Of a stretch of DNA of 37,052 bases, positions 1 through 37,052 are shown piece after piece (positions within the stretch are counted from its first letter, which is position 1; the number at the start of each line of letters is the position of its first letter). Below the pieces are notes generated by a model. It ran no database searches, was not told the origin of the DNA, and was given only the letters and a program-made list of their open reading frames with translations. The stretch lies in contig JBBIRR010000039.1 of the NCBI GenBank assembly GCA_037441705.1, positions 1 through 37,052 on the forward strand, written 5' to 3'. Made by a program: the position numbers and the translations under genes. Origin of the DNA: Ignavibacteriales bacterium. GTDB taxonomy: Bacteria > Bacteroidota > Ignavibacteria > UBA10030 > UBA6906.

Positions 1-879
1 CCCCTTCGTCGTAAACGCGTCGATGAATGTTGCCTGCTGCAGCAGAGGAAGAATTTTCGGTGCAATACCGCCTGCAACATAGACGCCCCCTGCCGCAAGA
101 AGCTTGAGCGCAAGGTTCCCCGCTTCGGCGCCGTAGAGGGAGACAAACAACTCCATCGCTCGCACGCACGCCTCATCCTTGCCGGCGAGTGCCGCATGCG
201 AGATTGCCGCCGCCGGGTCGCCCGTCATCATTTCATCGGTCAGCCATTTCGGTTCGGGAGAGGCCATCCTCGCACGGAAAAAGTGGTAGAGATTCACGAT
301 GCCCATGCCTGAAACCACCCGCTCATAGCTGACGCGTTTGTACTTCGTGAGCAGGTACCGAAGCAGATCGATTTCCAGATCGTTGCGCGGAGCAAAGTCG
401 GTGTGCCCGCCTTCCGAAGCAAGCGCCTGGTAGCGCCGGCCGTTCCAGATCAACCCCGCCTCTCCCAGTCCGGTGCCCGCCGCGATCACTGCGATGGTGC
501 CGTGCGAACGTGCGGAACCGGCGTTGAGTATCAGCGTGTCGCTCTCGCTCAAGCGTAAAATGCCGTAGGCCGTCGCTTCGAGATCGTTGATGAGTCCGAC
601 CGACGGCAATCCAACACACGCAGCAAGCTCGCGGGCATCCACCACCCACGGGATGTTCGTTGTCTCGCACCGTCCGTTGATGACGGGACCGGCAATGCCA
701 AACGCCGCGCGCTCGATCCTGTCGCCGTTTTCCTTTTGGTATTCCTGAAGAATCGCCCCGAGGGATCGGTACTCGCTGTTGCGATACGTGCTGAAGCGAC
801 CGCGGACAAGTTGGCCGCCTTCAACAGTGAACGATGCAAGGTTGGTCTTGGTGCCTCCGACGTCTCCCGCAAGAATCAT
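1..879 (-). CDS. glk: Glucokinase (3' end runs off the window)
   Basis: Not in the ORF track. The minus strand from ATG at 879 reads MILAGDVGGTKTN and later INDLEA, GTGLG and SEGGH, which are bacterial glucokinase motifs. The ATG overlaps the pgl stop (ATGA). Confidence 0.93.
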   Translation of the reverse strand, partial: MILAGDVGGTKTNLASFTVEGGQLVRGRFSTYRNSEYRSLGAILQEYQKENGDRIERAAFGIAGPVINGRCETTNIPWVVDARELAACVGLPSVGLINDLEATAYGILRLSESDTLILNAGSARSHGTIAVIAAGTGLGEAGLIWNGRRYQALASEGGHTDFAPRNDLEIDLLRYLLTKYKRVSYERVVSGMGIVNLYHFFRARMASPEPKWLTDEMMTGDPAAAISHAALAGKDEACVRAMELFVSLYGAEAGNLALKLLAAGGVYVAGGIAPKILPLLQQATFIDAFTTKG

Positions 880-1643
880 GATGTATGCGTTGCGTGTTGA
901 TGAATTGTATCGGGTGAAAGGAATGCCGCGGCATCAGCGTCAACGAGCCACTGCAGTGTGCCGCCGGTCGGCTGCACACGCTGGGCCGGATACTGACCGA
1001 TCGGGCCTTCCAGCACTTCATAAAGAATCTTCGCCTTGCTTGCTCCGGCAACGAGAAACATAACCGCCCGCGCGTTGTTGATCGTTGGCAGCGTCATACT
1101 GATTCGGTGCGCGTTGAGCTTCGGCACGAACCCCTCCGCAACGAGACGCACAGTTTCACCGAGGATGGATGTCCCCGGAAACAGAGACGCCGTGTGACCA
1201 TCATCTCCCAATCCTAAGAGAACAAGATCGAACCGTGGAAACTGGTTTTTCTCCAACATGAAGAACTGTCGAATCTCGTTCTCGTATCGCTCGGCTGCCT
1301 CTTTGGGCGACCGCTCCGCTTCAATGCGGTGGATGTTTGTCCGGGGAATGTTGGTGCGGCGCAGAAGCGCTTCATTCACCATCCGGAAGTTGCTTTCCGC
1401 ATGATCCGGTGGAACACAGCGTTCATCTCCCCAAAACAGATGAATGGACTCCCACGCAACAGGCGTATGCGTCATCTCAGCAGCAAGCCGTTCATACACC
1501 GCCTTCGGAGTCGAGCCGCCGCTGAGAACCAGCGAGAACGTACGGCGTTCGGCCAAGGCCCTCTCCGCCTCGCCAACGATCGCTCGGGCTGCCTCGCGCT
1601 GCAGTTCTTCGGCGGACGAGAAGACGCGAACCATCCGGCTCAT
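876..1643 (-). CDS. pgl: 6-phosphogluconolactonase
   Basis: Motifs LSGGSTP, FWGDERCVPPDH.ESN, LLGLGDDGHTASLFP and RISMT. Confidence 0.95.
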   Translation of the reverse strand: MSRMVRVFSSAEELQREAARAIVGEAERALAERRTFSLVLSGGSTPKAVYERLAAEMTHTPVAWESIHLFWGDERCVPPDHAESNFRMVNEALLRRTNIPRTNIHRIEAERSPKEAAERYENEIRQFFMLEKNQFPRFDLVLLGLGDDGHTASLFPGTSILGETVRLVAEGFVPKLNAHRISMTLPTINNARAVMFLVAGASKAKILYEVLEGPIGQYPAQRVQPTGGTLQWLVDADAAAFLSPDTIHQHATHTS

Positions 1644-2788
1644 GATACAAACATTGCCAGCAGTTTCTTCACCGCCGCCTCATAACCCAAGTCGCGGGAT
1701 ACGACTTCAAGTTCCTGGGCCACAAGCATTGCTTCGGTTCTATCGCTCATCACGGTCAGCATCTCTTCCGACACACCGTGTTCCGAGCGGCGGGTCAGTG
1801 CAACGCAATGGGGATGTTTGGTTGCGGAGACGTTCAAACTTGCTGCACCAGACATGTCGAGAGTGAGCGATTCGATTCCCCCGGGGAATCCTTCCCGCGC
1901 CGCCACAGGAACCAGCCGAACGTTGACAATTCGTCCGTTCTGCTGGAAGGAAGTAGTGTAGCTTCCATGCGCGGCTGTGTCCATCCCCTTTCCAACGACC
2001 CACTGCAGTCTGTCCGCCAGCCAGCCCACGAACAGGAAGGCCTGACTCAGACCCGAATGCTGCGGGCGGACGGTGGAGGAGTACTCGACGGTCACAGCTT
2101 CAATTTGCTTCAGGAGCGGCCGCATAGACGGTGGATTGAACGCATTCGCCACGACCGACCGCCATGGGGTGAGATGTGTCCAGGACAGATCGCCGAACGT
2201 GACATGCGAGCCGGTCGTCTTCATGACCATCCCCCACGCGCGCAGCATCTGCTCCGGTGCAGGAGTGTCGGACGAATCTATCAGTACCCGGTTCACAACC
2301 TCCGTCAGGCTGCGAAGCAAGGGATCCTTCTCGTTCACATCTGCCTTCCATAACAGCACACTCGGCACATCGGGAACCAGAAGGGACGTCACCAGGCTGG
2401 GGATTTTCGCTGCTTCGTCTCCACGCGCTATGAGGGTGATTTGTTCACAACAAACTTGCTTGCCGCCCGGTACCGGAAGCGAGCAGCGCGCTGAAATCCA
2501 TGCATCAAGATGGGCGCTGCTGCTGCGCCGATCGGCCAGGGCCAGAAAGATGCGGGCGGGATGCTCGATGGTGACATCGCCAACCATCCCGGCAAGCGTG
2601 TCGACGTCCTCCTCGCGCTCGGTGACAACAATCAGGTTCAGCGCACAGGCGCGCACCACCGGCACCGAAAGCGAATCGGGGGCTCGCTCCGTGGCATCCT
2701 TCCACAGACGCGTCAGCTCGCGTTCGATCGCAACGACATCGACCTCCTTCGGCTCGGCGAGCAGTTGTGTTTGCTGTTCGGGCGTCAT
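1640..2788 (-). CDS. opcA: Glucose-6-phosphate dehydrogenase assembly protein OpcA
   Basis: Motifs IERELTRLW, RACALNLIV, HPARI, VCCEQITL, LLVPDVP..LLW and GDLSW..LTPWR. Coupled to pgl by a 4-bp overlap. Confidence 0.88.
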   Translation of the reverse strand: MTPEQQTQLLAEPKEVDVVAIERELTRLWKDATERAPDSLSVPVVRACALNLIVVTEREEDVDTLAGMVGDVTIEHPARIFLALADRRSSSAHLDAWISARCSLPVPGGKQVCCEQITLIARGDEAAKIPSLVTSLLVPDVPSVLLWKADVNEKDPLLRSLTEVVNRVLIDSSDTPAPEQMLRAWGMVMKTTGSHVTFGDLSWTHLTPWRSVVANAFNPPSMRPLLKQIEAVTVEYSSTVRPQHSGLSQAFLFVGWLADRLQWVVGKGMDTAAHGSYTTSFQQNGRIVNVRLVPVAAREGFPGGIESLTLDMSGAASLNVSATKHPHCVALTRRSEHGVSEEMLTVMSDRTEAMLVAQELEVVSRDLGYEAAVKKLLAMFVS

Positions 2789-2921
2789 ACGTGAATGGAA
2801 TATACTGAACTCTCGCTACATTTGCTTAGCGAGGTGTTACCTTTCTACAAACTGCCCGCATCACCCCACTTCTCGGTTCGCTTCGCTTAGCGGAATCCGT
2901 TGGTGTTCCTTGCCGGGAGTG

Positions 2922-2950
2922 TTGAATTTTTTTGGCTCGACTTTTATACT
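2922..2950 (+). promoter_or_regulatory. Sigma70-like promoter for the 2998/3722 genes
   Basis: TTGAAT (2922-2927), a 17-nt spacer, then TATACT (2945-2950), about 48 nt before the ATG at 2998. Confidence 0.55.
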
Positions 2951-2997
2951 ATACACAGGAAACGATTTGTTGAAATCTTTACCGCTGTGGCGAAGCG

Positions 2998-3711
2998 ATG
3001 ATGAAACTTTCGCTTGACACGTTCCTTACCGGCACGGGCGACATCGAGGCAACGCAGTATCGTGTGCTGGAAGGCTTGAAAACGTACTACGGAGAGTTCT
3101 CTCACAACAGACTTTATCCCTCGCTCTCGGAGTTGGTGGAGTTGCATCGGGCGTTGGTGGAGATCATCACCAGCATGAGCGACATCCAGGGACATCTTCC
3201 CCACGAACTCAAGGAGGTGGATCTGAGCGAAGGAAAGCTCGTGTATCAGACGAGCGGATTGACCGACGACGATCTCGCTCGGGCCGCAGAGCTGATTGTC
3301 TGGGCCCTCCCAAAAATCCAGCAGGCAATTGACGAAGGCGTTAACATCTACAATTTTGTAGATGAGCACATCCAGATCGAACACGTGGGGATTCTTCCGA
3401 TGTACCGCGAAGAAGGATACTGGTTTGTCCCGGAGCATCGGCTCGCGCTGCTGCATCTGCTGCGGTATGAACTGTCTCTCTTCACCTCCGCCAACGAGCG
3501 TTATCGTCTCCTGAAGACGGTGAACATCGGTGAGATCGAGCAGAAGTACATCCATCGCTCGCCCGAGGCGATCAAACTCCAGCTCATCGAGCAATATCGT
3601 GATCTGCCCAATCCGGCCACCTATGTGTGCGAGACGGATCTGGACTTCCCCTACAACGAAACGATCCTTCCCATTGCCAAGCGCAAGCTGATGGCTCAGG
3701 TTTACTGTTGA
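2998..3711 (+). CDS. Conserved hypothetical protein (resembles an FCB-group family of unknown function)
   Basis: 237-aa ORF with protein-like composition (LYPSLSEL, VGILPMYREEGY, ETILPIAKRKL), preceded by a promoter-like sequence. No catalytic motif recognised. Confidence 0.75.
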   Translation: MMKLSLDTFLTGTGDIEATQYRVLEGLKTYYGEFSHNRLYPSLSELVELHRALVEIITSMSDIQGHLPHELKEVDLSEGKLVYQTSGLTDDDLARAAELIVWALPKIQQAIDEGVNIYNFVDEHIQIEHVGILPMYREEGYWFVPEHRLALLHLLRYELSLFTSANERYRLLKTVNIGEIEQKYIHRSPEAIKLQLIEQYRDLPNPATYVCETDLDFPYNETILPIAKRKLMAQVYC

Positions 3712-3721
3712 GTAGGTTGCC

Positions 3722-5386
3722 ATGCCCTCCCCGAAATGCCCGTTGTGCAAGCAATACGTTGAGCGTCTGATCCATATTTTTACCGGCGACGCCGAGCAAG
3801 CCGTCATCGCAAGGATTCGGGCGCGGTACCCTTCATGGTCTATCTATCAGGGACTGTGCGAACGGTGCTTCTATCTCAATGAATTTGAAACGGCGGACGA
3901 TCACTTCCTTCCCGATCCGGGGTTGGGGGACGGAACAACGGCCCTGCGCAGCTCGCTGTTTCGTGCTCGGGTGAAGAACGAATTCGCTCTGCTGCCCATT
4001 CCGCTTCGTCTCAACGCCGATCCGCGCTTTCGCGGGAAAGGAATAACCCTCGCCTTCATCGACTCCGGGTTTTACCCCCATCCGGATCTTGTCAGACCAA
4101 CCAATCGCATCAAGGAGATCGTGGATGTAACGGACCAGAAACTGCCGCGGCGATACTTCCGCACAGCGCACGCAGAAAGCTGGCACGGAACCATGACCGC
4201 CGTGACCGCTGCAGGCAACGGAACGCTTTCGGACGGATTGTACCGAGGCATCGCCTCGGAAGCAGATGTTGTGTTGCTGAAGGCGATGAATACGGACAAA
4301 CGCGGCATCTCGCGGCAGGACATTGTCCGGGCGATGCGCTGGGCGATTGACCATGCGGAGCAGTACAACATTCGCATCATCAGCGTCTCGGTCTATGACG
4401 ATGAACCCGGCTCGGCGGCGGACAATCCGGTGAACGCGGCGGTGGAGGAAGCGGTGAACAAAGGCATCATTGTCGTTGCGGCTGCAGGAAACACGCCGAA
4501 CAGCACGCTCTTTCCGCCGGCGAACGCGCCCGCGGCAATCACCGTCGGCGGGGTTGACGACCGGAATGATATGCGGAAGGAGCTGCGGCGGATGTTTCGC
4601 TCAACGTATGGAAGGACGACCGATGGCCCGTCCAAACCCGACCTGATTGCTCCCGCGATCTGGGTGGCGGGACCGATTCTTCCGCACACCGATCAATTCC
4701 GCGAGGCGCCGGTGTTGTTCAGACTTCTCACCGCCACGCCGAAGATGGCCGAACGCATTCTGCAACGCCATCGTGATGCGCTGCCGAACTTCCCGAGACG
4801 ACTTCGGAACGGTGCATACAAGGAGTGGGCGCGCAAACGGATCGAGGAGATGAAGTACGTCGCACCGTACTACAAGCACGTCGATGGGACGTCGTTCGCC
4901 GCGCCGATTGTGAGCGCGGTAATCGCTCAAATGCTCGAAGCCTATCCCGCCCTCACGCCGGCCGACGTCAAGCGCCTGCTCATGGAAACCGCTGAGCCGT
5001 TGAGGCATATCGGACAGGAACAGCAGGGACACGGCGTGTTGAACCCGCGTGCGGCTGTGCTTGCCGCCATCACGAAACAGTACAACGACCTGGGGGCCGG
5101 CGTTCACACCGTTGATGGACGAGTGGTGTTCGTGTACCACAATCGCGTCCCTCGTTCGGTTGCCGTTGCCGGCAGCTTCAACAACTGGAATGCCCAGCAA
5201 CTTTCCCTCCACGAATCGCACGACGGCTGGTGGAGCGCCTGGATGCCGAAGCCACAGCCCGGCACACATCAATACAAATATGTCATTGATGGAAGCGTCT
5301 GGCTGGAGGATCCCGCGAACAAAGAGAAGACTCCGGATGGTTTTGGTGGATGGAATAGCCTGATCGTTGTGTCAGGAAAGGACTAG
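3722..5386 (+). CDS. S8 (subtilisin/AprX-like) serine protease with N-terminal CxxC..CxxC module and C-terminal CBM48/AMPK-beta-like glycogen-binding domain
   Basis: Catalytic triad FIDSG / WHGTMTA / DGTSFAAP and oxyanion-hole AAAGN. C-terminal VAVAGSFNNW...GWW...PGTHQYKYVIDG.W..DPAN....DGFGG.NS is the CBM48-type pattern. No signal peptide. Confidence 0.9.
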   Translation: MPSPKCPLCKQYVERLIHIFTGDAEQAVIARIRARYPSWSIYQGLCERCFYLNEFETADDHFLPDPGLGDGTTALRSSLFRARVKNEFALLPIPLRLNADPRFRGKGITLAFIDSGFYPHPDLVRPTNRIKEIVDVTDQKLPRRYFRTAHAESWHGTMTAVTAAGNGTLSDGLYRGIASEADVVLLKAMNTDKRGISRQDIVRAMRWAIDHAEQYNIRIISVSVYDDEPGSAADNPVNAAVEEAVNKGIIVVAAAGNTPNSTLFPPANAPAAITVGGVDDRNDMRKELRRMFRSTYGRTTDGPSKPDLIAPAIWVAGPILPHTDQFREAPVLFRLLTATPKMAERILQRHRDALPNFPRRLRNGAYKEWARKRIEEMKYVAPYYKHVDGTSFAAPIVSAVIAQMLEAYPALTPADVKRLLMETAEPLRHIGQEQQGHGVLNPRAAVLAAITKQYNDLGAGVHTVDGRVVFVYHNRVPRSVAVAGSFNNWNAQQLSLHESHDGWWSAWMPKPQPGTHQYKYVIDGSVWLEDPANKEKTPDGFGGWNSLIVVSGKD

Positions 5387-5427
5387 GCCTTTCACACGAG
5401 TGTGGTTTTCTTTCATTACCACCAAGC

Positions 5428-5456
5428 TTGCGCAACTACGACATTTGAGCTATATT
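5428..5456 (+). promoter_or_regulatory. Sigma70-like promoter of the three-gene cassette
   Basis: TTGCGC (5428-5433), a 17-nt spacer, then TATATT (5451-5456), about 58 nt upstream of the ATG at 5515. Confidence 0.5.
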
Positions 5457-5514
5457 GGCTATGCGGATGCGTATCTTTCCCTTCTTCCTATTTGCTGAAG
5501 ATTCAGCGTAACCA

Positions 5515-6255
5515 ATGGCCAGCTCAAGGCACTTACGAAACGCCCCGATAGTTGAAGCCATGATTGTCATCAAGGTCAAGCTCCCCAGCGGATTTGATAT
5601 CATGAAGTTCAAGGAGGCAAGCAACATCGTTCGCAGCAGCTACCCAGAACAGTTTAACATCCTGGAAGTAAGCGGTCAGTTTCAAGCCGGCGAGGGTTCA
5701 AGCGTAGCACAGACGGCGAGCAACGTTATTGGTTTTGGCTTCAAGTCGGACGACAAGCGGAATGTTGTCCAATTTCGAAGGGAAGGGTTCACATACAATC
5801 GGTTGAAGCCCTATACTTCGTGGACCGAAGTTCGCACCGAGGCCCTACGAGTGTGGGACATCTACAAAAAAATTGCCTCACCGGGCTTGGTAACACGAAT
5901 CGCAGCCCGATACATTAATCACCTAAATGTTCCTTTAGCCGAAAACCTATTAGACTACATCTATTCACCAACATTACCGAACGAAACACAAGCAGAGCTA
6001 AACGGTTTTCTGACCCGTTTTGCTGCCAGCGACAGAGTCTCGAGTTTGCAGGCCAACATCACGCAAGCACTGGAGCGTGCGCTTGACCAGAAATCGCTAA
6101 ATGTGATCCTGGATATCGAGGTTTACAAACAAGGACAGTATGACCCTGAGACTGATGCGGAAAAGATTGTTACAGATTTTGAACGGATCAGGGAGTTCAA
6201 GAATCGAATTTTCTTTGCCTATATCACGGAAAAAACCGCGAGGCTTTTTGAATGA
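5515..6255 (+). CDS. TIGR04255-family protein
   Basis: N-terminal HLRNAPIVEA, FTYNRLKPYTSW, RIAARYIN, ILDIE and C-terminal KNRIFF..IT match my recollection of this sporadically distributed family. Lower GC than the flanks. Confidence 0.75.
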   Translation: MASSRHLRNAPIVEAMIVIKVKLPSGFDIMKFKEASNIVRSSYPEQFNILEVSGQFQAGEGSSVAQTASNVIGFGFKSDDKRNVVQFRREGFTYNRLKPYTSWTEVRTEALRVWDIYKKIASPGLVTRIAARYINHLNVPLAENLLDYIYSPTLPNETQAELNGFLTRFAASDRVSSLQANITQALERALDQKSLNVILDIEVYKQGQYDPETDAEKIVTDFERIREFKNRIFFAYITEKTARLFE

Positions 6256-6746
6256 GCACGTTGGCAATTCATCATGACCCTTTCGTGTTGCGGGACGATG
6301 CGGGCTTAAGTGAAGATGCAAGACAGCTGAAGGATCGGCTCGAATCGATCAGCAACGACATGAGAAAGACCGTATCCTTTGGAGAACCACTGAGGAACGT
6401 GTATCTCGCCATACAGGAGATATTAGAAGAGGGTTCAACCGATAACTGGGATTCCTATGGTGCAAAGGCGGTCACTCAGCAGACGTATGATCAAGCGCTG
6501 AGATTCTTGAGAGCCCTTTCGCCGGCGGTCCCGATGCCGGAAATTTCCTTGGAACCGGATGGCGAATTCGCTTTCGATTGGTTTAGAGCGCCAGGCTGGG
6601 TCTTTTCCGTAAGCATCGGAGGGACGGGAGATCTGACGTACGCAGGTGTCTTTGGCAAAAACAAAACTCATGGCACTGAGGTTTTTCAAGATGAAATCCC
6701 TAAGGTCATTATGGACAACCTTTCGCGGCTTTATGCGGAAAGGTAA
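6252..6746 (+). CDS. Hypothetical protein with DNWDSYGA / P.I..EPDGE..FDW motifs (TIGR04255 partner)
   Basis: 164-aa ORF whose ATG overlaps the upstream stop (ATGA). Confidence 0.75.
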   Translation: MSTLAIHHDPFVLRDDAGLSEDARQLKDRLESISNDMRKTVSFGEPLRNVYLAIQEILEEGSTDNWDSYGAKAVTQQTYDQALRFLRALSPAVPMPEISLEPDGEFAFDWFRAPGWVFSVSIGGTGDLTYAGVFGKNKTHGTEVFQDEIPKVIMDNLSRLYAER

Positions 6747-7161
6747 ACCTACCCACTTCTCCTCATTCGACCCACTTGATCCTTTTTCCAGGTTCATTTG
6801 CAGTCGCAGTCACTTTGCTTCCGAAAAGAACATCGTAAAGCCTGCTGCCTTCCTTCCCAACGAAACGAACATGCAAGTTTCCGTCTTTCACACCAAACTT
6901 CTTTCAAGCAGCGACATATGGGAAATCGGTAGACGCTTCGTCGCAAGGCCGAGCAACAGGACCGTCTACGCTCGTGCTGATTTCAAGGCCAATGACGTCA
7001 GCACCGTACATCTCACGCTACGACTGGATAACGATCCACCTCGCCATGCTAATATCATCGGATGGCCAGCCGAGAAATCGGAACGGAAGCTCCTTGCAAT
7101 TCAATTGGCCGGTATGGCTTCACTCTCGACACCGGCAGCTCCCATCATCCCAAAAGCATGA
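6733..7161 (+). CDS. Hypothetical protein, possible ADP-ribosyltransferase-fold toxin
   Basis: Likely start is the ATG at 6733 (MRKGKP), overlapping the previous gene by 14 bp; the track start at 6646 overlaps it by 100 bp. Motif order FSRF / KPAAFLP / QVSVF / PPRHANI. The coding call is fairly firm; the function is inference. Confidence 0.65.
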   Translation: MRKGKPTHFSSFDPLDPFSRFICSRSHFASEKNIVKPAAFLPNETNMQVSVFHTKLLSSSDIWEIGRRFVARPSNRTVYARADFKANDVSTVHLTLRLDNDPPRHANIIGWPAEKSERKLLAIQLAGMASLSTPAAPIIPKA

Positions 7162-7185
7162 GATTGTCGCTCTATTCCGGAACGG

Positions 7186-7812
7186 ATGAAGCAAGCCCCG
7201 AAAGCAATCGTCGCATTCGCCGTTATGCTCCTGCTCGTCGCGATTGCGGTCTATCTCCTTCTCGTCCGAACGCCGGCCGACGTTGCGCGCAATCTTGCCG
7301 ACGGCATTGCCCGCACGTTCAACTTTACACCGCAAGTCAAGATTGAAGAAACCGTCGTCATCGAGCAGAACACGCCGATTGCCGAGCTTGCAACGGTTGC
7401 GCGCGATCTGATGGTCGAATACTCGTGGTCGCACCAGTGGCTCGGCAGTACCAAGACCATCAGACTGCGAGGCACGTATACTGCAAAGGCGGGCTTCGAT
7501 TTGAAGCAGCCATTCAGCCTCACGATTCGCACGTCGCCGCTGCGCGTGCAAGCGCGGATGCCCGCGCCCAAACTGCTCTCGCTGCAGATGAATTCCTACT
7601 CCATCCTCGAGGACGAAAGCGGCTGGTGGAACAGAATCTCCGACGCCGACCGTGAACAGGCGGTTCAAGAGTTGCAACGCGTGGCGTTCGAGAAAGCAAC
7701 ACGCTCCGGCATGCTCGCCGAGGCCGCGTCGACGGTCGAGCAGCGAATACGAGAGCTTGCCGAGCACAACGGCGCACTCATTGAGTTTCTCTCACGGTGG
7801 CAGGAACGATGA
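7186..7812 (+). CDS. DUF4230-family membrane-anchored protein
   Basis: N-terminal TM helix, ELATV, TAKAGFDL, MPAPKLLS and a C-terminal 'GMLAEA' helix. Confidence 0.72.
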   Translation: MKQAPKAIVAFAVMLLLVAIAVYLLLVRTPADVARNLADGIARTFNFTPQVKIEETVVIEQNTPIAELATVARDLMVEYSWSHQWLGSTKTIRLRGTYTAKAGFDLKQPFSLTIRTSPLRVQARMPAPKLLSLQMNSYSILEDESGWWNRISDADREQAVQELQRVAFEKATRSGMLAEAASTVEQRIRELAEHNGALIEFLSRWQER

Positions 7813-8714
7813 GCAGTCCACTCTCTCAGCTACTTGATCGGCGATCTCTTCTTCTCCTTGATGGAGCGATGGGAACGGAGTTGGAGCGCCGTGGAGTTGA
7901 CATCGGTCTGCCGTTCTGGTCGGCAAATGCACTGGTGCATCGGCCCGACGTGGTGTTGCAGATCCACAAGGACTACATCGAAGCCGGCGCAGATATCATC
8001 ACCACCAATACTTTCAGAACAAATCGTCGCGTGTTCAAGAACGCTGGCACTCCCGATCGTTCTCGTGAACTTACCGCCACGGCAGTAGAGCTTGCGCAGC
8101 GAGCGCGCGACGCGTACCCACACCGCACAATTCTCATCGCGGGCAGCGTCGCCCCCGTGGAGGATTGCTACCGGCCCGATCGTGTTCCATCGGAAGGCGA
8201 GTTGCAGGATGAGCATGGCGAACTCTGCGAGAGATTGGCCAGGCTCGGCGTGGATTGTATTCTGATTGAAACCATGACGACGATACGCGAAGCATACGCA
8301 GCATGCGCCGCCGCCAAAGCGACGTCGAAGGAAGTGATTGTGAGTTTCACGTGCACGCGGGACGGAGCACTTCTGGGCGGTGAACCTCTCGCCGATGCTG
8401 TTGCGGCCCTCGCAGAGCTGCAGCCCACAATGTTCTCGCTGAACTGCATCTCGCCGCGGCACCTTACGCCGCTCGTTCACAGATTAGGCTCCCTGCTTGC
8501 GCAAAGCGCTCCCGGAACCCCGTTCGGCGTGTACGCCAACGTCGGTAAGCCCGACGTGCGCGAAGGCGCGATGACGCAGGACGTTGATGAGGAAGAGTAC
8601 GCAGTGTTCGCTGCAGAGTGGAAGCAGCTCGGCGCGTCGATGGTCGGGGGATGCTGCGGCACAACGCCAGAGTACATCCGACGTCTCGCCGAAACACTTG
8701 CCGTTGCCCCATAA
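7809..8714 (+). CDS. Homocysteine S-methyltransferase family protein (stand-alone HMT domain)
   Basis: LLDGAMGTEL, H.DYIEAGADIITTNTF, IETM, LNC and zinc-binding GGCCGTTPEYI. The ATG at 7809 overlaps the upstream stop. Confidence 0.9.
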   Translation: MSSPLSQLLDRRSLLLLDGAMGTELERRGVDIGLPFWSANALVHRPDVVLQIHKDYIEAGADIITTNTFRTNRRVFKNAGTPDRSRELTATAVELAQRARDAYPHRTILIAGSVAPVEDCYRPDRVPSEGELQDEHGELCERLARLGVDCILIETMTTIREAYAACAAAKATSKEVIVSFTCTRDGALLGGEPLADAVAALAELQPTMFSLNCISPRHLTPLVHRLGSLLAQSAPGTPFGVYANVGKPDVREGAMTQDVDEEEYAVFAAEWKQLGASMVGGCCGTTPEYIRRLAETLAVAP

Positions 8715-8821
8715 GCCCTTCGTATCGTATATTCTGCTACACGCGTCGCCGACGTCAAGGAAACGTGAGGGCTGACGCGCAAATCAAGACGAAACGGAAA
8801 CAATCATTGTCTCAGGTAGCT

Positions 8822-9409
8822 ATGGCCAGTACACTTTCTACCATGTTGCCTCTCGGCACCGCGGCACCGGCCTTCAGTTTGCCGGATGTCCTGAGCGGCA
8901 AAACAATTTCGCTCGACACATTCAAGGACAAGAAAGCATTGCTGGTAATGTTCATCTGCCGACATTGTCCTTACGTAAAGCACATCCAGCATGAGATCGC
9001 GCGCCTCGGCAAGGACTATGCAGACAAGAACGTCGGGATTGTGGCCATCACATCGAACGATCCGCAGCAGTACCCGGAGGACGCACCCGAACGTTCTGCC
9101 GAGATGGCGAAGGAACTGGGGTTCACTTTTCCTTTTTGCTACGATGCGACGCAGGACGTCGCCAAAGCGTTCCGCGCTGCATGCACACCGGAGTTTTACA
9201 TTTTCGACGATGCGCGGCGGCTTGTCTATCGTGGGCAATTCGATGACAGCAGGCCGACGAATGCCATTCCGGTAACGGGGAAGGATGTGCGCGCTGCCCT
9301 CGATGCCGTCCTTGCCGGCACACCGGTCGAGCAGCGCCAGATTCCGAGCATAGGCTGCAACATCAAATGGAAGCCGGGGAACGAGCCGGCATATCTCAGC
9401 ATGCGGTAA
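8822..9409 (+). CDS. Thioredoxin-family (AhpC/TSA-like) protein
   Basis: [43 protein letters not shown] and SIGCNIKW. True start is probably the ATG at 8822. Confidence 0.9.
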
Positions 9410-9494
9410 GATTGCACACAGGTCTGAACCGTTCACCTTCGGTGCGTTTGAAATTCAATTCATTCATTTCCCTCAACTGTCGCGATCACACATC

Positions 9495-10358
9495 ATGAAG
9501 CACAACCGCCTTATTGTTCCGCCCGGCACAACGATCTCTCTTGCGGAGTACGACCCCGGCTACACCGGTGAGTTCACATCGAAAAGCGAAGCGCAGGAGA
9601 AGCTCGAACGAGATATCGCGCGCCTTGCCGAATTGCAGGAAGTGTTGTACGCCCACAATCGTTACGCGCTGTTGCTGATTTTTCAGGCGATGGATGCGGC
9701 CGGCAAGGACAGCGTCATCAAACACGTCATGAGCGGCGTCAATCCGCAGGGGTGTCAGGTGTTCAGCTTCAAAGCGCCGTCGCAGGAAGAGCTGGATCAC
9801 GACTTCATGTGGCGGACGACCAAGGCGCTGCCCGAACGGGGGCGCATCGGTATTTTCAATCGCTCTTACTACGAGGAAGTGTTGATTGTCCGTGTCCATC
9901 CGGAGATTCTCAACTCGCAAAACATCCCCGATGAAGAGAAGAATGAGAACATCTGGCAGCACCGGTTTGACGACATCAACAACTTTGAGCGCTATCTCAC
10001 ACGCAACGGCACGGTGATTTTGAAATTCTTCCTTCACGTTTCAAAGAAGGAACAACAAGAACGTTTCCTCGAGCGCATCGAACGGCCGCAAAAGAATTGG
10101 AAGTTTTCCTTCGCCGATGTGAAGGAACGAGAGCGCTGGGACGAGTACATGCACGCATACCAGGAGATGCTGAACCACACGAGCACGTCGTGGGCCCCGT
10201 GGTACGTTATCCCGGCAGACCGCAAGTGGTTCACGCGGGCTGCCGTCGCCGACATCATTGTGGCGAAACTCGAGTCGCTCGACTTGCGATTCCCCGAGGT
10301 GAGCGAGCAGCACAGGCAGGAACTGCGATTGGCGAAAGAGATGCTGGAGCGACAGTAA
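9495..10358 (+). CDS. ppk2: Polyphosphate kinase 2 family (single-domain, class III-like)
   Basis: Walker [33 protein letters not shown] and [13 protein letters not shown]. Confidence 0.93.
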
Positions 10359-10387
10359 CCGAAGCTCATCCACCAGATGCTCTGCGC

Positions 10388-11857
10388 TCAGTATCGTCTT
10401 CTTCTTGTCGTGCCACCCATCAAGCTGCCGAGGACCCCGCGCACAAGCTGGCGACCGATCTGGCTTCCGACGGCGCGCAGCGTGCTTTTCGCAACGGCTT
10501 CGAACATCGTGTCCGAGCGGCGCGCCGGGGCGCGAGCCGCCGTCTTCTCCTGTTGTTCGAGCGCCTCAAGTTTTGTTTCCTCCGCAAAGCGCTTCGTCAG
10601 CACTTCGTACGCCGATTCTCGATCGACAAGCTTTTCGTAGTAGCCGGCAACAAGAGAGCTTGCAATGAGCGCACGCCTCTGCTCGGGAGTAATCGGGCCG
10701 ATCTGGCTGTGCGGCGGAAGGATGAACGCGCGTTCAACAATACCCGGCGTGCCTTTGGCGTCGAGAAACGACACGAGCGCCTCGCCAACACCGAGTTCTG
10801 CAATCACTTTCTCCGCATCAAAGCGGGGATTCTGACGGAAGGTTTCGGCGGCGGCTTTCACGGCTTTCTGATCGCGGGGCGTGTAGGCGCGCAGTGCATG
10901 CTGCACGCGGTTGCCGAGCTGGCCCAGCACGATGTCCGGAATATCCAGCGGGTTCTGACTGATGAAATACACGCCGACACCCTTCGACCGAACGAGCCGC
11001 ACCACCTGCTCGATTTTCTGAAGCAGGTTCGTCGGCGCATCGGCAAACAGCAGATGAGCTTCGTCGAAGAAGAACACCAGCTTCGGCTTTTCAAGGTCGC
11101 CCACTTCAGGAAGCTGTTCGAACAATTCCGACAGCAGCCACAGCAGAAACGTCGAGTAGATCATCGGCGCGTGCAGAAGCTTCTCCGCAGCGAGGATATT
11201 GACCACGCCGCGCCCGTTGCTGTCGGTTTGCATCAGATCATCGAGATTCAATGCCGGCTCGCCGAAGAACTTTTCCCCTCCCTGTTGCTCGAGCTGCAGC
11301 AAGCCGCGCTGGATCGCTCCGATGCTTGCCGCAGAAACGTTGCCGTACTGCGTCCGGAACGCGGCGGCATTGTCGCCGACAAACTGCAGCATGGCGCGCA
11401 AGTCTTTGAGATCGAGCAGCAACAGCCCGTTATCGTCGGCAATCTTGAAGACCATGCTCAACACACCGGCCTGCGTGTCGTTCAAGTTTAACAGGCGGCT
11501 GAACAAGAGCGGCCCCATCTCCGACACAGTAGCGCGCACGGGATGCCCCAACTCGCCGAACACATCCCACACGGTCGTCGGACACCCCTCGAACGGGTAG
11601 TCTCGCAAGCCTAATTGTTTGATGCGATCGAGAACCTTCGGGTTGTTGCCGCCCGGCAGGCTTATGCCTGCAAGGTCGCCTTTCACGTCCGCCATGAACA
11701 CGGGGACGCCGATAGCGCTGAATCGTTCGGCAAGAACCTGCAGCGTGACGGTCTTGCCTGTGCCGGTCGCGCCCGCAATCAGTCCGTGACGGTTTGCCAT
11801 GTGGGGAAGGAGGTACAACTCTTTCTCACCTTTTGCGACAAGGAGTGCTTCTGCCAT
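10388..11857 (-). CDS. DUF853 / YjgR HerA-like ATPase
   Basis: [38 protein letters not shown] and [11 protein letters not shown]. Confidence 0.92.
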
Positions 11858-11947
11858 GGTGGACCTTCAATTATGAGAGACAAACGTGTATTGGGAAGAT
11901 AGAGACAGAAATGGTCAGTTCAAAGTCCGTGCACGCAGCCGCAACGA

Positions 11948-12081
11948 TTACTTCGTTCGGAAGAATTCGATGCGTCGGTTCCGGGCGCGACCATCCGGAG
12001 ACGGGGCGATGTCGCGGGCTGAGCCTCTCCAAGCCGGGGGATGAGCCCAAGCAGGATCAAGCACAGAGGCAAGCGAGTCAT
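11948..12081 (-). pseudogene. Internally deleted OmpA-family gene relic (signal peptide plus out-of-frame OmpA C-terminus)
   Basis: A GGGGAA RBS-like stretch precedes ATG 12081, which gives MTRLPLCLILLGLIPRLGEA|QPATSP (signal peptide). A shifted frame gives SPDGRARNRRIEFFRTK* ending at 11948, the OmpA-like C-terminal motif. Confidence 0.6.
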
Positions 12082-12193
12082 GACGTTCCCCCATCATAAC
12101 GCGTGCAGTTGCAGATGAGGCCGAAGATTGTAGATTGATGCAGGGGCAATATATCGCATTCGAGTGGTGAGTGTCAATCGAACACGGCACGAC

Positions 12194-12646
12194 ATGAAAG
12201 GAACCGACGTTTCCGCCCGAATTTCGTACGCTCTGGTCACCGCACAGTTCGCGCTCTTAGCAGCCATTGCAGCAACAGGCCGGATCATCGCGGCGAGCTT
12301 CCCCTTGCTGCTTCTTGAAGCATCGGGCGGCGTGTTGGGGTTGTGGGCTATAGCGGTAATGCGCCCGGGACGATTCAATATCCGCCCCGAGCCGCGCGCA
12401 GACGCAGCGCTTGTGCGCAGCGGGCCGTACCGATGGCTTCGTCATCCGATGTATACGTCCGTCCTTGCAATCTCTCTTGCTGTCGTTCTCGACGCGTTCA
12501 CGCTCACAAGACTTCTGCTGTGGAGTACGTTGGCAGCGGTGATGATTGCAAAGCTGTTGCGAGAAGAGCGCCTGCTGACCGAACGCTTTCCACAGTACCG
12601 ACAGTACGCACGCGAGACGTGGCGGCTCGTCCCTTACGTCTGGTAA
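12194..12646 (+). CDS. Isoprenylcysteine carboxyl methyltransferase / PEMT-family membrane protein
   Basis: Hydrophobic helices, LVRSGPYRWLRHPMY and EERLL..RFP.Y..Y.....RLVPYVW. Confidence 0.88.
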   Translation: MKGTDVSARISYALVTAQFALLAAIAATGRIIAASFPLLLLEASGGVLGLWAIAVMRPGRFNIRPEPRADAALVRSGPYRWLRHPMYTSVLAISLAVVLDAFTLTRLLLWSTLAAVMIAKLLREERLLTERFPQYRQYARETWRLVPYVW

Positions 12647-12650
12647 GAAT

Positions 12651-13526
12651 CTACGGCGTTTTCTTTTTGAGTTTCTCGTACACTGCGCGCTCGCCGAGCA
12701 CGACGGGCAGTTGCTGCCGCTCGGCGGCTTCACGATCACGCGCGGCCAACTCCACAAACTCCTTTGCCCCGCGGTGGGTGTACACTTCTGCAACCGGCCG
12801 GTAGATGCAGTCAACAATTTTTTCGGCAATCGTTTCGGGCGGCAGCACTCCTTCCATCGGCGGAAGGGCGATGCCGCGCTCGGCCGCAATCTTCTTGATG
12901 AGGGGGCCTGATTCGGAAAACATGGGCAGCATAGGGCCTCCTTCCGTCACGCTTGCCCACTCGGTGTTCACGCCGGCCGGACAGACAACCGTTGCATGAA
13001 CGCCGGTCTCCATCAACTCCTGCCGCAGCGCCATCGTGAACCCAACAACGGCATGCTTGGCGGCGACGTACGCGCTGTTGTACGGATAGCCTAACTTCCC
13101 CGCCATGCTGGCAACGTTGATGATATGACCGCTGCCCCGGCGCTTCATATAACTCAACGCAGGCCGCACGGTGTACCACAAGGCAAACACATTCACCTTG
13201 AACATGCCGTGAATCATCTCGTCGGTGGTATCTTCCACGCTTGCAAAATGCCCGCGCCCGGCGTTGTTGATGAGAATGTCGAGACGCTTCTGGTCTTCGA
13301 TCGTTTGATGGATGAGATGTTCCGCTTCGGCCTTCACGGTGATATCTGCAGGATGGACAACGGCATGGCCTCCGGCCGCCCTGATCTGCTCGGCAAGCGC
13401 GTGGAGTCTCTCGATGCGGCGCGCCGCAAGCACCACAACAGCGCCTTCAGACGCAAGTCGCTTTGCAAGCGCCGCCCCGATGCCGGAAGACGCGCCCGTG
13501 ATGACGGCAACCTTTCCGCTCAGCAT
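12651..13526 (-). CDS. Short-chain dehydrogenase/reductase (SDR)
   Basis: TGASSGIG, NNAG, NVAS and catalytic YVAAK. Confidence 0.93.
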   Translation of the reverse strand: MLSGKVAVITGASSGIGAALAKRLASEGAVVVLAARRIERLHALAEQIRAAGGHAVVHPADITVKAEAEHLIHQTIEDQKRLDILINNAGRGHFASVEDTTDEMIHGMFKVNVFALWYTVRPALSYMKRRGSGHIINVASMAGKLGYPYNSAYVAAKHAVVGFTMALRQELMETGVHATVVCPAGVNTEWASVTEGGPMLPMFSESGPLIKKIAAERGIALPPMEGVLPPETIAEKIVDCIYRPVAEVYTHRGAKEFVELAARDREAAERQQLPVVLGERAVYEKLKKKTP

Positions 13527-13530
13527 AGTT

Positions 13531-14535
13531 TCAGTTCTCCAGGTGTTCTGAACTGCGCGGCGCCGCAGGGTGTTCCGCTATCGCGGGAAGAGTCCACGTC
13601 TGGCCGATTGCGCGCAGGGCAATGCGTTCGGTCGGGGCTGCACGCAGCAGGCGCTCCATCGGCTCGGGCGTGGGCTCCTCACTCTGAATAAACGTATTCC
13701 AATGTATCGGCAGAATGTACCGCGCATTCATCTGGTTGCTCATCTCCAGCGCCTGTTCTGGCGTGCAGTGATTGCGGATCCAGGGATCGTACGCACCGAT
13801 CGGCATCAGCGCGACGTCGATGGAAAGCTCCCGCTCGCCGAGCTTCTTGAAAAACTCTTGATACGCCGTGTCGCCGCCAAAGACAAAGTGTTTTCCGTTG
13901 GCCGAGATCAGATACGCATTGTAGCTTCGCCCGTCCCAATACCCCCGCGAGCGATCCCTCTCCCACGGATAGCGCCAGCCAAAATGCTTCACCTCCAGCG
14001 CCTCGACCCGAAGATCACCGATCAACGCGAACTCTCCCCAATCCAATTCGTACACTTCCTGAAACCCTAAGTCCTCAATCACATCGAACGTATTCTTCGC
14101 GATGACAACGGGGGTGCGGCGATCGAATTTCCGCAGCGTCGGCACATCGAGGTGATCCATGTGTGCGTGCGAAAGAAGGATCAGGTCGATCTTCGGAAGC
14201 TCATCGAAGGAGAGAGCGGGAGACACCAGCCGCCTCGGCCCGATTGTGAACAGGTTCGCCACGTTGATGCCGATCCGCTCTGAAAGCACAGGGTCGGTGA
14301 TAATCCAGCGGCCAAAAAAATTAATCAAGACGGTGGCGTGACCAATCCAGGCCGCAGTGAATTCGGAGTCACTCCACGTCTCCGGCTGAGGCTTGAAGGG
14401 CGGCCTCGACGGAGGCTCGTCGTTCATCATCATTTCCAGCCGCGTGCGGCGACGACGGACCTCCTGCCCGAACATTGACGGAAGGGACAGGAGACTCAGA
14501 GCACACATCAACAGAAAGCGGCGGCGATCAGGCAT
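13531..14535 (-). CDS. Tat-exported MBL-fold metallo-hydrolase (RomA/NAPE-PLD-like)
   Basis: Start MPDRRRFLL is a twin-arginine signal. Motifs WIGHATVL, TDPV, SHAHMDHLD, GGDTAY, PIGAY and PIHWNTF. Confidence 0.88.
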   Translation of the reverse strand: MPDRRRFLLMCALSLLSLPSMFGQEVRRRRTRLEMMMNDEPPSRPPFKPQPETWSDSEFTAAWIGHATVLINFFGRWIITDPVLSERIGINVANLFTIGPRRLVSPALSFDELPKIDLILLSHAHMDHLDVPTLRKFDRRTPVVIAKNTFDVIEDLGFQEVYELDWGEFALIGDLRVEALEVKHFGWRYPWERDRSRGYWDGRSYNAYLISANGKHFVFGGDTAYQEFFKKLGERELSIDVALMPIGAYDPWIRNHCTPEQALEMSNQMNARYILPIHWNTFIQSEEPTPEPMERLLRAAPTERIALRAIGQTWTLPAIAEHPAAPRSSEHLEN

Positions 14536-14564
14536 GGTTGGTACGACAGGCAGTTGAACGACAT

Positions 14565-14993
14565 TCAACGGCGCGGTTTCACCGTCAGCACGTGGCATGG
14601 CGCGGAACGAACGATCTTTTCCGCGACGCTGCCGACGAGCGTGCGCGCAAAACCGTTGCGCCCGTGCGTCCCCATCACGATCAGGTCCACCTTCCTCTCT
14701 TTCACCACACGAAGGATTTCCTGCTCTGCCTTGCCCGTGCGGACAATCAGGTCGGCGTTCTTCACACGCAATTGCTTCCCCGCGGCGCGCATTGCTTCGG
14801 CGGTGTGCTCGACGATGCGGCCGAGTAATTCCTTCCGAGACACTCCGAGGTGATGCGCATACACCGGAACTTCTTCCACCACATGCAGAAGAAGAACGTG
14901 TGCACGAAATTTCTTCGCAAGCTCCATCGCCGGCTTGAACGCGGCGTAGGAAGCTTTGGAGAAGTCCGTAGGCACAAGGATGCGCGTGTACAT
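14565..14993 (-). CDS. Universal stress protein (UspA family)
   Basis: RILVPTDFS, LLHV and DLIVMGTHGR......GSVAEKIVRSAPCHVLTV. Confidence 0.93.
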   Translation of the reverse strand: MYTRILVPTDFSKASYAAFKPAMELAKKFRAHVLLLHVVEEVPVYAHHLGVSRKELLGRIVEHTAEAMRAAGKQLRVKNADLIVRTGKAEQEILRVVKERKVDLIVMGTHGRNGFARTLVGSVAEKIVRSAPCHVLTVKPRR

Positions 14994-15053
14994 GCTGAGT
15001 GTCTTCCTTCAGTCGGTGGCAACAGATGTGGGGCGGTGTGTAATCGGCTCGCG

Positions 15054-15896
15054 CTACGGGGTAAGGTTCAGGCACGCAAGCAGCGTCTCCTCGTCGAGCC
15101 GAGCCACCGCGGAGCAGAGCGTGCTATCCTTTCTCCACAACACAATGGTGTACCCGTCCGGCTGAGAGAGAACGTATCGGCCTGCGGTGCCCAGTTCGCG
15201 CTGCACGTCGGGCGCAAGTTGTAGCGGCTCGCCGCTCTCCACGGTTTGCCAGCATGCCTCATAGATATAGACCAGCTCCGAGCCGTGGTGCGCGTACACC
15301 ACGTGAGCAAGCGTCTTACCCGAAAAATTGTTCAGCACCGCGCCGATGAGTTTACAGCCCTGAATGTCCGGAAAGAGTACGGGAAAGTCCGTTTTGCCCG
15401 CAAAGAACTGCTGGACATGTTCGACCTTGTCGGAAACAAGCTGCGGTTTGATGTCGCCTCGCACAACGGCCATGTAGTTTGTGAGTGATTGTTTGATCAC
15501 GTCGTTGGCAGGCAGAAGCGACGCTTCGATCGTGCGGGGGATGTTCGGAGACCGATCGGTCGTGAAGAGAAGAACGACGGCAAGACCCGCCGCCGCAAAC
15601 GCTATCGCCGGCCGAAAGGAGAACGAGGAAACGAATCGTCGCCAGAGCGGAACGGACTCTCCCGGATTCGCTGTCACGCTCTCGATCTGTTGTGTAATAG
15701 CGTGAAGGACGTGGGCGGGGGCTTGCACTCGTTTGCATCGCGCCTGCACGAAATGCCGCATCGTTCTCTCGATTTCAAACTCGCTCTTGCATTGCGGACA
15801 TTGCGCCAGATGCGCCTCAAGACTCTCGCGTTCGCCCGGCGCCAACGCGTTATCAACGGCAGCAGTAATATGCTCCTGATACTTCCTACACTCCAC
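15054..15896 (-). CDS. Zinc-binding (zf-HC2) membrane anti-sigma factor
   Basis: N-terminal C...HLAQCPQC, a single TM helix and an extracytoplasmic domain; lies directly downstream of an ECF sigma. Confidence 0.85.
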   Translation of the reverse strand: MECRKYQEHITAAVDNALAPGERESLEAHLAQCPQCKSEFEIERTMRHFVQARCKRVQAPAHVLHAITQQIESVTANPGESVPLWRRFVSSFSFRPAIAFAAAGLAVVLLFTTDRSPNIPRTIEASLLPANDVIKQSLTNYMAVVRGDIKPQLVSDKVEHVQQFFAGKTDFPVLFPDIQGCKLIGAVLNNFSGKTLAHVVYAHHGSELVYIYEACWQTVESGEPLQLAPDVQRELGTAGRYVLSQPDGYTIVLWRKDSTLCSAVARLDEETLLACLNLTP

Positions 15897-15934
15897 GGTA
15901 GCCTAACTCAAGCTGATAGCAAGATGTGCAATGA

Positions 15935-16516
15935 CTATTCTTTCGACTTTTCTTCAACATATCCGCGCTTGCGCGCATAATCCAACAGTTTCGCCCTCAA
16001 CAGCTTCCGTCCCCGATGCAGCCGCGACCGGACCGTCCCGATAGGACAATCGACGAATTCCGCGACTTCTTCATACGTCAAACCTTCGATGTCGCAGAGA
16101 ATCACCACCGTACGGAAATCCTCCGGCAGTTCGGCAATTGCCGTCGCAACATCGTCCTCGAGAAGGTTGTTGTAGAGAGTCTCCTGCAGGTCGCTGGATT
16201 CGGATGCGGTTTCGCGAACACTGTTGTAGAAGTTCTCTACTTCCTCGTACTCAACCGTCTCGGGTTCCTTTTTTTCCTTCCGATAGCGGTTGATGTACGC
16301 ATTCTTCATGATTCTGAACAACCACGCGCGGATATTCGTTCCCTTTTCATACGACTCCCAGAAGCGAAATGCCTTGAGGAACGTTTCCTGAACCAGGTCC
16401 TCCGCGTCTGCCCTGTTGTAGGTCATGCGCAGCGCGTAGTTGTAGAGGAAGTCCATGTGGGGAAGGGCCTCGTTCTGAAACTCTTGTTGTTTTTGGGTAG
16501 TGCGAACTTGTACCAT
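15935..16516 (-). CDS. ECF sigma-70 factor
   Basis: LYNYALRMT...DAEDLVQETFLKA, AWLFRI and region 4 EGLTYEEVAE.VDCPIGTVRSRLHRGR. The start could be 16516, 16528 or 16561. Confidence 0.93.
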   Translation of the reverse strand: MVQVRTTQKQQEFQNEALPHMDFLYNYALRMTYNRADAEDLVQETFLKAFRFWESYEKGTNIRAWLFRIMKNAYINRYRKEKKEPETVEYEEVENFYNSVRETASESSDLQETLYNNLLEDDVATAIAELPEDFRTVVILCDIEGLTYEEVAEFVDCPIGTVRSRLHRGRKLLRAKLLDYARKRGYVEEKSKE

Positions 16517-16594
16517 GCGCCGGCTCATTGCTCTTCGGAAAGAACGGGAAACCCTTCGCAAGGTACAACATTAGACCGCCACATTCAAGCCGCC

Positions 16595-17818
16595 TTACGC
16601 GCGGTGAAACAACTGCAGACGATCGAGCAGCTGCGACAGGGGAATCTTTTCCTCCAGAGCGAACGCGTCACTCGCAATGTGCCTCTTGTGTCCTTGAATG
16701 TTCTCCAGCGCAGCATAGGTACTCAGGTCACCGACATCGGCAATCGTAACGATAACCGGAGTCGGATTGGTGTTGGTGGGAATCGTCAGACCGATATCGA
16801 CGGGATGCGACCAGCCGGAAGGATGATCGAGAATCACATCCCGGATGATGATGTCATAGATTGCATTTCCGTTGCGCGGCAGATCCTTGTAGAGGTCGAG
16901 CTCCGCATCCTGATAGGATCCGTTGCCGATGCACCGAAGCGCCGTCAGGATGGCGACGTAATTCAGCTTGCGAATGAACTTCTTCTCGCGGTCGGCGGGC
17001 CAGTGGCCTGATTCGATGAGGACGGTGCTCGTTCCCCAGATCTGCATGTTGTCGCCGAAGGCACGCGGCTCAAAGGCGTCGTCGTAGGTAGCAATGTTGC
17101 GGGGAATGAACTGGCTGAGCACTCGCGTCATCAGCGCCGCGACGCGCATCGCACGCACACGCACCATGGGCGTGGACTTCTTCCGGTCCAGCGAGGGGGC
17201 AAGGAAGGCAATCGCCGTCACCTCCTTCGTGTCGCCGACGGTGGAAAGATCCTGGTCGTGAAGGTTGAACCCGAACGTGGGTCGCAACGTTTGCTGCAGG
17301 CGACGGAGCAGTTTCGCCTCGGGCGTCATCAGGGCGCGTGCATCACGATTCATATCAATGTTCTGCGCGGTACGGCGCTGACGGCGTTCAGCACCGTCGG
17401 GGTTCAGCATCGGCACGAAATAGAGCGTCGTCTCCTCCAACATCTCCTGGATCCAGCGCTGCTCCGCGGCTGTTCGAACCAAACAGTGAAAGAGGTCCAT
17501 GAGCGCCAGCGTTGCGGTGTATTCGTCGCCGTGCATCTGCGACCACAGAAGGATTCGCTTCGGGCCGCGGCCGGCAGTAACGAGAGAAATCTCCCTTCCT
17601 TCTAACGACCGGCCTGCTTCCTCGCAACGCAGCAGTCCCGCGCTTTGTGCCACGAGCGAACGAAGCTCCTTCTGAACCTCCGCGTGATTGCAGTTATGCG
17701 GACCCAAATGATCAAGCCGATGCTGTTCGTACGTAGCAAAGAGATGGCGGGCGAGAGTATTGGGCGTTCTCGCAACATCCGGCTTGCGTTTCGACAAAGA
17801 GAGAAGCTTCATGTACAT
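16595..17818 (-). CDS. M14 zinc carboxypeptidase family protein
   Basis: GRSLEGR, SQMHGDE (HxxE), PMLNPDG, DMNRD, NLHDQ and a downstream LIESG. Confidence 0.88.
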   Translation of the reverse strand: MYMKLLSLSKRKPDVARTPNTLARHLFATYEQHRLDHLGPHNCNHAEVQKELRSLVAQSAGLLRCEEAGRSLEGREISLVTAGRGPKRILLWSQMHGDEYTATLALMDLFHCLVRTAAEQRWIQEMLEETTLYFVPMLNPDGAERRQRRTAQNIDMNRDARALMTPEAKLLRRLQQTLRPTFGFNLHDQDLSTVGDTKEVTAIAFLAPSLDRKKSTPMVRVRAMRVAALMTRVLSQFIPRNIATYDDAFEPRAFGDNMQIWGTSTVLIESGHWPADREKKFIRKLNYVAILTALRCIGNGSYQDAELDLYKDLPRNGNAIYDIIIRDVILDHPSGWSHPVDIGLTIPTNTNPTPVIVTIADVGDLSTYAALENIQGHKRHIASDAFALEEKIPLSQLLDRLQLFHRA

Positions 17819-17943
17819 CAGCCACGAGTGGGACAGACCAAAAATGGGTGACGGAATCTACGCAATGGGAGAAGGAGAAACAATGCCGTCAAGGAGTGAC
17901 CTCATGACCATTGTCATCACGGCGCGATGAGTTTCAAGGAAAC

Positions 17944-18075
17944 TTGCCACAACCTTTAGGTCGTAGAAATGAACTCGCAACAAGAAACTTCGCGGACTTT
18001 GTCCCATGTTGTTGTGGGCTAAAGCCCCGAGTGTTTTTCTATGTTGGAAGTCCACGAGCTAAAGCTCGTAGCCAA
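17944..18075. repeat. REPIN-like inverted doublet of GCTAAAGC-loop hairpins
   Basis: ttgccacaacctttaggtcgtag (17944-17966) and ggactttgtccca (17994-18006) are imperfect reverse complements of ccacgagctaaagctcgtagccaa (18052-18075) and gggctaaagccc (18016-18027). Confidence 0.6.
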
Positions 18076-18163
18076 GCGAGGTTGGCTCGTGCCCGTTGCG
18101 TCATTCTGAAAAATCCAAAAACGCGAACGACCCTGAAACTCGAACCCTGAGCCCCAGACGAGC

Positions 18164-18256
18164 GGTCACGTAGTGACCTCACGACGATAGCCCGACCTTT
18201 CAAGGTCGGGATAGGAGTATTCGCATCATCATGACCGTCGCGTAGCGACGGAATGA
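18164..18256 (+). repeat. Three-hairpin REP/MITE-like element, copy 1
   Basis: Hairpins ggtcac-gta-gtgacc, cccgacctt-tc-aaggtcggg (18191-18210) and ccgtcgc-gta-gcgacgg (18235-18251). Repeated at 20108-20200, with a partial copy at 17888-17911. Confidence 0.8.
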
Positions 18257-18306
18257 AAAACTTTGTGATCAGGAAAGAAACGCCGAACGGAGTGTCACGG
18301 CGGCAA

Positions 18307-18510
18307 GACAAAATAGGTCGCCCCTACGGGGCTTATCTTCTTGGGGGATTGTCAATACTACAAACAGGTCGTCCCTCCGGGACTCACGGCGCGCTTCGTA
18401 AGAGTCCGTCCCTACAAACTCACGTATGCAACGCCCGCTCCGTAAGAGCAGCGCTGTTTATAGAACTCACATCCAACACACCTCTTAAGCCCCATCGGAG
18501 CGACCTGATG
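18307..18510. repeat. REP-like family ctacaaacaggtcgcccctacggggct, two forward and two inverted degenerate copies
   Basis: Forward copies at 18307-18333 and 18358-18384; inverted copies at 18437-18463 and 18488-18510. Confidence 0.6.
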
Positions 18511-18699
18511 ATGTTCCGATCCGTGAATCCTGGATCTTGCATCCTGCATCCGACGCCGAACCTCGAACCGAACCGACCTATGCCGCGGTAGGCTCACGTT
18601 CCCCCCTTCCGTCACGGCACAATGTTGTGCGCAGAAGCCGTAACGGACAAGGCATCGCAAACTGAATCTTGAATCCCGAATTTTGATTCGAAACCTCAG

Positions 18700-18739
18700 A
18701 GAAAAGGGAACGCCGCTCCGGAAAGTCCGGAACGGCGTT
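18700..18739 (-). terminator. Intrinsic terminator after the lipoprotein gene
   Basis: Stem aacgccgctccgga / tccggaacggcgtt (18709-18739), followed on the minus strand by CCCTTTTCT, about 27 nt after the stop. Confidence 0.6.
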
Positions 18740-18765
18740 AAGCGGAGAATGACCTGTCTGAGACT

Positions 18766-19761
18766 TTAGAGCGTGAGCAAGAAGTACTGAACGAGTTTCA
18801 CCAAACGCGAAGAGTTTCGGATATCCTGGTTGTGGTAGTCGGTCCATAAGTACTTGCCCGTGCCGTTGTAGTTTTCGATAATCACGCCGACGGCGGGAGA
18901 AGTGTTCTTGATAACACCGTAGATTTTCGAATTCGTGGGAGGGTTGGAGAATTTCTCGTAACCGGATAGCCGCCGGGAATCAATCGAAGAGTCCCATGCT
19001 GCGACTGTAAATCCTACGAAGTTCGACAACCCCTGGTCAATAATCTGCAGGGTGTCGGTTGAAGGACTTCCCTGATAGTCGCGTGTCGTGTAGAACGGAG
19101 GCCAAATGCGTTGGAGGTGATAGTAATTGTAGTGGCCGCCGTACATCTTTCCGCCGCCCTGAACGTACCGGCCGTAGACGCGGGACAGAAGTGCGTAGGA
19201 CGATCCCCCTTCCGATCCTCCATGACAGTTAGAAAAGACGAGCGAGTACTGCCTCAGGAAGTTCAACAGCCCGGTGGAATCGGCGTTGGCAGAATCGCGC
19301 ATGGCGGTAATGGTTGTAGAGTCGAACGTGGTGAAGCCAACGATGCGAAGAATGGTTTCGAGTTGTTCGGCACTCGCTTTGACAACAAGAACCCGTACCG
19401 ATGTGTTCTGCTGCAATGTAATGGTGCCTGCATTCGTTCCGGAAGGACTGGCGGCAACGTTCACGGGGATCTCTGCCCGAAACGCGGTTCCAATAGTTGC
19501 CACAAGAATCTGCGGCCCGGCTGGGGACTGGATTGTTGCTTGACCATTGGCATCCGTATAGGCCGAGAATTTCGGATCGGACGAAGGCGGATTCTTGAGC
19601 GTGAGCAAGGCACCACCCTGTGGTTGCCCCTGAGGATTGAGAACCGTCGCGGTGACCGGATACGTAACCTCCGTGCTTGTCGGATTCTCATCCTTCTTGC
19701 AGCCAACGACTGCTACAGCCAACACGCCCGCGACAACAGCGCAAAGAAGCAAGTACTTCAT
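18766..19761 (-). CDS. Lipoprotein with a carboxypeptidase-regulatory-like beta-sandwich and an alpha/beta C-terminal domain
   Basis: Signal peptide II ending VAVVG|CKKDE, AAGGGAGA RBS, VLNPQGQPQGGA...TDANGQ (prealbumin-like pattern), then a C-domain with YSLVFSNCHGG...YVQGGGKMY. Confidence 0.75.
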   Translation of the reverse strand: MKYLLLCAVVAGVLAVAVVGCKKDENPTSTEVTYPVTATVLNPQGQPQGGALLTLKNPPSSDPKFSAYTDANGQATIQSPAGPQILVATIGTAFRAEIPVNVAASPSGTNAGTITLQQNTSVRVLVVKASAEQLETILRIVGFTTFDSTTITAMRDSANADSTGLLNFLRQYSLVFSNCHGGSEGGSSYALLSRVYGRYVQGGGKMYGGHYNYYHLQRIWPPFYTTRDYQGSPSTDTLQIIDQGLSNFVGFTVAAWDSSIDSRRLSGYEKFSNPPTNSKIYGVIKNTSPAVGVIIENYNGTGKYLWTDYHNQDIRNSSRLVKLVQYFLLTL

Positions 19762-19930
19762 TGTATCTCCCTTTGATTAATTGTTGTGGATTGGTGAGAA
19801 CTCACCGTGAGATTGGTCGAAGCCCTACGCACAAAGGTACTACGTTGGTATGATTTTCGTGTGAGGGCGCGCACCATTTTGGTTGCGACCCATTTTCTCT
19901 GCCTTGGCAATTTGCTAAGTCTTCTCGGCA

Positions 19931-19976
19931 CCTGAGCGCAGTCCCGCCGTTTCTCAGGCGGGACGGAGTCGAAGGG
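19931..19976. repeat. REP-like cctgagcgcagtc|gaaggg interrupted by a GC hairpin
   Basis: Perfect stem gtcccgcc-gtttctca-ggcgggac (19941-19964), flanked by gcagtc and ggagtc. Confidence 0.45.
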
Positions 19977-20107
19977 TGTTCCGCGCCTACAGACCGGCTC
20001 CGCCGTGTCCTGATGTGAGGAACGCTGAATGCTTGCGTTGACGATGCGCGGTGTTTGCACGCGTCAAGCTACGGCACCGGTTCCTTGGTTCTTGCAGCAA
20101 TCGTGCA

Positions 20108-20200
20108 GTCACGGAGTGACCTCATGACCATAGCCCGACCTTTCAAGGTCGGGACACGAATTATACGCATCATCACACCCGTCGCGTAGCGACGGACTGA
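20108..20200 (+). repeat. Three-hairpin REP/MITE-like element, copy 2
   Basis: Identical cores tagcccgacctttcaaggtcggga and ccgtcgcgtagcgacgga; same orientation as the copy at 18164. Confidence 0.8.
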
Positions 20201-20317
20201 GACTCTGTGTGAGGGGCAGAAAATCGGCGAACCGAGGTCGTCGCTACTGCCTTGAACCTCACACCTCCAACCCCAAACCGCTTCGCGCATCTGCGATTGA
20301 ACATCGTGACTGCCGAA

Positions 20318-20354
20318 CAAACAACAAAAGGGCGAGCCGGTGAGACTCGCCCTT
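20318..20354 (-). terminator. Intrinsic terminator after the large secreted protein gene
   Basis: Stem aagggcgag / ctcgccctt (20328-20354), followed on the minus strand by a T-rich tail (TTGTTGTTTG). Confidence 0.65.
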
Positions 20355-20380
20355 CTGGCTTCGGCAAAGGACGCGTGTCC

Positions 20381-23300
20381 TTACTTCACCAGCATCATTT
20401 TCTTCAGGCTCGTGAACGTTTCGCCCGTCACCAACCCTTTCGCTTCGAAGCGATAGAAGTACACGCCCGTGCCGACGTTGCTTCCAGCGTTGTTCGTGCC
20501 ATCCCACGTCGCAATGAAGTATCCGGCAGGCCGCACTTCATCCGCAAGACTTGCCACTTCCTGACCGAGGATGTTGTAGATCTTCAGCCGGATGATGCTC
20601 TCCTGCGGCAGCCCGAAGCGGATTTGTGTACTCGGGTTGAACGGGTTGGGGTAGTTCTGCGTGAGCATGTACTGCTCCGGTATCCCCGATCCGCTTTCGG
20701 CTACGTCCGTCAGCACATCAAGTCGAACGGGCACTCGTACCCGCGGGGCGAGCGGGTCATTGTTGTTGATGAGCAGTGCGGCATTCGCCGTCCCGCCGGG
20801 TAGAAGCGCGGTCGTTACTTTGAAGCCCATCGTGGTGCTGTCGCCGGGAGCCACCGTGCCGCTGCCCGCCGTCGTTACGGTCAGCCAGCGTCCGCTGGCC
20901 GTCACGAACTGCGTGTAGTACAGGCTGGTGAGCGCGCCCTGCGTGATCGTCGCCGGTGGAGGATAGATTGTCTGCGCCAGCCCGCCGGTCAACGTGCCGA
21001 AGGAGATGGGCACGGGTACCGGCGCCGAGGCCTGCCAGTAGTACGTGAGTCCAGAAAGTGCGGGCCAGTTCACACCGATGGCGTAGCGCTTGCCCGCTTC
21101 GAGCAAAATGTTGACGGGACCAGAGGAATACCACTGCGTCCCGGTGCCGGAGTTCGGAATGACTTGCTCGAAAATTTTTGTGAAGCTCGTTCCCGTCGTG
21201 TTCTCGTACACCACAAAGCGTAACTCGCGGGAGGTGGTGATGATGAGATACGAACGAATCTCCAACAACTGCACGGGGGTGGTCACCTGCACCACGCCGC
21301 CGCGCATCAGGCCGCTGGAGGTTGCCAGACTCAGTGAACTGTTGCCGCAGTTGTCTTCGGTGTAGCCGGCAAAGCCTCCCTCAATGGCGGAGCTGTACTC
21401 CAACGGCCCCGCACCGTTGTTGCGAATCACCACGCTCGCCGTCGTGCTGTCGCCGCGATTAATCGTGAACTGGAACGAATCGGGCCGCACGACGATTGCC
21501 GGCGCCGGATTGACGAGGAAGCGCACCTGAACCGTGTCGCTGCTGTTGGCCGGATCGTTGCCCGCAACAATCAAGCTGGTGGTGTACACGCCCGGCGCTG
21601 CGCCGATGAAGTTCACATGCGCACGAACGAGATGCGTACTGCTGCCCGGCACAGAGCCGCTCGCAGGAGTGGCACTCAACCATGTGACGGCAGGCGACTC
21701 CGTTATGGTATAGTTGAGTGATGTACCGAACGGGTTGTTGTTTCGTACGCTGAAGACGTAGCTTGTCGAATCGTTCGTGTTCACAAGCACGGTGTCCGCG
21801 ATGCTTTGCGGAGAAACGACCATCTCGGGAACGCCCGTCGGCACGCCGAAGAACACGTCGTCAATGAACCAATCGTCCTGCCGCGTGCTGGTCACCGTCG
21901 TTGCCCGACTGCGGAACCGGAACTGGAATCCGTTATAGAAGAACGTGCCTGCACCGGCGCTCACGCTGTCCATGTTGAAACGGGCGAACTGGAAGTCACG
22001 CACCGCCGAGCCGGGAAGTTTCAACAGCGGCAGCCACTGACCGAGACTGTTGCGCGCCTCGCACACAAGGCTGTCCGCCGCTTCGGGTGGGTCACCGGCG
22101 CCTTGCGGTTGATGGAAGAAGCCGAGCGTCACGCCCATCCCCGCGAGCGTACTCATGTCGATGCCTCTCGACGTAATCGTATCGAGTCCCAGACCGGACG
22201 CATTGCCGGCGAGGTTGAGCGCAAAGGACGGACTGGGTGGATTGACCGCGTCGGCGTTCACGACGGTATTCTGATTGATCCAGACCAGAGAATCAGGTGC
22301 GCCCGCGGTCGGGAACGTTTGCATGATCGGAATCTCGAGCGGCGTCAGTCCGGTGTTGCTCGGCGCGCTTTCGTTGATCGGCACTTCATTATCAATCGCC
22401 GTCACGTAATACGAATGCAGTCCCGGCGGCGGAGAGTTCGTTGTGCTGTCGGCTCGCGCGGTATCCGTCGTGGCGCGCGTCAGCGTGGCAATCAGCGACC
22501 CGTTGCGATAGAGCCGGATGCCTGCAAAGTCGTTCAGGATGGTTCCGTCCACCTGTTGCGAGGGATTCGTCCATCTGATCTTGTAGCCTGTCGCTGCCGT
22601 ACCTGTTACGCTCAGGTTCGTGGGCGCTTTCGGCGTCAGCGCACCGCCTGCAATCCACGGGGCGGTCTGGGCTTCAGGACTGAGACTGTCGTTTGCCGTA
22701 AGCCGTGTTTGCAGGATATAGGTGTAGGTCTGCCCGCGAATAAGCCCGGTATCCGTAAAGCTTGTGTCGGTGCTGGGCCGCTCGGTAATCTGCACGCCGT
22801 TGCGCTTGATGCGGATGACAAACGGACCGATCGGATCACCGCTGACCAGCGTGGTCGGATTGCGCCAGCGCAGCAGCATCGAGGTAGGCGTGCGGTAGTC
22901 ACTGAATGCACTTACGTTGGTCGGGGGATTCGGGTCGCTTGGATCGGCATAAACAACAAGTTCAACGTACGCCTTGTTGATGCCCGTTCTTCTGTCCGTC
23001 CAGCAGGGCCATGCTCTGCCGCCCCACGCTGCGGTTTCATAGTAGTCGCCGTTGTAGGTCGAGTTCGTGTTGGGTGTACCTTGAGGCCGCAGCGGAGTTC
23101 GTACGTCGCTGACTATAAAATTCTCCCACGTATTCCCTCCATCATTTGAAAATGCAGCATACCGATTGAAGAGGGAGTCGGCGTACACCGAACCGGTGGT
23201 ATCCTTGCTGTGATAGCCGACGGTGATGCCGCCCGTAATCTGATCCACGGCGATTGAAGCCATCCACTGCCACTTGTTGGCTGCAGCGTCCGGCCCGTTG

Positions 23301-24385
23301 ACGCGAATGGCGCTGCTCCATGTTGCACCGCCATCCGTCGAGCGACGGAGGTAAACGTCCGCCTGACCGGTGGAGGGTACATCAAGCTCCGGTGTCACGA
23401 CGTAAATCCAGCCCCGTCGCGGACCGTTGGAGCGGTCAACATCGAAGTACGGAAAGCTTGCCGCGCGCGTGTTATTGAGAATCGCAATGCCGGCGTTGGA
23501 GATGCGTATGCCATTGATCGGAAAGGCGATGGCGGGCGTCGAAAACGTTGCGCCGCCGTCGGTGGATTTCGCGAACCCGATCCCAACTTCTGCCGTCCCC
23601 GTCGTGTAGTGTGCCCACATCACGTACACTTCGCCGTTGGGACCGGTGGAGATGTGAACACCCTGCCCGCGGTTGGAGCCGATCTGCAGCACCTGGCCTG
23701 CCCCCCAGGTCTGCCCCTGATCGGTCGAACGGCTGAACACCACAGGCGAACCCGTCCTGCCGAAATCCGTCCACGCAGCATACACATTGTTCGGGTACAC
23801 GCCGGAGTGATCGGCGCAGGCATGTTGCTTGTCATCGTTCGTGCTGTTGAGCACGTCTGCGTTGGAGCGTGCACTCCATGTCGCACCCAGAGTCGTTGTC
23901 GATACGAAGTAGATGCCGCCCGGCGAGCCAAGCGTGCAGAAGTATGCCCGTCCGCTCACGTCAAAGAAGGCAACCGGATCGCCGAAGCTGTCGATGATGT
24001 TGGGCGGAAGGTCTTCGCTCTGGAACGGCCACGTCGCACCCGCATCCGTGCTGAATGCCCACGTCTGATGCACGACCGGGTTCGCGCCGGGAATGCGACC
24101 GTTGGTCGAGACCATGAGCTGGTTAGGATTGGCGGGATTGACACCGATCGAGTTTTCGCTTTGCGCATTGGGGGAAGGATTGAAGATGGGAATATCCGGC
24201 CTGTTGGGCGGATTGTCGCCTGGAACAGGCAGAACCGATTCGGGCGCGGGCCGCGCAGGGGCATCAAGACCTAACTTCCAACGCTTGGCGGCGTTCCACA
24301 TCGCCGACAGATCTTGCGCGTACGACGTCGCTGCAAACATCAGAGCTATCGCCCCACACAACAACGGGAAAAGTTTTCGAAGCAT
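20381..24385 (-). CDS. Large secreted protein: BNR/Asp-box beta-propeller, FN3 and Ig-like modules, and a T9SS/FlgD-type C-terminal domain
   Basis: Signal peptide; Asp-boxes STDAGATW, STDQGQTW, STDGGATF, STDGGATW and SNDGGNTW; two FN3-like repeats (PNPPTN..LRW.NP / PKAPTN..IRWTNP); BACON-like WLSATPASGSV; C-terminal QNYPNPFNPST...IYNILGQ...GVYFYR...KKMMLVK. Confidence 0.88.
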   Translation of the reverse strand: MLRKLFPLLCGAIALMFAATSYAQDLSAMWNAAKRWKLGLDAPARPAPESVLPVPGDNPPNRPDIPIFNPSPNAQSENSIGVNPANPNQLMVSTNGRIPGANPVVHQTWAFSTDAGATWPFQSEDLPPNIIDSFGDPVAFFDVSGRAYFCTLGSPGGIYFVSTTTLGATWSARSNADVLNSTNDDKQHACADHSGVYPNNVYAAWTDFGRTGSPVVFSRSTDQGQTWGAGQVLQIGSNRGQGVHISTGPNGEVYVMWAHYTTGTAEVGIGFAKSTDGGATFSTPAIAFPINGIRISNAGIAILNNTRAASFPYFDVDRSNGPRRGWIYVVTPELDVPSTGQADVYLRRSTDGGATWSSAIRVNGPDAAANKWQWMASIAVDQITGGITVGYHSKDTTGSVYADSLFNRYAAFSNDGGNTWENFIVSDVRTPLRPQGTPNTNSTYNGDYYETAAWGGRAWPCWTDRRTGINKAYVELVVYADPSDPNPPTNVSAFSDYRTPTSMLLRWRNPTTLVSGDPIGPFVIRIKRNGVQITERPSTDTSFTDTGLIRGQTYTYILQTRLTANDSLSPEAQTAPWIAGGALTPKAPTNLSVTGTAATGYKIRWTNPSQQVDGTILNDFAGIRLYRNGSLIATLTRATTDTARADSTTNSPPPGLHSYYVTAIDNEVPINESAPSNTGLTPLEIPIMQTFPTAGAPDSLVWINQNTVVNADAVNPPSPSFALNLAGNASGLGLDTITSRGIDMSTLAGMGVTLGFFHQPQGAGDPPEAADSLVCEARNSLGQWLPLLKLPGSAVRDFQFARFNMDSVSAGAGTFFYNGFQFRFRSRATTVTSTRQDDWFIDDVFFGVPTGVPEMVVSPQSIADTVLVNTNDSTSYVFSVRNNNPFGTSLNYTITESPAVTWLSATPASGSVPGSSTHLVRAHVNFIGAAPGVYTTSLIVAGNDPANSSDTVQVRFLVNPAPAIVVRPDSFQFTINRGDSTTASVVIRNNGAGPLEYSSAIEGGFAGYTEDNCGNSSLSLATSSGLMRGGVVQVTTPVQLLEIRSYLIITTSRELRFVVYENTTGTSFTKIFEQVIPNSGTGTQWYSSGPVNILLEAGKRYAIGVNWPALSGLTYYWQASAPVPVPISFGTLTGGLAQTIYPPPATITQGALTSLYYTQFVTASGRWLTVTTAGSGTVAPGDSTTMGFKVTTALLPGGTANAALLINNNDPLAPRVRVPVRLDVLTDVAESGSGIPEQYMLTQNYPNPFNPSTQIRFGLPQESIIRLKIYNILGQEVASLADEVRPAGYFIATWDGTNNAGSNVGTGVYFYRFEAKGLVTGETFTSLKKMMLVK

Positions 24386-24671
24386 AGCAGCTCCTTGGAG
24401 TATGGTGTTAGAAAGATTGTAAGCGAGATTTCGACGCGAACTTCACACGGCAGAAAAAGGAAGGACACTTCACGATGAATGCCGCTTCGCCACGTTCCCC
24501 TGAAACGATTCCTGAAGTCCCCGGAAGAAAAGCTGGGTGAAGAACTTTCGATAGATCCCTCAGGAAAATACAAAGAGGGTTCAGCACATGCAAGCAGCCC
24601 GGCTTGTTTTCGGCAGCGGACCGGGTCAGGCACCATCACGCCCACATGGTCAGGGCGCGGCATTACTTCTG

Positions 24672-24938
24672 CTAGAGCTGTACCGCAGCGCCAGGCTGAT
24701 TGCTTCTGCTGGCTTCCCACTCCTTGAACCGCTGCACATCTTTCATGATGGAACGGACGAGAAAGCCGAGCATGGCCGCGTCGTCAATCACCCCAACGCC
24801 CGGAATGAAATCGGGAATGATATCAAACGGATTGACGGCATAGATGCCGACGAGGAGAAGCACGAAGAGCGTCCCCCACGGCATGACACGGTAGGAGCCG
24901 TTGAGCCACGATCGTATGAGGCGGGCGAAGTCGCGCAT
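24672..24938 (-). CDS. YkvA / DUF1232 family membrane protein
   Basis: G.YR.MPW and YAVNPFDIIPDFIPGVGVIDD signature. Confidence 0.85.
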   Translation of the reverse strand: MRDFARLIRSWLNGSYRVMPWGTLFVLLLVGIYAVNPFDIIPDFIPGVGVIDDAAMLGFLVRSIMKDVQRFKEWEASRSNQPGAAVQL

Positions 24939-24992
24939 AACAAACCATCATCGTTGAGAAAAAGTATGAAACCTCTCATCCACATGCAACGC

Positions 24993-27158
24993 CTACACCA
25001 TGCCGTTCCTCTTCCGCACAAACCACTCTGCAGCAAACAGCAGCACAACCCCCGCAAGCATGTAGGGCCAGTTCCACAACTCACGCTCGCGCACAGTTCT
25101 GATCTCGCGGGGCGCAAATGATGCTCGCTCGCGTAATCGGGAGGGAAGCTGCGACAGCTCCGAGGGAAGCAGAAACTCTCCGCCCGAACGCGCGGCAAGC
25201 TGTCGGAGAAGCTGCACATTCATGCGCGTGTCCTGATACTCGAGGTTCAGCTCACCGATGGAGAACCTGCCGCGGTCCTCGCCGAGAGGCTGCCCCTCCA
25301 CGGTCGCCGTTGCTTTGAACGTGTAATCACCTTTCGGTAAACCTTCCAGCGTTCCTTCGTAGCGCCCGTTGCCGATGGGACGCAGGACAGCTTCAAACTC
25401 ATTTCCGTTCTGAACCGCCGAGACGCGCAGCGTTGCATTCTCGACGGGGTGGGCACTTGCATCGTACACCTGTCCGACAAACTCGATCGGCTCGCCCTGA
25501 GCAAATGCCGGCTTCGCAGGTGTAGCCTTCACGGGGCGGGACTCATCACGCGTCGTCAACCAGCGGACGCTGTTGGAGAGAAACGTTGCCAGAAGTTGTT
25601 CCGTCTGCGGGGTGCCTTGCGCCATCAACCGCCAGCGCCAGATGCCGTAGCCGAGCACGGCCAGTGTTTTCTGCCGGTTCACATTCCGGATGGCAACCAG
25701 CGGCTCGTTCAGCACAATCGTATTGATGCGTGTGTTGGCAAGAACAGTCGCTTCGGGTTTGATCCGGTACGTCGCCTGCCTCCTGAACACGGGCGGAAGT
25801 CGCTTCCAGCTTTCGGTGCCTTCCTCGGTATTCGTGGCAAGAATCGGATGATGCTTCTGCGTCGGGAGAGGATCGGCAAACACAAGCTGTTCATTCGACG
25901 ACATTGCCGATGAGGTAAAGGGGAGAATAGAACTCAACGTCGCGAGTTTCCGCTCGTCCACCGCCCTGCCGTTGATGAACATCAGCGGGATCGTTCGGCG
26001 GGCAAAGGCGGCCTGCACAAGGGCAAGCGTCGCATCGGACGTTGCGGCAGTCGGAAAACCGATCAGCACCAGACAATCGGCGGAATCGAGCAGCGCGCCC
26101 GGATTCTGCGTCTCATAGAACGATGTCGGGGATTTCTGCGTGAGCGACTGCACCTGGAGATTCTTGTCTTCCCGCATCGTTTGCTTCACCACGGCAAGAT
26201 CCGGGGAGGGCGCACCCGCGATGATCAGCACGCGCAGCTTACTCTTCAACACACGAGCGAGAAACGTGCGCTGGTTGTTGGCCGTCGTAAGTTCACCGGG
26301 CAGGTGAGAAATCCTGACTGTGTACTTCTTCACGCCTTCGCCTTCGGGCACGTACGAAAGCCGCACGGCATACTCTCGCGTACCTTCCTGCACGACGAGC
26401 TGCTTGCGGCTCAGCTCGCGTGCGCCTTCGGCAAGCACGACCTCAAGCTTCTCCTTGTCGTAGCCGGAGCTTTTGATCGTAACATCCACCGGCACTTCCG
26501 TCTCATTGTACACGACTTCGTTCGTTATGAGTTTGGTGATGAGCAGATCTTTCTGTTCCGTCGAATCGCCGATGCCGACGGTGAAGATGGGCATCCCCAG
26601 CCGTTCCGCATCATACACCGGATTCTGGCCGATGTTGTAGTTGCCGTCGCTCACGAGCAGGATGGCGCCGACGTTCGAACGCTCTCGTTCATCGGCAACG
26701 GCACGCAGCGCCGCGCTGATGTTCGTCGCATCGTCGTTGAGCGTGAGGGAGTCGAACACGCCCGCGGCAAGCTCGCGGAACCTGCTGCCGAACGCATAGA
26801 AGTGCACATCGCCGTTCGGAGCGAGCGCGGCGATCTTGTTTGCAGTCAACACCTCCTTCACCTGCTCTGCCCGACTGCCCTGCCCATCCTTGATCGTCAT
26901 GCTCTTGGAGTTATCGAGCAGAACGGCCAGAACAGGCTTCTGGATTGAGCCGGAGACAAGTCGCAGCAGCGGCTCGAACAGGATCATCAGCAGCAGAAAA
27001 AGAGCCGCGCCCCGCAGCGCGATGAGGAGGACTCTCGTCCGACGAGGAACGGGCGGAATCGTGTGTCGGTAGAAAAACCACGCCGCGCCGACCGCGCACG
27101 CGCCGGCGAGGATCACCACGATGGTGGCAACGGAAAAACTGAGGCTGATGTTGGGCAT
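24993..27158 (-). CDS. vWA-domain membrane protein (MoxR partner)
   Basis: N-terminal TM helices with LR...L...EP; MIDAS DNSKSM, TNI and LVSDG; VGIGD; an Ig-like segment ending E....NN; C-terminal EWFVRKR. Start placed at MPNISL. Confidence 0.85.
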   Translation of the reverse strand: MPNISLSFSVATIVVILAGACAVGAAWFFYRHTIPPVPRRTRVLLIALRGAALFLLLMILFEPLLRLVSGSIQKPVLAVLLDNSKSMTIKDGQGSRAEQVKEVLTANKIAALAPNGDVHFYAFGSRFRELAAGVFDSLTLNDDATNISAALRAVADERERSNVGAILLVSDGNYNIGQNPVYDAERLGMPIFTVGIGDSTEQKDLLITKLITNEVVYNETEVPVDVTIKSSGYDKEKLEVVLAEGARELSRKQLVVQEGTREYAVRLSYVPEGEGVKKYTVRISHLPGELTTANNQRTFLARVLKSKLRVLIIAGAPSPDLAVVKQTMREDKNLQVQSLTQKSPTSFYETQNPGALLDSADCLVLIGFPTAATSDATLALVQAAFARRTIPLMFINGRAVDERKLATLSSILPFTSSAMSSNEQLVFADPLPTQKHHPILATNTEEGTESWKRLPPVFRRQATYRIKPEATVLANTRINTIVLNEPLVAIRNVNRQKTLAVLGYGIWRWRLMAQGTPQTEQLLATFLSNSVRWLTTRDESRPVKATPAKPAFAQGEPIEFVGQVYDASAHPVENATLRVSAVQNGNEFEAVLRPIGNGRYEGTLEGLPKGDYTFKATATVEGQPLGEDRGRFSIGELNLEYQDTRMNVQLLRQLAARSGGEFLLPSELSQLPSRLRERASFAPREIRTVRERELWNWPYMLAGVVLLFAAEWFVRKRNGMV

Positions 27159-27223
27159 GGTTCGGTTGGGGATTGCAGAATCCCGATCGGACGTGAAGCG
27201 GCCCGATCGCAATTCGCTCTGCC

Positions 27224-28231
27224 TCAGGTCGTCTCGTTCACGAGCCGCTGCACGATGTCGAGCGCCGTCACGCCGTCGGCTTCGGCGTTAAAGTTGGGAA
27301 CGATCCGGTGACGCAGCACGGGAATCGCCATGGAGCGCACATCGTCAATATCGGGTGTATGCCTGCCGGTGAGCAGCGCGCGGGTCTTTGCACCGAGAAT
27401 AAGGTACTGCGACGCTCTCGGACCGGCGCCCCAGCTCAGCCAGTCCCTGATGAACTGCGGTGCGTGGTCGGTCTTCGGCCGTGTCTTCGTGGCCAGACGC
27501 ACGGCAAACTCAATCACATTATCCGCTACCGGCACTCGTCGCACGAGATTTTGATAGAAGACGATCTCCTCGCCGGAAAGAACGTGGTTCAATGTCGGCG
27601 TCATCGGACTGGTGGTGGTCTTGACGATGAGAAGCTCCTCCTCCTTCGAAGGATAGTCGAGCCACAGGTTGAACATGAAGCGGTCGAGCTGCGCTTCGGG
27701 CAGCGGATACGTTCCTTCCTGCTCGATGGGGTTTTGTGTGGCAAGAACGAAGAACGGCTCCTGCAGCGTGTAGGTTTTGCCCGCGGCAGTCACACGATGC
27801 TCCTGCATGGCCTCAAGCAATGCCGCCTGCGTCTTGGGAGGCGTGCGGTTGATTTCATCGGCAAGGACGATGTTGGCGAAGACCGGCCCGTGGATGAACT
27901 TGAAGGACTTCGCACCGGTCGCCGTGTTCTCTTCGATGATCTCCGTGCCGGTGATGTCGCTGGGCATCAGGTCCGGTGTAAACTGAATGCGGTTGAACGT
28001 CAGATCCAGAACCTGCGCCAGCGTACGGATGAGCAGCGTTTTGGCAAGGCCCGGCACGCCGACAAGCAAACAGTGCCCGCGGGCAAGCAGCGAGATCAGC
28101 AGTTGCTCGACAATCTTGTCCTGCCCGACGATGACCTTGGCGATTTCCTTCCGCAGCGCGTCGTACGCCTCTTTCAGTTGACGTGCAGCGTCAACATCGT
28201 TTGCCCGTTCCACAGCCGTAAGTCGTGCCAA
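27224..28231 (-). CDS. moxR: MoxR-family AAA+ ATPase
   Basis: GVPGLAKT, RIQFTPDLMPSDITG, DEINRTPPKTQAALLEAMQE and ATQNPIEQEGTYPLPEAQLDRF. A TTG start at 28231 follows a GAGGAG RBS. Confidence 0.93.
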   Translation of the reverse strand: MARLTAVERANDVDAARQLKEAYDALRKEIAKVIVGQDKIVEQLLISLLARGHCLLVGVPGLAKTLLIRTLAQVLDLTFNRIQFTPDLMPSDITGTEIIEENTATGAKSFKFIHGPVFANIVLADEINRTPPKTQAALLEAMQEHRVTAAGKTYTLQEPFFVLATQNPIEQEGTYPLPEAQLDRFMFNLWLDYPSKEEELLIVKTTTSPMTPTLNHVLSGEEIVFYQNLVRRVPVADNVIEFAVRLATKTRPKTDHAPQFIRDWLSWGAGPRASQYLILGAKTRALLTGRHTPDIDDVRSMAIPVLRHRIVPNFNAEADGVTALDIVQRLVNETT

Positions 28232-28417
28232 CGTGATTTCTCCTCTCTCTTCAAATGAAACCGCTTGTGTTGTTGATAACAATTTTAATGTAAGAAAGTT
28301 CGGGGTGGAAGGCTATACGGGCAAGAAAAGAGGTTGATTGCCGGGTGCTTTTCCCGTAGGTTGCGGGCAACAGAATTTCATCATCCAGATCACAAACGGA
28401 GATATAGTGAAACAACG

Positions 28418-29017
28418 ATGCCCATAACCTCTCTCTGCATCTTTTGCGGCTCGAGTCCCGGAGCGAACGGTGCGTATGCTCATGCCGCACGCGCATTGGG
28501 CACGCTGCTGGCACAGCAGAATATCACGCTTGTCTTTGGCGGTGGCAAAGTAGGGTTGATGGGACATCTTGCCGACGCGGTTCTACAGCACGGCGGCAAA
28601 GCCATCGGCGTCATTCCCGAGGCGCTCGTCCGAAAGGAGCTGGCTCATGATTCGCTGACAGCGCTGCATGTTGTGCGGGACATGCACGAACGGAAAGCGA
28701 TGATGTACGCCTTGGCCGACGCCTTCGTTGCCCTGCCCGGCGGCGCCGGCACGCTTGACGAGTTCTTTGAGGTGTTCACCCGGACACAGCTCGGCTTGCT
28801 TCCGAAACCGCTCGGTCTGTTGAACGTCGAGGGATATTTCACTCGCCTTGCGGCGTTCCTCGATCATGCCGTTACCGAGCGGTTCGTCTCCCGTCAGCAT
28901 CTCGATATGCTGATTGTGGACGAGCAGCCTGACGCGTTGCTTCAACGCCTGCAACGCGCATCAGTGCATCCCGCGGACAAATGGATTGACCCCTATGAAC
29001 ACGCACCAACATCTTGA
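28418..29017 (+). CDS. LOG family nucleotide phosphoribohydrolase (TIGR00730)
   Basis: CIFCGSSPG, GGG.VGLMG, MHERKA and PGGAGTLDE. Confidence 0.92.
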   Translation: MPITSLCIFCGSSPGANGAYAHAARALGTLLAQQNITLVFGGGKVGLMGHLADAVLQHGGKAIGVIPEALVRKELAHDSLTALHVVRDMHERKAMMYALADAFVALPGGAGTLDEFFEVFTRTQLGLLPKPLGLLNVEGYFTRLAAFLDHAVTERFVSRQHLDMLIVDEQPDALLQRLQRASVHPADKWIDPYEHAPTS

Positions 29018-29199
29018 CCGACGTCGAGAGCTGAGAAAGTCTCTCACAACAATCGTGAGCACAATCGGCGCAATTGCTCCACCATCTTCCGCCGCTCGAC
29101 TATCTCAGTCCCGAACCGATCGGCAGGATCAAGTTGCGCGGCAAACAGGAAGAAGTGGAACTCTACAGCATCCTCGAAGCAGCGTAACGACGCGAGCCG

Positions 29200-30387
29200 T
29201 TACGTCCTCAGCCGGATTCGGAACGTCGTTCCGGCTCCCACGGCGCTGTGCTTGACGAACAACTTTCCTCGGTGATAGTCCTCGATAATCCGCTTGGAGA
29301 GCGAAAGGCCGAGACCCCATCCTCGCTTTTTGGTGCTGTAGCCGGGGCGGAACACATCCTTATGATGTTTCGGATCGATGCCTTTGCCCGTGTCGCTCAC
29401 GTCAATCGTGGTGGTCTTGCCGCTCTGTTCGATGCGGAACGAGATGCGCCCCGTCGGTTCTTCGATAGCGTCGAGCGCATTCTTCATCAAATTTTCCAAC
29501 ACCCATTCGAACAGCTCGCGATTGATGCGAGCGCGAAACACCCCTGGCGTTACAATGGCCAGCTCGATCGTCTTCCCCGTCTTCGGAAGCCTGCGTGAAA
29601 TGTAGGTGATGACTCCCTGGATCACCTCGGCGAGGTCCTCTTCCTTCAGATCGGGCCGCGAGCCGATCTTGGAAAACCGCGCGGCCACTTTGTTGAGGCG
29701 TTCCACGTCGTTGGTCATCTCGGCAATCGTTTCGTGCAGCGACGGATTGCCGGCGGCATGTTCCCGCGCAAGTTCGAGCCAGCCCATCAGACTGGAGAGC
29801 GGCGTTCCAAGCTGGTGCGCCGTTTCCTTCGCCATCCCCACCCAGATGTTGCTCTGCTCGCTGCGCTTGATGTAACTGAAGCCGACATACGCAACAAGAA
29901 TGAACAGTCCGGCGAGACCAAACTGAATGTACGGAAACCAGCGCAATCTGCGGATCAACTCCGATTCGCCGTAGTGAACGACGCTGAGGACGGTCGAATC
30001 GTTGAGCATCGCACGAATGGGTTCATGCTGCTCGTCCAGTTCGGCGATGATGCGCTTCAGGTACGCTTCCTGCTGCTGCGGCGTGAGCGTGCTGTCCAGC
30101 TCGATGTTGCGCGCACTCGTGCGCAGCGGCTGGATGGGATTGTTGTCGGCGTCTGTCAGCACCATCGGAAAGTCGATGGCGCGGATGATTTCATCGAACA
30201 CGAAACTGATATCGCCCGCAGCGGATTGTTCGCTTGCGACATACTCAATGGACTTCACATAGAGATCAACGATCTCTCTCTCTTTCTTGAGCAGTTGCTC
30301 GATCAAGTTCTGCGAGTAGAAAAGCATGCCCACCACAATGCCGAGGGCAATGACGAGCAGGACGATTTTGAAGTTAGCGGTTTTCAT
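29200..30387 (-). CDS. Membrane sensor histidine kinase (no adjacent response regulator)
   Basis: Two TM helices; H-box ETAHQLGTPLSSL, N-box ENLMKNALDA, G1 DTGKGI and G2 GWGLGL. Confidence 0.92.
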   Translation of the reverse strand: MKTANFKIVLLVIALGIVVGMLFYSQNLIEQLLKKEREIVDLYVKSIEYVASEQSAAGDISFVFDEIIRAIDFPMVLTDADNNPIQPLRTSARNIELDSTLTPQQQEAYLKRIIAELDEQHEPIRAMLNDSTVLSVVHYGESELIRRLRWFPYIQFGLAGLFILVAYVGFSYIKRSEQSNIWVGMAKETAHQLGTPLSSLMGWLELAREHAAGNPSLHETIAEMTNDVERLNKVAARFSKIGSRPDLKEEDLAEVIQGVITYISRRLPKTGKTIELAIVTPGVFRARINRELFEWVLENLMKNALDAIEEPTGRISFRIEQSGKTTTIDVSDTGKGIDPKHHKDVFRPGYSTKKRGWGLGLSLSKRIIEDYHRGKLFVKHSAVGAGTTFRIRLRT

Positions 30388-30435
30388 GGCGGGAGTGTGT
30401 TGGCGATGCAGCTGCTCCCCGAAGGTGAGGAGGAG

Positions 30436-31710
30436 TCATGAGCGGACGCAGAGTGTTTGATCCCGGCGCGGCCCTACCGACACCATCCAGATGTTGGTGC
30501 CGGTCAGCTCGCCCAGCGCGCGCAGATAGGCGCGCGCGTTCGGGGGCAGGTCACCAAACTCTCGTACCGAGGAAAGCGACGTCTTCCACCCGGGGAAAGT
30601 CTCGTACACGGGCGTAACCGCCTCGAGCGTCTTGACGTCCGTCGGGAACGACTTCAGGCGTTTGCCGTTCAGCTCGTACCCAACGCACACGCGAATAACA
30701 TCGAACTGATCGAGCACGTCAAGCTTGGTTACGACGACATCCGTGATGCCGTTGACTTCGGCGGAGTACTTGAGGGCAAAAGCATCGAACCAGCCGCAGC
30801 GGCGCGGGCGGCCGGTGGTTGCGCCGTATTCATGACCGAGAGCGCGAAGGCGTTCGCCCGTTTCATCGTGTACTTCCGTGGGGAACGGACCGTTGCCCAC
30901 GCGTGTCGAATACGCCTTCACGATGCCGACAATGCTTTCCACGGCCGTGGGGGGGATGCCCAGTCCCGTGCACGCGCCGCCCGAGGTCGGATTGGAGGAG
31001 GTCACAAACGGATACGTGCCGTGATCAACGTCCAGCAGCGCTCCCTGCGCACCCTCGGCAATGATGCGCTTGTTCTGCCGCAGCGCGCTGTTAAGATAGA
31101 GTGCCGTATCGGTAACGTACTCGTCAATGTGCGTGTCGAACTCCTGATATTCCGCGATGATGGCGTCGATGTCCAGCGTCGTCTCACCGTACACGTTCGC
31201 GAGAATGCGGTTCTTTTCTTCGATATTCGCCTTCAACTTCTTCGCAAGCACATCCCGATCCAGCAGATCCACAATGCGGATCCCGCAGCGCATGAACTTG
31301 TCGATGTATGCCGGACCGATGCCGCGGCCGGTGGTACCGATTCTGTCGGCAGACTTCTCGCGGATGGTATCGAGCATCTTGTGGTAGGGCATGATGAGAT
31401 GCGCGTTGTGGCTGACCAACAATCGCCCGGAGATGTTGATGCCGGCCTGCCGCAGCTGTGCGATTTCGCTCAGCAGCGCGCCGGGATCAATCACAACCCC
31501 GTTGCCGATGACGCAGGTGATGTGCGGATGAAAGATGCCGGAGGGAATCTGGTGCAGGACGTACGTCTGTTCGCCAATGCAGACGGTATGCCCGGCGTTG
31601 GCACCGCCCTGATAGCGTGCGACGATGTCCGCGCGCTCCGAAAGAAGATCAACCACCTTCCCCTTTCCCTCATCGCCCCATTGGGCGCCCACAATGATTT
31701 GAACAGCCAT
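30436..31710 (-). CDS. purA: Adenylosuccinate synthase
   Basis: GAQWGDEGKGK, GGANAGHT, IGTTGRGIGPAY, EGAQG.LLD.DHGTYPFVTSS and GATTGRPRRCGW. Confidence 0.97.
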   Translation of the reverse strand: MAVQIIVGAQWGDEGKGKVVDLLSERADIVARYQGGANAGHTVCIGEQTYVLHQIPSGIFHPHITCVIGNGVVIDPGALLSEIAQLRQAGINISGRLLVSHNAHLIMPYHKMLDTIREKSADRIGTTGRGIGPAYIDKFMRCGIRIVDLLDRDVLAKKLKANIEEKNRILANVYGETTLDIDAIIAEYQEFDTHIDEYVTDTALYLNSALRQNKRIIAEGAQGALLDVDHGTYPFVTSSNPTSGGACTGLGIPPTAVESIVGIVKAYSTRVGNGPFPTEVHDETGERLRALGHEYGATTGRPRRCGWFDAFALKYSAEVNGITDVVVTKLDVLDQFDVIRVCVGYELNGKRLKSFPTDVKTLEAVTPVYETFPGWKTSLSSVREFGDLPPNARAYLRALGELTGTNIWMVSVGPRRDQTLCVRS

Positions 31711-31729
31711 CGTGCGATTCGACTGAACG

Positions 31730-31762
31730 AAAAAAAACCGACCTCCCGTGAAGAAAGGTCGG
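31730..31762 (-). terminator. Intrinsic terminator between the STAS gene and purA
   Basis: Stem ccgacct / aggtcgg (31738-31762), followed on the minus strand by T8 (31737-31730). Confidence 0.65.
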
Positions 31763-31783
31763 AGATTCGTGGGTGATAAGCAA

Positions 31784-32125
31784 TTATTTTCTGAAGCTTG
31801 CCATCGCCTCGGCAACGTCCGCGAACGTCTGAAGCACGCCGGTGAGTTTGGTGATCCTGATCAGTTCCAAAATCTTATCGGACGCGCCTGCGAGGGTGAG
31901 CGCGCCGCCTGCTTCTTTCAGCGTCGAGGCGCCTTTGATCAACATGCCCAGGCCGGAGCTGTTGATGATGGAAACGCCGCGCAGATCGAGTACGACGCGC
32001 GTTCTGTTCGTGTCGATCAGCTCGACGAGTTTGTCGTGCAGCGTCGTGGCATCGGGGCCGCCCATGAGATTGCCTTCGATGGCAATCACCGTGACGCCGC
32101 CGTGTTCGGTAATCGAGAATTTCAT
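31784..32125 (-). CDS. STAS-domain anti-sigma factor antagonist
   Basis: MKFSI...VVLDL..V.IINSSGLGML and ILELIRITKL; GAGGA RBS before ATG 32125. Confidence 0.88.
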   Translation of the reverse strand: MKFSITEHGGVTVIAIEGNLMGGPDATTLHDKLVELIDTNRTRVVLDLRGVSIINSSGLGMLIKGASTLKEAGGALTLAGASDKILELIRITKLTGVLQTFADVAEAMASFRK

Positions 32126-32147
32126 GGCATCCTCGCCGCGCCGTGTT

Positions 32148-33074
32148 CTACTTCGTGAACTGTGCTCGAGCCTGAAGGCGGTTGGACCATTCGAGAACAA
32201 CCGCACTGGCAATGTAAATCGAAGAATACGTTCCGGTCACAATGCCGATGGTAAGTGCGAAGGCAAACCCGCGGTTCACTTCACCGCCAAAAACCAGCAA
32301 CACCATCAGGACGATGAAAATGGTGCCGGAGGTGATGATCGTGCGGCTCAACGTTTCATTCAGGCTCTTGTTGATCAGATCAAACGTTCCCATCGACTTG
32401 AAAATCTTGCTGTTTTCCCTGATGCGATCGAAGATCACCACTGTGTCGTTCACGGAAAGACCGACAAGCGTCAGGAACGCGGCAATCATGTTCTGGTTGA
32501 TTTCCAGATGAAAGTTCGGCGTGATGCCGTCCACGATGGAGATGATGCCGAGCGTAACCAGAACATCGTGGAACAGGGCAACCACTGCACCCACGCCGTA
32601 AATCCACTTGAAGCGGAACGCGACGTAGAGCAGTATGGCAATGAGTGACGCGATCACGGCATAGAATGCGTCACGCCGCAGTTCCGCGCCGATGCGCGGG
32701 CCGATCTTGTCTTCCTTCGTAACAATGTGAGGATTGTCCGCGAAGCGCTGGTCCAATCCTGCGCGGATGCGATCTCCGATGGTTGTCCCCACCCCCTGCT
32801 CCGTCGTGCGGATCAGGATGTCGCGGTCGCTGCCGAAGGTCTTGATTTCGGTCTTCAAAAGGCCGGTTCGGCTCATCGCATCGCGCACATCGGCGATATC
32901 AACGGACCGCTCGAAGCGCACGACCAATTCCGTCCCGCCCAGAAAGTCAATGCCGTAGTCCAACCCTTTGACCGAAAGTGAAACAAGACCGCTGAGAATG
33001 ACGAAACCGGAGATCAGATACCAGAATCTCCGCTTCCCCATAAAATCGATATTGGTTTTTCCAAAAAGCCGCAT
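32148..33074 (-). CDS. secF: Protein translocase subunit SecF
   Basis: IDFMGKR, GIDFLGG, IGPRIG.EL, HDV and SVNDTVVIFDRIREN. Confidence 0.96.
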   Translation of the reverse strand: MRLFGKTNIDFMGKRRFWYLISGFVILSGLVSLSVKGLDYGIDFLGGTELVVRFERSVDIADVRDAMSRTGLLKTEIKTFGSDRDILIRTTEQGVGTTIGDRIRAGLDQRFADNPHIVTKEDKIGPRIGAELRRDAFYAVIASLIAILLYVAFRFKWIYGVGAVVALFHDVLVTLGIISIVDGITPNFHLEINQNMIAAFLTLVGLSVNDTVVIFDRIRENSKIFKSMGTFDLINKSLNETLSRTIITSGTIFIVLMVLLVFGGEVNRGFAFALTIGIVTGTYSSIYIASAVVLEWSNRLQARAQFTK

Positions 33075-33098
33075 GAACGAATTCTCCCGAAGAAAACC

Positions 33099-34949
33099 TT
33101 AGCCGAAGCTCACAGCTGTAGTCGATTTTTCTGTAAGGACATTAAAGATGACGCGCGTGATGAAGATGGCACTGAACATACTGGAAACAATGCCGATCAT
33201 CAGCGTGAGGGCAAAGCCCTGAACGGGACCGGTGCCGAACTGGAAGAGGATCACACCGGTAATAAAGGTGGTCAGGTTCGAGTCGAAGATCGCCGTGAAC
33301 GCTTTTTCGTACCCGGCTTCGATGGCCGCGCGCAGCGTTTTGCCCGTCGCCTGCTCCTCGCGAATGCGCTCATAGATCAGCACGTTGGCATCCACGGCAA
33401 TAGCGAGCGTGAGAATGATGCCGGCGATGCCCGGCAGGGTCAGCGTTCCGTGGAAGGCCGCGAGCACGCCCAGCAAAAACAGCAAGCAGAACAGCACGGC
33501 AACGTCCGCAACCACTCCGCCCGTCCGGTAGTACAGGATCATAAACAGGATCGTCAGTGCTGTTGCAAGGGCCGACGAAAGCAATCCTGCGCGGATGGAA
33601 TCTTCTCCGAGGGAAGGCCCCACAGAACGCTGCTCGACAATCTCGACGGGCGCAGGCAGGGCGCCGGCTTTGAGCACAATTTCCAACAGGCGGGCTTCAT
33701 CTAAGTTCTCCATCCCTTCGATCTGGGAGTTGCCGCCGATAATCTTGTTCCGCACGACAGGCGCGGAGAACACGGCGTTATCCAGCACAATGGCAATGCG
33801 CTTGTTGATGTTCGCACCGGTGATGCGCGCCCAATCTTTCGCTCCCTGCGAGTTCATCTCCATCGTCACAATCGGCGCGTTGGTATTGGGATCGAGCGTT
33901 GCGCGTGCATTGGTGATGACACCGCCCGTCAACTCGGGTACCGTCTTGACGGCGTAGAGCGTGAAGAACTTTTTCCCCTCGCTGACAAAGCGGGGCTTTG
34001 CGCTGAACAGGAACTGCATCTCGGAGGGGATCAACTTTCGGATATCGGGACGCTCGAGTATGCGGCGAACCTTCTCTTTGTTCTCTTCTTCGACAAAGGC
34101 TTCGTCCGGCGAGCGATTATCAACCAGCGCAATGCTGAACCACGGATGCTTGCGCTTGAACTCCTCGGGCGTCAGGTCGCCTTCCTCCGTTTTGATTCTG
34201 CTGGTATCGGATTGCAGCAGATTGCTGGAGGTCGTATCCTGCGCGGCGAGCGTCGTATCGGCTGCAAGCGCTGCATCAATTGCTTTCATGACGCTGACGA
34301 CCTGGTCGGCCTCGCGCAGGAGTTTGAACTCCAGCAGCGCCGTTCCCTGCAACAACTGACGGACTTCGCTTTCTCTGGTCACCCCGGGCAGTTCAACGAT
34401 GATGCGTGAGGCACCAAGCTTCTGGATGGACGGTTCCGACACGCCGTACTGATCGACGCGATTTCTCACAATCTCCATCGCACGATCGATGGCTTTCTTC
34501 GCTTCGTCCTCAAGATAGGCTGCAATCTCATCGTTGGACTCGCGCAGACTGCGGTAGTACTTGCTCATGCGAATTTGCCGCTGCTCGAACTTCTTGCGGA
34601 AAATAAGCACGGGCGATTCCTCCGAGCGGCTCGCTTCCTCCTGGGTCTCTTTCAGGATTTGCGCAAACACATCATCTTTGTTCTTGGCAAGATCCTCGAT
34701 CAGCTTGAGGATATTGACTTCGAGAACGACCCGCATACCACCCTGCAAATCAAGTCCTAACTTGATGCGGCGTGCCCGCGCGTCTCTGATGTCCGCCTCA
34801 TGCTGTTCGACAAAGGCCAAACTGTCCGGCCCCCTCAAGCGGCTCAACTCGCTGTGCAGGCTGTAATCCACATACGTCGGCCACAAGTAGTAGGCGCTGA
34901 GCGCAACCGCCAGGACAATGAGAATGATTCTAAACCGATACTTTCGCAC
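33099..34949 (-). CDS. secD: Protein translocase subunit SecD
   Basis: LGLDLQGG, RVDQYGVSEP, LKAGALPAP, VGPSLG, AVDANVLIYERIREE and IFDSNLTT. A GTG start at 34949 follows GGAGG. Confidence 0.96.
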   Translation of the reverse strand: MRKYRFRIILIVLAVALSAYYLWPTYVDYSLHSELSRLRGPDSLAFVEQHEADIRDARARRIKLGLDLQGGMRVVLEVNILKLIEDLAKNKDDVFAQILKETQEEASRSEESPVLIFRKKFEQRQIRMSKYYRSLRESNDEIAAYLEDEAKKAIDRAMEIVRNRVDQYGVSEPSIQKLGASRIIVELPGVTRESEVRQLLQGTALLEFKLLREADQVVSVMKAIDAALAADTTLAAQDTTSSNLLQSDTSRIKTEEGDLTPEEFKRKHPWFSIALVDNRSPDEAFVEEENKEKVRRILERPDIRKLIPSEMQFLFSAKPRFVSEGKKFFTLYAVKTVPELTGGVITNARATLDPNTNAPIVTMEMNSQGAKDWARITGANINKRIAIVLDNAVFSAPVVRNKIIGGNSQIEGMENLDEARLLEIVLKAGALPAPVEIVEQRSVGPSLGEDSIRAGLLSSALATALTILFMILYYRTGGVVADVAVLFCLLFLLGVLAAFHGTLTLPGIAGIILTLAIAVDANVLIYERIREEQATGKTLRAAIEAGYEKAFTAIFDSNLTTFITGVILFQFGTGPVQGFALTLMIGIVSSMFSAIFITRVIFNVLTEKSTTAVSFG

Positions 34950-35019
34950 AACAAACCTCCGGGATTCAAAGTCGGGAATTGCGTGTGGAAGGGTATACTG
35001 TTGCAAACAAAAGCCACCA

Positions 35020-35048
35020 AATGTAACCCAATATGCGGAGAAAGTCAA
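35020..35048 (-). promoter_or_regulatory. Sigma70-like promoter for secD-secF-STAS
   Basis: Minus strand TTGACT (35048-35043), a 17-nt spacer, then TACATT (35025-35020). Confidence 0.55.
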
Positions 35049-35188
35049 TAATTCCGAGAAGTCTGCATGGCTATGCGCGCACGGCGCTGCGGGTCCAACA
35101 TCCTGCGCTTTCTTGACTTCGTTTCGCGATTTGGTTTACTTGCCACCAAAGAAGGAGGGATTCCCGACCGATAGATTGATTAAGGGAG

Positions 35189-36613
35189 ATGGCAATGAGC
35201 GACTTCGAGTTTACCAATTTCGACGATGAATACGACCCAGCCGACGATGAGCGTCAGGAAGATGAGCTGAAGAAACTGAAGGACATGCTGAAGGATGATT
35301 CCGCGAAGCTGTCGAACATAGAAGCGCTGGAAGAGATCGTCAACTATTATTGGGAGAATGAAAAATACGAAGACGCTCTCCATTTCATCAATCAACTGCT
35401 CACCTACATCCCGTACAGCGCCGAGATGTGGCAGCGCAAGGGACAAATCCTGACGAATCTCTTCCGCTATGAAGAAGCAATCGACGCGTACAACAAGGCG
35501 CTCTCGCTCAACCCGGTCGATCCGGAACTTCTCGTCAACAAAGGCATCACGCTGGACGACCTGAGCAAACCCGAAGAGGCGCTTGCGTGTTTCGAGAAGG
35601 CCCTCGAGATCGACCCTTCCAACGAAGACGCACTCTTTAATAAGGCGATCACGCTGGAGAAGACGGGCCGATATCAGGAAGCCGTGCAAATCTTCAAGTT
35701 CATCACCGAAACCAACCCCACCCACAAGGATGCGTGGTACGAGCTGGGGTTCTGCTACGATTATCTCGATCAGCCTGCCGACTCGCTGCGCGCATACGAC
35801 GAGCATATCAACCTCGATCCGTACAATTACAACGCGTGGTACAACCGCGGCATCGTGCTCAATCGCATGTACCAGTACCACCGCGCGATCGAAAGCTACG
35901 ACACCGCCCTTGCCATCCACGAGAACTTCCCGGCGGCGTGGTACAACAAAGGCAACGCGTACGCCAACATGGGAAAGCTCGAAGAGGCAATCCACTGCTA
36001 TCGCGAGACGCTGAAGTTCGAGGAGAAGGATGTGCCGGCATGGCACAATCTCGGCAACGCCTATGAAGAGTTGGGCGAATACGAGCTTGCCATCCGCGCG
36101 TTTTCCCAGGCGCTCAAATACGATCCGAAACACTACGAGTCCTATTTCGGGAGAGGAAGTTGCTACGATTCGCTCGGCCATTTCCGTCGTGCCCTCAGCG
36201 ACTACAACAAGGCGCTTTCGCTGTGCAACGACTACGCGGATATCTGGTACGCCAAAGCCGACCTGCTGTATAACATGGGCAGAATCGAGGACTCGGTGCT
36301 CGCGTACAAGATGGTGACCAAGCTCGAACCGACCAACTGCGATGCATGGCTCGACTACGGCGAGACACTGCTCGAGTTGGGATACGTGAAGCAGGCACTC
36401 AAGGCATTCGACAAAGCCCGAGAAGCCAATCCCGTTTCCTCCGAGCCGCATTACTACCGCGCCAAAGCGCTCATTCTGCTGCGCCGCACCACCGAAGCCA
36501 TCGATTCCCTCAAGCAGTGCTTCCAGCTCAACCCCGCCATGCAGCAGATGTTCGAGGAGGAGTTTCCGGACGCGAAAACGCTGAAGGCATTCAAGAAGTT
36601 GTTGGAGAAATAG
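35189..36613 (+). CDS. Tetratricopeptide repeat protein
   Basis: About a dozen 34-aa repeats (AWYNKG..Y...G..EEA..Y..AL...P) after an acidic N-terminus; AAGGGAG RBS. Confidence 0.93.
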   Translation: MAMSDFEFTNFDDEYDPADDERQEDELKKLKDMLKDDSAKLSNIEALEEIVNYYWENEKYEDALHFINQLLTYIPYSAEMWQRKGQILTNLFRYEEAIDAYNKALSLNPVDPELLVNKGITLDDLSKPEEALACFEKALEIDPSNEDALFNKAITLEKTGRYQEAVQIFKFITETNPTHKDAWYELGFCYDYLDQPADSLRAYDEHINLDPYNYNAWYNRGIVLNRMYQYHRAIESYDTALAIHENFPAAWYNKGNAYANMGKLEEAIHCYRETLKFEEKDVPAWHNLGNAYEELGEYELAIRAFSQALKYDPKHYESYFGRGSCYDSLGHFRRALSDYNKALSLCNDYADIWYAKADLLYNMGRIEDSVLAYKMVTKLEPTNCDAWLDYGETLLELGYVKQALKAFDKAREANPVSSEPHYYRAKALILLRRTTEAIDSLKQCFQLNPAMQQMFEEEFPDAKTLKAFKKLLEK

Positions 36614-36845
36614 CACCCGTCGGATCGCTCGGGGTTCGACCCTGCCGCCCGGTAGGCGGAAGCGCCGCCGCGCTTGACAGTCCCCTCACACCGCCACACA
36701 CTACCACTGCAAGACTTGAACGGCTCTCACAATCGCCTGATGCCGAAGCGATAGGATGGGCGAGCCGTTGTGGTTTTTCTGATAACGAGAAGTTTCGTTA
36801 TATTCATGCCATGTTGGTGATGACCTTTTCCTTGAGGAGATGCCG

Positions 36846-37052
36846 ATGATATCGGACAATGTTCTTCAGAAATACGCTGCGCTGCAACAGATCCTGCGCG
36901 ATATGCAAAGCGTCGCGATCGGTTACTCGGGCGGCGTGGATAGCACACTGCTGCTGAAGGTTGCCGTTGATGTGTTGGGTGATAAAGCGGTGGCGATGAT
37001 CGGCCGCTCGGAGACGTATCCGACTCGTGAGTTTGAAGAAGCGGTGAAGATT
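36846..37052 (+). CDS. larE: ATP-dependent sacrificial sulfur transferase LarE-like (5' part; runs off the window)
   Basis: Not in the ORF track. After a GAGGAG RBS it reads MISDNVLQKYAALQQILRDMQSVAIGYSGGVDSTLLLKVAVDVLG...SETYP.REFEEA, a PP-loop SGGVDS in TIGR00268-like context. Confidence 0.82.
   Translation, partial: MISDNVLQKYAALQQILRDMQSVAIGYSGGVDSTLLLKVAVDVLGDKAVAMIGRSETYPTREFEEAVKI

Follow-up and report, generated by a model that had tools for sequence, protein, structure and literature searches.

Three small, coupled genes lie together on the forward strand of the window (that is, the whole 37,052-nucleotide stretch of DNA that was analysed, a contig from an Ignavibacteriales bacterium), and are preceded by an element that resembles a promoter. 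The individual features, with the observations from which each was delineated, are as follows:

5515-7161, forward strand: cassette of three small coupled genes, g1-g2-g3 (open reading frames in the window)
5428..5456, forward strand: promoter-like element, TTGCGC-17-TATATT, upstream of g1 (direct reading; conserved relative to the related locus L001; putative function)
5515..6255, forward strand: g1, a TIGR04255 member of 246 amino acids, predicted to be a tandem TBP-like alpha/beta protein (open reading frame; NCBIfam; AlphaFold2)
6252..6746, forward strand: g2, 164 amino acids, predicted partner of g3 (open reading frame; ATGA coupling; alignment; co-fold)
6691..7161, forward strand: g3, a small alpha/beta protein and putative effector of 156 amino acids, or 142 from an alternative ATG at 6733 (open reading frame; start-codon conservation; AlphaFold2)

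The three coupled reading frames that an initial annotation had described (5515-6255, encoding 246 residues; 6252-6746, encoding 164; and a third ending at 7161) are all present, and direct reading bears out the ATGA at 6252-6255, in which the start of g2 overlaps the stop of g1 and which is preceded by GAGG at 6240-6243. The 14-bp overlap that had been reported between g2 and g3 exists if g3 begins at ATG 6733 (the stop codon of g2 being the TAA at 6744-6746), but g3 more likely begins at ATG 6691, giving an overlap of 56 bp: the methionine encoded there is conserved in the three closest g3 homologues, in which the methionine at 6733 is replaced by isoleucine or threonine, and GAGG at 6678-6681 precedes it. 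Both hexamers of the promoter-like element (TTGCGC at 5428-5433 and TATATT at 5451-5456) and their 17-nucleotide spacer are likewise found as claimed, and together constitute the best-conserved intergenic block in an alignment with L001, the sole close relative of the locus (TTGCGA ... TATATT). The first hexamer fits the consensus at three of its six bases, and the element was therefore absent from the listing of a promoter consensus scan of the region, which returned one site against 1.7 expected; it is a putative promoter of the cassette.

The cassette is richer in AT than its surroundings, as had been noted, with a GC content of 0.493 as compared to 0.575 in the remainder of the window, and of 0.48-0.50 across positions 5501-7000 as compared to 0.54-0.62 on both sides. 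Its immediate neighbours encode an S8 peptidase with a CBM48 domain, a DUF4230 protein and a homocysteine S-methyltransferase, each named by way of Pfam matches of their counterparts at L001, to which they are 67-74% identical. The earlier statement that no integrase or insertion sequence lies nearby is correct for these immediate neighbours, to which the check was confined. A scan of the window for tRNA genes found none, and an Rfam scan of the window returned no match.

A scan of species-representative genomes, seeded with g2, identified 149 relatives, and the best 80 of these loci were analysed. In 57 of the 80 the complete g1-g2-g3 series is present with order and strand unchanged, homologues of g1 and g3 bracketing g2; an intact g1 occurs in 65 loci and an intact g3 in 66, and 7 of the 80 are cut by contig ends. 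Recurrence of the same trio in 57 of 80 related loci exceeds what would be attributable to chance. The flanking sequences are almost never common to different loci (592 flanking reading frames fall into 521 clusters), and there is no conserved fourth gene. Pairwise identities of the g1, g2 and g3 proteins correlate with one another across 46 genomes (Mantel r 0.75, 0.60 and 0.65, each p 0.001), and dN/dS values of approximately 0.07-0.33 were obtained for all three genes in pairs with measurable dS. The trio is a real conserved unit, and all three of its genes are under purifying selection. Loss or breakage affects g1 and g3 equally (11 loci each), which indicates that there is no toxin-specific decay; g2 is not comparable in this respect, since the loci were selected through it.

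The same survey established that the unit is mobile. The 80 loci are distributed across 20 named phyla, and on a concatenated tree the phylum label changes 22 times, against a minimum of 16; Calditrichota and Thermodesulfobacteriota appear there as starred sisters. The GC content of the cassette falls below that of its flanks in 67 of 69 loci (mean difference -0.07; Wilcoxon p 1e-12). This combination of conserved gene order, unrelated flanks, consistently low GC and intermixing of phyla on the tree corresponds to the patchily distributed, self-contained and horizontally moving three-gene unit that the initial annotation had envisaged. Synteny, which had been named as an observation that would speak against such a unit, was found locally, at L001, and not at the other 79 loci: at L001 the cassette occupies the same position as in the window, displays 61-67% identity (slightly below the 67-74% of its flanks), and was apparently inherited vertically.

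Searches of 72,556 plasmid records and of 50,697 phage records by tblastn, using the window's copies together with members from L070 or L051 as queries, found no homologue of g2 or g3 in either collection. A distant but complete trio is present in a sequence that was deposited under the name of a P2-like Ralstonia phage; the record carries the mark UNVERIFIED_ORG, and no more than approximately 2 kb separates the trio from the end of the record, such that it might belong either to phage cargo or to flanking host DNA. With a neighbouring reading frame of the same record, a search of the PDB gave no match. Enrichment near defence islands, for which the initial annotation had proposed to look, is not apparent from a raw count, uncorrected for background: a gene of mobile or defence type (insertion sequence, integrase, restriction-modification, toxin-antitoxin or helicase-nuclease) occurs within two genes of the cassette at 13 of the 80 loci. 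The remaining neighbours are housekeeping genes or genes without a family, and at most loci the cassette stands alone between housekeeping genes, among them gltX, recO, rpoD, ruvA, pheS and gyrB.

The assignment of g1 to TIGR04255 was confirmed using NCBIfam (E 2.5e-32; 112.7 bits, against a cut-off of 30), with residues 7-246 of the protein aligned to positions 2-252 of the 252-position profile, which makes it a full-length member. No Pfam match was obtained for g1 at E<=1 and no match in PADLOC; a profile search of the PDB gave a best E of 0.05, judged to be chance; and the ESM Atlas holds no g1 model, the nearest clusters there all being labelled TIGR04255. No paper naming that family was found in the literature searched. 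An AlphaFold2 model of g1 (pLDDT 94.7) most closely matched AdoMetDC/prozyme, RepDE and TBP in a Foldseek search of the PDB, with E values of 7.5e-5 to 9e-4 and TM scores of only 0.26-0.30, and also matched the protein arginine kinase McsB, with a TM score of up to 0.39; the protein is predicted, from the model, to be a tandem TBP-like protein built around a large curved antiparallel sheet. Its near-invariant polar residues are E14, D18, Q86, Y100, R128, R132, N135, D200, D202, K229 and N230. A SecB-like identity was considered and rejected, there being no SecB match in Pfam and no SecB among the 50 listed Foldseek matches in the PDB, in agreement with the earlier description of g1 as not recognisably SecB. 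One g1 member gave an isolated weak match to phrog_5464 in PHROGs (6.9e-5).

Genes related to g1 are also found in other settings. On plasmid pTB1 of Thermus brockianus, related TIGR04255 genes adjoin VapBC, a DNA methylase and Cas6, and on a Crinalium plasmid a gene of the g1 type is paired with different downstream genes, encoding unrelated proteins of 182 and 171 amino acids. A resemblance between the N-terminus of the Crinalium protein c2 and that of g2 (4.9 bits, E 8e-4, 3 sequences) was too weak to be retained.

In an alignment of 73 g2 sequences, the C-terminal domain bears two motifs, NWDSYGA (residues 65-71) and PDGE (102-105). The N-terminal portion behaves differently: it is kept (as a profile match beginning at or before position 15) in 62 of 65 loci that have g1, as compared to 2 of 8 that do not, and hence the N-terminal 50 or so residues of g2 go with g1. 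The g2 of the window gave no usable match to Pfam or NCBIfam and none to PADLOC at E<=1, and Pfam searches with the 73 members returned scattered single matches only, without the DNA-binding domain that would suggest autoregulation. A profile search of the PDB gave a best E of 0.25, judged to be chance; a search for longer or fused relatives of g2 found none, which is weak evidence; and one member gave an isolated weak match (E 0.005) to phrog_30544, a profile of 372 positions, within its C-terminal part.

The third protein, g3, displays three invariant residues (R20, S50 and H105, in the numbering of the 142-residue form) among 59 sequences, the alignment of which has no invariant or near-invariant acidic position. 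In its AlphaFold2 model (pLDDT 93.5) these residues are placed on the first, second and fifth strands. The family is large, comprising 3557 representative clusters at E<=1e-3, and is without a Pfam or NCBIfam model; the window's own g3 gave no usable match to either collection and reached only PDC-S02 in PADLOC (E 0.043, within E<=1), Pfam searches with the 59 members returned only scattered single matches, a profile search of the PDB gave a best E of 0.036, judged to be chance, and the ESM Atlas holds no g3 model, its nearest clusters being unnamed. Foldseek produced no significant structural match for g3 in the PDB; among viral structures, its best match was an uncharacterised protein of Hyperionvirus (E 0.016). 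Its 50 listed PDB matches contain a single coherent set, 8 Tpt1/KptA structures from several archaea and bacteria, at a level of resemblance that is not significant (E 0.24-0.69, probability 0.23-0.72, TM 0.34-0.43), and g3 gave no sequence or profile match to Tpt1/KptA or to any other family of ADP-ribosyltransferase type. An NAD-using fold of the Tpt1/KptA (ADP-ribosyltransferase) type is thus a weak structural lead for g3; the initial annotation had cited an ADP-ribosyltransferase toxin, that of CmdTAC, as a parallel.

Co-folding of g2 with g3 gave, against 0.01 for the best control, a score of 0.91, a mark that is attained by 116 of 157 solved complexes and by 2 of 215 mismatched pairs; three runs shared at least 99% of contacts, and the pLDDT of the partner was at least 90. 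The predicted interface involves residues 65-71, 97-103 and 129-133 of g2 and residues of g3 next to R20, S50 and K115, and the C-terminus of g2 belongs to the domain that contacts g3; R20 and H105 themselves are not among the named contact residues. The proposal that the second and third proteins form a pair is thereby supported in silico, with g2 predicted to bind g3 through its own most conserved motifs. An obligate, non-toxic heterodimer would show the same conserved interface residues, both the g2 motifs and several g3 residues.

The question of whether the system already bears a name was answered in part by PADLOC, in which PDC systems consist, as stated in bioRxiv 10.1101/2024.01.29.577857, of untested genes located inside loci of BREX, DISARM or type I restriction-modification. 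The three PDC-M32A models are matched by 50, 19 and 7 of the 73 g2 members, with a best E of 3.8e-7 among the 50 that match PDLC04575, and PDLC04579 (PDC-M32B) is matched across nearly its whole profile by 8 of 59 g3 members (best E 1.5e-4). The window's own g2 and g3 reach neither model, and none of 65 g1 members matches a PDC-M32 model. The g2 sequences map only to positions 236-375, approximately, of the 375-position PDC-M32A profile. As judged from these profile matches, whose scores are weak, the g2 and g3 families are remotely related to the untested candidate PDC-M32A/B, and the g2-g3 core is thus already partly named through other members of its families.

The explanation that we tentatively prefer, with a likelihood just short of even, is that the cassette constitutes a tripartite module, mobile and self-contained, of a toxin-antitoxin-like or abortive-infection type. 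A defence or toxin-antitoxin flavour is suggested by the family matches to PDC-M32A/B, and also by the TIGR04255 genes of pTB1, with their VapBC, DNA methylase and Cas6 neighbours, together with the trio in the Ralstonia record. According to this explanation, g3 would be a small, enzyme-like effector, possibly NAD-using, with an ADP-ribosyltransferase/Tpt1-like fold in which R20, S50 and H105 make up the pocket; the C-terminal domain of g2 would clamp g3 through NWDSYGA and PDGE and hold it inactive; and the N-terminal tail of g2 would connect that pair to g1, which might act as a sensor or stabiliser. If g1 or g2 were lost or titrated, as for example during phage infection, g3 would be freed and would arrest the cell. 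As compared to the initial annotation, this reading preserves the mobile trio, the TIGR04255 identity, the non-SecB character of g1 and a predicted g2-g3 binding, and departs from it in that the g2-g3 core is not entirely unnamed and the extension of g2 is N-terminal.

A purely selfish addiction (toxin-antitoxin) module, devoid of phage defence, in which loss of the cassette would kill or slow the host and g1 would tune the stability of g2, would account for the compact and coupled genes, the low GC, the sporadic spread, the predicted g2-g3 complex and the occurrence of single cassettes between housekeeping genes at most loci; it is nevertheless unlikely, given the remote homology to a candidate chosen for its embedding in defence loci, the lack of g2 or g3 copies among the plasmid records searched, and the fact that addiction needs fewer than three components. 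A non-toxic heteromeric enzyme or regulatory complex can also be envisaged, with g2 and g3 as its obligate subunits (handling NAD or phosphate, for example, in a reaction on RNA or a small molecule) and g1 binding a ligand or substrate; an accessory metabolic or repair function would then have been spread by gene transfer. The placement of the most conserved residues of g2 at the interface, the approximately equal conservation of the three genes (mean column identities of 40, 35 and 32% in their family alignments), the equal decay of g1 and g3, and the stable synteny with L001 are all consistent with such a complex, and the invariant R, S, H and K of g3, unaccompanied by an acidic residue, would fit a chemistry of the Tpt1 type, Tpt1 being an enzyme that performs phosphate chemistry. 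The flanking clusters reveal no linkage to metabolic or repair genes, however, and the systematic low GC and cross-phylum mixing (typical of conflict or selfish genes), together with the PDC-M32 matches of some members, render this alternative improbable as well.

It is very improbable that g1 is itself the catalytic effector, with an AdoMetDC or guanidino-kinase type of fold and a charged cluster, and that g2-g3 serves as its regulator or specificity module. The many near-invariant polar residues of g1, its structural matches to AdoMetDC and McsB and the different downstream partners of its type on the Crinalium plasmid would agree with that arrangement, but the TM scores of 0.26-0.39 are low, no function is shared among the matched folds, five loci (L037, L065, L066, L067 and L076) retain g2 and g3 in the absence of g1, and PDC-M32 is without a g1-like match. 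A bolder version of the preferred, toxin-antitoxin-like reading, which we regard as doubtful, holds that TIGR04255 proteins form a class of adaptors or sensors, new and distinct from SecB, that docks on the short N-terminal tail of a partner and serves modular partner-effector pairs (g2 and g3 here, the 182- and 171-residue proteins on the Crinalium plasmid), and that g3 represents a new, minimal NAD-using enzyme fold, centred on R-S-H, whose release would arrest the cell. If that version were true, tripartite immune or toxin-antitoxin systems of this kind would make up a broad family that has gone unrecognised. The tie between TIGR04255 and a fixed partner pair already provides a testable common context for three uncharacterised families, within a module that is found mostly in uncultured phyla, which are missed by screens based on E. 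coli; should that module serve in defence or as a toxin-antitoxin system, it would contribute a three-component design without SecB, and possibly a new effector chemistry.

In its overall plan the cassette resembles toxin-antitoxin-chaperone systems, such as those of the Mycobacterium tuberculosis HigBA-SecB type and CmdTAC, in being a compact three-gene operon, in having an extension of one component that accompanies the third gene (the N-terminus of g2 with g1), and in containing an antitoxin-like protein (g2) that is predicted to bind an effector-like one (g3). In those systems the dependency on the chaperone is conferred by a C-terminal extension, as described in PMC6377645, and the toxin of CmdTAC is an ADP-ribosyltransferase, according to PMC11618068. 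The extension of g2, in contrast, is N-terminal, and the third protein is a TIGR04255 member with a predicted tandem TBP-like fold rather than a SecB-like chaperone. Searches of Pfam, NCBIfam and PADLOC detected no sequence or profile similarity between the cassette proteins and known toxin or antitoxin families.

ADP-ribosyltransferases carry their signature residues on the first, second and fifth strands, in the form of H-Y-E or R-S-E sets, while Tpt1 has a set of its own. The invariant residues of g3 occupy the strands where the signatures of that superfamily lie, but they are R, S and H, and thus correspond to none of those sets; furthermore, g3 is a single domain of approximately 125 residues, without the second lobe of Tpt1. 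PDC-M32 resembles the cassette in having two adjacent genes on the same strand, with the g2-like gene (A) preceding the g3-like gene (B), and differs in that its A profile spans 375 positions, as compared to the 164 residues of g2, and in its two-gene architecture, which has no separate TIGR04255 gene in first place. The cassette may accordingly be viewed as a form with three genes, TIGR04255 taking the place of the N-terminal two thirds of M32A. For TIGR04255 itself, a family of unknown function, the present locus adds a fold model and a fixed genomic pair of partners, which are replaced by different ones on the Crinalium plasmid.

The cassette consists of three genes, termed g1, g2 and g3 in 5' to 3' order, and a promoter-like element recognised by direct reading of the sequence:

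5428-5456, forward strand: promoter-like element, TTGCGC-17-TATATT
5515-6255, forward strand: g1, an ORF of 246 amino acids
6252-6746, forward strand: g2, an ORF of 164 amino acids
6691-7161 (156 amino acids) or 6733-7161 (142 amino acids), forward strand: g3, an ORF with two candidate ATG starts

The three coupled ORFs described in the initial annotation are present, with the stop of g1 and the start of g2 sharing an ATGA at 6252-6255 and a GAGG at 6240-6243 preceding the g2 start (both by direct reading). That annotation began g3 at ATG 6733, with a 14-bp overlap with g2; this start is possible, but the ATG at 6691 (156 residues and a 56-bp overlap) appears more likely from comparison of homologues, since its methionine is common to the three closest of them (in which the 6733 position is isoleucine or threonine) and since a GAGG at 6678-6681 precedes it. 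With the 6691 start, 56 bp (6691-6746) would be read in two frames, as the C-terminus of g2 and the N-terminus of g3. Many g3 homologues carry a similar N-terminal extension, basic and rich in aromatic residues, which could be genuine or could reflect conservation of the g2 C-terminus encoded in the overlapping frame. Residue numbers for g3 refer throughout to the 142-residue form.

The cassette may have its own promoter, as had been proposed: the hexamers are present, and form the best-conserved intergenic block in an alignment with L001, a close relative, but a consensus promoter scan did not place them among its listed sites. The cassette is AT-richer than its surroundings, as had been noted (GC 0.493, vs 0.575 for the remainder of the window). 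Elsewhere in the window, at 35180-36616, where GC is low (0.488) in the first 500 bases, two ORFs of more than 470 residues overlap on opposite strands; the product of the forward one is a TPR-repeat protein that matches an engineered TPR protein of the PDB at E 2e-145, and the reverse one, which matched nothing, is probably a shadow ORF.

The product of g1 is, as previously assigned, a full-length TIGR04255 protein (E 2.5e-32), matched by nothing in Pfam or PADLOC, and the term TIGR04255 was not found in the literature searched. For g2 and g3 of the window, Pfam, NCBIfam and PADLOC gave no family at useful thresholds. A word-indexed protein search returned nine relatives of g2 and four of g3, and underestimated both families: a profile built from 59 g3 sequences reached 3557 representative clusters at E<=1e-3 (2603 at E<=1e-10), and a scan of contigs from one genome per species, seeded with a g2 alignment, found at least 149 g2 relatives, a lower bound set by the use of a single peptide pattern. 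Across the best 80 loci, which were retained, homologues of g1 and g3 flank g2 on one strand in the order g1-g2-g3, the conserved order that had been anticipated, and 57 of the 80 hold the complete trio. In these loci g1 is intact in 65, split in three, absent from eight and cut by a contig end in four; the corresponding counts for g3 are 66 intact, seven split or truncated, four absent and three cut. The three proteins co-vary across 46 genomes (Mantel r 0.75, 0.60 and 0.65, each p 0.001), and dN/dS is 0.07-0.33 for pairs with measurable divergence. In six related loci (L049, L050, L060 and three further Acidobacteriaceae; for example, L049 6990-7199), the ORF immediately upstream of g1 is conserved, about 70 residues long and without a Pfam family; it may represent a fourth gene specific to that lineage, or a regulator.

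Around this core the genomic surroundings change, with 592 flanking ORFs falling into 521 clusters, the common ones of which come from close relatives only. The best 80 loci span 20 named phyla, with eight loci bearing no phylum name. A FastTree phylogeny built from the concatenated proteins (46 rows) requires 22 changes of phylum label (minimum possible 16, shuffled mean 30.7) and gives good support to sister pairs across phyla; some groups, Verrucomicrobiota among them, form single clades, and inheritance is therefore partly vertical. The cassette moves between lineages all the same. Among 69 loci flanked by 3 kb or more, 67 have a cassette of lower GC than the flanks (mean difference -0.07; p 1e-12, Wilcoxon). 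Synteny and vertical inheritance across relatives had been named as counting against the proposal; the cassette is syntenic, and apparently vertically inherited, with L001, from an uncultured, Chlorobi-labelled genome, but the flanks are otherwise unconserved and the phyla mixed. In both the window and L001 an S8 peptidase with CBM48 lies upstream and DUF4230 and homocysteine S-methyltransferase genes lie downstream, with identities of 61-67% for the cassette and 67-74% for the flanks. Window 2998-8714 is collinear with L001 4755-10433 over at least seven genes including the cassette (61-74% protein identity), which suggests that the organism of the window is related to L001's lineage. Seven further loci from related genomes labelled Latescibacterota or Gemmatimonadota mostly share one site, between an FG-GAP/ASPIC protein and a SurA-like PPIase, and display stages of decay: the trio is full in L070 and L078, g1 is lost from L066, L067, L072, L073 and L076, and g3 also from L072 and L073. 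An IS1595-type transposase fragment lies upstream of the cassette in L066, and in L076 our own reading of the sequence places a HicB-like ORF upstream, with an MmeI-type restriction-modification gene downstream.

The neighbourhoods gave no clear sign of enrichment near defence islands. When 246 neighbouring ORFs (within two genes of the cassette, at least 80 residues) were compared with Pfam, the matches were mostly to housekeeping genes (gltX, recO, fumarase, rpoD, ruvA, pheS, gyrB, yidC/mnmE, pnp), and 13 of the 80 loci, a count with no background rate for comparison, had an IS/integrase, restriction-modification, toxin-antitoxin or helicase/nuclease-type neighbour (L011, L012, weakly, L024, L025, L032, L033, L035, L060, L063, L064, L066, L074 and L076). 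This scatter resembles that of toxin-antitoxin modules more than the setting of a defence island. On plasmid pTB1 of Thermus brockianus, a TIGR04255 gene adjoins CopG-VapC, a DNA methylase and cas6. A distant full trio lies at 194-2061 of an unannotated record deposited as Ralstonia phage YO139_2 (UNVERIFIED_ORG), with profile E-values, each against only eight sequences, of 7e-64, 3.7e-8 and 6e-4 for g1, g2 and g3. That trio is within about 2 kb of the record's end, and may belong to flanking host DNA and not to the cargo of the phage, since ORFs further in form what we take, by resemblance, to be a type VI secretion PAAR/effector cluster.

Several observations bear on how g1 is attached to the other two genes. 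Where g1 is intact, 62 of 65 loci keep the first 15 positions of the g2 profile; where it is absent, two of eight do, these eight being non-independent and representing at least four lineages. Between two Desulfobacterales genomes (L004 and L008), dS is 0.02 for g2, 0 for g3 and 0.31 for g1, a contrast that speaks for recent recombination within the cassette and shows that g1 can be exchanged independently of the g2-g3 pair. In Crinalium epipsammum, plasmid pCRI9333.03 carries (at 5001-6831) a close TIGR04255 gene and, after it, overlapping genes for proteins of 182 and 171 residues that belong to no family and resemble neither the C-terminal domain of g2 nor g3; the three-gene layout is thus kept with different partners. 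Together, this co-occurrence, exchange and change of partners suggest that g1 may dock onto its partner's N-terminal tail as a swappable third component.

In the g1 model (pLDDT 94.7) a strand-helix-four-strand-helix unit is repeated in tandem. Foldseek against the PDB gave nine matches at E<=1e-3 (AdoMetDC/prozyme, RepDE and TBP), with McsB falling just below that threshold; as all have TM of 0.26-0.39, the predicted halves are TBP-like and the whole is without a close solved relative. SecB was not among the 50 matches listed, which, with the lack of a Pfam match, agrees with the earlier description of a chaperone not recognisably SecB. The g3 model (pLDDT 93.5, pTM 0.86) combines six strands with three main helices in an alpha/beta domain, for which no match to the PDB or to viral structures reached E 1e-3. 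The sole coherent fold set, Tpt1/KptA RNA 2'-phosphotransferases (eight among the 50 matches listed; E 0.24-0.69, TM 0.34-0.43), offers a lead only towards a Tpt1/KptA or ADP-ribosyltransferase-type fold. ADP-ribosyltransferases carry their signature residues on strands 1, 2 and 5; the invariant R20, S50 and H105 of g3 sit on the same strands of the model, but differ from those signature sets.

The proposed pairing of g2 with g3 was supported by co-folding, which gave a mark of 0.91 (median of three runs) that 116 of 157 solved complexes and two of 215 mismatched pairs also reached, although these counts hold only roughly for a run made with alignments built for this analysis; the best control scored 0.01. 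The runs share at least 99% of contacts, with partner pLDDT of at least 90. The predicted interface comprises g2 residues 65-71 (NWDSYGA), 97-103, 129-133 and 138-142, and g3 residues 21-27, 36-45, 49-50, 70-78 and 114-127; the most conserved motifs of g2 fall within it, and thus constitute its predicted g3-binding surface. Predicted g2 contacts adjoin R20, S50 and K115 of g3, with R20, H105, W111 and P112 absent from the named contacts themselves, a modelled pattern that fits active-site occlusion and an obligate heterodimer alike.

The initial observation stands, and its interpretation receives partial support: the trio is mobile and conserved, with a predicted g2-g3 complex. Our preferred reading, held tentatively at somewhat under even chances, is of a mobile tripartite module of toxin-antitoxin or abortive-infection type, in which g3 would act as the effector, g2 would bind or inhibit it, and g1 would serve as stabiliser or sensor. 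The same contacts would also suit a non-toxic heteromeric enzyme complex, which we consider unlikely, and to which we give the same weight as to a purely selfish addiction module, a reading in keeping with the scattered neighbourhoods. That g1 is itself the effector seems more improbable again. The tripartite module so preferred would be a TIGR04255-bearing variant of PDC-M32, a two-component (A and B) PADLOC phage defence candidate.

This remote relationship emerged when 73 g2, 59 g3 and 65 g1 sequences were compared with PADLOC member by member. The PDC-M32A model PDLC04575 was matched by 50 of the 73 g2 members (best E 3.8e-7), and two further PDC-M32A models by 19 and seven of them; PDC-M32B was matched by eight of the 59 g3 members (best E 1.5e-4), with nearly the whole of its 123-position profile covered, and none of the 65 g1 members matched the M32 models. 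PDC systems are proposed on the grounds of their location within BREX, DISARM or type I restriction-modification loci, and their authors describe them as 145 untested candidates (10.1101/2024.01.29.577857); PADLOC matches to PDC-M32A/B are reported from a Sinorhizobium prophage (PMC12429752). Since g2 aligns only to about positions 236-375 of the 375-position PDC-M32A profile, the two systems differ in that PDC-M32A possesses about 230 additional N-terminal positions, whereas the cassette carries a separate TIGR04255 gene in that place.
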